Source: Pseudanabaenales cyanobacterium (GTDB taxonomy: Bacteria; Cyanobacteriota; Cyanobacteriia; Pseudanabaenales; Pseudanabaenaceae). Taken from it: 32,000 nt of DNA. Location: NCBI GenBank assembly GCA_038230875.1, contig JBBRMK010000008.1, positions 18,815-50,814 of the forward strand, given 5' to 3'. The notes beneath the pieces were generated by a model. It was not told where the DNA came from. It did no database searches and saw only the letters and a program-made list of their open reading frames with translations. The translations under genes were made by a program, and so were the position numbers. Numbering within the stretch: position 1 is the first letter of the stretch; every line of letters begins with the position of its first letter. Below are positions 1 through 32,000 of this stretch, in pieces.

Positions 1-1311
1 TTCATAGAGAATAGCTTGTTTATTTGCCTCACTTCCACGTCGCAACACCCGCCCTAAACGCTGGATATATTCACGGGCTGAACCTGTACCCGATAGCAAG
101 ATAGCAATACGCGCATCAGGCACATCAACACCTTCATTTAAAACATGAGATGTAACTAAAGTTTTGTACTTACCTTCTCGAAAAAAAGTCAAAATTTCGT
201 GACGTTCTTTAACAGGAGTTTGATGCGTGAGTGCAGGAATTAATAAATCTTGAGAAATACGATAGACCGTCGCGTTGTCATTAGTGAAAATTAGAGTACG
301 TTCAGAAAAATGTTGCGCGAGTAAATCTGACAGAACTCGCAATTTTGATTCTGTACCTAAAGATAATTCCTTTGATTCGCGATGTGCAAGCATAGCTCTT
401 CTACCCGCCTGCGATCGCCCACTAGCTTGGACAAATCTTTGCCATCCTTCCAAACTGCCGAGCGATATTTTCGATTCTTTTAAAAAATGATTACGACTTT
501 TAATAAGCGAGTCGTAGCGATCGCGTTCTTGTTCGGACAGCGAAACTTTAATCTGCACGATTTTATGTTCTGCTAAAGCCTGACCTGCTAGTTCTTCGGC
601 AGATTTGCGATAGACTTCCTCACCAATGAGAAATTCTAAATCAGCGTGTTTACCATCGCTACGTTCTGGCGTGGCGGTTAGTCCTAAACGATAAGGAGCG
701 ATCGCATATTCAGCAATTACACGAAAAAAGTCAGTGGGTAGATGATGACATTCATCGAATACAATCAAGCCGTAAAGATTGCCTAACGCTTCGGCTTGAA
801 TCGCAGCACTATCATAAGTTGACACTAAAATCGCCGTGCGATCGCGAGAACCTCCCCCCAATAGACCAATCTCAACGTCAGGGAAAGCTGCTAGTAAATG
901 GGCATACCATTGATGCATCAAATCAAGAGTTGGTACAACGATTAAAGTACTCCGATTTGTGACTTGCATAGCAAGTTGCGCTAGATAGGTTTTACCTGCG
1001 GCAGTTGGCAATACCACCACACCTTGCTTTCCTACTCTCTGCCATGCGGTGAGAGCTTCGCTTTGGTGTGGATAAGGTTCCATTTGAGAATGAGAAATTA
1101 AGTTAAGTTCGCTATATTTCCGTGATTTATCTTCGATCACAATCCCTTCGGATCGCAAAGTCAAAATTAACTCGCGATATCGATTAGCAGGAATACGGAA
1201 CTTCTCAATCCGATCATCCCAAGTTGCAAATTCAATCCATGCCTTGCCTTTAGGCGGTGGATGAAGAATTAAGGTGCCGCGATCATAAGTAAGTTGAGGT
1301 GTGCGGGGCAT
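1..1311 (-). CDS. SF2 DEAD/DEAH-box helicase, XPB/Rad25-like (ResIII type); C-terminus lies outside the window
   Basis: The minus-strand frame is open from the ATG (rc of 1309-1311) to the window edge, 437 codons. It is missing from the ORF track only because its stop is off-window. Translation begins MPRTPQLTYDRGTLILHPPPKGKAW. Helicase motif I is VVLPTAAGKT (rc ~992-1020), motif II is VFDECHH (rc ~741-765), and motif VI is QRLGRVLRR (rc ~35-60). Confidence 0.85.
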   Translation of the reverse strand, partial: MPRTPQLTYDRGTLILHPPPKGKAWIEFATWDDRIEKFRIPANRYRELILTLRSEGIVIEDKSRKYSELNLISHSQMEPYPHQSEALTAWQRVGKQGVVVLPTAAGKTYLAQLAMQVTNRSTLIVVPTLDLMHQWYAHLLAAFPDVEIGLLGGGSRDRTAILVSTYDSAAIQAEALGNLYGLIVFDECHHLPTDFFRVIAEYAIAPYRLGLTATPERSDGKHADLEFLIGEEVYRKSAEELAGQALAEHKIVQIKVSLSEQERDRYDSLIKSRNHFLKESKISLGSLEGWQRFVQASGRSQAGRRAMLAHRESKELSLGTESKLRVLSDLLAQHFSERTLIFTNDNATVYRISQDLLIPALTHQTPVKERHEILTFFREGKYKTLVTSHVLNEGVDVPDARIAILLSGTGSAREYIQRLGRVLRRGSEANKQAILYE

Positions 1312-1479
1312 ATTTCTAAAACTAGGAACTCAGAAATTAAGATTTGATAAAAGCTCTCAATAATTTTCCAATTATCACAAACTAAAATTTTTATTAATAT
1401 ATAACTTTTGAAATTATATTTTTGTACTTATATGAAGTTTAATTTTACTCAGTGATCATGTGAGGATTGTAAAAAGTTT

Positions 1480-3339
1480 ATGCTCAAACCTAAATCTGGT
1501 AATTCAGTCAACTTAGTTGCTCTTACAGCAACGATGATCGCCTCAACATTTATTGTTGGTACTTTAAGCACTAGTTGTGCTCAGGCTGAAGCTCAAAAGA
1601 ATACAACTATTTCTACAAATGAATCTGAGCTAGTTCAGGCAATTGGTCGAGATCCGATGATCATGCCTGCGATCGCTCCTAACAAAATCGAAACATCTAC
1701 ATCCCCTGCAAATCTCAATACCGACTCGCAAATTATTAAAGCGATTAATGCTGAGGCATTTCCGACTAAACCGATTAAAACCAGCGAGCAGGCAAAACAG
1801 AACTCCACCGCTCAAAACGTTACCTCAGTTTCCCAACTAAGTGATGTCAGACCCACAGACTGGGCTTTCACCGCATTACAATCTTTGGTTGAGCGCTATG
1901 GCTGCATTGCTGGCTATCCTGATCGCACTTTCCGTGGGAAACAAGCAACTAGTCGATATGAATTTGCGGCTGGATTAAATGCTTGCTTAGATAAAATCAA
2001 TGAAATTATCGCTGCTGGGCTATCTGACAAAGTTGGCAAAGAAGATCTCGCTACTTTGCAAAAGCTTCAAGAAGAATTTGCTGCAGAACTCGCTACTTTA
2101 CGCGGTCGGGTGGATGCTCTTGATGCTAAAACAGCCAAGCTTGAAGCTCAGCAATTTTCAACTACGACTAAGCTCTATGGGCAAGCAATTTTTGGCTTGC
2201 AAAACCGCTTTGCTAATACTGGCAGTTTAACCCCTAGAAATGGCATCAGAAATACCCCTGATGATGCTACTAATCTCACCTTTGGCTATAACCTGCAATT
2301 GAGCTTGGTGACGCAGTTCGAAAATCGCAGCATTTTACTGACAGGCTTGCAAGCAGGTAATGCCTCCACAGCTTCGACAACTTTTGTTAACAACAACTTT
2401 CTCACCAACACCTATACTCGCCTAGGATATGAGCTTAACACTGGCAATTCACTGCAACTTAGTGATTTGTCCTACCGCTTTTTGGTCGGCGATCGCCTTG
2501 CGATAATTGTTGGAGCAGCAGGTATAAGCCCATCAAGTGTCTTTCGTGGACCCAACCGTTATGAAAGTGCAGGTCAAGGAGCCCTCTCAGCCTTTGCTCA
2601 GCGCAACCCAATCTTGAACTTTCCAGGACAAGCAGGGGTTGGCTTTGATTTACAAATCAGCGATAACATCAGTTTGCAAGCTGTTTATGCAGCATCTTTA
2701 GCATCGGATCCTCAAAATGGTCTAACGGGTGGACCTTTTACGGCAGGCGCACAGCTTTCGATTACCCCTACAGATACTATTGACCTTGCGCTTTATTACC
2801 TTAATTCCTACACAACCAATGCCAGTCTAAATACAGGTGTTGGTGATAATTTAATTGGTCCGATCGCTGGACGTTTCTCAACTAATGCTTTTGGCGGTAC
2901 GTTGGCATGGAGACTCTCTCGTCAGATCACTTTAGGGGGTTGGGCAGGTTACACCTCATCCGATACAAGAGATGCTGGTTTGGGTGGCACAGTTACCACA
3001 TTTAACTGGATGGCATTTTTAAACTTCCCTGATTTGTTTGCGGAGGGCAATTTGGGCGGGATCTACGTTGGTCAACCTCCCAAAATTACTAGCAGTACCA
3101 TTACTCAAGGTGGAGTTCCTGCATTCAACATTCCTAGCGCGATCGGTTTAGCTGGCGTAAACGCTGGAGACTTTGGTGGACAGCCGTCTAGCACTACGCA
3201 CTTAGAGTTGTTCTATAGAATGCGTTTAAATGACAACATCAGCATCACCCCTGGAGTACTGTTTATTTTTAATCCTGTACAGACTGCTGGTAGTGACACA
3301 ATCACTGTGGGCGCTGTTCGTACAACTTTCACGTTTTAA
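1480..3339 (+). CDS. Outer-membrane porin with N-terminal SLH domain, coiled coil and OprB-type beta-barrel
   Basis: 619 aa with a signal peptide (LVALTATMIASTFIVGTLSTSCAQA). The SLH motif is VRPTDWAFTALQSLVERYGCIAGYPDRTFRGKQATSRYEFAAGL, followed by a coiled coil (LQKLQEEFAAELATLRGRVDALDAKTAKLEAQQF). The G/N/S/T-rich alternating barrel ends in a terminal aromatic (TTFTF). Confidence 0.85.
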   Translation: MLKPKSGNSVNLVALTATMIASTFIVGTLSTSCAQAEAQKNTTISTNESELVQAIGRDPMIMPAIAPNKIETSTSPANLNTDSQIIKAINAEAFPTKPIKTSEQAKQNSTAQNVTSVSQLSDVRPTDWAFTALQSLVERYGCIAGYPDRTFRGKQATSRYEFAAGLNACLDKINEIIAAGLSDKVGKEDLATLQKLQEEFAAELATLRGRVDALDAKTAKLEAQQFSTTTKLYGQAIFGLQNRFANTGSLTPRNGIRNTPDDATNLTFGYNLQLSLVTQFENRSILLTGLQAGNASTASTTFVNNNFLTNTYTRLGYELNTGNSLQLSDLSYRFLVGDRLAIIVGAAGISPSSVFRGPNRYESAGQGALSAFAQRNPILNFPGQAGVGFDLQISDNISLQAVYAASLASDPQNGLTGGPFTAGAQLSITPTDTIDLALYYLNSYTTNASLNTGVGDNLIGPIAGRFSTNAFGGTLAWRLSRQITLGGWAGYTSSDTRDAGLGGTVTTFNWMAFLNFPDLFAEGNLGGIYVGQPPKITSSTITQGGVPAFNIPSAIGLAGVNAGDFGGQPSSTTHLELFYRMRLNDNISITPGVLFIFNPVQTAGSDTITVGAVRTTFTF

Positions 3340-3354
3340 CGCTAAATCTATAAA

Positions 3355-3390
3355 ACAGGGCATAGAAAATCACTGCCCTTGTTTTGTAGA
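3355..3390 (+). terminator. Possible intrinsic terminator after the porin gene
   Basis: The short stem AGGGC (3357-3361) / GCCCT (3375-3379) is followed by tgttttg. The stem is weak. Confidence 0.4.
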
Positions 3391-3591
3391 CCAATCTAAA
3401 ATTTAGTTTATTAAGAAGAAAATCTTTAAAATCTTGGGAACCATAGAAATAGCTTAGCCGTCTTGGGTGAAATAAGTTTTTAGTTGGAACTACTTCGAGC
3501 TATTCACGTCGCATCTGAATCTTTTGGCAATTAATGCCTCAGTTTCAGCATTAATCAAGCAATAACAAAAAATATTAAGAGGGACAAGAAA

Positions 3592-4869
3592 ATGCTAAGT
3601 CGGATTAAACAATATACATTCAATTTGGGGGCGATCGCACTTACTTTAACTGCCTCAGCGATCGCGGTAAATCCGTCACTTGCTCAAACGACCTCAGTGC
3701 CAATTACAGGCGGGAATTTTTCCGTAAATTTAACTAGTGCAGGTGCAGTTAGCAATCCAACTGGTGCAGGCATAACAGTTTTAACTCCAGTGGGCACAGC
3801 TCAAATTACGAGCTTAACAGGAACCACGGCTACCTCCACACCACTCACGACTAATGGAGCATTCGACATTCAAGGCACTTCTACTAACGGATCTGTCAAC
3901 TTTGATGATGGTAGAACTTCAACTTTTACAAATGCCCAAAGCACAATCAAAGGTAGTATTTCCACTGTTAACGGAGCCGCCCCTGTTGGTTCTTTGCCAG
4001 TATCTTCACTTGCATCTCCTGCAACAGTAGCAGGCTCAATCAAAACAGGTTCTTCAATTCAAGTACCGACTTCAAGCATTTCAGCTTTACCTGCGAATAC
4101 AGTTATTGTTCCAATTACAAGTGGCACATTTGATGTAGTTCGTTTTTCAAGTACTACAGTTGTCAATAATAGTCCGACAACTGTTCTTACTCCCTATGGC
4201 ACAGCACAACTCACTAAGTTTGAATATGCCACAATTGACAATTTGAATGGCACAAACGTATTCAACGTTAACGATGAAGTACGGGGTACTGCTTTAGCTT
4301 CGGGTTCAATTCCTACCAAAGTTAGCAATTTCACTGATGCTAAGGCTGCTGTTATCGGCACTGTTACAACTACCTCTACAAATAGTAATAGTTCAGTTAA
4401 CCTAAAGGGTAATATCACCAGTGGAAATCTGATTGTTCCAGCTTCTAGTACATCCGCTTTACCACCCGCTAGTAATGAATCAATTCTCATTATTCTTACC
4501 AACCGTCAACTGTTTAAGTTGGTTGGTCTGAGTCCGAGCTTTTTGGCTCCTAGCAAGACCAAATTCTTATTCGTGCTTGTCAATAACCAAAGCTTGCTGA
4601 ACTATGTAGAGTCTAAGTCTACAGAAGTATCAAATACTGAACCTGTATCAATTGGTAACAGCAATGCAGTAGATTCACTTGTATTTTTGTCTTTTCAAAA
4701 AACCGTTCTTTTTCCTAGTTCATATGAAGTTGCTCTTACTCGCCCAGTCTATTTAGTTGGTAAAATTCCACCAGGTCAACTTAAGAAGCAACGTGTTGTC
4801 TTTATTGGTATGGGAAGCCGCCTCATACCTGGATTTGGTGTAGTTTCTAAAGTCGAGAATGATGATTAA
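3592..4869 (+). CDS. Secreted Thr/Ser-rich protein of unknown function with an internal duplication
   Basis: 425 aa with a signal peptide (IALTLTASAIAVNPSLAQT). Two related segments are present: PITGGNFSVNLTS..TVLTPVGTAQITSL and PITSGTFDVVRFS..TVLTPYGTAQLTKF. I recognise no family. Confidence 0.6.
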   Translation: MLSRIKQYTFNLGAIALTLTASAIAVNPSLAQTTSVPITGGNFSVNLTSAGAVSNPTGAGITVLTPVGTAQITSLTGTTATSTPLTTNGAFDIQGTSTNGSVNFDDGRTSTFTNAQSTIKGSISTVNGAAPVGSLPVSSLASPATVAGSIKTGSSIQVPTSSISALPANTVIVPITSGTFDVVRFSSTTVVNNSPTTVLTPYGTAQLTKFEYATIDNLNGTNVFNVNDEVRGTALASGSIPTKVSNFTDAKAAVIGTVTTTSTNSNSSVNLKGNITSGNLIVPASSTSALPPASNESILIILTNRQLFKLVGLSPSFLAPSKTKFLFVLVNNQSLLNYVESKSTEVSNTEPVSIGNSNAVDSLVFLSFQKTVLFPSSYEVALTRPVYLVGKIPPGQLKKQRVVFIGMGSRLIPGFGVVSKVENDD

Positions 4870-4940
4870 GCAAATCTCTTGCGATTTGCTTAATCATTCA
4901 TAAACTAAAAAGAAGAGGCTTTTAAGCCCCTTTTTTTTAG
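4864..4940. terminator. Bidirectional terminator region between convergent genes
   Basis: A perfect 13-bp hairpin gattaagcaaatc / gatttgcttaatc overlaps the stop codon. A second GC hairpin (ggctt..aagcc) is flanked by an A-run upstream and a T8 run downstream. Confidence 0.6.
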
Positions 4941-4942
4941 TT

Positions 4943-5767
4943 TTACCGAGCCTCAGGAGAGGGGGTAATACGCTTGGGAGAGGGAATAAGGTAAGCAACT
5001 ACTGCACCACCGACAAACCCTGCGACATTGCGAACAATGGGAACCCATTCACTAGTCCTTGTCAAAACGGGACCAAGACCGAAAGAGATAAACAACATTC
5101 CCCATAGCGGCGTGAAAATTAGCGCCCATTTCCATGCAAAGATCTCGCCTTCTTTGCGCGGATGCCCTGCAAAACCAAAGATGATGCCACCAACAATTGA
5201 AGTGATTAGGGTAAGAATCCATTGCTCTTGAGGAATACCAGGGACGGCTATGCAGCCGTCTTGATCTAAACAAGTGGCGATCGCATCAATAGAGGACAAA
5301 ATTGATTGAGCATGTCCCTGTTCGCGCACATAAAACTGATTGCCATAACGTGATTGCAACTCAATCCAAAAGCCCCGTGATAGCAGGGGATACACTGCAT
5401 CGCCAACGCTAAAGTTGAGTAAATTACGTCCGCGTGAGTCTGCAACTAGCATCACACTGGCATTGTCTAGTCCCCAAAATTCTTTGACTGCTCGACCAGG
5501 AGTGCGATCAACTTGAGTGAGTACTCGCAATTTCCAGCCTGTTTTATCTTCAAATTCTGTCAGTTTTTGATCCAAAGCCAATTCTTCCGAATCAGTTAGG
5601 AATCGTCCTAAATCAATCACATTTGTATATTTTTCAGGCAGCAACTCTGGCGCGTCAAAAGCATGGGCAGCAGGTATATGAATAAAAGCGATCGCTAACG
5701 GCAGAAAAAAGGCGATCGCCAAAGTTATAAATCTTTGAAAAATTTTTGGAAAAGTTAATTTGTACAT
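4943..5767 (-). CDS. TPM (TLP18.3/Psb32/MOLO-1-like) domain membrane protein
   Basis: 274 aa. An N-terminal signal/anchor is followed by a region resembling TPM phosphatase-type domains (VIDLGRFLTDSEELALDQKLTEFEDKTGWKLRVLT..MLVADSRGRNLLNF). The C-terminus has hydrophobic helices. Confidence 0.55.
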   Translation of the reverse strand: MYKLTFPKIFQRFITLAIAFFLPLAIAFIHIPAAHAFDAPELLPEKYTNVIDLGRFLTDSEELALDQKLTEFEDKTGWKLRVLTQVDRTPGRAVKEFWGLDNASVMLVADSRGRNLLNFSVGDAVYPLLSRGFWIELQSRYGNQFYVREQGHAQSILSSIDAIATCLDQDGCIAVPGIPQEQWILTLITSIVGGIIFGFAGHPRKEGEIFAWKWALIFTPLWGMLFISFGLGPVLTRTSEWVPIVRNVAGFVGGAVVAYLIPSPKRITPSPEAR

Positions 5768-5868
5768 AAGTATTTATTATAAAGAGCGTCTTAATATTTC
5801 TTAATATCTTAGCAGGGGTATATAGTTTAAATAACTCTTCTCAGTATTTTTAGTAGTATTTTTAATTA

Positions 5869-6708
5869 ATGGCAAGCCCAATTCAGTGGTATCCCGGACA
5901 TATAGCTAAAGCTGAAAAACAATTGTTAGAACAGCTTAAGTTAGTGGATGTAGTAATTGAAGTGCGTGATTCGCGCATTTTAATGTCTAGTAAACATCCA
6001 AAAATTGAAAAGTGGGTGGAAGGCAAGTCTCATATTTTGGTGTGCAATCGCATTGATGCCATATCTTCGAGCGTAAAATCTCAATGGATGCGCTGGTTTA
6101 CTGAGCAAGAGCGCATCGCCTACTTCACCGACGCACAGGCTGGCAAAGGTATGGTGGATTTACTAAAAGCTGCCCAAGTGGCAGGCGAAAAGGTAAATGA
6201 ACGGCGGCACGGTCGAGGAATGTTGCCGCGTCCAGTGCGCGCCGTGGTAGTAGGATTTCCAAATGTGGGTAAATCAGCGTTAATCAATCGGTTGCTCAAT
6301 AAAAAGGTAGTTGCTAGTGCGAATCGTCCAGGGGTAACCCGTCAATTGCGCTGGATCAGAATTTCCGATCAGATCGAATTACTAGATACGCCTGGCGTAA
6401 TCCCTCCTTTGCTGCACGATCAAGATGCGGCGATGAAATTAGCTATTTGTGATGATATCGGACAGGCTGCTTACGACAATGTATTGGTAGCAGCCGAAGC
6501 AGTAGATCTGTTGATCAAATTAAATGTGAAATTAAGCAGTCGTTACATTATCGATCCGCAGACCGTGACTTCAGGGATTGAATATATTCACCAAGTCGCT
6601 ACTTTAAATAAGTTTCAAGGTGATTTAGATAAAGTTGCGAGGTTGATTTTATATGATTTTCGCAAAGGTAAGTTAGGTGCGATCGCTTTAGAGATGCCGC
6701 CATTCTAA
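5869..6708 (+). CDS. rbgA: Ribosome biogenesis GTPase A (YlqF/RbgA), circularly permuted GTPase
   Basis: The N-terminus is WYPGHIAKAEKQL. The G4-like CNRID precedes G1 GFPNVGKSALIN and G3 LLDTPGV, which is the permuted order typical of RbgA. 279 aa. Confidence 0.9.
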   Translation: MASPIQWYPGHIAKAEKQLLEQLKLVDVVIEVRDSRILMSSKHPKIEKWVEGKSHILVCNRIDAISSSVKSQWMRWFTEQERIAYFTDAQAGKGMVDLLKAAQVAGEKVNERRHGRGMLPRPVRAVVVGFPNVGKSALINRLLNKKVVASANRPGVTRQLRWIRISDQIELLDTPGVIPPLLHDQDAAMKLAICDDIGQAAYDNVLVAAEAVDLLIKLNVKLSSRYIIDPQTVTSGIEYIHQVATLNKFQGDLDKVARLILYDFRKGKLGAIALEMPPF

Positions 6709-6824
6709 ATTTGCATATAGTTCGATTTATCAGAAAGATATTTTTTGCTAGCTTTACCTAGAGATCTGCATAGAAGGTGATCGATTGAGTGATAATAAGT
6801 TGCTTAAATGAAGCTTAAAGGATT

Positions 6825-7736
6825 ATGTCAACTAGCAAAATTTATCTAAAAGGGGTAAGAGCCTACGGATATGTGGGTTATTTACCCGAAGAGAATGTAT
6901 TAGGTCAATGGTTTGAAGTTGATGCAACGTTATGGGTGGATTTTGAGAAGTCAACCTACAGCGATGATATTGAAGATACAGTCAACTATATTTCTTGTAT
7001 CAATAAGATCGAGACGCTGATTCAGACTCAAAAATATAAACTAATCGAGCGACTAGTTGGTGCGATCGCTGACTCTCTTCTCGAAGACATGATGATTGAA
7101 AAAGTCGAACTGCGAGTAATTAAGCGTCCGCCAATTCCTAACTTTCAAGGTTCAGTTGCTGTAGAAATTGTGCGATCGCGTTCTCAACTCTTAGAAACAA
7201 ATACAAAAGAATCTATCTCCACATCGCAACCTCAAAACTCAATCCCAAAGACTTCACCAATCAATACTTCTCAAATTGCAGATTCAGGCGAGTTAAAAAT
7301 TATTAGCATTCACACTGATGGTGCTTGCTCCAAAAACCCAGGTCCTGGCGGTTGGGGAGCAGTTATCCATTTTTCAGATGGCAGCACTAAAGAACTTGGC
7401 GGCGGTATTCGCGAAACGACTAACAATCAAATGGAACTACAAGGCGCGATCGCTGCTTTAGAATTTCTTGCAACTCATAAACAATCAACGCCTGTCGATC
7501 TTTATACCGATAGTAAATATGTGCTGGACGGAATCACCAAATGGATTAAAGGCTGGAAAAAGAATGGTTGGAAAACCAAAGACAATAAACCTGTCAAAAA
7601 TCAAGAATTTTGGCAACAACTCGATCCCCTTAATTCTGCAAATATCCAATGGCATTGGGTAGAGGGTCATTCTGGCGATCCTGATAATGAGCGTTGTGAT
7701 GTGATCGCCCGCAGCTACACCGCCAAATATATGTAA
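6825..7736 (+). CDS. Fusion protein: dihydroneopterin aldolase (FolB) N-terminal domain + RNase HI C-terminal domain
   Basis: Residues 1-118 look like FolB ([31 protein letters not shown]). A low-complexity S/T/P/Q linker follows. Residues ~159-303 are RNase HI with the catalytic acidic residues in context ([37 protein letters not shown]). It is one uninterrupted ORF. Confidence 0.8.
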
Positions 7737-7791
7737 AACAGTTGCACTAAGCGATCGCACCATAAGCACCTCAAAAAAGCGATCGCTGCGA

Positions 7792-8355
7792 TCAGAAAAT
7801 ATCCTCATAAATATCTGCCATCGTTAAAGATAAATTTAGTGAATTTAGAACTAAATTATCCTCAAGCCCCAATGTTTCTTTAGTCCAATTACCTGCCAAA
7901 TCTTGGCGATAGACTTCTATCTTTATTTTGTCTTGCGAAACCAAAACATATTCTTGCAGACTACTAATTGTCTGATAATTAATCAACTTTTCGCGGCGAT
8001 CGCTTACCTCAGTACTTGGTGACAATACCTCAAAAATCACACAAGGATAATTTACCAAATAGGTATCTCTATCTTCAGGACTGCAAGTAATTAGTACGTC
8101 AGGATAATAAAATACAGTCTTATTTTGATAGACAGACTTTAGTATTACCTTCATGTCTGACATAAACACATCGCAACTTCTTCCTCGTAATTGAGAACGC
8201 AAGCGACTGGCAATATTCAACGTAATTATATTATGGGCTTTGCTTCCTCCAGCCATCGCAAAAATCTGACCATCTAGATATTCATGGCGAACTTCGCTTC
8301 TACTTTCCGCTTCTAAATATTCCGTGACCGAGAAAATGGGTATTGGCGATCGCAT
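7792..8355 (-). CDS. Uma2-family (DUF820) PD-(D/E)xK endonuclease
   Basis: 187 aa with EYLDGQIFAMAGGSKAHNIITLNI, YPDVLITC, FEVLSPST and REKLINYQTISSLQEYVLVSQ, typical of cyanobacterial Uma2 proteins. Confidence 0.85.
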   Translation of the reverse strand: MRSPIPIFSVTEYLEAESRSEVRHEYLDGQIFAMAGGSKAHNIITLNIASRLRSQLRGRSCDVFMSDMKVILKSVYQNKTVFYYPDVLITCSPEDRDTYLVNYPCVIFEVLSPSTEVSDRREKLINYQTISSLQEYVLVSQDKIKIEVYRQDLAGNWTKETLGLEDNLVLNSLNLSLTMADIYEDIF

Positions 8356-8416
8356 AATTTCTAGTTCTCAGTAATTTTTACTTTAACTGTCATTACAATT
8401 ATATGCTTCTGCTCAA

Positions 8417-8486
8417 AATAAAGCGATCGCCCCAACCCTTATCTCCAAAATTTTACACAACAGCGATCGACCTCCCTACAACATGT
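8417..8486 (+). repeat. Solo copy of the 67-68-bp HIP1-containing repeat unit
   Basis: aaagcgatcgccccaacccttatctccaaaattttacacaacagcgatcgacc matches the units tandemly repeated at 9139-9430. Confidence 0.8.
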
Positions 8487-8561
8487 CGAAAGATTTGAAA
8501 TCGAATCTATTCTAAAGCGTTAAAGTTGTTAAAATGTAAGCTAATCTATAACTTCAAGCCT

Positions 8562-8894
8562 ATGCAACTTCCTAACGGAGATCGAGCCGTACTTGGAGAT
8601 AAACTTGAGCGATATTGTCTGAACTACGAGCATCAAAAAGGTAAATACAAAGCCTTTTTGTTTGAAAAACGCCTTGGCATTACCATAGCCAACAGAGAAA
8701 TTTTAGAGGGGCTTTACTTGAAGCTGCTAGTGAAGGTGAAGCTGAACTATATAAAATCGATCAATATGGCAATCATTACGATCTTGCCTTTTCGCTTCAT
8801 ACCGATGTTGGCGAATCTCTGATTTTAAGTTGTTGGATTATTAAAATCACTGAAGACTTTCCGCGCCTGACAAACACTTACCCCATCGACTAGC
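8562..8894 (+). pseudogene. DUF6883-like gene, frameshifted in a G-run
   Basis: MQLPNGDRAVLGDKLERYCLNYEHQKGKYKAFLFEKRLGITIANREILEG is followed by nonsense in frame. One frame over, it continues ALLEAASEGEAELYKIDQYGNHYDLAFSLHTDVGESLILSCWIIKITEDFPRLTNTYPID to the stop at 8892-8894. The switch point is the GGGG run at 8708-8711. Confidence 0.7.
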
Positions 8895-8895
8895 T

Positions 8896-9138
8896 ATGAA
8901 CGAAATCAAAGAATACGATCTGGTTGCACTAACCGAAGATGCGATCGCTACGCACAAAGTTACCCATCAGCAAATTCTACTCCGTCGAGGACAAATGGGA
9001 ACTGTCTTAATGGCATTTGAGCACAAAGCATTTCTAATCGATTTTACAGATAGTCGAGGTAATACTTTTGCAATGGAGACTATTGAACCAATTAAACTGT
9101 TACGCCTCATCAATGAACCAGAGTTAGTCCACACATAA
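8896..9138 (+). CDS. DUF4926 domain protein (partner of DUF6883-type genes)
   Basis: 80 aa, MNEIKEYDLVALTEDA...GQMGTVLMAFEHKAFLIDFTDSRGNTFAMETIEP. It starts 1 nt after the stop of the upstream pseudogene. Confidence 0.65.
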   Translation: MNEIKEYDLVALTEDAIATHKVTHQQILLRRGQMGTVLMAFEHKAFLIDFTDSRGNTFAMETIEPIKLLRLINEPELVHT

Positions 9139-9430
9139 AAATTAAATGCGATCGCTCCAACCCTCATCTCCAAAATTTCGCATAACAGCGATCGCCCCAT
9201 AAACATATCAAAAAGCGATCGCCCCAACCCTCATCTCCAAAATCTCGCATAACAGCGATCGCCCCTTAAAAACCTCAAAAAAGCGATCATCCCAACCCTC
9301 AACTTCCAAAATCCTACACAACACCGATTGCCACATAATCACCCAAAAAAGCGATCACCCCAACTTTCATCTTCTAAATTTTACATAATAGCGATCGCGA
9401 CATAAATACATTAAAAAGTGATCACTAATA
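9139..9430 (+). repeat. Tandem array of about 4.3 copies of a 67-68-bp unit
   Basis: Units start at about 9139, 9210, 9277, 9345 and 9413 (partial). The consensus is aaaaagcgatcgccccaaccctcatctccaaaatctcgcataacagcgatcgcccc..aaa. Copies degrade progressively 5' to 3', and the HIP1 sites are lost in units 3-5. Confidence 0.9.
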
Positions 9431-9937
9431 TATTTACTGATAATCCAATACAATTTAATCACTTCTTAATTGGCAGTAACAAAGATTTTTTGCGGAGCAG
9501 TTTTGATGAGAATGCAAAAGTCAGTTAATTGTGTCTGCAAAGAGTCTGTTATGATCGTGTTTTAATAGATTGTGGATAAGCTAACATTCAGCCTTTCGCT
9601 TCGCGATTGGATGATAAAGTAGTCTGGGATTTTTTACTTTAATTGCTCTGCTTGGCATCTGGCATGAAACTTTTTAATAATTTATCTGATTTATTCTATT
9701 TAAGCTTCTATCATCCCCAATATAATTATTACGAAGATTGCTATGAAGACAATGAAGAATTTGATGAGTATAGTAATACTATCTTGGAATTAAAAAATAA
9801 GGAAGAATATGTAATTAATTTCTTTCTTAAAGAATTTAGAAGTTTTCTAAGTGATGAAGATATAGCCATTGTTACCGTGCCATCTGGTAAATCCACTAAT
9901 ATATATTCAGGTATTCGTGAATTATCTAAAAGATTAG

Positions 9938-11010
9938 TTAGTTTATATACCAATTGGTCTTCAGGATGTTATGGTTCTCATTCTCGGTCTTCCAACGCGC
10001 TCTAGCTGATTCAACGACTTCTACAACATTGTCTGGAGCGATAGTGTGATTGGTGATAAACGCATTGTAATATACTACCGAACCATCTTTGGTATCTAGA
10101 ATCGTGAGTTCACACCAGTTCACCAGTAACGATGGTTGCTGGTCTCGTAATCGAATCTGATTCACAAATCGATAATTGTATATTTTTTGTGACTTTCTTT
10201 GCTTATATTTTGTGCTAAAACTTTGGACTCCTCCATTTTTGTCCAAGTATTCTAGCCACTCATATAACTGGGATGGCTAGATGCTAAACAGGTAAAGATA
10301 AAGTTCATAGCAGTATCTAAACAATGCTGACACATTGGCTGACGACTATAGAGATCGTCCCCTAAAAGCGTCACTGCTTGACCTTTAAACAGATGCCGAT
10401 GATGGCTAATCCAGCGTTTCGCGGCGGCTGTTTCACAATCTTGTTTGTCATGTCCATCTTGCGGTACAACCAATTCTGGTGGTAAAGATATTACTTCTTT
10501 ACAGTTAGGCGCTACGATCACTGGCAAAATCGCAGTGTGTGAGTATGTTACCTTGCCATTGCTATGGTTGCGAATACTACAACACTCACAGGAGATTTTT
10601 GCGGAACTATGATACTGGGTTCCATCCAAACAAATCAATAAGTTCCCACATAGTCTTTCGTAACTTTTTAGATGCTTTCCTAATTGTAGAAATTGATAAA
10701 CTCGCTCAAACACTCTGTTCAGGCTATTTGCCTTAATTAAATCAAGGATGTTCCGTGTTTGTGGGTCGCTTGGTATTTTCTCTAATCCAAATATACTTTG
10801 GACATTATCTTTACCCATTCGACTATACATTTGTCTTTGATGTTCTAAGAATGATTCGCATTGCATGAAGAACATTGAAAATGCGGCAAGCATCACATCA
10901 CTGACTTTATATTTTGTGGCTTTACTTGCCTCACGAGGATCTTTAATCTCACTGATCGTCTCGTGCAGAAACCCTAAAATAATACCGAAAATCAACACTA
11001 TTCGTTGCAT
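9938..11010 (-). mobile_element. Decayed IS remnant: DDE transposase gene (IS4/ISNCY-like), frameshifted and 3'-truncated
   Basis: Two ORFs (10252-11010 and 9938-10246) are in different frames. The second frame already reads SQLYEWLEYLDKNGG upstream of its listed start, so there is a single indel near 10262-10275. Homology ends after ARARWKTENENHNILKT (~9957), with no normal C-terminus. No terminal inverted repeats were identified. Confidence 0.65.
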
Positions 11011-11213
11011 TTCTTAACTGATGTCGTGTTTTTGTCTCTTCTTTACCTCTACTGCTATTTGTAAACTTATATCTGTATCTTTTGCTGCTTTTTGAATTTG
11101 GAACTGCTGGGCGATCGCTATCTCAGTGCTATTGGTCTTGAACTAACGCTAAAGTAAGTAATAGAAAAATTTAGATCGCCACCATAATTTAGTTATGGTC
11201 AAAGCGCGCAATT

Positions 11214-12305
11214 ATGTATCAACTGCCCAAGGATCAAAAAACCCAGCTTATCCGCATTGATCGAGGGATTAGTCAATATAACCATGACTATTATGCTGCG
11301 TTGGGCTTACCAATTATCACCAGTCCTATTTATATCCGTCATGTATATTTAAGCATTGCCCGAATATTGCACCCTGATGTTTATGGCTTTTCAAGCGAAG
11401 AAAAGGAAATGGCGACTCAGTATCTAGCTAAACTGGTCAATCCTGCTTACAACGTACTAATGAAAGAGCAAGAGCGCCAAGCCTATCAAGGAATTTTTAA
11501 ATTACTTGCTAAGCGCTTAATGCAAAAATCGCGGAATATTCCAATTTACTCGACAGTTGCCTGTGAGTTAATGTTCGCTCCTAGTGATGGTTTTTATGAG
11601 CGATCAGTTTCAACAACCGCCAAGGTGCAATACCAATCTCTGAAAAATATTCTAGAATATACGGCTCAGATAAGTGAACTAAATCTGGTATACATCCTTT
11701 ATAAAGAAGGTTATCAATATGGGGCATCGAATTTGCCGCCTGTACTTCAGCCAATGGTACAGCCAAAAAGCGCCAATCCTATTTCAAGTTATTTATATCC
11801 AAACTCTACCCAATATGCAACTTATGCAACCTCCAGCGATCGCGAAGCTGATGAAACCGTAGTTCAGAGAAGCATGGGAGTGGGTGATGCTAAGACGATT
11901 AGAGATCGCCTAAAAATCTGTGAGCGCTATTTGAGTAAGAGTGAGTGGAACGCGGCGCTCAAGGAACTCCGTAGTATTTTGCTAGTCGATAAAGATAACA
12001 GCAAATGTCTCGCCCTAATTGGGGTAGTTTATAAAAATATCAATCAGCCGCAAATGGCAAAAATTAGCTTGATGAGATCGCTTGAGCTTAATCCACAAGA
12101 GCCATTAGCACTACAGCATATCAAAGATCTTAGCAATCCTAATCCCACTCAAGCTGGTACAACAACTAAGAATAGTAGCAAAACCAATAGTGCTCACAAA
12201 CCAAATCCTATCCTGCCTACCAAGAAAAAACCTCTTCCTCCTCCACAAAAACGCGGTTGGTTATTTAATCTCCTCGGATGGGCTTCCGAAGACGAGTCAA
12301 AGTAA
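11214..12305 (+). CDS. J-domain protein with C-terminal TPR region
   Basis: The J-domain-like stretch DYYAALGLP...YLSIARILHPDVY carries an HPD tripeptide. The later TPR-like stretch is WNAALKELRSILLVDKDNSKCLALIGVVYKNINQPQMAKISLMRSLELNPQEP, followed by a basic/proline tail. Confidence 0.65.
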   Translation: MYQLPKDQKTQLIRIDRGISQYNHDYYAALGLPIITSPIYIRHVYLSIARILHPDVYGFSSEEKEMATQYLAKLVNPAYNVLMKEQERQAYQGIFKLLAKRLMQKSRNIPIYSTVACELMFAPSDGFYERSVSTTAKVQYQSLKNILEYTAQISELNLVYILYKEGYQYGASNLPPVLQPMVQPKSANPISSYLYPNSTQYATYATSSDREADETVVQRSMGVGDAKTIRDRLKICERYLSKSEWNAALKELRSILLVDKDNSKCLALIGVVYKNINQPQMAKISLMRSLELNPQEPLALQHIKDLSNPNPTQAGTTTKNSSKTNSAHKPNPILPTKKKPLPPPQKRGWLFNLLGWASEDESK

Positions 12306-12335
12306 AAAAGAAAGCGTTAGGCACTTTCTTTTTTA
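12306..12335 (+). terminator. Intrinsic terminator after the J-domain gene
   Basis: The stem agaaag / ctttct (12309-12314 / 12324-12329) is followed by a T-run. Confidence 0.55.
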
Positions 12336-12485
12336 TAGGACTTACGCAGAAATTGATTAAGCCCTCACCCCTAGCGCCTCTCCCGCAGGAGAGGGGAACA
12401 AGAAAAACAATATAATTTTGCTCCCCTTCTCCTGCGGGAGAAGGGGTTGGGGGATGAGGGGAAATTTACTTTGCGTAAGTCCTAT
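12335..12485. repeat. Palindromic MITE-like element, family 1, copy a
   Basis: The termini ataggacttacgca / tgcgtaagtcctat are perfectly complementary. The internal arms are agccctcacccc..ctctcccgcaggagagggg and ccccttctcctgcgggagaaggggttgggggatgagggg. A second copy in the opposite orientation lies at 16319-16466. Confidence 0.85.
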
Positions 12486-12589
12486 TTTATTTACTTTCTT
12501 TTTTATTTTCAGTCATCACCAAATAAGGAGCCAAAATGTTTCGGCAAAGATTCACGGTACGATAAAAGGCGAAGACTGAGAGAACTGTA

Positions 12590-13798
12590 ATGGTGCATCA
12601 ACTGCCAACTGGCGCAAAAGATTTACTTCCCCTAGACGTTGCTCAAAAGCGGTGGATTGAAAGCCGCATCCAACAAATTTTTCAGTCATGGGGGTATCAA
12701 CGCATCATTACCCCAACTGTGGAACATTTGCGATCGCTCACCGCAGGCGGAGCCGTCGATCCTGAGTCCGTAATCCAACTGCATAGCAGTAGCATCGATA
12801 TTTTAGGCTTACGTCCCGAATTTACCGCCTCGATCGCTAGAGCTTATGCCGCCCGTCTGGGAGGAGATGTGGCAACTTGTCCACAACGACTCTATTACAA
12901 TGCCAATGTATTTCGACGCAAAGCCAATAACACCTCGGAAGAATCATTTCAGGCAGGTGTAGAATTGCTCGGCGCCTCAGGCTTACTAGCCGATGGCGAA
13001 ATCTTAATGCTTTTAGCTGAAAGCCTTGATCGGGTAGAACTCCAAGATTGGCAAATCATCCTTGGCGACGCCAGACTGACAGGCGCATTGCTCGATCTTT
13101 TACCTGAGCAATATCGTCACAAAGTACGACAGTGCCTAGCTAACCTTGATCGAATTGCGCTGACAGAGATGGATTTACCTGCTGATGTCAAAGGCTATGC
13201 TCTCGAACTAATCGATTTACGTGGTAAGCCCAAAGATGTTCTTAGTCGTCTGGCTTCTAGTGTGTGGACATCAGGACTGACTGGCGAAATTAATTACCTT
13301 AAGTCGTTAATCGATCTATGGGAAAACACTGGCAAAATTTCAGGAAATAGCGATCGCCTAATTCTTGATCTCAGCTTTATGCAAACTTTTGACTATTACA
13401 CAGGGCTCGTGTTTGAAGTTGCTTGCAATAATTATGTCGTTGCTCAAGGCGGACGTTATGATCGCCTTCTTGGTGTCTATCATCCCCAAGGCATGAGCTA
13501 CCCTAGCATCGGCTTTTGCATTAATCTCGAAGATTTACAACAAGCTTTGCAGTCGCGATTACCGCAAACGCTAGCCACCTCTGGTTGCTTAGTTGTCGCC
13601 AAAACTCCAGATGCAATGCAAGCGGCCTTTGCCAAAGCCACCCAGTTGCGTCAATCGAGTGACCTCGAAGCGATCGAGATCGAACTAGAATTTCGTTCTG
13701 ACGATGCTGTCCGCGACCATGCAAAATCACGTGGTATTTCCGCGATCGCATGGGTAAGTAATGACGGGGCAATCATCACAGAAATAATCCAGAAATAA
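12590..13798 (+). CDS. hisZ: ATP phosphoribosyltransferase regulatory subunit HisZ (HisRS paralogue)
   Basis: 402 aa. LPTGAKDLLPLDVAQKRWIESRIQQIFQSWGYQRIITPTVEHL, LRPEFTASIARAY and FDYYTGLVFE are class-II HisRS-like catalytic core motifs, and there is no anticodon-binding domain. Confidence 0.85.
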   Translation: MVHQLPTGAKDLLPLDVAQKRWIESRIQQIFQSWGYQRIITPTVEHLRSLTAGGAVDPESVIQLHSSSIDILGLRPEFTASIARAYAARLGGDVATCPQRLYYNANVFRRKANNTSEESFQAGVELLGASGLLADGEILMLLAESLDRVELQDWQIILGDARLTGALLDLLPEQYRHKVRQCLANLDRIALTEMDLPADVKGYALELIDLRGKPKDVLSRLASSVWTSGLTGEINYLKSLIDLWENTGKISGNSDRLILDLSFMQTFDYYTGLVFEVACNNYVVAQGGRYDRLLGVYHPQGMSYPSIGFCINLEDLQQALQSRLPQTLATSGCLVVAKTPDAMQAAFAKATQLRQSSDLEAIEIELEFRSDDAVRDHAKSRGISAIAWVSNDGAIITEIIQK

Positions 13799-13871
13799 TT
13801 TAGAGCGATCGCACGCATCGTTAACCCAAAAATGAGGAGCAAAGCTTCCGTCCTCATTTTTGGGCTGGGGA

Positions 13872-14008
13872 ATTATTTTAAAGTAATTTACAGCAAATCC
13901 CGAACAAAACCACCACTAGATTTTCATAAAAGTCTCATTTCGCGGAGCTTTTATGAAAATCTGGGTTTGGTTTGTTCTTAATCTGCTGTAAATTACTTTA
14001 AAAATCTC
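13872..14008. repeat. Palindromic MITE-like element, family 2, copy a
   Basis: The left arm taaagtaatttacagcaaatcccgaacaaaaccaccactagattttcataaaag is the inverted complement of the right arm cttttatgaaaatctgggtttggtttgttcttaatctgctgtaaattacttta. Related copies lie at 16083-16187 and 16583-16688. Confidence 0.85.
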
Positions 14009-14099
14009 TATTGAATTTGTTAAATTTGAAGAACTTAAGGTAATCTATTCAGTCAATCCTCAATTTTGCTAGAGATTGGATCGTGATAGGTACGTTTGA

Positions 14100-14543
14100 A
14101 TGAGATTTCCAGAGACTGCAAAATCCAGTGTAAGTTTGGCTTTTAGCCTAGGATTGATCGGCGCAATTGTTGGGTCAGGCTGGTACTACGTAATTTTGCC
14201 CTATCAGAAACATCCTAAAAAGCCTGCTTTTTCCAATGATTTAAAAGCTGCTCCTGCTCCCATGTCGCCGATCGCAGCAATTAAAATCCCGACTATGCCT
14301 CAACCAACTGTCAAAGCCAAGCCGAAAGCAACAGATGCAAAATATCAAGGCAAAGTGAATGCCAGTATTGGTTTAGTGTTTCGCGCTGATCCTAATCAAT
14401 CTGCTAAAAATATCGGTGGCGCAGATTTTAATACTAAAGTTGCCGTTCTCAAGGAAGCACCTGATCGCGAGTGGTTGTATGTAAGAAACGAAAATACGAA
14501 AGAAGAAGGCTGGGTCAGAGTCGGAAATATTACCAAAGAATAA
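14100..14543 (+). CDS. Membrane-anchored SH3 (SH3_3-like) domain protein
   Basis: 147 aa with an N-terminal TM helix (LAFSLGLIGAIVGSGWYYVIL), a Pro/Lys linker and a C-terminal SH3b-like segment (GLVFRADPNQSAKNIGGADFNTKVAVLKEAPDREWLYVRN..EGWVRVGNI). Confidence 0.55.
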   Translation: MRFPETAKSSVSLAFSLGLIGAIVGSGWYYVILPYQKHPKKPAFSNDLKAAPAPMSPIAAIKIPTMPQPTVKAKPKATDAKYQGKVNASIGLVFRADPNQSAKNIGGADFNTKVAVLKEAPDREWLYVRNENTKEEGWVRVGNITKE

Positions 14544-14544
14544 A

Positions 14545-14571
14545 GAAAAGCCTCGCATTGCGAGGCTTTTC
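14545..14571. terminator. Bidirectional intrinsic terminator shared by the convergent SH3 gene and mntH
   Basis: gaaaagcctcgcattgcgaggcttttc is a perfect 27-nt palindrome with an A-run on one side and a T-run on the other. Confidence 0.8.
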
Positions 14572-14572
14572 T

Positions 14573-15925
14573 TTATTTCAACCATCCTAAAGCTGTCTGT
14601 ACCAGTAGCCATACATTTAAACTGACAATAATCACGGCAACTGCGCTAGCTACAACCTTTAGCCAAAGCGGATTCACAAACTCACCCATCAAACGGCGAT
14701 CGCTAGTAAACATAATCAGTGGGATCACCGCAAATGAAAGTTGCAAGCTCAAAATTACTTGACTAAATACTAATAATTGGCCTGTACTTTGCTCACCGAA
14801 GAAAATGATCGCAATTAGAGCAGGAACAATCGCGATCAGTCGAGTTAATAATCGCCGCAGCCAAGGTTGAAGCCGTAGGTTTAAAAAGCCTTCCATTACG
14901 ATTTGTCCAGCCATGGTTGCGGTTAAAGTTGAGCTTTGCCCAGATGCTAACAGCGCAAAACCAAAAATTGCACTAGCAGCACCCACACCTAGCAAAGGTG
15001 ACAGCAATTTGTAGGCATCCTGAATTTCAGCAACCTCCTGATTGCCCGAAAAATGAAACGTTGCCGCCGCCACAATTAGGATCGCCGCGTTAATAAATAG
15101 TGCTAATGACAAAGCCACAGTGGAATCGATTGTGCCAAATTTGATCGCTTCCCACTTCTTTTCGGGAGTGTTCTGCCATGCACGAGTTTGCACGATCGCT
15201 GAATGCAAATAAAGATTATGTGGCATCACGGTTGCTCCCAAAATCCCCACTGCGATGTAGAGCATTGGCAAGTTCTGGACAATTTGATGATTTGGTACAA
15301 ATCCCATCAAGATGCTACCCACATCAGGGCGCGAGAAAATGATTTCTGCTGTAAAACATCCTGCGATTGTGGCAACTAAGGTAATCACCAAAGCTTCGAT
15401 ATAACGAAATCCCTTACTTTGTAATAACAGCACCACAAGCACATCTAGCGCCATAATGCACACGCCCCAGAACAGAGGAATACCAAACAGCAATTGCAGG
15501 GCGATTGCGCTTCCCAATAATTCGGCGAGATCACAAGCAGCGATCGCAATTTCGCATATCACCCATAGCCCAAAATTTATGCGCGGACTAAAATAATCTC
15601 GACAGGTTTGAGCCAGATCGCGCCCCGTTGCCACACCTAAACGAACACACAAAGATTGCAGCAAAATTGCCATCAAATTTGACAACAAAATCACACTTAG
15701 TAATATGTAGCCAAATTTTGAGCCGCCAGCAATATCGGTCGCCCAATTGCCAGGATCCATATAGCCAACTGAGACTAAGTATCCAGGACCTGCATAAGCC
15801 ATCATCTTTCGCCAAAAACCTTTACCGTCAGGAATAGCGATCGTGCGATGCACCTCTGGTAAACTAGGGCGTTTTTCTGCGACTGTCATTCCAGAACCAC
15901 CTTTCATAATCGTTTCATAATTCAA
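14573..15925 (-). CDS. mntH: Nramp-family divalent metal (Mn2+/Fe2+) transporter MntH
   Basis: 450 aa and polytopic. Nramp signatures are present: GPGYLVSVGYMDPGNWATDIAGGSKFGY, LGATVMPHNLYLHSA and LASGQSSTLTATMAGQIVMEGF. The true start may be one of the downstream Met codons. Confidence 0.9.
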   Translation of the reverse strand: MNYETIMKGGSGMTVAEKRPSLPEVHRTIAIPDGKGFWRKMMAYAGPGYLVSVGYMDPGNWATDIAGGSKFGYILLSVILLSNLMAILLQSLCVRLGVATGRDLAQTCRDYFSPRINFGLWVICEIAIAACDLAELLGSAIALQLLFGIPLFWGVCIMALDVLVVLLLQSKGFRYIEALVITLVATIAGCFTAEIIFSRPDVGSILMGFVPNHQIVQNLPMLYIAVGILGATVMPHNLYLHSAIVQTRAWQNTPEKKWEAIKFGTIDSTVALSLALFINAAILIVAAATFHFSGNQEVAEIQDAYKLLSPLLGVGAASAIFGFALLASGQSSTLTATMAGQIVMEGFLNLRLQPWLRRLLTRLIAIVPALIAIIFFGEQSTGQLLVFSQVILSLQLSFAVIPLIMFTSDRRLMGEFVNPLWLKVVASAVAVIIVSLNVWLLVQTALGWLK

Positions 15926-16082
15926 TTTATGATAGTTGACAATCTAAAAAAGAAACTTTAATGAAAGAAAATATTTATGATTCAGTCCCTACTTTTATTG
16001 ATCGCGTTGTCCCTGATAAGTTTGACCTATCGGTGGTTGGATTGTATTTTTAGGCGTATTGGTCATTATGTACACCCTCAAA

Positions 16083-16187
16083 TACAGCAGATTGCGAACA
16101 AAGAACGACAATATTTTCGTAAAAGCCCAGCTTTGCGGGGCTTTTACAAAAATCTGGGTTTGGTTTATTCTCAATCTGCAGTAAGAA
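16083..16187. repeat. MITE-like element, family 2, copy c (diverged)
   Basis: tacagcagattgcgaacaaag...aaaagcccagctttgcggggcttttacaaaaatctgggtttggtttattctcaatctgcagtaa aligns with 16583-16688. Confidence 0.7.
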
Positions 16188-16318
16188 GACTAATCGAGCA
16201 TTTACTCAAACGTTGTTATGTTCCATTACCAGAATGCTATGTCAGTTGGCAAAGAGAAATTAGAGCTTTTTATAACGATATCAAAGATATTTTAGAAGAT
16301 GCGCCTAGTTTAAAAACT

Positions 16319-16466
16319 GATGTTACGTGGAGCGAAAATTACCCCTCATCCCCCAACCCCTTCTCCCGCAGGAGAAGGGGAGCAAAACCCAAATTATTTT
16401 CTTGTTCCCCTCTCCTGCGGGAGAAGGGGTTGGGGGTGAGGGCTTTAGAAACTTCCACGTAACATC
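16319..16466. repeat. MITE-like element, family 1, copy b (inverted relative to copy a)
   Basis: The termini gatgttacgtgga / tccacgtaacatc are perfectly complementary. The interior acccctcatcccccaaccccttctcccgcaggagaagggg ... cccctctcctgcgggagaaggggttgggggtgagggct matches the reverse complement of 12335-12485. Confidence 0.85.
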
Positions 16467-16582
16467 AGTAAAAAATCAAATCGCTGAAATCTTGCCCAAG
16501 GTGTTTGAGAATGCTCTTGCCTCTATGAGAGAAGAATATCCGCAAGTAAATTCCCCTGATTCTTGGCTTGATAATTGCGATG

Positions 16583-16688
16583 TTACAGCAGATTGAGAAC
16601 AAACCCACCACTAGATTTTTTATAAAAGCCCCGCGAAGCGGGGCTTTTATAAAAAATCTGGGTTTGGTTTGTTCGGGATTTGCTGTAA
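16583..16688. repeat. MITE-like element, family 2, copy b
   Basis: ttacagcagattgagaacaaacccaccactagattttttataaaagccccgcgaagcggggcttttataaaaaatctgggtttggtttgttcgggatttgctgtaa is a near-perfect hairpin. Confidence 0.85.
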
Positions 16689-16734
16689 TAACATCTTAAA
16701 TCGTAATTTTTTGGGAAATTAATCAGCCCTAAGG

Positions 16735-16810
16735 CGATTTATTAGAAAGATTTTACCGTAGTTGTACCGCGCGAAGCGCGGCACAACTACATTTTGGTTT
16801 TAATAAATCG
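16735..16810. repeat. Small palindromic element
   Basis: The outer arms are cgatttatta / taataaatcg and the inner hairpin is gtagttgtaccgcgcg aa gcgcggcacaactac. Confidence 0.6.
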
Positions 16811-17105
16811 GGTACTTTTATTGTTAGAGATCACCTAAGGATCGCATTGTTGGTTTTGGTGAAGATTTTGTTGTGATTAAAATCAGTGTAAAAAACAACA
16901 ATATTCAAAAGAGAAAGAGTGCGGAGTATTGATTGGTTTGTCAGATTGAGTCACCTGTCTGCGTGCTTTCGTTAACGATTTACTTGAAGAGCGATCGCGA
17001 TGCTATTAGTGCATCGGAAGTCTTGGATATTTTGTCTTCTATCGCTTATGGTGAATAGGCGATCGCTAGCTTAAAAAATTACTTTCCTAGTTCGTTATTT
17101 TGTAA

Positions 17106-17227
17106 TGTTATGATCAATCTGATCCAAAGAAGTTTACGGTTGAGGCGATCGCGTAGAACAAGTTAGTGCAAGAAAAGTAAATGCTAATGGTGATGCTATT
17201 TTTAAGATCGCTCAAAGAGTTAATTAG
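17106..17227 (+). pseudogene. Internal-deletion remnant of the 153-aa tail-motif protein gene (module copy 1)
   Basis: The remnant keeps the upstream leader (taatgttatgat) and the stretch acggttgaggcgatcgc, which matches 19442-19456 of the intact gene. It then jumps to gtagaacaagttagtgcaagaaaagtaaatgctaatggtgatgctatttttaagatcgctcaaagagttaattag, which matches 19745-19819. The junction lies in a GCGATCGC site. The retained tail reads ARKVNANGDAIFKIAQRVN*. Confidence 0.7.
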
Positions 17228-17251
17228 ATTGCAAGGCTGGAGGTTAGAGAT

Positions 17252-17683
17252 ATGGAAGAGTTGTTAGAGCTTAAGGAATTGCTCATTGGCGGGAATATTT
17301 CTGATGCTTTGCTGTTGGTAGAGGAGATGACGGAGATGAGTAAGGATGACAAACTGAATAAGATTTTCAGTTTCAGTATTATCGTTCTACTGCATTTAAT
17401 TAAGCAATCTGCTGAAAAGCGATCAACGCGATCATGGGAAATGTCGATCTCTAACTCTTTAAAACAAATTCAGCGCTCCAATAAACGGCGTAAGGCAGGT
17501 GGGAACTACCTAATCGAAGCAGAGATAAGAGAAACTCTTGAGGATGCTTATGAAACTGCTTTAAATCAAGCTTCTTTGGAGGCGTTTGAAGGCAGATATG
17601 AGGTGTCGGCAATCGCGGCAATGGTCGATCACTCGGCAATTATTGACAAGGCGATCGCTCTAATTTCTAGTGGTGAAGCGTGA
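17252..17683 (+). CDS. DUF29-like helical protein, paralogue 1
   Basis: 143 aa and intact. The segment LVEEMTEMSKDDKLNKI..LLHLIKQSAEKRSTRSWEMSI..IQRSNKRR parallels the DUF29 pattern (LIEEIE.MGRSE...LL.HLLKW.....RS.SW...I...R.EI). The first 38 aa are nearly identical to paralogues 2 and 3. Confidence 0.6.
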   Translation: MEELLELKELLIGGNISDALLLVEEMTEMSKDDKLNKIFSFSIIVLLHLIKQSAEKRSTRSWEMSISNSLKQIQRSNKRRKAGGNYLIEAEIRETLEDAYETALNQASLEAFEGRYEVSAIAAMVDHSAIIDKAIALISSGEA

Positions 17684-17857
17684 GCTAGTCATAGATTACC
17701 CTATACTCGCGATGATATTAGTACATCGGAAATCTTGGATATTTTGGCTTCTATTTCTGATGATGAGTAGGCGATCACTATGTTTAGAAAATCGCTTTTC
17801 TGTTTTGTTATTTTGTAATGTTATGATTGTTTCCATTAAAGTTATAAAAATACGGCT

Positions 17858-18319
17858 ATGGCAGATCCTTTAACGGCTGAGGCGTTGGTGGTATTGGCGG
17901 CTTAGAAGTTTGTTGAGTCAAGTGCTGGAGAACTCGCTAAGAAATTTACGACTGAGGCGATCGCAAAGATTCCTGACCTATGACAGCAAATCAAAAATAA
18001 GTTACAGGGTAGATCTGCCAAGGTTGATGAGGCTTTGGTTAAGTTGGAATCGGGCGATCAAAGTGCCATTGATACAATTACCAAAAATCTCGATGTGGTG
18101 TTGGATGAAGATGAAACTTTTGCGTCACTGTTGCAAAAATTGGCTAAGGAAATTAATACAGGGAAAATTAGTCAAGTTGGTTTAAATGGTATTACTGCGA
18201 ATCGAGTAGCGGCGGAAATTGTACAAGATGCTAAGGGTGATCGCGTAGAGAAAATTGGTGCGAGGGATGTAAAAGCGACTGGCGATACGGTTTTTAAAAT
18301 CAAGCAAAATGTAGATTAG
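17858..18319 (+). pseudogene. Tail-motif small protein gene, module copy 2, with two in-frame stops
   Basis: The frame is collinear with 19358-19819 over its full length, but it has TAG at 17903-17905 and TGA at 17981-17983 (TGG in copy 3). The C-terminal tail is intact: IGARDVKATGDTVFKIKQNVD*. Confidence 0.8.
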
Positions 18320-18336
18320 GCTGCGAGGTTAGGAAT

Positions 18337-18768
18337 ATGGAAGAGTTATTAGAACTTAGAGAACTGCTGATTGGTGGCAATATTTCTGATGCTTTGCTGT
18401 TGGTGGAGGAGATGACGGAAATGAGCAAGGATGACAAACTAAATAAGATCTCTAGTTTTGCGAAGATTCTCCTTCTCCATTTAATTAAGCGTCAAGCCGA
18501 AGAAAAGACAACAAGATCGTGGGATGCTTCGATTGATAATGCGGTGTATGAGATTCAGAAAACTAATCGCAGACGGAAGGCTGGAGGTGCTTATCTTTCG
18601 GCTGAAGAGTTGAGGGAGGCGGTGGCGGATGCCTATAGGGTTGCCATGTCTGGCGCGGCGGCAGAAGCTTTTGGCGGTTGCTATACGGTCACGCAACTAG
18701 CGGCAATGGTCGATCGCTCTGCAATTATTGACAAAGCGATCGCTTTAGTTTTTGGCGGAAATGCGTGA
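18337..18768 (+). CDS. DUF29-like helical protein, paralogue 2
   Basis: 143 aa and intact, with the same architecture as 17252-17683 and 19844-20275. Confidence 0.6.
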   Translation: MEELLELRELLIGGNISDALLLVEEMTEMSKDDKLNKISSFAKILLLHLIKRQAEEKTTRSWDASIDNAVYEIQKTNRRRKAGGAYLSAEELREAVADAYRVAMSGAAAEAFGGCYTVTQLAAMVDRSAIIDKAIALVFGGNA

Positions 18769-18827
18769 ACTAACCACAGACTCCCTCATCCATCTAATAA
18801 CATTGAGACTATACTCATCGCGAAGAT

Positions 18828-19317
18828 ATGATTGCAGTGGAAGTCTTAAATATTTTGGCTTCTATTGGTAGGAATGAGAGAGCAGAATATGGTTCAAGGT
18901 TGTTAACTCGATTATCACGGGATTTGAAAACAGCTTATGGTAAAGGCTTTAGTCGTCGCAATGTTTTGGACATGCGCCGCTTTTATGTTAGTTATTCAAA
19001 ATGGCAGATGGTGTCTGCCAAATTAGGTTGGTTACATTACACAGAGCTTTTAGCTATTTCAGATGATTTGGCGCGATCGTTTTATGAGCAGCAATGCATA
19101 CGCGATCGCTGGAGTGTGAGGGAATTAAAGCGTCAGAAGGATTCGGCTTTGTTTGAAAGAGTTGCCATGAGTAAGGATCGAGCTGAGATTTTAGCTTTGG
19201 CTCAGAAAAGATAGAAAATCGAGTCAATTTTTTGTGTCGAGATATCAGCTTTATTTGCCTAATGTGGAAGTTCTGAAGCAGGAGTTAAGGCGGCTTTTGG
19301 ATGAGTGCGATCGCTAA
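18828..19317 (+). pseudogene. Decayed YhcG/DUF1016-type (PD-(D/E)xK nuclease family) gene: N-terminal domain plus C-terminal tail, core deleted
   Basis: The 128-aa ORF reads RAEYGSRLLTRLSRDLKTAYGKGFSRRNVLDMRRFYVSY...WLHYTELLAISDDLARSFYEQQCIRDRWSVRELKRQ, which looks like a DUF1016 N-terminal domain. After a stop, YQLYLPNVEVLKQELRRLLDE (19243-19317) resembles the family's C-terminal end. Short 5' fragments of the same gene recur at 16999-17057 and 17711-17770. Confidence 0.55.
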
Positions 19318-19319
19318 TG

Positions 19320-19348
19320 TTATGATTTAATTTCATCCAAGTTATAAA
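19320..19348 (+). promoter_or_regulatory. Putative sigma70-type promoter of the module (short or absent leader)
   Basis: TTATGA (19320-19325), a 17-nt spacer, then TATAAA (19343-19348), about 10 nt before the GTG start. The same taatgttatgat...gttataaaaata block precedes copy 2 (17813-17852), and its first part precedes copy 1 (17103). Confidence 0.3.
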
Positions 19349-19357
19349 AATATAGTT

Positions 19358-19819
19358 GTGTCAGATCCCATAACGGCTTCAATATTGGTAGGTTTGGCTG
19401 TTCAAAAGTTTGTGGAGTCAAGCGCGGGAGAACTCGCTAAGAAATTTACGACTGAGGCGATCGCAAAGATTCCTGAGCTATGGCAACAAATCAAAAATAA
19501 GTTGCAGGGCAAATCTTCCAAGGTTGATGAGGCTTTGGTGAAGTTGGAAGCGGGCGATCGCTCTGGTATTGATACTGTGACAAAAAATCTGGATGTGGTG
19601 TTGGATGAGGATGAGGCTTTTGCGAAACTGGTGCAAAAGTTGGCGCAGGAAATCAATTCAGGGCAAATTTTACAGGTAGGTTTAGAGGGAATAACGGCGA
19701 ATCGGGTCGCGGCGGATATTGTGCAGGATGCTAAAGGCGATCGCGTAAAGCAGATTGGTGCAAGGGATGTCAATGCGACTGGTGATGCTGTTTTTAAAGT
19801 TAAACAAACCAAAGATTAG
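19358..19819 (+). CDS. Small helical protein with hydrophobic N-terminal helix and C-terminal strand-like motif (candidate Bell/HeLo-like effector); module copy 3, intact
   Basis: 153 aa with a GTG start where copy 2 has ATG. The N-terminus is SDPITASILVGLAVQKFVESSAGELAKKF, the middle is helical and acidic, and the tail is GDRVKQIGARDVNATGDAVFKVKQTKD. No enzymatic motif is present. A 136-aa antisense ORF covers it but has no support. Confidence 0.65.
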   Translation: MSDPITASILVGLAVQKFVESSAGELAKKFTTEAIAKIPELWQQIKNKLQGKSSKVDEALVKLEAGDRSGIDTVTKNLDVVLDEDEAFAKLVQKLAQEINSGQILQVGLEGITANRVAADIVQDAKGDRVKQIGARDVNATGDAVFKVKQTKD

Positions 19820-19843
19820 GCTGCAAAGCTAGAGGTCGAAGCT

Positions 19844-20275
19844 ATGGAAGAGTTATTAGAATTACGGACATTGCTGATTGGTGGCAATGTCTCCGATGCT
19901 TTGTTATTGGTGGAGGAGATGACTGAGATGAGTAAGGATGACAAGCTGAATAAAATTTATAGCTTTGCAAAAGTCTTATTACTTCATCTCATCAAACAAC
20001 AAGCGGAAAATCGCACTACAAGGTCATGGGATCTGTCAATCAAAAATGCGGTAAGGGAAATTCAGCGAACCAATCAACGACGTAAGGCTAAAGGAAATTA
20101 TTGCGAACCTTCAGAACTACGAGAGACCTTGAAAGATGCCTATGACATTGCTTTAGATTTGGCTGCTACTGAGGCGTTTGGTGGACATTATGAATCGGCG
20201 GAGTTGGGTGCGATGGTCGATCGCGATCGCATAATTCAAAAGGCGATCGCTTTAATTTCTGGAGATAATGTGTGA
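19844..20275 (+). CDS. DUF29-like helical protein, paralogue 3, translationally coupled to the NB-ARC gene
   Basis: 143 aa. Its stop TGA (20273-20275) overlaps the GTG start (20272-20274) of the next gene within GTGTGA. Confidence 0.6.
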   Translation: MEELLELRTLLIGGNVSDALLLVEEMTEMSKDDKLNKIYSFAKVLLLHLIKQQAENRTTRSWDLSIKNAVREIQRTNQRRKAKGNYCEPSELRETLKDAYDIALDLAATEAFGGHYESAELGAMVDRDRIIQKAIALISGDNV

Positions 20276-22254
20276 GCGAACAGCAAATTAATCAAACAGG
20301 ATTTAAAGATGTCTCGGTTGGTGGTAATCTCACTGCCAATCTTGATCAAAGCGTCAATAAAACGGTTATTCATCAAGCTCCAAAATCCTATCAGCCAATT
20401 CCTGATAACCTGCGGCAGGGTTCCAAAAACTTTGTGGGACGAGAGGAGGAACTTGCGGATATTCATACAAAACTGCAAGAGGGTCAGGGTGTGATCGTCT
20501 GTGCGGTGGAGGGGATGGGCGGTGTCGGTAAGACGGAACTGGCGCTGCAATATGCAAATCGCTATCAACAGGAATATGTGGCGCGGTATTGGTTGTCCTT
20601 GCGGGAGATGGGATTAGCTCAAGCATTGGTAACAATGGCTAGTCCTTATCTTGATTTACCCGAATCGATGCAGTCGGCAAGTCTAGAGGAACAAGCAGCA
20701 TGGTGTTGGCAAAACTGGTTGCCTGAGGCTGACAAGTTATTAGTGATTCTCGATGATGTGCCGAGGGCGGAGAGTATTCCTGATCTGGCGATGCCCATCG
20801 ATCCGCGTGTACGGGTATTGGTGACAACGCGAGAACGGGAATTGAATGTGGGTTTTGAGTCTGTGCCTCTGGATGTGCTGTCAGAGGAGAAGTCTCTGGA
20901 ACTGTTAAGAAAAATAGTTGGCGTGGCAAAGGTTGAGAAGGAACTCGTCACGGTTAAGGAGATTTGCAACACTTTGGGCTATTTGCCCTTGGGTATCGAG
21001 TTAATCGGTGAATATCTGAGCAAAAATCGTCATCTGACTTTTGCCAAGTTACAAGAAAAGTTACATCTTGCCGATGAGTCAATTTCACGCGATCGCAAAG
21101 GTAAGTTTTATGGCTATCGTGGTGTGGAGGCAGCAATCCAACTGAGTTGGGATGACATCAATACTGGCTCTCAGGGAGTGGCGATGTTGTTGGGGCTGTT
21201 TGCGCCTGTGGAGATTTTGTGGGAGTTGGTGGCAGCAATTGGAGCAAAAGCCAAAATTACGGAAGATGAACTGAATGAGGCAAGAGGACAGTTAGACAGT
21301 TTGCATTTGATGCAACCTGTTGATGATGAATGCAACTTTTATAAGATTCATACGGTAGTCCGCGAGTTCTTTCGTGCCAAGCTATTAAAAGCTGAAGAGA
21401 ATCATCAGTTTCGGCAAGCATTTGTGACTGGTTTACTGACAATTGCTAAAATGATACCCTCATCGCCAACGAGAGTTTTGATTGCATCGGTAGCTCCTGC
21501 TATTCCTCATTTGGATATGCTGAGTCGCGAGATGCTGGATGATATTCCTAACCCTGATGAAAATAACAATTTGGTTTGGGCATTTTTAGGAACTGCGAAA
21601 TTTTATGAAGGACAAGGACTATACGCATTAGCCGAAGATTCTTCTCAAAGATGTTTGACTTCTGTTCGAGAACTGTTAGGAGATCGCCATCCCATTGTCG
21701 CCATTAGTATCAACAACCTCGCAGCGCTGTACGATTTGCAAGGGAGATATGCAGAAGCAGAACCACTCTATCAAGAGGCGATGCAGTTGATGCGAGAACT
21801 GTTAGGAGATCGCCATCCCGATGTCGCCACCAGTCTCAACAACCTCGCAGGGTTGTACGAGTCTCAAGGGAGATATGCAGAAGCAGAACCACTGTATCAA
21901 CAAGCCCTCGCTTTGAGGCAAGAACTGTTAGGCGATCGCCATCCCGATGTCGCCATTAGTTTCAACAACCTCGCATTGCTATACCATTTGCAAGAGAGAT
22001 ATACAGAAGCCGAGCCACTCTATCAACAAGCCCTCGCTTTGAGGCAAGAACTATTAGGCAATCGCCATCCCTCTGTCGCTGGAAGTTTGTTTAATCTAGC
22101 GGGGCTTTATTACCAGATGCAAAGATATTCCGAAGCGATGATTTTGATTCAGAGAGCGATTCAGATTTATCAGCAAACCCTCGGCAACGATCATCCAAAT
22201 ACCAAAGCCGCTATGAGTTGGCTACAACCGATCAAGGAAAAAGTAGAAAGGTAA
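20272..22254 (+). CDS. STAND NTPase: short N-terminal motif + NB-ARC domain + TPR (kinesin-light-chain-type) repeats
   Basis: 660 aa. Walker A is GMGGVGKT (20512-20535), Walker B is LLVILDDV, then VLVTTRE and the GLPL-like GYLPLGIEL. The C-terminus has 5-6 TPRs of the LGDRHPDVATSLNNLAGLYESQGRYAEAEPLYQQAL type. Only ~55 aa precede the NTPase domain. Confidence 0.85.
   Translation: MSEQQINQTGFKDVSVGGNLTANLDQSVNKTVIHQAPKSYQPIPDNLRQGSKNFVGREEELADIHTKLQEGQGVIVCAVEGMGGVGKTELALQYANRYQQEYVARYWLSLREMGLAQALVTMASPYLDLPESMQSASLEEQAAWCWQNWLPEADKLLVILDDVPRAESIPDLAMPIDPRVRVLVTTRERELNVGFESVPLDVLSEEKSLELLRKIVGVAKVEKELVTVKEICNTLGYLPLGIELIGEYLSKNRHLTFAKLQEKLHLADESISRDRKGKFYGYRGVEAAIQLSWDDINTGSQGVAMLLGLFAPVEILWELVAAIGAKAKITEDELNEARGQLDSLHLMQPVDDECNFYKIHTVVREFFRAKLLKAEENHQFRQAFVTGLLTIAKMIPSSPTRVLIASVAPAIPHLDMLSREMLDDIPNPDENNNLVWAFLGTAKFYEGQGLYALAEDSSQRCLTSVRELLGDRHPIVAISINNLAALYDLQGRYAEAEPLYQEAMQLMRELLGDRHPDVATSLNNLAGLYESQGRYAEAEPLYQQALALRQELLGDRHPDVAISFNNLALLYHLQERYTEAEPLYQQALALRQELLGNRHPSVAGSLFNLAGLYYQMQRYSEAMILIQRAIQIYQQTLGNDHPNTKAAMSWLQPIKEKVER
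21670..22173 (+). repeat. Four tandem 126-bp (42-aa) TPR-coding units with high nucleotide identity
   Basis: Unit starts (gaactgttagg/gaactattagg) are at 21670, 21796, 21922 and 22048. Long identical runs such as gatcgccatcccgatgtcgcc and agatatgcagaagcagaaccact are shared between units. Confidence 0.9.
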
Positions 22255-22267
22255 AAGTTAAAAGGAA

Positions 22268-22681
22268 ATGGCAAAAGATTTATTTCATGATGCAGTCAAA
22301 AATGCCCTAATCAAAGATGGTTGGCAGATTACTGATGACCCATTCTTCTTGAAAGTTGGAGGTGTTGAACTTTATATCGATCTAGGAGCCGAAAAACTCA
22401 TTGCCGCCGAACGCAATAATGAAAAAATCGCCGTAGAGATCAAAAGTTTTATCAATCCTTCATCGCTAACGGACTTTCATCTAGCGATCGGACAATTTCT
22501 TAACTATCGAGTAGCATTAAAAGCAAGAGAGCCAGAACGCAAACTATTTTTAGCAGTTCCAAATACTGCCTACGCCAGCTTTTTCCAAAAAGAGTTTGCC
22601 TATATGGTTATTGCTGAATATCAATTGGAAATTTTTGTTTACGATATCGAAAATGAGGTAATTGTCACATGGAAAATCTAG
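22268..22681 (+). CDS. xisH: XisH family protein (fdxN-element excision controlling factor-like)
   Basis: MAKDLFHDAVKNALIKDGWQITDDP...IAAERNNEKIAVEIKSF closely follows the Anabaena XisH pattern. It starts 13 nt after the NB-ARC gene stop. Confidence 0.85.
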   Translation: MAKDLFHDAVKNALIKDGWQITDDPFFLKVGGVELYIDLGAEKLIAAERNNEKIAVEIKSFINPSSLTDFHLAIGQFLNYRVALKAREPERKLFLAVPNTAYASFFQKEFAYMVIAEYQLEIFVYDIENEVIVTWKI

Positions 22682-23013
22682 AAAAAATTGCTAAATATCG
22701 CACCATCATCAAAGAGATTTTGGGACACTATGCCTCCTATAAACCCTCTCATGGCGAGATCGAGATCCAGTTTCTATCGGATACAGAACATGATCACTAT
22801 CAAGTATTAGGTGTGGGATGGGATCAAAAAACACGAGTTTACGGTTGTTCCATGCACTTAGATATTAAAAATGGCAAAATTTGGATTCAAATCAACAATA
22901 CCGAACTTGATATTGGTCAAGCCTTAGTCGAAAAGGGTGTGCCAAAAGAAGATATTGTCATCGGTTTTCAGCCCGTTTATATTCGCCAAGTTTCAGGCTA
23001 TGCGATCGCCTAA
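22669..23013 (+). CDS. xisI: XisI family protein, copy 1
   Basis: 114 aa with YGCSMHLDIKNGKIWIQINNTELDIGQALVEKGVPKEDIVIGF. It overlaps xisH by 13 nt. Confidence 0.85.
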   Translation: MENLEKIAKYRTIIKEILGHYASYKPSHGEIEIQFLSDTEHDHYQVLGVGWDQKTRVYGCSMHLDIKNGKIWIQINNTELDIGQALVEKGVPKEDIVIGFQPVYIRQVSGYAIA

Positions 23014-23026
23014 CCACCGCAAAAAT

Positions 23027-23049
23027 ACATCCGTAATTTTTAAAGCAGC
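23027..23049 (+). repeat. Intercassette motif A, copy 1
   Basis: acatccgtaatttttaaagcagc. Related copies start at 23885, 24248 and 25150. Confidence 0.7.
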
Positions 23050-23131
23050 TAAACTCGTGAGTGTATTTGGGCTTAGACCGCTAAAGTATGCCTTGACCAC
23101 AAGTAACATATAAGTTACTATAGTACTTAGT

Positions 23132-23515
23132 ATGAAAGTTCAAGAATACATCCAAGAAGACGGCTCAAGCCCCTATCAGAAATGGTTCGATAATCTAGAT
23201 GCGATCGCGGCGGCAAAAGTGTCCGTTGCCAAATCGCGTCTAGAGCTAGGTAACACATCAAATATCAAATGGTTTGATGGAATTGGCGAATATCGAATTG
23301 ATTGGGGTGCAGGATACCGAATTTATCTAGCCCAAGATGGCGATCAACTCATCGTTCTATTTGGTGGAGGCACGAAAAAAAGTCAACAATCCGATATTGA
23401 ACGCGCTAAAGAACTGCATCAAGATTATAAAAGACGTAAAAAAGAAGCTAGGCAAGCTGCCATCAAGAAAGAAACCAACAAAGAAATTGACAAAAAGAAG
23501 AAAAAGAAAAAATGA
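23132..23515 (+). CDS. RelE/ParE-superfamily addiction-module killer protein (HigB-like) with lysine-rich tail
   Basis: [81 protein letters not shown] matches the killer-protein family pattern. The K-rich C-terminus (KKKKKKK) is unusual. Confidence 0.75.
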
Positions 23516-23844
23516 CAACTACACCCCTAACACGCGACTTTAAAGAAACAGTTAATGCAAGAGTCCAGAGAGATTCTGCATTTGCCACTGCTTTACTGGA
23601 TGAAGCTATTTCCCTCTTCCTCAATGGCGAACCAGAAACCGCGAGACTCATATTGAGAGATCTAGTCAATGCCACTATCGGGTTTGAAGAACTAGCGATC
23701 GCCACCTCAAAACCCAGCAAAAGCCTTCATAGGATGCTATCGGCAAAAGGAAATCCTACAATGGATAATCTCACCGCTATTCTTCAAGTTTTGCGTAAAA
23801 ACCTTCAAGTTAGTATTAAAGTACAGACATTTACTTGCGCTTAA
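23512..23844 (+). CDS. HTH addiction-module antidote protein (HigA-like)
   Basis: It has a 4-nt ATGA overlap with the upstream toxin. [71 protein letters not shown] fits the antidote family. Confidence 0.7.
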
Positions 23845-23884
23845 AATATCTACTACAGATATCTTAGAATGATAGATCTTACGC

Positions 23885-23907
23885 ACATCCATAACTTTTA
23901 GAGCAGC
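23885..23907 (+). repeat. Intercassette motif A, copy 2
   Basis: acatccataacttttagagcagc, preceded by cttacgc as in copy 3. Confidence 0.6.
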
Positions 23908-23970
23908 TATGCGATCGCAGGTTTAGATGCTACTACATTAACATTGACCAACAAAATAAAGGGAACAGTC

Positions 23971-24198
23971 ATGAATCGCAACTACAGCATTTCTATCCAA
24001 TGGTCAGAAGAAGACAGCAAATTTATCGCCCATTTACCCGAATTTGGTCCCTACGCCCATACTCACGGCGACACTTACACTAACGCTCTAGAAAATGCCC
24101 TAGAAGTTTTAGAATTACTAATCGAAGATTACACTGCACGTCACAAACCCTTACCAACACCACGCATAATCAAAAAATCCGACTTCATCGCCGCTTGA
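23971..24198 (+). CDS. HicB-family antitoxin-like protein (no hicA partner visible)
   Basis: MNRNYSISIQWSEEDSKFIAHLPEFGPYAHTHGDTYTNALENALEVLELLIEDY. The ATG at 23971 follows aagggaac, and the listed upstream start is TTG. Confidence 0.65.
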   Translation: MNRNYSISIQWSEEDSKFIAHLPEFGPYAHTHGDTYTNALENALEVLELLIEDYTARHKPLPTPRIIKKSDFIAA

Positions 24199-24247
24199 TT
24201 AGGAGAAAATCATAGAATTTGTTCTTTGTATTCGCGTAGATTTTACG

Positions 24248-24270
24248 CACATCCGTAATTTTTAAATTAA
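24248..24270 (+). repeat. Intercassette motif A, copy 3
   Basis: acatccgtaatttttaaattaac, with ttacg / cgtaa forming a 5-bp inverted pair around cacatc. Confidence 0.6.
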
Positions 24271-24301
24271 CTTAGCCTCCCATTCATCAATTAACCTGAC
24301 T

Positions 24302-24511
24302 ATGACCATCAAAGAACAACTCATTCAAGAAGTAGAAACATTTCCTGATGCACTCCTAGCCGAAGCCCTCGACTTTGTGCTATTTCTCAAAACCCGTTAT
24401 ATCGATACCGAAATCACCACCGAAGAACAAGACACGATCCTCGCATCTCAATCCGCCTATGAGCTAGGAGACTACCTCACCCTCGAACAATACGCATCAA
24501 GTCAGGCATGA
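24302..24511 (+). CDS. Putative antitoxin of the RelE-type toxin
   Basis: 69 aa and acidic. It has a 4-nt overlap (ATGA) with the downstream toxin, and a DUF2281-like N-terminus (IQEVETFPDALLAEALDFVLFLKTRY). Confidence 0.55.
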   Translation: MTIKEQLIQEVETFPDALLAEALDFVLFLKTRYIDTEITTEEQDTILASQSAYELGDYLTLEQYASSQA

Positions 24512-24762
24512 GCTATCAAATTATTATCCCCAAACCAGTTCAAAAGCAACTAGATAGCTTGCCGAAAACTCAACGCGATCGAGCAATTATGGCAATGCGA
24601 TCGCTTACTAACGAGCCACGACCAACTGGAGTCAAAAAGCTCAAAGGCTACGATGAAACTTATCGGATTAGATTTGGCGATTATCGCGTCATTTACAAAG
24701 TTCAAGACAAAGAGCTAATCATTCTGTTACTGAGTGTTAGCCACCGCAAAGATGCTTACTAA
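24508..24762 (+). CDS. RelE/StbE-family toxin
   Basis: 84 aa with IPKPVQKQLDSLPK, PRPTGVKKLKGYDETYRIRFGDYRVIYKVQDKELIILLLSVSHRKDAY. Confidence 0.8.
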   Translation: MSYQIIIPKPVQKQLDSLPKTQRDRAIMAMRSLTNEPRPTGVKKLKGYDETYRIRFGDYRVIYKVQDKELIILLLSVSHRKDAY

Positions 24763-24791
24763 TCACAAAAGAGATATGAGGTGATTGTCAC

Positions 24792-25136
24792 ATGGAAAAT
24801 CTAGAAAAAATCGCCAAATATCGCACCATCATCAAAGAGATTTTGGGACACTATGCCTCCTACAAACCATCTCATGGCGAGATCGAGATCCAGTTTCTAT
24901 CAGATACAGAACACGATCACTATCAAGTATTAGGCGTGGGATGGGATCAAAAAACACGAGTTTACGGTTGTTCCATGCACTTAGATATTAAAAATGGCAA
25001 AATTTGGATTCAAATCAACAATACCGAACTTGATATTGGTCAAGCCTTAGTCGAAAAAGGTGTACCAAAAGAAGATATTGTCATCGGTTTTCAGCCCGTT
25101 TATATTCGCCAAGTTTCTGGCTATGCGATCGCCTAA
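24792..25136 (+). CDS. xisI: XisI family protein, copy 2 (protein identical to copy 1)
   Basis: The 114-aa translation is identical to copy 1. There are 10 nucleotide differences, all synonymous third-position changes. Confidence 0.85.
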   Translation: MENLEKIAKYRTIIKEILGHYASYKPSHGEIEIQFLSDTEHDHYQVLGVGWDQKTRVYGCSMHLDIKNGKIWIQINNTELDIGQALVEKGVPKEDIVIGFQPVYIRQVSGYAIA

Positions 25137-25149
25137 TCATCGCAAAAAG

Positions 25150-25172
25150 ACATCCATAATTTTTAAAGCAGC
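25150..25172 (+). repeat. Intercassette motif A, copy 4
   Basis: acatccataatttttaaagcagc. Confidence 0.7.
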
Positions 25173-25327
25173 CTAGCAGAAACCCTCAACAATCCCGATC
25201 AAGTTCGTCAGAGCAATCTCGATCGCTCCGCCCTCCTATTCTCTAAATTCTATTCTTTTCCAAACGTCTACAAACCCAAAATATCTTTAAACTGCCAATA
25301 GTCGCTCAATTACAACTTGCCAGTTAG

Positions 25328-25474
25328 CACCCTTTGTTTTTCACCCATCACCAGAAATTTTAACTGTGGGCGATCCATTCGCGAATGTTATATTAGAAAT
25401 CATGATCAGGCTAAAAACTATTCCTATCTGCCTTAACCAGTAATGCGATAGGCAAAAAATAAAAGGAGAAAAAA
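25328..25474 (+). repeat. Cassette-boundary repeat B, copy 1 (core + long leader extension)
   Basis: The core is caccctttgtttttcacccatcaccagaaattttaactgtggg. The extension is gaatgttatattagaaatcatgatcaggctaaaaactattcctatctgccttaaccagtaatgcgataggcaaaaaataaaaggag, running up to the ATG at 25475. Confidence 0.85.
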
Positions 25475-25696
25475 ATGCTGACAAAAGCGCAAGTGATTCG
25501 GGAAATAGAAGATACTCCTGCATTTATGCTGACAGAGATATTTAACTTTATTCAATTCATGAAGTCTAAACAACCACAAATTGACTTTATGGAGTTTGCA
25601 GGTATCGCCGCCGATGCAGAAGACATTATGCAAGAAATTATTGAAGAAGCCGAAGCCAATCGTCAACTCGACCTACATAGAATGGATAGTCTATGA
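25475..25696 (+). CDS. Putative VapB-type antitoxin (DUF2281-like)
   Basis: 73 aa, MLTKAQVIREIEDTPAFMLTEIFNFIQFMKSKQ, with an ATGA overlap with the PIN gene. Confidence 0.55.
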   Translation: MLTKAQVIREIEDTPAFMLTEIFNFIQFMKSKQPQIDFMEFAGIAADAEDIMQEIIEEAEANRQLDLHRMDSL

Positions 25697-26097
25697 AAAA
25701 AGCACTGCTCGACACAAATATCATTTCTTATTTCTTGCGTGGGAACCCTTTAGTAGTCGAAAATTTCCGACTTTATCGACAACATTATTCCTATCTCTCA
25801 TTCTCAATCTTTACTTACTACGAAATCAAAAGCGGATTGCTCTACAAAGATGCTTAAAGACAAATGCAGCAATTTGAACGCCTCGCTGAGATAAGCGAAA
25901 TAATTCCCTGCGATCGCGAAATTGCCGATACCACCAGCCAAATTTACAACCATCTAAGAACGAGAGGCTTAGCAGTTGCTCCAATTGATCTATTTATTGC
26001 GGCTACGGCTGTATATTAAGATTACCGTCTAATTACAAACAACACAAAACACTTCCAAAACATTCCTGACCTCGATTATGCTGATTGGTCTCAATAG
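25693..26097 (+). pseudogene. vapC: VapC (PIN-domain) toxin gene with two in-frame TAA codons
   Basis: MKKALLDTNIISYFLRGNP...YYEIKSGLLYKDA*RQMQQFERL...APIDLFIAATAVY*DYRLITNNTKHFQNIP. The stops are at 25855-25857 and 26017-26019. The frame is otherwise intact to the TAG at 26095-26097. Confidence 0.8.
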
Positions 26098-26105
26098 GAA
26101 GTCAG

Positions 26106-26196
26106 CACCCTTTGCTTTTCGCTCCTCACCAGAAACTTTAACTGTGACGTATCAGCGCAAATGTTATATTAGAGCTTATGATTAGGCTAAAAACAA
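26106..26196 (+). repeat. Cassette-boundary repeat B, copy 2 (core + short extension)
   Basis: caccctttgcttttcgctcctcaccagaaactttaactgtgacgtatcagcgcaaatgttatattagagcttatgattaggctaaaaac. Confidence 0.85.
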
Positions 26197-26233
26197 TATG
26201 AACCAAGTCATTGGCAGTTAGGATGTAAATGAT

Positions 26234-26524
26234 ATGAATGAACTTAAACTACGCTCAAATCATCCCGAATCGATCAAAGAAATGATCGAAATTGACCTTG
26301 CCAAAAGACTGCAAAGCCTTGAAACAGGATTAGAACTTACCCAAATACGCCTCAAACACTTTGAAGCACAATATCAATGGTCAACTGAAAACTTTGTTAA
26401 TCTCTTTACCAACGATCAATTACAACACAGCCTAGAATTTGATGAATGGTTAGGAGAATCTTGGATATTAGAAAAATTGCAACAAAAGATAGCCATCATC
26501 AAGGAGATCGAATTTGTTGATTGA
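26234..26524 (+). CDS. Small helical protein, putative partner (antitoxin-like) of the DUF6516 protein
   Basis: 96 aa. It overlaps the downstream gene by 11 nt. I recognise no family. Confidence 0.45.
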   Translation: MNELKLRSNHPESIKEMIEIDLAKRLQSLETGLELTQIRLKHFEAQYQWSTENFVNLFTNDQLQHSLEFDEWLGESWILEKLQQKIAIIKEIEFVD

Positions 26525-26906
26525 CAACTATTTTGAGAGAATCAGAAGCATACTTGCCAACTCTCCAATCATCCAAAACTTTGAACTTGAGACAGAAAAG
26601 CGGACAGAGACCCTTGGTTTCATCAGAGGCAATGTCTATTTCCATGATGGTTCATTGCTACATATTCGAGAATTTGTCGATGTAGAGATAGCAATAGAAA
26701 GAGGCAAATATACCTATCAATACATGAGCAGCCAAGGCAATCTAATTTTTCGCTATGACAACGCTCCCCACCATCAAAAGCTTAATATACCGACATTTCC
26801 CCACCACAAATACGATCGCCACGAAGACAATATCATTGCTTCAGAAGCTCCATTACTAGAAACAGTTTGTCAAGAAATGGAGCAGATTATGAACCAAAAG
26901 CAATAA
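26514..26906 (+). CDS. DUF6516 / TumE-like protein
   Basis: 130 aa. FIRGNVYFHDGSLLHIREFVD...LIFRYDNAPHHQKLNIPTFPHHKY resembles the His-rich signature of that family, recalled from memory. Confidence 0.5.
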   Translation: MLIDNYFERIRSILANSPIIQNFELETEKRTETLGFIRGNVYFHDGSLLHIREFVDVEIAIERGKYTYQYMSSQGNLIFRYDNAPHHQKLNIPTFPHHKYDRHEDNIIASEAPLLETVCQEMEQIMNQKQ

Positions 26907-26946
26907 TTGACCGTAAATCTCTCCCATAATTCCAATTTGCTCCTCT

Positions 26947-27000
26947 ACCCTTTGCTTTTCGCCCGTCACCAGAAACTTTAACTGTGGGGTATCAGCGCGA
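26947..27000 (+). repeat. Cassette-boundary repeat B, copy 3 (core only)
   Basis: accctttgcttttcgcccgtcaccagaaactttaactgtggggtatcagcgcga. Confidence 0.85.
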
Positions 27001-27013
27001 TCGCGCCCTAACT

Positions 27014-27419
27014 TCAACCCAGCCAATTTTCCACAACCAAACTTTGCACATGCGAAAACTCACGCACATTAGCAGTAACAACCGTTAAACTCAAAGCTAA
27101 ACCATGCGCCGCAATCAGTAAATCATTCGCGCCAATCGGTATTCCCTCCCGTTCCAAATATGCCCGAATCTCAGCATAATGAAACTCAATTGGCGACTCA
27201 AGCGGCAACACTGCGATCGACTCAAGAATTTGATCCACTTGTTCCTTTAAACGCAGTGAACCATTTTTTTTCTGCCCCAAACCGCAACTCAGAAGTAACA
27301 ACAATACTCGTGCATATTCTAGCCTCATCAACTTCAGCAATACGTTGAGCAATTTCCCCAGATGGATGTTTCACCAAATCCGAGACGATATTTGTATCCA
27401 ACAGATAGAGATAAGTCAT
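27014..27419 (-). pseudogene. vapC: VapC (PIN-domain) toxin gene, frameshifted in a homopolymer
   Basis: The N-terminal part MTYLYLLDTNIVSDLVKHPSGEIAQRI..TSELRFGAEKK and the C-terminal part GSLRLKEQVDQILE..GANDLLIAAHGLALSLTVVTANVREF lie in different frames. The switch is at the T8 run (A8 on the coding strand) at 27264-27271. Confidence 0.8.
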
Positions 27420-27421
27420 AG

Positions 27422-27676
27422 CTAAAATTGAATATCATCAAGTGGAAGTAAGCCTTCGTCAACAGTAGGAAAATATTCATCAATATCTGGCAGAGTTGCC
27501 AACAATTCCAATAAAGATCTTTTCTTAAATGGCTCAATAATTAATCTCTCCCCATCCTTCCGAATCACCACATCATTACTAGGCATTTCAAAGGCATGAG
27601 GTATATTTAGAGTGTGATTGCGTCCATTATGAAATAAACGAACTTGATATTGACTAATCATGGTTTTCATTTTCAT
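27422..27676 (-). CDS. vapB: VapB antitoxin, AbrB/SpoVT-type
   Basis: ISQYQVRLFHNGRNHTLNIPHAFEMPSNDVVIRKDGERLIIEP. It ends 2 nt before the vapC start. The true start is probably the ATG at 27661. Confidence 0.7.
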   Translation of the reverse strand: MKMKTMISQYQVRLFHNGRNHTLNIPHAFEMPSNDVVIRKDGERLIIEPFKKRSLLELLATLPDIDEYFPTVDEGLLPLDDIQF

Positions 27677-27777
27677 CCCACCTGATAGTAGTAAAATCTG
27701 ACATTTAGTATAGCTTCATTAACTCGCTAATGGAGTAAAAAACAAACTGATTTGAAGCAATCTCATGCGGCTCCTGA

Positions 27778-27830
27778 ACCCTTTGCTTTTCACCCATCAC
27801 CAGAAACTTTAACTGTGGGATATCAGCACC
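27778..27830 (+). repeat. Cassette-boundary repeat B, copy 4 (core only)
   Basis: accctttgcttttcacccatcaccagaaactttaactgtgggatatcagcacc. It overlaps the last codons of the minus-strand DUF2442 ORF. Confidence 0.85.
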
Positions 27831-28126
27831 GTAACCTTACTAGCTAGATATCCCCACTTTTGGAACTTCTCTTGTAACTCAACCACATCTCGAAAAGCCA
27901 GAAAATAAAGATACTCAGGCGCAAAATCAACACCATTTATCCATCGAACCGTACCCAGTTCAGCATCAACTTCAAATCTTTGAAACAAGTCCAAATCTTG
28001 CAATGGTTTAAACACCTTGCCAGTCAAACTTTCAGACAAATCAGCAATACCATCACGACCATCATTAAATTTAATTTTAATCCTATAGCCACTAACGTAA
28101 TGAGCAGAAATGATATGCAAAAACAT
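27809..28126 (-). CDS. DUF2442 domain protein
   Basis: 105 aa, ISAHYVSGYRIKIKFNDGRDGIADLSESL..FQRFEVDAELGTVRWINGVDFAPEYLY. The last ~7 codons are read from repeat B4. Confidence 0.65.
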   Translation of the reverse strand: MFLHIISAHYVSGYRIKIKFNDGRDGIADLSESLTGKVFKPLQDLDLFQRFEVDAELGTVRWINGVDFAPEYLYFLAFRDVVELQEKFQKWGYLASKVTVLISHS

Positions 28127-28181
28127 AAACTTACTCCAAAGGACTAATAGATTGCAGTTCTTCTTGCTCGCGACAGAGTTC

Positions 28182-28388
28182 TCAATTTGCCATTAGCTCT
28201 ACCTGATGCAGATCGTGCCATTCCAAAACATGACGAAGCGCCCTTTTTGGAAATGTCCCAGTCACTATCCCTGTCTTGATTTCGACGGTGATCTCATATT
28301 TTCCATACCTCGCATGATAATGAGGTGGTAAATGATCGTTCCAGTAGAAGCTAATTACGATTCCTAGAAACCGACTGACAATAGGCAT
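28182..28388 (-). CDS. DUF4160 domain protein
   Basis: MPIVSRFLGIVISFYWNDHLPPHYHARYGKYEITVEIKTG. The listed ORF extends to 28430, but the family-typical start is the ATG at 28388. Confidence 0.65.
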   Translation of the reverse strand: MPIVSRFLGIVISFYWNDHLPPHYHARYGKYEITVEIKTGIVTGTFPKRALRHVLEWHDLHQVELMAN

Positions 28389-28485
28389 GGACTTGACAAA
28401 TAAGAAGCTAAGAACAACATATAGCCACATTTTAGCACCTTTTCTATCCTAAAATTATAGTGAAAATAATATTATAAGTAATCTA

Positions 28486-28624
28486 CTTTTCACCTATCAC
28501 CAGAAACTTAAACTGTAGGTAATCGGTGCGAATGTTATATTAGAAACCATGATCAGGCTAAAAACTATTCCTATCTGTCTTAACCAGTAATGCGATAGGC
28601 AAAAAACAAAAGGAGAAAAATAAA
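28486..28624 (+). repeat. Cascade-boundary repeat B, copy 5 (5'-truncated core + long leader extension)
   Basis: cttttcacctatcaccagaaacttaaactgtaggt is followed by gaatgttatattagaaaccatgatcaggctaaaaactattcctatctgtcttaaccagtaatgcgataggc, nearly identical to the copy 1 extension. Confidence 0.85.
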
Positions 28625-28846
28625 ATGCTAACAAAAGCACAAGTGATTTGAGAAATAGAAGATACTCCTGCATTTATGCTGACAGAGATATTTAACTTTA
28701 TCCAATTCATGAAGTCTAAACAACCACAAATCGACTTTATGAGATTTGCAGGTATCGCCGCCGACGCAGAAGACATTATGCAAGAAATCGTCGAAGAAGC
28801 TGAAGCCAATCGTCAACTTGACCTGCATAGAATGGATAGTCTATGA
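28625..28846 (+). pseudogene. Duplicate of the 25475-25696 antitoxin gene with an in-frame TGA at codon 9
   Basis: Collinear over 222 nt. CGG (25499-25501) is replaced by TGA (28649-28651). Most other differences are synonymous. Confidence 0.8.
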
Positions 28847-28870
28847 AAAAAGCACTACTCGACACAAATA
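28843..28870 (+). pseudogene. 5' stub of a vapC copy (first 9 codons only)
   Basis: atgaaaaaagcactactcgacacaaata matches 25693-25720. Homology then stops abruptly, 10 nt before the HEPN gene. Confidence 0.7.
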
Positions 28871-28879
28871 GAAACTTTT

Positions 28880-29275
28880 ATGCAAAATGATATTTGTTGG
28901 AAACAATGCTTTTACAACTATCAAAAAACACTCATTTATCTTACCAAATTCATCGAAAAAGGTGAACTAAACGAATTAGAAGAACAAGGAATAATTAAAG
29001 CCTTTGAGTACACCTACGAACTAGCATGGAATGTGATTAAAGACTACTACGAAGAACAAGGAGAAGTTAGCATCCAAGGCAGTCGAGATGCCCTGCGGTT
29101 AGCCTTTCAGCGTGGATTAATCGCCGATGGTAACAACTGGATGAAGATGATCAAGAGTAGAATTGCTTCAGTACATACCTATAATCTCGAAGTAGCCCAA
29201 CAAATTAATCAAGACATTCATGATATCTACTTTCAGCTATTTATCGAACTAAAAGAAAAGATGGAATCCCTATGA
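28880..29275 (+). CDS. HEPN-type nucleotidyltransferase substrate-binding protein (HI0074 family)
   Basis: 131 aa, WKQCFYNYQKTLIYL..GIIKAFEYTYELAWNVIKDYYEEQG..GSRDALRLAFQRGLI..W..MIKSRIASVHTY. Confidence 0.75.
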   Translation: MQNDICWKQCFYNYQKTLIYLTKFIEKGELNELEEQGIIKAFEYTYELAWNVIKDYYEEQGEVSIQGSRDALRLAFQRGLIADGNNWMKMIKSRIASVHTYNLEVAQQINQDIHDIYFQLFIELKEKMESL

Positions 29276-29649
29276 ATCAGTTTGGACTAAAACCCAAAGC
29301 GATCGCCGAGATCAATCAAATTTTTGCTGCCTATTCCGAAATTAGCAAAGCAATTCTCTATGGTTCTCGCGCCAAAGGAAATTATAAAAATGGCTCTGAC
29401 ATTGATTTAACTTTGATTAGCGATCGCCTCAATCATCGGTAACTACTCCAAATTCAACATCAAATCGATGACTTACTTTTACCATACTCCATAGATTTAT
29501 CAATCTTTAGCTCAATCGATAATTTACACCTAATCGAACATATTGATAGAGTAGGAATAACTTTTTATGAGAGAACTACGTCCTCTCTAAAACCCTTCAA
29601 AGCGATCGCTACCTCTAAATCCAGTATTTACTATTGCCGTTTTGATTGA
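29272..29649 (+). pseudogene. MNT-type nucleotidyltransferase (HI0073-like) with an in-frame TAA
   Basis: ATGA overlap with the HEPN gene. ILYGSRAKGNYKNGSDIDLTLISDRLNHR*LLQIQHQIDDLLLPYSIDLSIFSSIDNLHLIEHIDRVGITFYE, with the stop at 29440-29442. Confidence 0.75.
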
Positions 29650-29805
29650 TTTAGGCAGGGCTTAGGATTATTCAAAATGCTCGTACAGCCAAATCTAGTT
29701 TTATTACTACCTTAATCACTGCATAATAGAGATAAAACCAGTAAAGATAATTCTGCAAATTAAGTAGATTGTCTTGGTTAGATAGAGCAAGCAATTGAGT
29801 TAGAA

Positions 29806-30789
29806 ATGCATTTTATTGATCGAGTTACGATAAACGTAAAGTCTGGAGATGGCGGTGATGGGCTTGTTGCCTTCCGCCGTGAAAAATATGTGCCTGCGGG
29901 TGGTCCTGCCGGTGGTAATGGTGGCAATGGTGGCTCTGTTATTTTGCAAGCTACGACAGATCTGCAAACCCTTTTAGATTTTCGCTTCGAGAATATTTTT
30001 AAAGCTGAAGATGGTGAACGCGGCGGTCCTAGCAATATGACAGGCAGAAGGGGCAGCGATCGCATTATTTTAGTCCCGCTCGGTACGATGGTGATGAATA
30101 AGGAAACAGGTGAGGTTTTGGGCGATCTGACTGAGGTTGACCAAACTTTGTTTGTGGCTAAAGGCGGCAAAGGTGGCTTAGGTAATAAATATTTTTTGAG
30201 TAATCAAAATCGCGCCCCTGACTATGCCTTACCAGGTTTACTTGGTGAAGAACTGACACTTTTTCTAGAATTAAAATTAATTGCTGAAGTCGGGATCATT
30301 GGTTTGCCGAACGCTGGTAAATCGACGCTAATCTCGGTTGTCTCGGCAGCGCGTCCCAAAATTGCTGATTATCCTTTCACGACACTAGTCCCGAATCTAG
30401 GCGTGGTGTCTAAACCATCAGGCGATGGGATCGTCTTTGCGGATATTCCTGGCTTAATTGAAGGCGCATCCGATGGCATCGGTTTAGGACATGATTTTTT
30501 GCGCCATGTCGAACGTACAAAGCTATTAATTCATCTAATCGATGTCACTCAAGCCGATCCACTTACGGCTTATCACACGATTCAAGAAGAGCTATTGGCA
30601 TATGGTCATGGCTTAGCAGACAAGCCGCAAATTCTTGCCTTAAATAAAATTGATGCGATGCTGCCTGAAGATGTCGAAGAAATTGCCGCGCAATTCGATA
30701 CCCCGATCCTCTCAATTTCTGCTGCGTCTAAGAAAGGTTTGGATAAGCTGTTGCAATCAGTCTGGAAGCAGTTAGAGCAAATTGAGTAA
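29806..30789 (+). CDS. obg: GTPase Obg/CgtA
   Basis: MHFIDRVTINVKSGDGGDGLVAFRREKYVPAGGPAGGNGGNGGSV is the glycine-rich Obg fold. G1 is GLPNAGKST, G3 is DIPGLIEGA and G4 is LNKID. Confidence 0.95.
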   Translation: MHFIDRVTINVKSGDGGDGLVAFRREKYVPAGGPAGGNGGNGGSVILQATTDLQTLLDFRFENIFKAEDGERGGPSNMTGRRGSDRIILVPLGTMVMNKETGEVLGDLTEVDQTLFVAKGGKGGLGNKYFLSNQNRAPDYALPGLLGEELTLFLELKLIAEVGIIGLPNAGKSTLISVVSAARPKIADYPFTTLVPNLGVVSKPSGDGIVFADIPGLIEGASDGIGLGHDFLRHVERTKLLIHLIDVTQADPLTAYHTIQEELLAYGHGLADKPQILALNKIDAMLPEDVEEIAAQFDTPILSISAASKKGLDKLLQSVWKQLEQIE

Positions 30790-30964
30790 TTGGTTGATTT
30801 TTCAAAACCCAAAGAGTAAAAGGTTTGCAAACACGTCCTCTAATCTTTGGAGCAAAAATGGATTGAGAAGTTAAGTATTTAGTTGATATTTTGAACTTCC
30901 TGTTTGTTCTCAAATCTCAAGTTGTTCTCAAATGTTAAGTTTGGAGCTTTGCTCTCTAGCCTTT

Positions 30965-31291
30965 TTACTTGAACATATAAAAGTTGCCAAAAGCGCCGAG
31001 AGTGGTCATTTTTTGATTAGGTAAATCGGTAACATAGAGGCTGAACAAAACAAAATTTTGCTGCTTCGTGGAATTTTCAACGAGTGACTTGACCACACCC
31101 TTTCCCTGAGACAATACAAATTTGCATGATTGTTGCGCCGCTATAGGCATCTCCCCAGAACAAAGGGAATTTTTGCCTGTTTCAGAAAACTGCTCTGTTG
31201 CATAAGCGACGTAGCGTTCTTTGCTGGGATTGCTAAATGCCATTACGCCAGCGATGATAACCGCACCAATTGAGATTATTTGTAATTTCAT
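30965..31291 (-). CDS. DUF4359-like small membrane-anchored protein
   Basis: MKLQIISIGAVIIAGVMAFSNPSKERYVAYATEQF...FVLFSLYVTDL...LGAFGNFYMF. The ATG is at 31291, and the listed TTG start at 31306 is less likely. Confidence 0.5.
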   Translation of the reverse strand: MKLQIISIGAVIIAGVMAFSNPSKERYVAYATEQFSETGKNSLCSGEMPIAAQQSCKFVLSQGKGVVKSLVENSTKQQNFVLFSLYVTDLPNQKMTTLGAFGNFYMFK

Positions 31292-31407
31292 AATTAGAAC
31301 AGACAAGGGGCTTAAGCCCCTTGTTCCTTAAATAGTTAGAATCTAATAACTTTACTGACATTTGCTACAGAAAGTAGAGAATGTAAAGCAGAAAGTGTAA
31401 AGTACCT

Positions 31408-32000
31408 TTACTTTTTATGAGGAGCGATCGCCTGTTGGCTAATTTGACAAATTTTGTTATGACAGTGACCATTACTAGCAACAATCGTTCCCCACTGACG
31501 TAATTCGAGATTGTTGTAAGACAGCAAGGACAAGTCAGCATGGGTGAGTTGCCCCCCTGCCTCGGTCAGAATAATTTCAGGAGCGCAATAATCCCAATCT
31601 TTGGGTGCTGATGCGCCTGAAACAGAGATATAAACATCAGCTTTTCCTGAGGCGATCGCAGCAAATTTACCGCCAATGCTCCCAACTGCGATTTCAGCGG
31701 CTTTGGGTAATTCTTGGAGAATACTTTCTAATTGATGATTGCGATGGCTACGACTTGCCACTACCACCATTTGATCAAGTTCGATTTTGTCTGAAACTTG
31801 GATACATTGCTGCAAGCCATCTCTAGTTTCAATATATGCTCCGTTACCTAAGATCGCTTGAAATAGACGCTCTTGAGGAGGAGTTGCGACCAGTCCAAGG
31901 ACAGGACGTTGGCGATAAGTCAAGCCAATATGAACAGCAAACTCATTAGTGCGGCGAATAAAGTCGCTTGTGCCATCCATAGGATCAATGATCCATACCC
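31408..32000 (-). CDS. Inositol monophosphatase-family enzyme, CysQ-like 3'(2'),5'-bisphosphate nucleotidase; N-terminus outside the window
   Basis: The frame stays open upstream of the listed Met to the window edge (WIIDPMDGTSDFIRRTNEFAVHIGL). The C-terminal motif is KDWDYCAPEIILTEAGG. Confidence 0.75.
   Translation of the reverse strand, partial: VWIIDPMDGTSDFIRRTNEFAVHIGLTYRQRPVLGLVATPPQERLFQAILGNGAYIETRDGLQQCIQVSDKIELDQMVVVASRSHRNHQLESILQELPKAAEIAVGSIGGKFAAIASGKADVYISVSGASAPKDWDYCAPEIILTEAGGQLTHADLSLLSYNNLELRQWGTIVASNGHCHNKICQISQQAIAPHKK

Follow-up and report, generated by a model that had tools for sequence, protein, structure and literature searches.

A three-unit effector-DUF29 array as the probable front end of a Bell/NLR amyloid-signalling operon in Pseudanabaena

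Why would a bacterial locus carry three copies of a two-gene module in front of a single NLR gene, with the second gene of every copy open and most of the first genes broken? The question is raised by a stretch of 32,000 nucleotides from a Pseudanabaenales cyanobacterium (the window). Its array contains three units, in each of which TAATGTTATGAT is followed by a small-protein gene and a DUF29 gene of 143 codons, and it ends at the start of the NLR gene. This threefold module, with DUF29 starts at 17252, 18337, and 19844, had been proposed in an earlier note and was confirmed by the ORF list and the unit alignment. The features of the region are as follows.

16840..17058, + strand, relE-family toxin pseudogene with an in-frame stop (68% amino acid identity to the intact gene L073:433-798 over 72 residues)
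17103..17114, + strand, unit 1 TAATGTTATGAT, an extended -10-like element, exact copy, putative promoter function
17115..17227, + strand, unit 1 Bell-effector stub (three-frame translation, unit alignment)
17252..17683, + strand, DUF29 gene 1, class D1, an orphan without an intact effector (Pfam DUF29, E=4.6e-8)
17684..17770, + strand, inter-unit junction 1, ~20 nt past the DUF29 stop and then the last 22 relE codons (17705-17770; alignment, tblastn with relE)
17816..17827, + strand, unit 2 TAATGTTATGAT promoter-like element, exact copy
17858..18319, + strand, unit 2 Bell-effector pseudogene, in-frame and full-length, interrupted by TAG (17903, codon 16) and TGA (17981, codon 42)
18337..18768, + strand, DUF29 gene 2, class D2 (Pfam DUF29, E=6.5e-8)
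18769..18866, + strand, inter-unit junction 2 and relE 3' remnant fused in frame to yhcG (unit alignment, relE tblastn)
18828..19317, + strand, yhcG (PD-(D/E)XK nuclease, DUF1016) pseudogene (Pfam DUF1016_N, E=1.8e-33)
19315..19326, + strand, unit 3 TAATGTTATGAT promoter-like element, exact copy
19358..19819, + strand, unit 3 intact Bell-domain effector, 153 aa, GTG start
19844..20275, + strand, DUF29 gene 3, class D3 (Pfam DUF29, E=2.7e-8)
20272..22254, + strand, NB-ARC/TPR NLR, 660 aa (Pfam NB-ARC, E=3.1e-19; TPR_12, E=4.9e-77)

The array region is probably the front end of a Bell/NLR amyloid-signalling cell-death operon of Pseudanabaena, and the order of the live operon is promoter-like element, Bell effector, DUF29, and NB-ARC/TPR NLR. 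The sequence TAATGTTATGAT is a putative promoter element. It occurs exactly three times in the window, a count reached by 0 of 100 dinucleotide shuffles (mean 0.26), and a TGTTATGAT or TGTTATTAT form is kept ~40 nt upstream of the Bell genes in related loci.

The edges of the units bear on how the array was formed. Of the unit composition described earlier, the TAATGTTATGAT leader, the small protein, and DUF29 stood, and the yhcG 5' fragment assigned to every unit did not. The piece repeated at each 5' edge (16995-17078, 17707-17790, and 18818-18901) consists of the final ~20 codons of a relE-family gene, that is, the 3' end of the relE pseudogene, and yhcG is confined to unit 3. The relE pseudogene matches an annotated RelE/ParE toxin gene on a P. 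galeata plasmid, and its intact orthologue (L073:433-798) matches Pfam RelE PF06296 (E=2.8e-6). The yhcG pseudogene, made up of an N-domain fragment (18828-19214) and a C-terminal piece (19234-19317), shows 94% nucleotide identity to an intact 335-aa gene (L074:6606-7613) and has further matches among plasmid genes with a PDDEXK nuclease annotation. Compared with the L074 gene, it has lost the first ~51 codons and an internal block, and because L074 has an intact yhcG N-terminus, the start of the yhcG ORF in the window is chimeric. Two independent metagenome contigs (L073 and L074) contain the same inter-unit junction as junctions 1 and 2, in which the sequence just past the DUF29 stop is joined to the relE 3' end. 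The two older promoter-Bell-DUF29 modules upstream arose via duplication or recombination that reused this single junction.

The units share 67-83% nucleotide identity over 700-1000 nt in the unit alignment, far above chance, and the closest relative of each is a unit in another genome, not its neighbour: L073 and L074 for unit 1 (81% nucleotide identity), L006 for unit 2 (86%), and L001 for unit 3 (91%). As dS is also saturated among the DUF29 paralogues of the window, the view that the triplication was a recent in-place event followed by divergence had to be given up; the comparisons indicate that the three units are ancient and mosaic. Copy number in relatives is likewise variable, with 1 unit in L004 and 2 in L074 compared with 3 in the window.

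The intact effector of unit 3 contains a helical domain (residues 1-~104) and a C-terminal amyloid-like motif in two repeats (QVGLEGITANRVAADIVQ and QIGARDVNATGDAVFKVKQ), and its AlphaFold2 model shows 6 helices followed by 4 strands in the tail. A total of 196 homologues were found, and in 59 genome loci an NB-ARC NLR nearly always follows the small protein immediately. The graded decay of the other copies was borne out, with one addition: the unit 1 stub has an out-of-frame internal deletion of 279 nt, joined at a GGCGATCGC (HIP1) site, and its 5' part is missing as well. HIP1 sites are located at 17059 and 17145, and the unit 1 effector was lost through deletions between GCGATCGC repeats. 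At the positions of the two unit 2 stops, which are known from a single assembly, seven orthologues carry CAA or CAG, and TGG, respectively. The unit 2 inactivation is recent relative to the divergence of the copies, since dN/dS between the unit 2 and unit 3 Bell genes is 0.21 at a dS of 0.58. Loss of the effector beside a retained DUF29 gene, the pattern described for the window in the earlier note, recurs in other loci (L047, L068-71, L072-74, L078, L087, L118, and L150), and extra copies may plausibly have been lost because dosage or toxicity constrains the effector.

The N-terminus of the NLR contains a motif (NQTGFKDVSVGGNLTANLDQ, residues 7-26) that resembles the effector tail, in one copy compared with two in the effector. 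In a search with the tail-repeat PSSM, it ranked 16th among 1623 ORF N-termini, and the ranks above were all held by similar NLRs. When the PSSMs were built from effector tails only, NLR N-termini held ranks 1-16 of 1623 (repeat-2 model) and ranks 1-2 (repeat-1 model). The pairwise alignment of the effector tail with the NLR N-terminus of the window gave 6 identities over 19 residues, with a local alignment score reached by 81 of 2000 shuffles, and a profile-HMM search for the tail/NLR motif returned nothing significant. In addition, one Bell N-domain occurs with alternative tails, each matching the N-terminus of its partner NLR, and BASS9-type tail/NLR pairs had a mean score of 65 vs 21-24 for mismatched pairs. 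As judged from these motif comparisons, Bell and NLR with a common motif correspond to the known amyloid-signalling (BASS) layout.

The same features are found in the Bell/BASS pairs of filamentous bacteria, where a collinear NB-ARC/TPR protein carries the motif again at its N-terminus (Dyrka et al., 2020, bioRxiv 10.1101/2020.01.06.895854). The host here is also a filamentous cyanobacterium, and the N-domain of the effector is ~80% identical to the Bell protein of Pseudanabaena sp. SR411 (L011), whose BASS9 pair is listed as bass_09 in Table S2 of that study. However, none of the BASS1-10 pairs in the same table shows the tail motif strings QVGL...IVQ or QIGARDV...FKVKQ, and the effector motif of the window is present as two pseudo-repeats. 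Dyrka et al. describe adjacent or overlapping pairs, whereas in the window effector and NLR are separated by DUF29, and the effector-DUF29 part forms an array of three.

All three DUF29 ORFs remain open at exactly 143 codons, as the earlier note had stated, and score 33-35 bits against Pfam DUF29 (PF01724; cut-off 22.5 bits), a family expanded in cyanobacteria. DUF29 gene 3 is separated by 24 nt from the effector stop, and its stop codon and the NLR start codon overlap (GTGA), an arrangement also found in L002, L004, and L008. Its AlphaFold2 model is all-helical (pLDDT 89.6), with no fold match in the PDB. No functional literature on DUF29 was found in the literature searched. A fourth, canonical DUF29 pseudogene is present in the window outside the array. 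The reported contrast between an almost invariant start and a divergent remainder held: the first 38 residues, which are the most conserved core of PF01724, differ at 1-5 positions, and the rest is 57-64% identical. The paralogues of the window, with pN 0.21-0.22 vs pS 0.67-0.73, show dN/dS values of 0.01-0.04 over codons 1-38 and 0.14-0.20 over the remainder, which is not neutral decay, and no site with dN/dS >1 was found in the pairwise analyses. Orthologue comparisons gave dN/dS values of 0.06-0.21 overall (Fisher p 1e-7 to 1e-23). DUF29-2 is 91% identical to the DUF29 of a Bell-DUF29-HicAB-NLR locus (L006), with dN/dS 0.17 at dS 0.28, and DUF29-1 shares 83-87% identity with its three metagenomic D1 orthologues (L072, L073, and L074; dN/dS 0.06-0.10), each of which has an eroded Bell remnant. 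Across four independent copies of the effector-less D1 lineage, dN/dS is 0.06-0.10 at unsaturated dS (Fisher p <=1e-10). All three DUF29 genes, the orphan lineage included, are under purifying selection.

The core of DUF29 (codons ~40-126) forms a discrete hypervariable cassette between conserved ends. Between L002 and L003, identity falls from 90-97% to 61-71% and then returns to 94-100%, and similar profiles were obtained for L004 vs L005 and for unit 3 vs L005. In other strains the core is swapped through recombination between otherwise near-identical loci, and the three DUF29 genes of the window represent three ancient classes. Core class is not tied to effector family, NLR clade, or motif variant: a single class can accompany either Bell or a second effector family (EFF2), and NLRs 31% or 88% NB-ARC-identical to that of the window. 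The tight coupling is conserved, with a 3-25 nt spacer after the effector and a 4-nt overlap with the NLR start. Among 22 DUF29 lineages (81 genes) sampled on DUF29 similarity alone, blind to context, 10 are in Bell/NLR loci, BASS3-type pairs included. The other 12 (62 of the 81 genes) have no effector or NLR nearby, so DUF29 is able to persist alone. No description of this subfamily (143 aa, MEELLEL... N-terminus), which differs from PF01724 in general by its repeated position inside Bell/NLR operons and its cassette-like hypervariable core, was found in the literature searched.

On balance, we favour a BASS-type operon in which DUF29 is a polymorphic accessory and surplus effectors were purged. 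A trigger would be sensed and the NLR would oligomerise; its N-terminal motif would serve as a template on which the effector tail adopts an amyloid fold, as published for BASS systems, and this templating would free the membrane-targeting Bell domain and kill the cell. DUF29 would be expressed together with both proteins as a polymorphic accessory subunit that either determines specificity or acts as a regulatory gate, with a variable core that recognises something outside the operon. The array would therefore serve one effector/NLR pair with three DUF29 specificities, and surplus copies of a dangerous effector would be purged. A similar course is known from Bab/Agp, an antiphage abortive infection system of E. 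coli in which amyloid templating by the sensor switches on the effector, with death of the cell as the outcome (Ibarlosa et al., 2024, bioRxiv 10.1101/2024.11.07.622273). The motif of the window differs, and Bab/Agp has neither a third gene nor an array. Fungal HET-S/NWD2-type pairs also combine an effector with two motif pseudo-repeats, an NLR with a single N-terminal copy, and polymorphic loci, but they belong to another kingdom, their motif sequence is unrelated, and they have no DUF29-like intervening gene.

The main rival to the preferred reading of DUF29 as a polymorphic specificity or regulatory subunit is that DUF29 is an autonomous passenger in a toxin-antitoxin-rich or defence island, with its own function and no part in NLR signalling, that it came to occupy the space between effector and NLR several times over, by insertion or as a hitchhiker, and that the array is a by-product of local duplication or recombination. 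We regard this as possible but rather unlikely. Close DUF29 relatives (70-77% identity) stand alone beside housekeeping, Uma2, or VapBC-type genes, 12 of the 22 lineages lack a nearby effector or NLR, and the effector-NLR slot holds HicAB or MNT/HEPN in L001, L006, L009, L013, L047, L068, L126, and L141, which suggests that the slot simply tolerates passengers. The independence of DUF29 class from every neighbour, the constraint on effector-less orphans, and the fourth DUF29 pseudogene outside the array agree with a passenger as well. However, ~45% of the context-blind lineages are in Bell/NLR loci, which make up a tiny share of the genome, and the association with NLRs holds for two families of effector and for two or more classes of motif. 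The operon-like spacing and the stop-start overlap are also kept across NLRs with just 31% NB-ARC identity, and several "stand-alone" copies are relics of effector loci, since they retain an effector 3' remnant.

In orphan toxin-immunity arrays (CDI cdiA-CT/cdiI, Rhs), each tandem cassette pairs a truncated toxic part with an intact small gene next to it; the cassettes are divergent and are exchanged between strains by recombination at conserved flanks. The effector remnants beside intact DUF29 genes resemble such arrays, and DUF29 lies immediately downstream of the effector, so it could be the cognate antidote (immunity or antitoxin) of the Bell effector, with the orphans as leftover immunity genes. 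Such a role is improbable. In the window the cassettes precede the main gene instead of following it, the effector is an intracellular protein, apparently without a secretion signal that would make immunity of neighbours useful, and the cognate-immunity reading fails because DUF29 does not co-vary with the effector: one class follows the unrelated N-domains of Bell and EFF2, and near-identical Bell genes are paired with different classes (L002 and L003). In addition, most Bell/NLR pairs in the 59 loci have no DUF29, purifying selection on orphan D1 continued long after effector loss, and many close relatives are stand-alone. Of the roles suggested in the earlier note, immunity is thus disfavoured, and specificity gains support from the hypervariable core recombined between near-identical loci. 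Very improbable is a duplication in neutral decay or an assembly artefact, with DUF29 frames open by chance. In its favour, only one effector copy out of three is still intact, relE and yhcG have likewise become pseudogenes, and the stop codons come from one assembly only, but the three DUF29 ORFs have kept exactly 143 codons despite saturated synonymous divergence, and the orthologue dN/dS values and the junction common to two metagenome contigs speak against it. The units are 17-33% divergent, too much for an assembly duplication, and an assembler would not create such copies.

Taken together, the sequence comparisons suggest that the known part of this locus is its amyloid-signalling (BASS) layout, and that the motif outside the published table, DUF29 between effector and NLR, and the array set it apart from the published pairs. 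The conservation of DUF29 and its variable core suggest that amyloid-signalling NLR systems may include a third component that had gone unrecognised.

ORF listing, repeat finding and three-way alignment bore out the three tandem units that the earlier note had described upstream of the single NLR gene, at approximately 16990-20300. Each unit comprises a leader, a small-protein gene or its remnant, and a 143-codon DUF29 ORF, and the exact string TAATGTTATGAT occurs once per unit (3 in the window vs. 0.26 expected from shuffles). The earlier description was sound, except that a relE piece had been labeled yhcG and a recent origin had been implied. The features are as follows:

16840-17058, relE pseudogene, 68% identical to L073:433-798, with an internal stop
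17103-17114, 17816-17827 and 19315-19326, extended -10-like element TGTTATGAT in the leader, conserved in Bell loci
17115-17227, small-protein copy 1, 5' part gone, out-of-frame 279-nt deletion
17252-17683, DUF29 gene 1 (class D1)
17858-18319, small-protein copy 2, in-frame and collinear, interrupted by TAG (17903) and TGA (17981)
18337-18768, DUF29 gene 2 (class D2)
19358-19819, small-protein copy 3, intact
19844-20275, DUF29 gene 3 (class D3), its stop overlapping the GTG start of the NLR gene
20272-22254, NLR gene, 660-aa NB-ARC/TPR protein

The two degenerate small-protein genes decayed as the earlier note had read them. Both premature stops of copy 2 were recovered, at positions where seven orthologues read CAA/CAG and TGG, and copy 1 is an internal-deletion stub that lacks its 5' part too. 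The junction of its 279-nt deletion is a GGCGATCGC site, that is, a HIP1 site, and the 32-kb window contains the HIP1 octamer GCGATCGC 63 times vs. 0.5 expected. Such sites are found at 17059, 17145, 17957, 19457, 19554 and 19737 and throughout the window, and HIP1 also forms the deletion junction in the related locus L073. The TGTTATGAT element lies about 40 nt upstream of the Bell genes in L001-L020, with a TGTTATTAT form in other loci; its conservation across Bell loci is independent of tail type, and it is retained in both degenerate units. It is recognized by conservation alone; a scan for sigma-70 promoters and terminators returned fewer sites than in shuffled sequence. Rfam and tRNA scans of the window gave no matches.

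The repeated piece at the 5' side of the units, which had been taken for a yhcG 5' fragment in each of them, corresponds to the final ~20 codons of a relE-family gene. DUF1016_N matched at 18828-19214 alone (E = 1.8e-33), and the pieces in units 1 and 2 aligned with the relE 3' end, so yhcG is confined to unit 3. The intact relE orthologue L073:433-798 scored 28 bits for RelE (PF06296) against a cut-off of 27, and the window pseudogene also has a match on a Pseudanabaena galeata plasmid, in a gene with RelE/ParE toxin annotation. Unit 2 retains 22 relE codons (17705-17770). In unit 3 about 13 remain, joined in frame to yhcG codon ~52, a fusion made plain by the intact 335-aa yhcG of L074. The yhcG of unit 3 is itself a deletion remnant. 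The relE-Bell spacer of units 1 and 2 is of the native type, as in L006 and L010, and that of unit 3 is of the yhcG-Bell type, as in L001 and L074. Homologues of yhcG are also carried on Pseudanabaena and Nostoc plasmids.

The small protein starts with MSDPITASILVGLAVQKF, and its residues 1 to ~104 form a conserved helical domain, for which AlphaFold2 predicted six helices spanning residues 7-101 followed by four strands (pLDDT 71). It has 196 homologues, the nearest named ones in Pseudanabaena, and among 59 loci from species-representative genomes an NB-ARC NLR gene almost always follows it directly. Over residues 1-104 it shares about 80% identity with L011 of Pseudanabaena sp. SR411, whose Bell/NLR pair is listed as bass_09 in Table S2 of Dyrka et al. 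(2020, bioRxiv 10.1101/2020.01.06.895854); the window small protein is thus, by homology, a Bell-domain effector. The C-terminal ~45 residues exist in at least three alternative versions in the alignment of homologues, each resembling the N-terminus of its partner NLR. For the GWQTKVEGGTAYIG version, which is BASS9 (Dyrka et al., 2020), matched effector/NLR pairs had a mean score of 65 vs. 21-24 for mismatched pairs. The sole intact effector of the window starts with GTG at 19358 vs. ATG in 7/7 compared orthologues, which may reflect reduced translation or a first step of decay.

An exact-sequence look-up of the small protein found no record, and NCBIfam and PADLOC gave no meaningful match for it or for DUF29 (best E = 0.002-0.02, chance level, including Aga_HEPN at 0.022). 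PDB sequence searches with single sequences and profiles returned none at E < 0.1, and Foldseek against the PDB returned none at E < 0.8 or TM > 0.38 for either AlphaFold2 model, so no fold was assigned to Bell or DUF29. A phage origin was unsupported: PHROGs gave one weak match with no function stated (E = 0.0024), and a scan of viral contigs gave no relative.

The tail of the window effector contains two pseudo-repeats, QVGLEGITANRVAADIVQ and QIGARDVNATGDAVFKVKQ, and the NLR starts with MSEQQINQTGFKDVSVGGNLTANLDQ. The two ends share 6/19 identical residues, a modest similarity whose alignment score was reached by 81/2000 shuffles. A search with a profile HMM built from the tail repeats yielded no significant match to NLR N-termini. 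We then applied an ungapped PSSM rank test, trained on effector tails only, to the N-terminal 60-mers of 1623 ORFs. NLR or NLR-remnant N-termini took ranks 1-16 with the repeat-2 model and ranks 1-2 with the repeat-1 model, and the BASS9 and BASS3 NLR controls ranked 153-1281. These ranks point to a short motif common to the effector C-terminus and the NLR N-terminus, although the window pair by itself argues for it weakly. GDAVFK, QIGAR, ANRVAA, GGNLTAN, FKVKQ, QVGL and NQTG were absent as exact strings from Table S2 of Dyrka et al. (2020), a comparison that covers the BASS1-10 families. The motif therefore appears to be an unlisted BASS-like motif.

The NLR itself has NB-ARC (E = 3.1e-19) and TPR_12 (E = 4.9e-77) matches and lies 452 nt downstream of the effector on the same strand. 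In Bell/BASS pairs the effector is accompanied, within 5 kb, by a collinear NB-ARC- or NACHT-type gene whose product carries TPR or WD repeats, and this arrangement is present here. AlphaFold2 predicted four beta-strands at effector residues 105-152 (pLDDT 55-65). By analogy with described systems (Dyrka et al., 2020; Ibarlosa et al., 2024, bioRxiv 10.1101/2024.11.07.622273), the most likely mechanism is that the NLR, once activated, would by templating bring the effector tail into an amyloid fold, and that the Bell domain would go on to attack the membrane. The TPR region (21667-22109) consists of 126-nt tandem repeats. At 660 aa the window NLR is shorter than its L004 orthologue (784 aa), pointing to variation of repeat number in the sensor domain. 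The NLR N-terminus of L068 (9892-10060) carries two motifs in a row, KQTALENVTAGGDVNANISQ, like the window motif, and EPNKLAEKIGIAVSGGVVNV, like BASS5; a receptor of this type might address two kinds of effector tail.

The triplication proposed earlier holds as to the three units, and its implied recency does not. Synonymous sites of the window DUF29 paralogues are saturated (pS 0.67-0.73). The units are 67-82% identical to one another at the nucleotide level, and each is nearer to a unit in another genome (unit 1 vs. L073/L074, 81%; unit 2 vs. L006, 86%; unit 3 vs. L001, 91%). A recent triplication in place was rejected on both counts. Bell copies 2 and 3 differ by a dS of 0.58 with a dN/dS of 0.21, indicating that copy 2 was functional for most of its history. 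The junction sequence joins the region just past the DUF29 stop to the relE 3' end, and, judged from alignment, both window junctions and those of L073/L074 share descent from one such sequence; the ~20 nt past the stop may originate from an NLR 5' end, the match being very short. Copy number varies among relatives between 1, 2 and 3 units, with one in L004 of Pseudanabaena sp. lw0831 (yhcG remnant-Bell-DUF29-NLR-XisH-XisI), two in L074 (Bell remnant-DUF29-relE 3' end-intact yhcG-Bell...) and three in the window. The unit relationships, the shared junction and these differences indicate that the array is old, variable and partly built from distinct haplotypes, and an assembly artefact was rejected accordingly.

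All three ORFs are DUF29 proteins (33.8, 33.3 and 34.6 bits vs. a gathering cut-off of 22.5), and the precomputed Pfam assignment was PF01724 in 119/120 of the homologues listed. The earlier note had called the first 38 residues almost invariant and the remainder divergent. Among the window paralogues, dN/dS by region was 0.01-0.04 in codons 1-38 and 0.14-0.20 in the rest, and the pN difference between the two was significant (p <= 7e-6). Codons 1-38 have nonetheless diverged at synonymous sites (pS 0.54-0.65), which shows that it is the protein sequence that is conserved and that recent gene conversion is not the cause; a nucleotide recombination or RNA element was ruled out by the same divergence.

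The orphan D1 lineage provides a stronger test of selection than the window paralogues. In the window, L072, L073 and L074, the D1 gene stands without an effector, beside Bell remnants of differing lengths, and its dN/dS is 0.06-0.10 at a dS of 0.25-1.2 (Fisher p 2e-10 to 1e-23). D2 vs. L006 and D3 vs. L001 or L008 gave a dN/dS of 0.17-0.21. The effector has been lost beside an intact DUF29 gene also in L047, L068-71, L078, L087, L118 and L150. Other arrays exist, such as DUF29-EFF2-DUF29-HicBA-NLR in L068-71 (EFF2 being a second effector family), with further cases in L075, L132 and L149. The best-supported account is that three ancient DUF29 classes have been kept by selection and surplus effectors purged, partly via HIP1-repeat deletions.

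The DUF29 core is hypervariable. In sliding windows, L002 and L003 are 90-97% identical from Bell to the DUF29 start, 61-71% identical across the core, and again 94-100% identical over the 3' end of DUF29 and the NLR start; L004 vs. L005 and unit 3 vs. L005 give the same high-low-high profile. Mean identity among six class representatives was 88% for residues 1-38, 72% for 39-82, 58% for 83-126 and 63% for 127-143. Near-identical Bell genes are paired with differing DUF29 classes, and one class follows either Bell or the unrelated 160-aa EFF2 (L060, L068) and precedes NLRs whose NB-ARC is 31% (L002) or 88% (L004) identical to that of the window. The DUF29 class is evidently unlinked from its neighbours, which implies that the core is shaped from outside the operon or gene-converted from paralogues elsewhere in the genome. 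A cassette-like core is compatible with the specificity or adaptor role proposed earlier. The proposed immunity role is disfavoured by this lack of linkage to the effector, by the conservation of orphans and by the many Bell/NLR pairs, the majority, that have no DUF29. A type II antitoxin or cognate immunity protein would co-vary and pair obligatorily with its toxin, and DUF29 does neither.

The array sits in a toxin-antitoxin-rich stretch, bounded on the left by an Nramp transporter gene (14573-15925, minus strand). A fourth, canonical DUF29 gene (15977-16700; Pfam E = 1.9e-8 at residues 66-125 of ORF 15977-16462) seems to have been interrupted by small MITE-like palindromic insertions, with repeats at 16083-16187 and 16584-16691 and at 16358-16380 and 16407-16429. 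Downstream are a DUF2281 and ParE toxin pair (24302-24762) and two xisI copies (22653-23013 and 24776-25136; 97% identical over the 300 nt compared) with an identical 114-aa product; a XisH/XisI pair directly 3' of the NLR is also found in L004, L011, L012 and L018. In a set of relatives, toxin-antitoxin modules lie between the Bell effector and the NLR: HicA/HicB in L001, L006, L009, L047, L068-71, L126 and L141, and a nucleotidyltransferase with a HEPN/DUF86 protein in L013; such modules at times occur together with DUF29. A widely sampled Pseudanabaena locus (L060-L067, L097, L099; 250 indexed blocks) has intact EFF2 (5515-5997) and DUF29 (6001-6432) genes followed by a 110-aa NLR remnant (6429-6761) that keeps the N-terminal motif. 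On the 217-kb plasmid pPg_02 of P. galeata CCNP1313 (L152/L153, 216185-216622 and 1-3402), the origin is straddled by a 145-aa gene, matching the window Bell region at the DNA level, and the TPR protein gene that follows it; the two have no DUF29 between them, and a separate DUF29 gene is located 2.5 kb upstream on the opposite strand.

The main rival to membership of DUF29 in the NLR system is that it is an autonomous passenger gene. Among 80 metagenome loci chosen by DUF29 similarity only, 10/22 DUF29 lineages have an NB-ARC gene and/or a Bell-type effector next to them, including pairs of the RHIM-like BASS3 type. The other 12 stand alone in unrelated contexts, and the effector-NLR slot also houses HicAB or MNT/HEPN modules. 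Effector 3' remnants still lie beside several of the "stand-alone" copies, DUF29 is spaced as in an operon, and its 4-nt overlap with the start of the NLR gene is conserved. In Table S2 (Dyrka et al., 2020), Pseudanabaena and Anabaena pairs separated by 466, 476 and 906 nt leave gaps that would suit DUF29-like inserts. Lineage association, spacing, remnants and gaps all speak for membership. Counted against it, besides the stand-alone lineages and the other modules in the slot, are the confident AlphaFold2 model of DUF29 (pLDDT 89.6, seven helices), which had no PDB fold match, and the searched DUF29/PF01724/IPR002636 literature, which gave no functional account beyond one incidental mention of yeast two-hybrid self-activation. 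The locus is best interpreted as an amyloid-signalling NLR operon of the Bell/BASS type, a kind of system already known, in which the two-repeat motif is unlisted and a polymorphic DUF29 gene is embedded. We tentatively raise the possibility, though a rather doubtful one, that this DUF29 subfamily is a hitherto unrecognised third component of bacterial amyloid-signalling NLR systems, a polymorphic subunit whose N-terminal face is constant and whose cassette-like variable core determines to what the system responds or gates amyloid templating. If so, strains would stack several specificities before one NLR and discard surplus copies of the lethal effector.

Bacterial amyloid-motif NLRs have so far been described as two-gene systems, and the window locus and its relatives contain a recurrent third gene from a large family without known function. 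DUF29 has several hallmarks of a specificity determinant of conflict systems: its allele classes are old and discrete, its variable core is recombined between conserved flanks, and selection retains it once the neighbouring effector dies. If DUF29 does not feed into the NLR, the locus is a clear natural example of effector purging by HIP1-repeat deletion while the neighbours persist. If it does, the view of sensing or safety control in such systems would change, and DUF29, which is abundant in cyanobacteria, would gain its first functional context.

Follow-up and report, generated by a model that had tools for sequence, protein, structure and literature searches.

The stretch of DNA analyzed here (the window, 32,000 nucleotides from a Pseudanabaenales cyanobacterium) contains three co-oriented genes, encoding a small protein with a repeat-bearing tail, a protein of the DUF29 family, and an NLR-like ATPase. 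A preliminary description of the window had placed all three correctly, including the 24-nt spacer between the first two genes and the overlap between the last two. The features of this module are as follows, with the basis of each assignment in parentheses.

19358-19819, + strand: Bell-domain effector gene, 153 aa (ORF, homologs, and AF2 model)
19664-19726, + strand: tail repeat r1, residues 103 to 123, QILQVGLEGITANRVAADIVQ (sequence reading; member of the tail profile; subthreshold, in-register BASS4 match; predicted beta strands at low pLDDT)
19742-19807, + strand: tail repeat r2, residues 129 to 150, RVKQIGARDVNATGDAVFKVKQ (alignment to NLR residues 5 to 27; member of the tail profile)
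19844-20275, + strand: DUF29 copy D3, 143 aa, starting 24 nt past the Bell gene, its stop overlapping the NLR start (Pfam PF01724)
20270-20275, + strand: GTGTGA junction with the 4-nt DUF29-stop/NLR-start overlap (sequence)
20272-22254, + strand: NB-ARC/TPR NLR-like ATPase, 660 aa, without an N-terminal effector domain (Pfam and ORF)
20281-20349, + strand: BASS4-type amyloid signaling motif, NLR residues 4 to 26, QQINQTGFKDVSVGGNLTANLDQ (BASS4 profile)

The 153-aa protein resembles a published Bell-domain effector

The GTG start of the 153-aa ORF is supported, since homologs and an upstream pseudogene copy open with M-[SA]-D-P from the same codon. The protein is laid out as a helical Bell domain (residues 1 to 101) followed by a C-terminal tail with two BASS4-like pseudorepeats. 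In the AF2 model, six helices span residues 7 to 101, with a pLDDT of 80 to 88 over residues 30 to 100, giving a predicted all-alpha N-domain of about 100 aa, and the tail is modeled as beta strands at low confidence (pLDDT, 50 to 58), which in itself is no sign of amyloid. This prediction agrees with the helical body and strand-like tail that had been read from the sequence at the outset. The helix at residues 7 to 19 includes the hydrophobic segment ITASILVGLAV, which is conserved family-wide; it may correspond to the N-terminal helix that Bell domains have in common with Hell, HeLo, MLKL, and RPW8.

We found 196 homologs, cyanobacterial without exception, in which the N-domain is conserved and the tails are swappable. 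Over residues 1 to 104, the window protein is 81% identical to the protein of locus L010 from Pseudanabaena SR411. This locus is the BASS9 row OYQ62169.1/OYQ62143.1 in Table S2 of Dyrka et al. (2020, 10.1101/2020.01.06.895854), the strings, their positions (residues 110 to 132 and 51 to 73), and the strain matching exactly. On this indirect ground, rather than through the authors' own Bell profile, we assign the 153-aa product to the Bell-domain effectors. PDB searches with the sequence alone or with a profile found no meaningful match, a Foldseek comparison of the AF2 model with the PDB retrieved no HeLo, MLKL, or Bab-like fold (best E, 0.65), and NCBIfam, PADLOC, and PHROGs yielded no informative family.

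The effector tail co-varies with the N-terminus of the ATPase

The 660-aa protein proved to be an NB-ARC/TPR ATPase, as proposed earlier. Pfam recognizes NB-ARC (PF00931) at residues 58 to 294 with 69.7 bits and five TPR_12 units at approximately residues 430 to 650 with 254.6 bits, and the translation contains Walker A (GMGGVGKT) and Walker B (LLVILDDV) motifs, as in NLR/STAND proteins of the NB-ARC-TPR type. Residues 1 to 57 matched no domain in Pfam, NCBIfam, or PADLOC, in keeping with the initial view that this NLR carries no effector of its own.

The best local alignment of r2 falls on NLR residues 5 to 27, with a score of 33 that was equaled in 41 of 2,000 shuffles. Because such a pairwise alignment between tail and N-terminus is too weak alone, we used profile and co-variation tests. 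Against an HMM derived from four published BASS4 pairs, the window NLR N-terminus scored 21 bits (E, 2.4e-5), compared with 9.2 bits for the best of 1,750 decoys. The window Bell tail reached 5.8 bits, a value within the decoy range, with r1 and r2 both subthreshold but in register; we therefore class this tail as BASS4-related but diverged, and not as BASS4. Across 10 related loci, effector tail and NLR N-terminus co-vary, the cognate pairing exceeding 19,999 of 20,000 re-pairings (1/20,000). With an HMM of type-A tails, 13 real NLR N-termini, that of the window included, outranked 620 decoys, and when the window protein was left out of the tail HMM, the window NLR scored 8.8 bits versus 5.9 for the best decoy (n = 620).

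The two nearby genes share a motif between effector C-terminus and NLR N-terminus, which is what defines a BASS pair. From sequence comparison, the core of the locus is well supported as a Bell/BASS-NLR pair, an already known kind of module. The identity to a BASS9 Bell protein, the BASS4 match of the NLR, and the co-variation all point to the HET-S/NWD2-like logic that the preliminary description had recognized. The strings of the window tail are absent from the tables of Dyrka et al. (2020), which had prompted us to consider a wholly new BASS family; on the NLR side, this was rejected by the BASS4 profile match.

A DUF29 gene overlaps the NLR start

DUF29 (PF01724) is a cyanobacteria-rich Pfam family with no assigned function. 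The middle gene product, D3, had been called DUF29-like from its sequence and does pass the Pfam gathering cutoff of 22.5 bits, as do two further window proteins, D1 and D2 (34.6 bits for D3, 33.3 for D2, and 33.8 for D1); the subfamily to which they belong comprises >2,600 clusters. The AF2 model of D3 has seven helices at a pLDDT of 88.7. DUF29 gave no PDB match by single sequence, by profile, or by fold (Foldseek with the AF2 model; no fold match below E 0.5) and no informative family in NCBIfam, PADLOC, or PHROGs, and weak secondary Pfam matches in 22 DUF29 members were noise. A whole-word literature search for DUF29 returned incidental mention only, with no clue to activity, and the name is absent from the text of Dyrka et al. 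(2020), consistent with the claim that this gene lies outside the described architecture.

The NLR start codon GTG (20272-20274) overlaps the DUF29 stop codon TGA (20273-20275). Of 10 junctions in which DUF29 directly precedes an NLR, spread over different NLR clades, 9 have this -4 overlap, which is probably a sign of translational coupling.

At other loci, the slot between Bell gene and NLR is occupied by HicB/HicA (L008) or MNT/HepT (L012) instead of DUF29, and for this reason we considered whether DUF29 might be a type II toxin-antitoxin gene. This was rejected: copies of DUF29 are found singly or in homotypic tandems, and no toxin-antitoxin or defense family was found for it in Pfam, NCBIfam, PADLOC, or PHROGs.

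The Bell and DUF29 genes close a tandem array

While the three genes stood as first described, the preliminary account had missed that the Bell and DUF29 genes are the third and last unit of an array of tandem repeats, in which three DUF29 genes are intact and two Bell copies have decayed. The array and its surroundings comprise the following features.

15977-16462, + strand: 161-aa ORF with a partial, weak DUF29 match (Pfam DUF29, 35.1 bits over residues 66 to 125)
17144-17227, + strand: tail remnant of Bell copy 1, 27 codons, GDRVEQVSARKVNANGDAIFKIAQRVN and a stop (translation; repeat family D7)
17252-17683, + strand: DUF29 copy D1, 143 aa, intact (Pfam DUF29)
17858-18319, + strand: pseudogene of Bell (copy 2), aligning in frame with copy 3 but interrupted by TAG at 17903 and TGA at 17981 (translation and codon comparison; repeat D4, 83% nucleotide identity)
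18337-18768, + strand: DUF29 copy D2, 143 aa, intact (Pfam DUF29)
18828-19214, + strand: truncated DUF1016/YhcG-type gene, N-terminal domain only, in the interval between units 2 and 3 (DUF1016_N, 116 bits; PADLOC PDC-S02)

Short 5' fragments of the DUF1016 gene recur at 16995-17078 and 17707-17790 (repeat family D6). We conclude that the locus is a recombining tandem array inside a toxin-antitoxin-rich island. The terminator scan placed a strong terminator-like hairpin at 16613-16659, downstream of the 161-aa ORF, and found no + strand terminators from 16660 to 22800. HIP1 sites (GCGATCGC) are abundant in the window, and together with the best matches of its proteins they point to a Pseudanabaena-like cyanobacterium.

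The last Bell copy alone is intact, and all three DUF29 copies have been kept. D2 and D3 differ at a dS of 2.8 with a dN/dS of 0.09, D1 differs from both at a dS of 1.6 to 1.8 with a dN/dS of 0.14 to 0.16, and D3 compared with its orthologs gives a dN/dS of about 0.15. Judged from these substitution rates, the three copies are anciently diverged and under purifying selection.

The decay in this array invites the reading that the whole locus is a nonfunctional relic, with unit 3 merely the latest survivor and its tail no longer matching the NLR. Bell copy 2 has its two nonsense codons, copy 1 is reduced to a remnant, the DUF1016 gene is truncated, and the window tail is not recovered by the BASS4 profile. 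Next to DUF29 at other loci, degenerate NLRs are frequent as well (a 110-aa remnant in L025/L044 and 'VSEQQ' stubs in L064/L084), and in L002 a Bell and DUF29 cassette near-identical to that of the window precedes an NLR with a poorly matching N-terminus (score, 21). We nevertheless consider a relic very improbable: the Bell, DUF29, and NLR genes of unit 3 are full length, the Walker motifs and TPRs of the NLR are intact, Bell orthologs show a dN/dS of 0.10 to 0.22, and the tail profile recovers the window NLR N-terminus above every decoy. The trio is moreover syntenic in other genomes (L002, L004, L007, and L051/52), a co-occurrence that the preliminary description had singled out as informative, and in L004, L007, and L051/52 it is intact with the same junction.

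DUF29 is enriched beside Bell and NLR genes

In a sample of 80 loci picked by DUF29 alone, at least 38 have an adjacent Bell and/or NB-ARC/P-loop gene, always on the same strand; a third Bell family is linked to DUF29 beyond these loci. The link thereby spans three Bell families, with BASS3, BASS4, BASS5, and type-A tails. According to Table S1 of Dyrka et al. (2020), a Pseudanabaenales genome has about 10 NLRs, from which we estimate roughly that chance adjacency would be around 1%. The enrichment of DUF29 at NLR loci is roughly 50-fold, and DUF29 is not a chance neighbor of Bell/NLR genes. In a published BASS4 pair of Cuspidothrix, the two genes are 433 bp apart with one gene in between; L025 has a gap of equal size that DUF29 fills, and the arrangement may therefore extend to the Nostocales.

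The co-oriented adjacency, its spread over three Bell families, the junction overlap, the purifying selection on DUF29, and the Cuspidothrix gap would all fit a true third component, either a stoichiometric brake or chaperone, produced through translational coupling with the NLR, that would prevent spontaneous firing of the BASS motifs or the NB-ARC, or an adaptor or sensor subunit common to many Bell/NLR pairs. Against this, many Bell/NLR pairs lack DUF29 in cis, including the closest paralogs (paralogous pairs without it are L009, L010, L014, L015, L020, and L023), and a single strain harbors both L004, with DUF29, and L008, without it. The position of DUF29 is not fixed, being 5' of the Bell gene in L036, L039, L040, and L043 and 3' of it in the window; about half of the copies are solitary amid housekeeping genes, and in Cronbergia three copies lie in tandem without an NLR. 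DUF29 proteins that are 92 to 96% identical stand beside NB-ARCs of just 35 to 37% identity and beside different Bell families, and a Mantel test found no co-diversification of DUF29 with its partners (P = 0.065). The presence of HicAB and MNT/HepT in the same slot suggests that DUF29 may be enriched there because the site tolerates insertions or because the genes share an island, and DUF29 copies persist next to dead Bell genes. The earlier proposal that the wedged DUF29 gene makes this a three-component system is thus not established, and we regard a true third component as rather unlikely.

A mere passenger would hardly be expected to show such enrichment, such strict co-orientation, and a start/stop overlap that persists in several NLR clades and with three Bell families, and these observations count against placing DUF29 outside the core. 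A trans-acting DUF29 would also account for Bell/NLR pairs with no copy in cis. That DUF29 has a function in the Bell/NLR switch is plausible, if doubtful. Only tentatively could the subfamily be taken as an accessory subunit dedicated to the Bell/BASS-NLR amyloid signalosomes of cyanobacteria, e.g., as a brake that the conserved overlap keeps one-for-one with the NLR and that the several Bell/NLR pairs of a genome share in trans.

Discussion

On balance, we lean toward a two-part Bell/BASS-NLR switch for cell death or abortive infection, with DUF29 most likely outside the relay. By analogy with HET-S/NWD2 and with E. coli Bab/Agp, a cue sensed via the TPR repeats would lead to NB-ARC oligomerization, the clustered N-terminal BASS4 segments of the NLR would form an amyloid nucleus templating the Bell tail, and the templated tail would free the hydrophobic N-terminal helix of the Bell protein to damage the membrane. 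DUF29 may be a portable helical protein, independently selected, that lodges preferentially in Bell/NLR operons. It would be co-transcribed with the operon and translationally coupled to the NLR, acting at most as a generic modulator with no single specific partner. Its repeated location inside Bell/NLR operons is a new, previously unremarked architecture, but DUF29 probably does not belong to the core of the switch.

Death effectors templated by an NLR through an amyloid are known in fungi and, since 2024, in one E. coli antiphage system, and cyanobacterial Bell/BASS pairs are so far predictions. To these the window adds a well-supported predicted Bell/BASS-NLR pair with a two-repeat tail. 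A DUF29 subfamily appears here to be tied to Bell/NLR operon context for the first time, giving a large orphan family a strong directional link to these operons, often with translational coupling to the NLR. If DUF29 were a dedicated subunit, this would be the first function for the family and the first three-component amyloid-signaling immune module; if it modulates the switch, it would add a new regulatory layer to amyloid signaling. If it is a passenger, the Bell-NLR slot would be a recurrent landing site for small cassettes (DUF29, HicAB, and MNT/HepT) that promotes the shuffling of modules and bears on how immune loci diversify. Either way, the spacing filters of published surveys would miss or misread DUF29-spaced pairs.

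Among known systems, the Bell/BASS-NLR pairs of Dyrka et al. (2020), in particular BASS4 and the Pseudanabaena BASS9 pair, share with the window a cyanobacterial host, a helical N-domain (about 100 aa) that begins with a hydrophobic helix, and a short motif that ends the effector and recurs at the N-terminus of a collinear, effector-less NB-ARC/TPR protein. Of their collinear pairs, 57% have the two genes ≤10 bp apart. The window differs in its diverged, two-repeat tail, for which the BASS4 profile is not significant, in the DUF29 gene that lies between its two genes and overlaps the NLR start, and in the tandem array with decayed Bell copies in which the pair is embedded. The predicted all-helical 143-aa proteins of the window, all three above the gathering threshold, belong with the PF01724 family.

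HET-S/NWD2 of Podospora anserina likewise has two pseudorepeats in the effector tail, a single repeat at the NLR N-terminus, and neighboring genes. There, too, a small protein encoded apart from the NLR acts as executioner and targets the membrane through its N-terminal helix, a role that the window's Bell protein would fill by analogy. The window nevertheless has NB-ARC and TPRs rather than NACHT and WD repeats, in a bacterial operon with a gene overlap, and its Bell protein has no detectable relationship to HeLo in sequence or fold, so that the likeness is one of mechanism and not of family membership. E. coli Bab/Agp (Ibarlosa et al. 2024, 10.1101/2024.11.07.622273) provides experimental proof that this logic yields phage defense by cell death in bacteria. 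Like the window, it has a small Bell-related effector ending in an amyloid motif that recurs at the N-terminus of the adjacent sensor, but its motif is BASS11, and it consists of two genes without DUF29 in a prophage hotspot of a proteobacterium.

Gene order and domain content of the module

All three ORFs of the preliminary description, including the overlap between the second and the third, were recovered at the positions originally proposed:

19358-19819, + strand: 153-aa ORF, GTG start
19844-20275, + strand: 143-aa DUF29 ORF (copy D3), 24 nt 3' of the 153-aa ORF
20272-22254, + strand: 660-aa ORF, with a 4-nt overlap between its GTG and the DUF29 TGA in GTGTGA (20270-20275)

Pfam assigned the middle gene, previously called DUF29-like, to DUF29 (34.6 bits; cut-off, 22.5 bits). 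The 660-aa protein carries an NB-ARC domain at residues 58-294 and five TPR_12 units, and the Pfam scan gave no domain match for residues 1-57, in agreement with the proposal of an effector-less NB-ARC/TPR ATPase (here, NLR). For the 153-aa protein and DUF29, NCBIfam and PADLOC scans contributed no family. The best matches of the window were found in Pseudanabaena genomes (85-92% identity), and HIP1 sites (GCGATCGC) were numerous; both point to a Pseudanabaena-like cyanobacterium as the source. Strong internal repeat conservation has been noted for the sensor domains of fungal and bacterial NLRs. In the window NLR, three 126-nt (42-aa) TPR units at 21669-22109 share 78-85% nucleotide identity among themselves, a level compatible with rapid repeat shuffling.

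The small protein as a predicted Bell-domain effector

All 196 homologs of the 153-aa protein come from cyanobacteria, and no Pfam domain was assigned to any of them. Their alignment is strongly conserved over residues 1-105, and the C-terminal 40-50 residues are of several unrelated types. The AF2 model comprises a helical bundle at residues 7-101 (core pLDDT 80-88) and, at low confidence, beta strands in the tail; a fold search with this model against the PDB returned no significant match, which makes the case for a HeLo-like fold neither stronger nor weaker. The homologous locus L010 (Pseudanabaena sp. SR411) corresponds to the BASS9 row OYQ62169.1/OYQ62143.1 in Table S2 of Dyrka et al. (2020), where BASS denotes a bacterial amyloid signaling sequence, with identical strings and residue numbers. 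The window protein is 81% identical to that of L010 over residues 1-104, which makes its globular part a Bell domain under the classification of Dyrka et al. By sequence, we classify the small protein as a predicted Bell-domain effector with a swappable tail.

Correspondence between effector tail and NLR N-terminus

A search with the small protein yielded 24 genomic loci, across which tail type co-varied with the N-terminal sequence of the NB-ARC protein encoded downstream, as illustrated by two pairs:

L009: tail NSTMTQNNSDNARGLQVKVDGVTNYIGEIH; NLR N-terminus NNTMNQNNSGNAQGVQIEVKGGTAYIGVNH
L023: tail QNNYGGTNYQN...NTNFIGG; NLR N-terminus QQNNYGGMNNQ...NTNFIAE

The total score of the cognate pairing was matched by 1 in 20,000 random re-pairings. 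The window's own tail/N-terminus alignment was weaker, with a score of 33 that 41 of 2000 shuffles attained. When a profile was built from 47 tails of the same type, leaving out the window protein, 13 real NLR N-termini, that of the window included, outranked all 620 shuffled decoys. A second profile, built on the four BASS4 pairs printed in Dyrka Table S2, matched residues 4-21 of the window NLR with 21 bits (E 2.4e-5), a score that none of the 1750 decoys attained, and on the strength of this match we assign the NLR N-terminus to BASS4. The window Bell tail gave sub-threshold matches to the same profile, in register at both of its repeats (r1, residues 103-123; r2, residues 129-150), and is best described as a diverged, duplicated BASS4-like sequence. 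The L010 identity, the co-variation, the tail profile and the BASS4 match on the NLR together support the earlier interpretation of the locus as a Bell/BASS-NLR pair.

At two related loci (L039:4625-5075 and L040:6162-6610), the NLRs carry tandem motifs, a BASS4-type KQTGLEHVNVGGDADINVSQ followed by a BASS5-type EPNKLAEKIGIAVSGG, which hints that a single NLR might activate two distinct Bell effectors. In six related loci, spread over four genera, a TGA closes the Bell-BASS ORF, and an NB-ARC ORF lacking its own BASS motif continues in frame:

L017:7445-7520, L018 (Pseudanabaena minima) and L019: Pseudanabaena
L024:7439-7514: Myxacorys
L013:7451-7526: Gomphosphaeria
L021:4255-4330: Acaryochloris plasmid pREB4

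A C directly follows the TGA in five of the six, and the conserved post-stop nucleotides include a 5-bp hairpin with two compensatory pairs. No in-frame ATG, GTG or TTG lies between the TGA and the P-loop in L024, L013 and L021. This arrangement makes the loci candidates for programmed UGA readthrough, by which a single mRNA would yield both a Bell-BASS-NLR fusion and free effector.

A tandem array upstream of the NLR

The pair of small gene and DUF29 is the final unit of a tandem array that the preliminary description had overlooked:

17144-17227: Bell gene copy 1, remnant before D1, final 27 codons only
17252-17683: DUF29 copy D1, intact, 143 aa
17858-18319: Bell gene copy 2, dead, between D1 and D2; in frame throughout, with TAG at 17903 and TGA at 17981
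18337-18768: DUF29 copy D2, intact, 143 aa
18828-19214: truncated DUF1016-type gene between units 2 and 3

Fragments of the 5' end of the DUF1016-type gene also precede the other units of the array (nucleotide repeat family D6). The three DUF29 copies, which differ pairwise by a dS of 1.6-2.8, are old paralogs, and purifying selection has acted on all of them (dN/dS 0.09-0.16). Between the dead and the live Bell copies, dS is just 0.58. In Bell copy 1 (17100-17230), the junction ...ACGGTTGAGGCGATCGC/GTAGAA... joins HIP1 sites near codons 34 and 128 of the intact gene; deletions with their endpoints in HIP1 sites appear to have produced this copy.

A scan of the + strand from 16,660 to 22,800 found no terminator-like site. 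A terminator-like hairpin with a 20-bp stem (AAAAGCCCCGCGAAGCGGGGCTTTT) lies at 16613-16659, within the segment 16613-16691, 3' of a DUF29-like ORF (15977-16462). A stretch of the same sequence also occurs 504 nt further 5' (16137-16187), within that ORF.

Around the module are toxin-antitoxin (TA) and related genes, namely XisH/XisI, a Gp49-like protein with a downstream partner ORF, DUF2281/ParE, TumE, PIN, DUF2442, a HEPN-type NTase_sub_bind protein and Uma2; these TA-rich surroundings fit a defense or variable region. Two XisI genes, one after XisH with overlapping ends (22669-23013) and one after the DUF2281/ParE pair (24792-25136), encode identical 114-aa products and form a 97% identical repeat of at least 300 nt.

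DUF29 is linked to Bell/NLR loci but is probably not a core component

In the seven loci with the closest Bell homologs (L001-L007), DUF29 invariably lies 24 nt downstream, and wherever the contig extends far enough the NLR comes next with an identical GTGTGA junction. Starting from DUF29 instead gave the same picture, with its close relatives placed beside other Bell families and other NLRs in more than one gene order. Among 80 metagenomic loci chosen by DUF29 similarity only, at least 38 have an adjacent Bell and/or NB-ARC/P-loop gene, in every case on the same strand, and a third Bell family outside the original queries adds further DUF29-adjacent loci. Given that a Pseudanabaenales genome has about 10 NLRs (Dyrka et al. 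2020, Table S1; bioRxiv 10.1101/2020.01.06.895854), chance adjacency would be around 1% by a rough estimate. Direct DUF29-to-NLR junctions keep the 4-nt stop/start overlap in 9 of 10 cases, with NLRs sharing only 26-39% NB-ARC identity, and NLR stubs ("VSEQQ...") remain 3' of several DUF29 genes whose NLR was deleted. The tables of the same preprint list pairs 433-476 bp apart with skipped accession numbers, including a Cuspidothrix BASS4 pair. Its tail is that of the L025 Bell protein, whose 431-bp gap is DUF29, and the arrangement was thus already present, unremarked, in published data.

A P-loop ATPase of another kind (429-502 aa; weak AAA_16/ATPase_2 matches) also recurs immediately 3' of DUF29, followed by a large unannotated protein, with or without HicB (L033:4002-7429, L001:8620-10128, L072/L073/L089/L096); the DUF29 link may therefore reach other STAND-like systems.

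The recurrence of DUF29 beside Bell and NLR genes would suit the main rival reading, in which DUF29 is a shared accessory subunit, a possibility we regard as less likely. Several observations speak against a core role. Many Bell/NLR pairs, the closest paralogs among them, lack DUF29. Strain lw0831 has one pair with DUF29 (L004) and one with a HicB/HicA cassette in that slot (L008), and Crocosphaera L012 has MNT/HepT there. DUF29 may lie 5' or 3' of the Bell gene, about half of its copies are solitary amid housekeeping genes, three in Cronbergia form a tandem without an NLR, and in the window DUF29 copies are conserved next to dead Bell copies. L002 and L004 share 92% identity in DUF29 versus 35% in NB-ARC, and the DUF29 proteins of L051 and L055 are 96% identical next to Bell genes from different families. 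A Mantel test gave r = 0.38 (p = 0.065), and by this measure DUF29 does not co-diversify with its partners. The AF2 model of DUF29, with seven helices, is confident (pLDDT 88.7) but hints at no activity; searches of the PDB by sequence and by fold found no relative, family scans gave no informative match, and the literature held one incidental mention only.

The three Cronbergia genes (L038:3501-4814, Cronbergia sp. UHCC 0137) are tightly packed in tandem with 3-nt spacers, and their surroundings contain neither Bell nor NLR genes. Visual comparison pairs them one-to-one with the D3, D2 and D1 subtypes of the window, so that the subtypes might move or function together. The slot between Bell (or DUF29) and NLR is repeatedly filled by TA cassettes (HicB/HicA, MNT/HepT or a RelB-like gene; L008:7503-7986, L012:7477-8116, L001:7905-8398, L066/L067) and, in L040:4413-5175, by an IS630 transposase, and looks like an insertion hotspot for small cassettes within these operons.

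The three-component system originally proposed is only partly supported: recurrent, co-oriented DUF29 with a kept overlap speaks for it, and DUF29-free pairs, variable order, solitary copies and the lack of co-diversification speak against it. We consider it reasonably probable that the locus combines a Bell gene and a BASS4-type NLR in a pair of known kind, set in a cassette array that undergoes recombination. In this reading DUF29 is portable and co-operonic, is selected independently and lies outside the signal relay. DUF29, an orphan family, apparently gains its first genomic context.

Proposed mechanism and comparison with known systems

Modeling the window pair on HET-S/NWD2 and on the experimentally tested Bab/Agp, we infer that the TPRs would sense a cue and the NB-ARC domain would oligomerize. 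The N-terminal BASS4 motifs, now clustered, could then nucleate an amyloid fold that templates the Bell tail, which would free the hydrophobic N-terminal helix of the Bell domain to attack the membrane. As in HET-s/NWD2, the window effector has two repeats and the NLR one. The core Bell/BASS-NLR system is already known, and what is new is a variant architecture with a recurrent, probably translationally coupled DUF29.

Follow-up and report, generated by a model that had tools for sequence, protein, structure and literature searches.

A probable Bell/BASS-NLR signalling module with a divergent BASS4-like motif in a Pseudanabaena-like cyanobacterium

A locus within 32,000 nucleotides of DNA from a Pseudanabaena-like cyanobacterium (the whole stretch analyzed, hereafter the window) probably encodes a Bell/BASS-NLR signalling module with two components, such as Dyrka et al. 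(2020) described. All architectural traits of an amyloid-signalling pair of this class are found, and the original prediction of such a pair is supported by the Bell domain of the effector, the NB-ARC/TPR architecture of its partner, the conservation of the pairing and the joint changes of motif type in both proteins; the amyloid step itself is proposed by analogy. The system is a divergent member of the family described in 2020 (Dyrka et al.) and not a new kind of system.

Genes and domains of the locus

The effector gene (19358..19819, + strand, GTG start) encodes a 153-aa protein composed of a Bell domain and a two-repeat C-terminal signalling tail. An identical protein is present in NCBI, and no Pfam, NCBIfam or PADLOC family matched the effector. 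There is no Pfam model for Bell; the domain (about residues 1-102, 19358..19663, + strand) was assigned through identity to a published Bell protein. Residues 1-104 are about 80% identical to OYQ62169.1, an effector homologue in our locus set to which Dyrka et al. 2020 (bioRxiv 10.1101/2020.01.06.895854, Table S2) give the label Bell/BASS9. The N-terminal sequence, MSDPITASILVGLAV, begins with MSDP and continues with a hydrophobic helix and a helical bundle; its acidic residue 3 and the ensuing hydrophobic helix fit the Bell/HeLo signature. The AF2 model placed helices at residues 7-20, 26-29, 32-49, 54-64, 68-84 and 86-100, and a Foldseek comparison of this model with the PDB gave nothing significant. 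The helical character of the model likewise agrees with a Bell domain.

The gene of a 660-aa NLR-like sensor (20272..22254, + strand, GTG start) follows 452 nt downstream of the effector gene. It carries a motif at residues 8-26 (20293..20349, + strand), QTGFKDVSVGGNLTANLDQ, ahead of an NB-ARC domain at residues 58-294 (20443..21153, + strand; Pfam NB-ARC E 3e-19) and of TPR repeats at about residues 431-650 (21562..22221, + strand; Pfam TPR_12 E 5e-77). Published Bell/BASS partners combine NB-ARC or NACHT with TPR or WD repeats, lie at most 5 kb away and are usually collinear (Dyrka et al. 2020), and the NLR gene agrees with this description in domains, distance and strand. Effector and NLR genes are separated by a DUF29 gene that the original prediction overlooked (19844..20275, + strand; 143 aa, Pfam PF01724, E 2.7e-8). 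It starts 24 nt past the effector stop codon and ends in a 4-nt overlap (GTGA) with the start of the NLR gene. Among published pairs, 57% lie within 10 bp of each other (Dyrka et al. 2020).

Two repeats in the effector tail

The original prediction described a single motif in the effector tail, QIGARDVNATGDAVFKVKQ, at residues 132-150 (19751..19807, + strand). This repeat, R2, is real, but the motif is present twice: a first repeat, R1, occupies residues 106-123 (19673..19726, + strand) with the sequence QVGLEGITANRVAADIVQ and is conserved in 40 distinct homologues. A linker, DAKGDRVK, joins them (residues 124-131, 19727..19750, + strand) and measures 8-11 residues in the homologues. All 40 distinct tails of this type, which we designate type A, contain both repeats. 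AF2 modelled each repeat as strand-turn-strand (strands at 104-110, 117-125, 130-136 and 144-152), with pLDDT of only about 47-54.

The charges of the two repeats are complementary. When R1 and R2 were set parallel and in register, 132 cells held complementary and 0 held like charges; shifted registers gave 7-41 complementary and 2-19 like-charge cells. Sign-swapped charge pairs occur at columns 5:5, 8:8, 11:12 and 17:18. This is a HET-s-like two-rung pattern, a likeness in working that does not by itself make the tail a member of that family.

An alternative is conventional docking, in which the tail folds into a small beta unit and pairs one to one with the NLR N-terminus, for example by strand addition, with no amyloid templating. 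We consider it unlikely. For a BASS motif, the tail carries unusually many charges: K, D, E and R abound in the effector repeats, typical BASS motifs are K-depleted (Dyrka et al. 2020), and it is the NLR-side motif that fits the G/N/Q/V/I-rich, K/P/L-poor BASS composition. Charge pairing between R1 and R2 would equally stabilise a small soluble beta-sheet, and profiles derived from the effector miss the NLR motif, which means that effector and NLR motifs lack the near-identity seen in many BASS pairs. Yet the best antiparallel register, that of a hairpin, reached only 81 complementary against 17 like-charge cells, well behind the parallel one. The same Bell domain moreover bears BASS9, a motif of the published amyloid-signalling catalogue, at the same position in other loci, and the motif of the window itself resembles BASS4. 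These three points argue against simple docking.

A motif shared by effector and NLR

The effector tail and the NLR N-terminus have in common the consensus Q-x-G-h-x-x-V-x-h-(x)-G-[DN]-h-x-h-x-h-x-Q. The sequences and coordinates first reported for the pair (effector residues 132-150, nt 19751-19807; NLR residues 8-26, nt 20293-20349) are exact, as is the count of 6 identities over the 19 aligned residues (BLOSUM62 sum 28). The similarity exceeds that of shuffled sequences, with a best ungapped local score of 33 against 17.6-20.3 +/- 3.6-3.9 (p 0.002-0.008). Against 674 real N-termini the cognate one ranked 12th, and in other pairs it ranked 1, 4, 5, 7 and 27 of 674; the cognate of the L002 pair, at 203 of 674, was not above background. 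Taken alone, the pair in the window would thus offer only modest evidence.

Profiles brought the two sides closer. When 11 NLR N-termini were made into an HMM, its best non-self matches were to the effector R1 (E 0.0047 and 0.16, noise starting from E 3), and hhalign aligned the NLR motif with R1 over 18 columns (P=2.7e-7) and with R2 over 19 columns (P=1.8e-6). Because the motif alignments were anchored on Q..G...Q by eye or regex, these P-values are somewhat flattering. The original alignment of the NLR motif to R2 stands, but the likeness to R1, which had been overlooked, is at least as good. HMMs built from R1 only or from R2 only retrieved no NLR N-terminus. Dyrka et al. (2020) asked for one profile matching both sides or a conserved local alignment spanning 15 residues or more, and in the strict form of their screen a profile made from the effector has to match the NLR. 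Here the shared motif emerged at the profile-profile level and did not emerge from a one-directional, effector-derived HMM, so that this pair does not pass the strict form.

The resemblance could in principle reflect chance or composition, or be a relic of recombination between the effector 3' end and the NLR 5' end with no signalling role. The 6 identities in 19, the single-pair rank of 12 and the background-level match in L002 are what such an origin would give. It is nonetheless very improbable and is largely refuted by the NLR-motif HMM, by hhalign, with P at the profile level of 1e-6 to 1e-7, and by a BASS4 HMM, which was derived independently from published sequences and also finds the NLR motif (see below). 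The position of the motif, at the same place of the NLR in about twelve pairs from several cyanobacterial orders, and the joint switching of tail and N-terminus types over the family also speak against it. Across loci, the sharing of the motif is convincing as more than a chance resemblance, as judged from the sequences compared.

Conservation and co-variation across genomes

As the original prediction stated, the motif is C-terminal on the effector and N-terminal on the NLR, where it lies ahead of NB-ARC, and it is present in other genomes as well. About 12 pairs have it, and they come from Pseudanabaena, Crocosphaera, Woronichinia, a Merismopediaceae MAG and unassigned metagenome contigs; the NLR motif falls at about residues 6-27. 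Both genes could be read in 65 genome loci, and in most of these the Bell gene was followed by a same-strand NB-ARC/TPR gene.

The same Bell domain bears type-A, BASS9 or other tails, a modular swapping in which the tail type tracks the type of the NLR N-terminus: BASS9 tails accompany BASS9 N-termini and type-A tails accompany QTG...Q N-termini. The co-variation proposed as a check was thus found over the Bell family, where both types switch together. Inside type A it is loose, since in L002, where the effector is window-type and the NLR N-terminus belongs to another subtype, the pair scores no better than background.

Comparison with known systems

Among published BASS motifs the nearest is BASS4. 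We built a BASS4 HMM from only the 14 instances that Dyrka et al. (2020) give in their Table S2. When 1872 ORFs were searched with it, the NLR N-termini of L004 and of the window came first and second, essentially tied (window E 3.2e-4), and the window NLR N-terminus was the top match of an NLR-side-only model. The effector repeats matched the BASS4 HMM weakly and in register (E 0.13 to 49). In hhalign comparisons with BASS4, P was 6e-5 to 1e-4 for the NLR motif, 0.0023 for R2 and 0.012 for R1. The type-A motif thus appears to be a divergent relative of BASS4.

Like the window, BASS4 pairs join a Bell effector with a C-terminal motif to an NB-ARC/TPR partner with an N-terminal motif, as in the Cuspidothrix NLR QPQINQSILNNVNVGGNLTTGDI (Dyrka et al. 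2020, bioRxiv 10.1101/2020.01.06.895854, Table S2). The core h-x-[DN]-V-x-V-G-G-N-L-T, flanked by Q residues, is common to both motifs. Bell proteins often carry the BASS4 motif in repeated form (PMC8086366), a trait that type A shares with its R1 and R2, and a one-residue deletion in the turn of R1 sits where some BASS4 effectors have theirs. Type A differs from BASS4 in its fixed Gly at position 3 (Q-x-G), in being one residue shorter after the GGN turn, and in its charge-rich effector repeats, which the BASS4 profile matches weakly. The type-A motif strings were not found in the published pair table (Dyrka et al. 2020).

The BASS9 pair of Pseudanabaena sp. SR411 (OYQ62169.1/OYQ62143.1) belongs to the same Bell-domain clade as the window effector, at about 80% identity, and its NLR body is nearly the same, with an NB-ARC 88% identical. 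Its motif, NAKGWQTKVEGGTAYI, is completely different from type A. The BASS9 NLR carries its motif after an extra 50 residues or so, and the BASS9 genes are adjacent (29-42 nt) whereas those of the window are not.

In the HET-S/NWD2 system of Podospora anserina, which uses the HRAM motif, HET-s(218-289) forms a beta-solenoid. The module of the window resembles it in having two effector pseudo-repeats joined by a flexible linker and one copy on the NLR, in the complementary charges between two rungs, and in a helical, putatively membrane-targeting effector domain with a hydrophobic first helix. It differs in repeats of 18-19 residues instead of 21, a linker of 8-11 residues, a Bell instead of a HeLo domain and a bacterial host. 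No sequence relationship is expected, and no similarity between the effector or NLR motif and HRAM was evident by eye. Bab/Agp (BASS11) of E. coli is an abortive-infection system whose phage defence was shown experimentally (bioRxiv 10.1101/2024.11.07.622273). Its effector is likewise small, helical and Bell-related and ends in an amyloid motif, and there is a neighbouring sensor, bearing the same motif at its N-terminus, that activates the effector. Unlike the window pair, its motif belongs to another family and has a single repeat.

Proposed mechanism

Observed here are the architecture of both proteins, their common motif with its conservation and joint variation, and two charge-complementary repeats. 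By analogy with HET-S/NWD2, BASS1/BASS3 and Bab/Agp we infer amyloid formation, templating, membrane attack, a trigger and a biological role for the module. The NB-ARC/TPR protein would be the sensor: its TPR would detect the trigger and NB-ARC would then oligomerise, gathering the 19-residue N-terminal motifs (residues 8-26) into a cross-beta fold. This fold would template the effector tail, in which R1 (106-123) and R2 (132-150) would stack in register as a two-rung beta-solenoid with complementary charges, as in HET-s. Conversion of the tail would free the Bell domain, so that its hydrophobic first helix could attack the membrane and cause cell death. The likely role would be abortive infection or regulated cell death.

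The DUF29 gene and the decayed effector copies

Two further effector copies lie upstream in the window. Copy 2 (17858..18319, + strand) is a full-length pseudogene with no frameshift that is interrupted by stops at 17903-17905 (TAG) and 17981-17983 (TGA); its dS with the intact effector is 0.58 and its dN/dS 0.22. It keeps the tail, EKIGARDVKATGDTVFKIKQ, with Q changed to K at the first R2 position. Copy 1 (17144..17227, + strand) is a remnant of the last 27 codons only, spanning the end of the linker and R2 with G3 changed to S, and reads GDRVEQVSARKVNANGDAIFKIAQRVN up to the stop. Both copies and the retention of their tails were correctly predicted, but with coordinates 1 nt early: the tail of copy 2 (IGARD...) is at 18254-18307 and that of copy 1 (ARKV...) at 17168-17215. 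Each copy is followed by an intact DUF29 gene of 143 aa (copy 1, 17252..17683; copy 2, 18337..18768; both + strand). A DUF1016_N fragment of 128 aa (18828..19214, + strand) lies between unit 2 and unit 3, the latter being that of the intact effector, and shorter remnants of this fragment precede units 1 and 2 (16995-17078 and 17707-17790).

DUF29 could be a working partner in a three-part module, for example as a brake on spontaneous conversion of the effector tail or the NLR N-terminus, or as a regulator, and not a passenger. It keeps its slot in L001-L008, and the 4-nt overlap would couple its translation to that of the NLR. The three DUF29 copies of the window are intact, with dN/dS between them of 0.09-0.16 (purifying selection), and two of the three effector copies have decayed. 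Close DUF29 homologues adjoin Bell/NLR genes in L071, L073 and L074; on long contigs, 3 of 4 sampled close homologues were directly upstream of a Bell gene and an NLR, and in L053 DUF29 stands beside a fragmentary Bell match. We nevertheless regard a working role as rather doubtful. The type-A pairs L017 (32-nt gap) and L067 (5-nt gap) do without DUF29, and in other lineages the slot holds unrelated toxin-antitoxin pairs (HicBA in L009, MNT/HEPN in L013, RelB/ParE in L066 and L068), as though selfish cassettes tended to land there. DUF29 is also far commoner than the effector, with 2606 homologues against 196, and occurs in L076 as a tandem trio without an NLR. The two-component Bell/BASS-NLR module, with the DUF29 gene lying between its members, is thus retained as our reading.

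Sister loci with an interrupted frame

In 18 sister loci, some with an NB-ARC up to 87% identical to that of the window, the Bell-BASS ORF and the NLR ORF form a single reading frame broken by one stop codon. This stop is TGA, mostly TGA-C, except in two loci where it is TAG. Eight nucleotides past it there is a conserved RNA structure, either a hairpin or a candidate pseudoknot, with compensatory changes. Sixteen of the 18 loci have no canonical start codon ahead of the FVGR or P-loop segments, which are essential. Programmed read-through, if it occurs, would yield free effector and a rarer effector-motif-NLR fusion. One gene may in this way supply a free and a fused product with an identical predicted amyloid motif.

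That the Bell-NLR family holds an undescribed form of effector-sensor coupling, through DUF29 as a third component or through stop read-through in the sister loci, is conceivable enough to be entertained, even if we incline somewhat against it. If true, the read-through would be a rare instance of an immune gene of a cellular bacterium that relies on programmed stop-codon recoding.

Significance

With this pair, the catalogue of NLR-associated amyloid signalling motifs in bacteria gains a well supported, divergent family that is BASS4-like, and the charge pairs that co-vary between R1 and R2 predict a HET-s-like two-rung solenoid in a bacterium. Near-identical NLR bodies that carry type A, BASS9 or no N-terminus of their own show the speed of motif exchange. 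Since DUF29 or toxin-antitoxin cassettes can stand between the partners, adjacency is not required, and pairs of this kind will escape screens in which the genes must be adjacent or one profile must match both sides.

Gene organization and identity of the effector

The effector ORF (153 aa, window positions 19358-19819) and the NB-ARC/TPR sensor, hereafter the NLR (660 aa, 20272-22254), are encoded on the forward strand and both have GTG starts. The two genes are separated by a gene for a 143-aa DUF29 protein (19844-20275, same strand), and the NLR start and the DUF29 stop have 4 nt in common. HIP1 sites (GCGATCGC) were abundant throughout the window DNA, and the homologue search found the closest homologues in Pseudanabaena, which points to a Pseudanabaena-like cyanobacterium as the source. 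A promoter/terminator scan was uninformative because sites were rarer than in shuffled sequences.

For the effector, scans of Pfam, NCBIfam and PADLOC gave only sub-threshold noise, and a sequence profile search with the Bell alignment found no match in PDB. Scanning a single genome from each species yielded 65 related loci, identified here by L numbers. One of them, L011 of Pseudanabaena sp. SR411, encodes OYQ62169.1, a Bell effector with a BASS9 motif whose NLR partner is OYQ62143.1 (Dyrka et al. 2020, Table S2). Since the window effector is about 80% identical to this listed protein across its first 104 residues, we assign its N-terminal domain to Bell by those authors' own set. The N-terminus (MSDPITASILVGLAV) shows an acidic residue ahead of a hydrophobic helix, a feature described for Bell, HeLo and MLKL. 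An AF2 model of medium confidence (16-sequence alignment, pLDDT 64.6) predicted a helical domain at residues 7-100 and then four short strands. A Foldseek search of PDB with this model gave no usable match (best E 0.63); a weak match to the NRG1 CC-R at rank 13 was not counted as evidence.

Tail repeats of the effector and the NLR motif

Both motif stretches were found at the expected positions, effector residues 132-150 reading QIGARDVNATGDAVFKVKQ and NLR residues 8-26 reading QTGFKDVSVGGNLTANLDQ, with 6 of 19 positions identical as in the original prediction. The tail motif was thus confirmed, but it is present as two repeats and not one: R1 (residues 106-123) precedes the stretch noticed at first, R2 (residues 132-150). 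All 40 distinct tails of this type (type A) contain R1, a linker of 8-11 residues and R2, the R1 consensus being Q-[VI]-G-L-x-x-[IV]-x-A-x-[RE]-h-x-A-[DE]-[IV]-x-Q.

Aligned in register, R1 and R2 gave 132 sequence-by-column cells of complementary charge and 0 of like charge, against 7-41 complementary and 2-19 like-charge cells at shifted registers and 81 and 17, respectively, at the best antiparallel register; these cells come from related sequences and are not independent events. In separate lineages both members of a pair had reversed their charge sign, with D/E-R versus K-E or R-E at column 5:5, E-K versus K-E at column 8:8 and R-D versus E-K at column 11:12. HET-s(218-289) is a two-rung beta-solenoid, and by analogy the R1/R2 pattern is the one that would be expected of a two-rung HET-s-like fold.

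Taken alone, the window pair was more similar than shuffled sequences, as proposed, though only modestly so (p 0.002-0.008), and it ranked 12th when the N-terminal 60 residues of 674 unrelated ORFs were used for comparison. With an HMM of 11 NLR motifs, the best non-self matches were effector R1 repeats (E 0.0047 and 0.16), noise beginning at E 3. The hhalign alignments of the NLR motif spanned every column of both repeats, 18 for R1, where a single gap fell at the turn (P 2.7e-7), and 19 for R2 (P 1.8e-6); anchoring these alignments by hand on flanking Q and G residues flatters the P-values. Effector-only HMMs of R1 or R2 alone did not retrieve the NLR N-termini, a failure probably due to too narrow a training set.

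Relation to the published BASS families

Twelve type-A substrings were absent from the published pair table (Dyrka et al. 2020), where they gave only unrelated actinobacterial matches; therefore, type-A pairs lie outside the 2020 catalogue. The BASS4 entries of that table are visibly similar to type A, for example the Cuspidothrix NLR QPQINQSILNNVNVGGNLTTGDI. When 1872 ORFs were searched with an HMM trained exclusively on the 14 BASS4 instances printed there, the top two places went to the NLR N-termini of locus L004 and of the window, in this order (E 3e-4); effector repeats came next, weak but in register. Comparison of the NLR motif with BASS4 by hhalign gave a P of about 1e-4. In Bell proteins, BASS4 often occurs in repeated form, as in HET-s (PMC8086366). 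Based on these HMM ranks, the hhalign P-value and the Bell-side repetition, we classified type A as a BASS4-like but divergent family. BASS6 (ATGFRSVAVGGDVGVAITGD) appeared similar at first look, but BASS4 fits better and is cyanobacterial. Bell/NLR signalling is an already known class, and the proposed reading of the pair as an amyloid-signalling effector and its NLR is supported; its mechanism would be that inferred from HET-S/NWD2, BASS1/BASS3 and Bab/Agp.

The DUF29 array and the genes between effector and NLR

The tandem array of the window runs in the order tail relic, DUF29, Bell pseudogene, DUF29, DUF1016 fragment, Bell, DUF29, NLR. The two upstream effector relics do exist, but their true positions are 1 nt downstream of those first reported. 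Copy 2 is a full-length pseudogene (17858-18319) that has two nonsense codons and keeps its tail intact; copy 1 consists of the last 27 codons only. Of the three Bell copies that alternate with DUF29, two have decayed. The three DUF29 paralogues (17252-17683, 18337-18768 and 19844-20275) are intact and 66-72% identical, with dS of 1.6-2.8 and dN/dS of 0.09-0.16, indicating old copies under purifying selection. In contrast, dS between copy 2 and the intact Bell gene is 0.58, so that the Bell copies are younger and the array is a mosaic rather than a simple, recent duplication.

DUF29 also occupies the Bell-NLR gap in L001-L008, together with HicA/HicB in L001 (6905-7398) and L006. In other type-A lineages the gap holds HicB/HicA (L009:6503-6986), MNT/HEPN (L013:6477-7116) or RelB/ParE (L066:5001-5467 and L068:4998-5464), and the Bell and NLR genes are directly adjacent in L017 and L067. 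In L053, DUF29 and a HicB-like ORF lie beside a fragmentary Bell match. Three of four sampled close DUF29 homologues were encoded just upstream of a Bell gene and an NLR. DUF29 could be a partner of the pair or a passenger; sequence searches gave no PDB match for the protein, and a whole-word literature search returned nothing relevant.

Just upstream of the three paralogues there is a fourth DUF29-like ORF (161 aa, 15977-16462). A near-perfect palindrome with a 20-bp stem (AGATTTTTTATAAAAGCCCCGCGAAGCGGGGCTTTTATAAAAAATCT) lies at 16613-16659, upstream of the array; it is terminator-like but lacks a clean T-run. The region 3' of the NLR (22268-25136) carries small mobile or addiction-type genes encoding XisH, XisI and a ParE-family toxin with a DUF2281-type partner, the 114-aa XisI gene being present in two identical copies (22669-23013 and 24792-25136).

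Modular tails and NLR front ends

Bell homologues share a Bell domain of about 105 residues and carry at least three unrelated tails, and in most readable loci the Bell gene is followed by an NB-ARC/TPR gene on the same strand. The anticipated co-variation was observed across loci, the type of NLR N-terminus following that of the effector tail. BASS9 tails (NAKGWQTKVEGGTAYIG) were paired with BASS9 NLR N-termini and type-A tails with N-termini of the form Q-T-G-h-x-x-[VS]-x-h-G-[GDN]-x-h-x-h-x-h-x-Q, as in L008 (QTGMQGVSAGGNINASIDQ), L009 (QIGMQRVTAETITANIDQ), L013 of Crocosphaera (QTGIENSIIGDNAQINVEQ), L017 of Merismopediaceae (QTGIQNAQFGDHAQIEINQ), L067 of Woronichinia (QTAFQNVTLGNNAQIEINQ) and L068 (QTGIKDSTFGDHARIEINQ). 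The exception was L002, where a window-type effector accompanies an NLR motif of the other type-A subtype and the pair scores at background. In this locus (6001-9515) the effector and DUF29 are 81-89% identical to those of the window and the NLR comes from another NB-ARC clade (31% identity); together with the background score, this suggests that the partners were recombined recently. NLR bodies nearly identical to that of the window (NB-ARC 87-88% identity) were found with a type-A N-terminus (L004), a BASS9 N-terminus (L011) and no N-terminus of their own (L021); therefore, the NLR front end is exchanged quickly.

Two NLR N-termini (L071:6162-6460 and L073:4625-4925) bear two different motifs in tandem, a type-A/BASS4-like one (QTALENVTAGGDVNANISQ; QTGLEHVNVGGDADINVSQ) and then a BASS5 motif (EPNKIADKIGVV...), and the adjoining Bell protein has a BASS5 tail only. 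Such an NLR might be one sensor addressing two effectors. In L070 the type-A Bell gene is followed by a 106-aa ORF (5349-5669) with an NLR-type motif at its start (QTGLDNSQVVGNVSIDQ) and no NB-ARC domain, and then by an ORF with TPR only, which may represent a broken or split NLR.

Single-stop loci and possible read-through

In 18 sister loci outside the window (L015, L019-L021, L023, L024, L027-L030, L032, L040, L041, L046, L050-L052 and L074) the Bell-tail and NLR ORFs are in one frame and are split by a single stop codon, as at L028:6430-6502, L020:6442-6517 and L023:3252-3324. Pseudanabaena minima Chao 2107 and Acaryochloris pREB4 are among the carriers of such a locus. Sixteen of these stops are TGA, in most cases TGA-C, and the other two are TAG. 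Selenocysteine insertion at the in-frame TGA is unlikely because of these two TAG loci. Past the stop the frame is open for 470-1006 codons, or else until the locus ends (in the truncated L029, after 135 codons). An ATG, GTG or TTG is first encountered at codons 21-133; in 16 of 18 loci it does not precede the conserved FVGR segment, and in several it lies beyond the P-loop. The NLRs of these loci lack an N-terminal motif of their own.

A conserved 5-bp hairpin was predicted by RNAalifold 8 nt 3' of the stop, with 69 of 70 cells paired and compensatory changes at two pairs. Its loop can pair with a downstream stretch through sequences that differ by locus (AGGAG/CTCCT, GGGG/CCCC, CGGC/GCCG, AGGATC/GATCCT), the mean length of this helix being 4.57 versus 3.57 in shuffles, a value reached by 0 of 2000 shuffles. 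Hairpin and loop pairing together make a candidate H-type pseudoknot. A covariance model of 14 sequences matched only at Bell stop codons, including those of L074, L024 and L029, none of which was used in building it, and had no match in the window. No Rfam family matched in scans of three single-stop loci, and the searched literature held no mention of a post-stop RNA element.

The main alternative for these loci is a non-canonical initiation of the NLR past the stop. The simplest reading of their sequences is a possible programmed read-through, which would yield both a free effector and an effector-motif-NLR fusion.

Follow-up and report, generated by a model that had tools for sequence, protein, structure and literature searches.

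Integrons carry co-oriented copies of a folded recombination site, attC, with one small cassette per site. Recombinase-free arrays (CALINs) also occur, many cassettes encode toxin-antitoxin (TA) modules on either strand, and cassette order varies between strains. For integrons it is still unsettled how mobile cassettes came into being and obtained such a site. A second kind of array arises by tandem accretion at att sites that lie within a target gene, as in CIMEs and IMEs beside ICEs, SCC and pseudo-SCC elements at rlmH, and the tycheposon arrays of Prochlorococcus. The XerC/XerD-dependent pdif modules of Acinetobacter plasmids are small, often encode TA systems, are bounded by a short conserved site and occur in varied contexts; downstream of rhs and cdiA, coding fragments separate the two-gene modules of orphan toxin/immunity cassettes. 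The chromosomal locus described here lies in a 32-kb window (the whole stretch of Pseudanabaenales cyanobacterium DNA that was analyzed) and belongs to a type of array that appears to be undescribed so far.

A pattern search of the window confirmed five repeats of about 55 nt, all on the plus strand and all at the places given by an earlier, sequence-only reading. The core, TCACCAGAAA(C/T)TT(T/A)AACTGT, occurs at 25348, 26126, 26966, 27797 and 28497 with zero to two mismatches, and no such cores are expected by chance (100 shuffles); spacings between successive repeats are 778, 840, 831 and 700 nt. Copy 1 (25329-25382, core 25348-25367) has a right arm that is disrupted after +8, and copies 2 (26107-26160, core 26126-26145), 3 (26947-27000, core 26966-26985) and 4 (27778-27831, core 27797-27816) follow. 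Copy 5 (28482-28531, core 28497-28516) is 5'-truncated, as claimed, with about 15 nt missing on the left; in other contigs, too, each DUF4160 cassette is followed by a copy with a truncated left arm. A sixth, right-truncated remnant (28873-28882, plus strand) consists of the mid-core sequence AGAAACTTT fused to the start of a HEPN gene, a junction that is fuller in the related contig L036, where ...TCACCAAAAACTTT|TATGCAAAATG stands at the same place. Once this remnant and two additional degraded cassettes are counted, the array extends over 25173-29577.

The repeats behave as cassette boundaries and keep one orientation whatever the strand of the genes between them, and the assignment of one two-gene TA module to each interval is upheld by Pfam matches and intact homologs, several of the genes being pseudogenized. 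Cassette 1 (25475-26097, plus strand) encodes a 73-aa antitoxin-like ORF (25475-25696, plus) and a PIN VapC pseudogene that two in-frame nonsense mutations divide into ORF pieces at 25693-25857 and 25864-26019 (plus); an intact 134-aa homolog is present in L044. Cassette 2 (26234-26906, plus) holds an unknown 96-aa protein (26234-26524, plus) and a toxin of the DUF6516 family, now named TumE (26514-26906, plus; PF20126, E = 2e-23). On the opposite strand, cassette 3 (27014-27676, minus) comprises a frameshifted PIN VapC (27014-27419, minus), whose intact 134-aa homolog (L004:152-556) matches PF01850 (4e-18), and an 84-aa antitoxin-like ORF (27422-27676, minus), and cassette 4 (27809-28430, minus) comprises DUF2442 (27809-28126, minus; PF10387, 1e-14) and DUF4160 (28182-28430, minus; PF13711, 1e-17) genes. 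Left of copy 1, and abutting it with its 3' end, is an internally deleted PBECR2/DUF2283 cassette remnant (25173-25328, plus); its two BLAST pieces are 93% and 90.5% identical to an intact cassette in L004, the proteins of which match PF18810 and PF10049 (Pfam). Right of copy 5 lies a degraded second copy of cassette 1 (28531-28872, plus), a 90-97% direct repeat of 25381-25731 that retains the leader (28531-28565), the antitoxin-like ORF, now interrupted by an in-frame stop, and nine codons from the start of vapC. The right end of the array is formed by a HEPN/MNT cassette (28880-29577, plus), which is 92.6% identical over 706 nt to its counterpart in L036 and encodes an NTase_sub_bind protein (28880-29275, plus; PF08780, 7e-36) and, cut short by a premature stop, an MNT nucleotidyltransferase (29272-29442, plus), homology running on to 29577; the L036 homolog matches PF18765 and PF01909. 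Five genes of the window array are pseudogenes.

A shared segment, AATGTTATATTAGA....ATGATYAGGCTAAAAAC, had been described after copies 1, 2 and 5 only, and three exact pattern matches, with none expected, agree with this. The leaders after copies 1 (25384-25418, plus) and 2 (26160-26194, plus) lie upstream of plus-strand genes. The segment could plausibly serve as a portable promoter, since the extended -10-like motif TGTTATATT lies within it; a consensus scan that requires a -35 element does not list it. Directly left of the array, three further TA modules (XisH, XisI and ParE Pfam matches) are bracketed by two copies of a 397-nt xisI direct repeat (22653-23049 and 24776-25172, both plus; 96.2% identical), the right copy stopping exactly at the array start. 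A 90-nt direct duplication also flanks TA modules in P. minima, and the two duplications hint at a generic duplicative process. Several other repeat families are present in the window.

The sequence-only reading missed the coding origin of the repeat. It is a relic, 55-75 nt long, of the 5' region of a VirB4/TrbE-like ATPase gene of type IV secretion (gene nt ~336-389, peptide ADTPQLKFLVMGEKQRV), and this gene is found on large conjugative plasmids of Pseudanabaena. The encoded peptide is kept in ATPase homologs across cyanobacteria, and the ATPase gene is therefore the source of the repeat; window copies are 90-96% identical to the plasmid gene. In L007 an intact 919-aa ORF contains the repeat, and the genes around that ORF form a T4SS cluster, and on the complete plasmids pPg_05 and ABRG53a the ATPase gene stands beside those for TrbI, a coupling protein, a relaxase, MobC and CyRepA1. 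In L025, L036, L037, L041, L018 and L062, a truncated 5' part of the ATPase gene and the upstream operon genes lie right of the last repeat, and such operon stubs comprise genes for an HTH protein, a 231-aa protein, a VirB3-sized protein and the truncated ATPase. The T4SS cluster of L062 is itself interrupted precisely at the site, and foreign genes follow. The ATPase relics of L004, L038 and L030 have diverged (75-79%), and their cores are canonical or near-canonical, with one mismatch in L030. The window array, which has no ATPase-gene stub, is probably a decaying, platform-less copy.

The plasmid-gene origin of the repeat and the T4SS operon stubs at array ends would also fit a conjugative plasmid that used its ATPase gene to integrate, time and again, at a chromosomal relic of that gene, with the backbone later deleted and the addictive TA genes retained, so that each cycle left a TA module and a gene fragment; TA genes are known to resist deletion through post-segregational killing. 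This account is improbable given that the cassettes were not found on the known plasmids and the same ones occur in many orders, and independent deletions would not keep producing compact units of 0.7-0.85 kb that agree in their boundaries and leader.

More than 30 Pseudanabaena genome and metagenome contigs carry the same cassettes between the same repeat, with all copies co-oriented within every contig. The repeat-bounded units are compact, self-contained TA operons of 0.67-0.85 kb from one Pseudanabaena clade, and they come in many different orders and occupy several loci of the chromosome, often beside a truncated 5' ATPase stub. Shuffling of whole cassettes is supported by 34 types of junction, which combine 17 contexts on the left with 13 on the right, by one orthologous locus whose flanking gene is 90-97% identical and which holds different cassette sets in L013, L020, L031 and L044, and by the many arrays that end in the ATPase stub. 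The check proposed earlier, whether cassette content differs between strains while the repeats persist, thus gave a positive answer, and order was found to vary too. A generic dispersed repeat or MITE that lies between genes by chance is highly improbable. Short dispersed repeats abound in cyanobacterial genomes, and the window has several other families, but every one of the roughly 50 genuine copies, a set biased by the exact-core search pattern, either falls within the source gene or marks the boundary of a TA cassette or an array. A search of 596 Gb of genomes, and of the metagenomes and viral contigs, gave nothing but chance 20-mers beyond Pseudanabaena, and the terminal inverted repeats of a MITE are lacking. 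Of the explanations considered, this is the least credible.

A stem with compensatory changes had been proposed for the core as a sign of selection on structure, and neither part of that proposal held. DNA folding z-scores for the five copies, on both strands, range from -1.1 to +0.2 relative to shuffles; 44 distinct copies yield only three cells with double changes and marginal covariation, and at a given stem position as many as 10 of these copies are without a standard pair. The site shows neither clear dyad symmetry nor a stable structure, Rfam gave no match at the gathering score, and a role of the repeat as RNA was rejected. The same results bear on a canonical integron array without integrase in which the attC sites have gone unrecognized, as would be suggested by co-oriented sites, single small cassettes, TA genes on either strand and permutation between strains. 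A regular-expression search of 25100-29700 on both strands for R'' (RYYYAAC) and R' (GTTRRRY) boxes 50-130 nt apart found no RYYYAAC...GTTRRRY pair, against 1.2 expected in shuffles, and neither strand forms a hairpin. The site is moreover a coding fragment, each of its arms co-segregates with its own cassette, whereas in integrons nearly the whole site belongs to one, and no intI-like gene was found in the window or the related contigs. Such an array is therefore highly improbable, and the earlier judgment that the repeat is not an obvious attC was right: it is not an attC.

Several features of the site speak for site-specific exchange, among them the break of the L062 cluster exactly there, the canonical or near-canonical cores of the diverged relics and the presence of the site at six or more unrelated loci. 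The core differs at 2.4% of positions and the arms at 9-18% (Fisher p = 5e-10; ascertainment-corrected set), half-sites at four independent loci are broken within 0-4 nt of a single position (X|TCACCAG), and right boundaries recur at two GCGATCGC sites, +19 and +64. Left arms travel with the left cassette, and both arms co-segregate with their own neighboring cassette. Polymorphisms between about -5 and +10 assort independently of both flanks, and a 6-nt patch (+3 to +8) is mosaic, a pattern that fits short-patch gene conversion as well as heteroduplex in an overlap region.

We put at about 45% the probability that the cassettes recombine at the repeat core, most likely through a putative site-specific enzyme acting in trans. 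The mobile unit would be one cassette with one repeat. Recombination between two repeats would release a circle or delete a cassette, and a unit recombining with any other repeat, or with its counterpart site within the ATPase gene, would insert in a fixed orientation, which would account for co-oriented arrays. Exchange would take place in or beside the conserved core of about 25 nt, CCCATCACCAGAAACTTTAACTGTGG. TA cargo would stabilize the arrays, because a cell that loses a cassette through deletion between two repeats should suffer toxicity. The candidate catalyst would be encoded elsewhere in the genome or on a plasmid. As had been noted, the 32-kb window contains no recombinase, and only an IS4-like fragment was seen there; neither a recombinase nor a transposase was found beside any array in the window or related contigs, and no intI-like gene turned up in either. 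Six-frame ORFs of the related contigs gave no tyrosine recombinase by phmmer, the flanking proteins tested by Pfam included no recombinase, and no cognate integrase was found in the related contigs searched.

The main rival is RecA-type recombination on a short repeat, with no dedicated enzyme. Here the ATPase fragment would be an arbitrary portable patch of homology, and RecA crossovers and gene conversion, on polyploid chromosomes or after natural transformation, would delete, duplicate, circularize and re-insert cassettes. It would suit a repeat that is a structureless piece of coding sequence, related contigs in which no recombinase was found, variable homology arms that reach about 120 nt, a broad exchange zone with the mosaic +3 to +8 patch, neutral-looking substitutions (17 synonymous and 44 non-synonymous, p = 0.15) and the other long direct repeats that also flank TA modules; the centre-weighted conservation gradient could be explained by gene conversion too. 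Against this, the half-site junctions cluster at a single position, conservation is about 4-7 times higher in the core than in the arms, and recombination with a relic diverged at 75-79% would have only some 20-25 nt of identity available. The repeat is found at no fewer than six unrelated loci, and homologous recombination cannot seed loci that are free of it; homology-dependent recombination alone is therefore insufficient, and we regard this explanation as possible but rather doubtful.

It is also conceivable, although unlikely, that the arrays represent an unknown cyanobacterial cassette platform, in which single-operon TA cassettes bear an address tag taken from the virB4-like gene of resident conjugative plasmids and a dedicated enzyme inserts them at this tag and excises them from it. 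If so, the platform-linked arrays would be those beside a truncated T4SS operon, with the tag in an attI-like role, platform-less arrays such as that of the window would resemble CALINs, and cassettes could invade and disable, or ride on, a plasmid conjugation gene. For these arrays the origin of the boundary site can be pinpointed to one particular 55-nt stretch within a conjugation gene of plasmids, and intermediate states can be seen: an unbroken gene, one interrupted at the site, arrays on a gene stub and arrays moved elsewhere. Should a dedicated enzyme exist, this would be an integron-like system built on a different type of site and linking chromosomal TA islands to conjugative plasmids; if general recombination alone is at work, an arbitrary patch of about 55 nt and addictive cargo suffice for integron-like arrays. 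Both answers are testable in culturable Pseudanabaena.

Compared with the systems outlined above, the repeats are direct, about 55 nt long and without a dif-like dyad, whereas pdif sites are 28 bp (11-6-11) and inverted. In rhs/cdiA orphans the fragment shares its reading frame with every orphan toxin and serves the exchange of C-terminal domains; here it is unrelated to the cassette genes, which sit on either strand. The integron-like organization first suggested holds for the cassette boundaries and the variation in order, but the array is not an integron: R/L boxes, hairpin and extrahelical bases are absent, the exchange point is central, with each arm kept by its own cassette, the site is a plasmid ATPase fragment, every cassette appears to have a promoter of its own, and no IntI was found. 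Tandem att-site arrays share direct repeats that copy a segment of the target gene (here VirB4/TrbE-like nt ~336-389), recombinase-less elements in tandem and a target-gene stub at one array end. They differ in consisting of several-kilobase islands rather than tiny single-operon cassettes; in addition, the target here is the middle of a plasmid conjugation gene that insertion does not restore, no integrase-bearing family member was found, and arrays have also spread to loci without the target. With a repeat taken from a coding gene and many arrays elsewhere that end in an ATPase stub, the system therefore looks more like tandem att-site islands than an integron.

The TA cassettes at 25173-29577 of the window are separated by a boundary repeat of about 55 nt, whose co-oriented 20-nt cores start at 25348, 26126, 26966, 27797 and 28497 in copies 1 to 5, with spacings of 778, 840, 831 and 700 nt. 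The sequence-only reading had described five same-orientation copies, and exactly five were recovered by a repeat finder and a mismatch search, with 0 expected in shuffles. Its proposal that each interval holds one two-gene module was borne out by Pfam and intact homologs: an antitoxin-like ORF with a PIN VapC in interval 1, a 96-aa protein with TumE (formerly DUF6516) in interval 2 and, both on the minus strand, a PIN VapC with an antitoxin-like ORF in interval 3 and DUF2442 with DUF4160 in interval 4. A pattern search likewise placed the extension AATGTTATATTAGA....ATGATYAGGCTAAAAAC directly after copies 1, 2 and 5 only, as first noted, and the leader downstream of the repeat carries TGTTATATT. 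The array extends further than originally described at both ends. An internally deleted PBECR2/DUF2283 cassette (25173-25328) lies to the left of copy 1, while on the right a degraded duplicate of cassette 1 is followed by a core remnant, AGAAACTTT (28873-28882), and then by a HEPN/MNT cassette ending at 29577. Five pseudogenes were found (both vapC copies, a truncated third vapC, the duplicated antitoxin and MNT), and the array is therefore decaying. It lies among housekeeping genes and ends beside obg.

The window is cyanobacterial, as the HIP1 motif GCGATCGC occurs throughout it and the related contigs are of Pseudanabaena. When the core was scanned against one genome per species (596 Gb) and a metagenome collection, genuine copies were confined to Pseudanabaena/Pseudanabaenales contigs (12 of 15 genome stretches and 19 of 29 metagenome stretches). 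The remaining stretches were set aside as chance 20-mers without repeat arms, and the non-cyanobacterial contigs L001, L009, L010, L016, L022, L024, L033, L035, L039 and L040 are chance matches too, since they have no arms. About 50 repeat copies, co-oriented within each contig, were mapped by searching all contigs with a profile. The cassette types that recur are vapBC (minus strand), an unnamed protein with TumE, DUF2442/DUF4160, PBECR2/DUF2283, antitoxin with vapC (plus strand), HEPN/MNT, a DUF4926-like gene and a 74-aa gene; every type has a fixed length and variable neighbours, and 17 left contexts combine with 13 right ones into 34 distinct junction types. Cassette sets differ at a single orthologous locus in four strains (L013, L020, L031 and L044) that share a flanking NB-ARC/TPR gene at 90-97% identity. 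These comparisons show that the repeat is strictly associated with cassette boundaries and that strains vary cassette by cassette; the idea of a generic repeat fits poorly and carries almost no weight. On known plasmids, the search for cassettes returned only distant TumE homologs on Nostoc plasmids, outside arrays, and a VapC homolog in Pseudanabaena minima and one other genome does not have this repeat in its flanks. A recurrent location for arrays is immediately downstream of genes for NB-ARC/TPR proteins (STAND NTPases) (L006, L013, L014, L020, L025, L031, L037, L041, L044 and the window, 20272-22254), which belong to several different paralog groups and not to one orthologous locus only.

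The repeat originated in a plasmid gene. An intact 919-aa ORF on the related contig L007 contains it, the reverse complement encoding ADTPQLKFLVMGEKQRV, roughly residues 113-131. The protein has hundreds of homologs of about 915 aa across cyanobacteria, some with HerA/DUF87 and TraD/TrwB domains, and the repeat-encoded segment is kept in all of them, with L122, R129 and L133 invariant; the repeat therefore came from the gene rather than the gene from the repeat. In Phormidium tenue and on the complete plasmids pPg_05 (P. galeata) and of Pseudanabaena ABRG5-3 it lies within a T4SS cluster with TrbI/VirB10, a coupling protein, topoisomerase, relaxase, MobC and CyRepA1, and it is a VirB4/TrbE-type ATPase gene of a conjugative plasmid. 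Of the plasmid alleles, that of L007 is closest to the window copies (90-96% identity); those of other plasmids are less similar. Many arrays end on the right in a 5' stub of the ATPase gene followed by its upstream operon genes, with no cassette in L025, one in L041, and further examples in L018, L036, L037 and L062; other arrays, that of the window among them, have no such stub and are surrounded by housekeeping genes. The T4SS cluster of L062 breaks off precisely at the repeat site, and about 3.6 kb of uncharacterised genes stand in place of the ATPase remainder and part of the downstream cluster. Serial plasmid integration followed by deletion fits poorly as an account of the arrays and is improbable. 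Repeated copying of repeats from functional plasmid genes was also rejected, as the synonymous excess it predicts is absent (17 synonymous versus 44 non-synonymous substitutions, p = 0.15; the two remaining frames give similar counts). With no such excess, the copies evolve like non-coding sequence.

Several other readings of the repeat were discarded. The window gave no Rfam match at gathering score and no tRNA or tmRNA. The selected hairpin suggested from sequence did not hold up: no copy, folded as DNA on either strand, was more stable than its shuffles, and for the proposed stem among 44 distinct copies the double changes were three singletons, only some measures exceeded shuffles and covariation was marginal, a standard pair being absent in up to 10 of the 44 at a given position. 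The repeat is not an attC, as had been suspected, since neither strand of the array holds an R''/R' box pair; a true CALIN fits poorly and is highly improbable. As a phage or satellite attP the repeat fared no better, the seven matches in a viral-contig scan all being one unrelated phage gene with a chance 20-24-mer. That freshwater phage gene family (L021, L034, L043, L049-L055) has an exact 20-24-mer in common with the core (TCACCAGAAACTTTAACTGT[G/T]GGC) and nothing else. Relaxase/oriT-mediated mobility was rejected as well: the plasmid's mobC-proximal intergenic region contains a core-like ATCACCGAAACTAACTGT, but other parts of that plasmid align with the core just as well or better, and the match is therefore not significant. 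Beside mobC on pPg_05 (L058 33660-33790), intergenic units of about 100 nt are iterated with the hairpin ACAGTTA-TCACYRAAAC-TAACTGT, and are probably the plasmid's oriT or iteron region; their likeness to the core lacks statistical significance.

The fine structure of the junctions bears on how cassettes move. How far the ATPase-derived sequence reaches on either side is characteristic of each cassette, and about 46 nt around the core are common to all of them. The left arm travels with the cassette on its left (GCTATTC, for example, follows two left types only). With only those copies counted whose contig another copy would have found, the core varies at 2.4% of positions versus 9-18% in the arms (9/380 versus 85/646; p = 5e-10). 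Positions +3 to +8, just right of the core, are hypervariable, and a few haplotypes of this patch (GGGGTATC, GGGCGATC, GGGGTGTC and GGAGTATC) recur across many unrelated junctions; the patch therefore assorts independently of both flanks. At four independent loci there are half-sites to which unrelated DNA is joined 0-4 nt from one shared point, X|TCACCAG, with CCA microhomology in three, and two of the four form solitary 39-43-nt units ending at HIP1. Right boundaries recur at the two HIP1 sites, +19 and +64. The ATPase relic that ends the L004, L038 and L030 arrays is 75-79% diverged, with the core still canonical or near-canonical (one mismatch in L030).

We infer that a cassette moves together with one site as a unit, and recombination in or beside the core would be the step that moves it. 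A putative trans-acting site-specific enzyme is our tentative choice for what drives the exchange, with a probability of about 0.45; it is favoured because of core conservation, the clustering of half-site junctions, the spread to at least six loci that had no homology beforehand and the fact that a diverged relic has taken part in recombination. The main rival, RecA-type recombination or gene conversion on the repeat patch, is less likely. It draws support from the site being an arbitrary, asymmetric coding fragment, from the breadth of the exchange zone and from long direct duplications that bracket other TA modules (xisI, 397 nt, in the window; 90 nt in P. minima). It is also favoured by the finding of no recombinase in the window, as first reported, or in any related contig: phmmer with tyrosine recombinases against six-frame ORFs of the related contigs found none, nor did Pfam on 29 flanking proteins, which are restriction-modification, STAND/NB-ARC, kinase/PP2C/VWA, housekeeping or unassigned. 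Post-segregational killing by TA systems is established, and TA addiction should for this reason protect cassettes from repeat-repeat deletion whether a site-specific enzyme or any other model applies.

Other repeats lie nearby. The 397-nt direct repeats (22653-23049 and 24776-25172, 96% identical) comprise the last 16 nt of xisH, the whole of xisI and 36 nt downstream; between them are three TA modules (Gp49/RelE-like with HTH; HicB-like; DUF2281 with ParE), and the cassette array begins right at the end of the second copy. Three diverged tandem units of 1.1-1.5 kb (61-83%; repeat families D1, D4, D6, D11 and D13) occupy 16990-20300, immediately upstream of the NB-ARC/TPR gene, all with a DUF29-like 143-aa gene and two listed with a 94-153-aa partner gene. 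A 47-nt boundary piece of these units (17739-17785) matches, at 94% identity, the left junction of the foreign DNA that replaces T4SS genes in L062 (reverse-complement 491-537). Inverted repeats of 100 nt (12368-12467 and 16336-16435; 88% complementary), each a GC-rich palindrome (CCCCTTCTCCCGCAGGAGAAGGGG), enclose 3.9 kb with one ORF of 402 aa and another of 450 aa for a putative membrane protein; together with other long hairpin-forming elements (13876-14003, 16083-16183 and 16602-16670) they are perhaps MITE-like, or else mark the two ends of a segment that can invert. A HIP1-rich tandem array of about 67-nt repeats (D9, D10 and D12) occupies 9145-9400, with one further copy 725 nt upstream (8420-8472). 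Adjacent 102- and 252-aa ORFs on the minus strand (9938-11010), which we take to be the two parts of an IS4-like transposase gene interrupted by a stop or frameshift, are the sole transposase-like sequence seen in the window.

On the P. minima chromosome, 90-nt direct repeats (L059 9570-9659 and 10831-10920; 87% identical) bracket a vapBC homolog (86% protein identity) and a small gene; they duplicate the 5' end of the neighbouring 189-aa gene together with its promoter region. As in the arrays described here, a TA module lies between duplicated gene fragments, although the fragment differs. A literature search returned no description of such arrays and nothing comparable. The initial likening to an integron stands as a functional resemblance to integron and CALIN arrays, but the arrays fail the defining attC and IntI tests. 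CIMEs, pseudo-SCC elements at rlmH and tycheposon arrays offer a parallel in the tandem accretion of recombinase-less elements at an intragenic att site. Unlike those att-site islands, the arrays of Pseudanabaena have a unit the size of a single operon and a target in the middle of a plasmid conjugation gene, and no integrase-bearing member was found among the related contigs.
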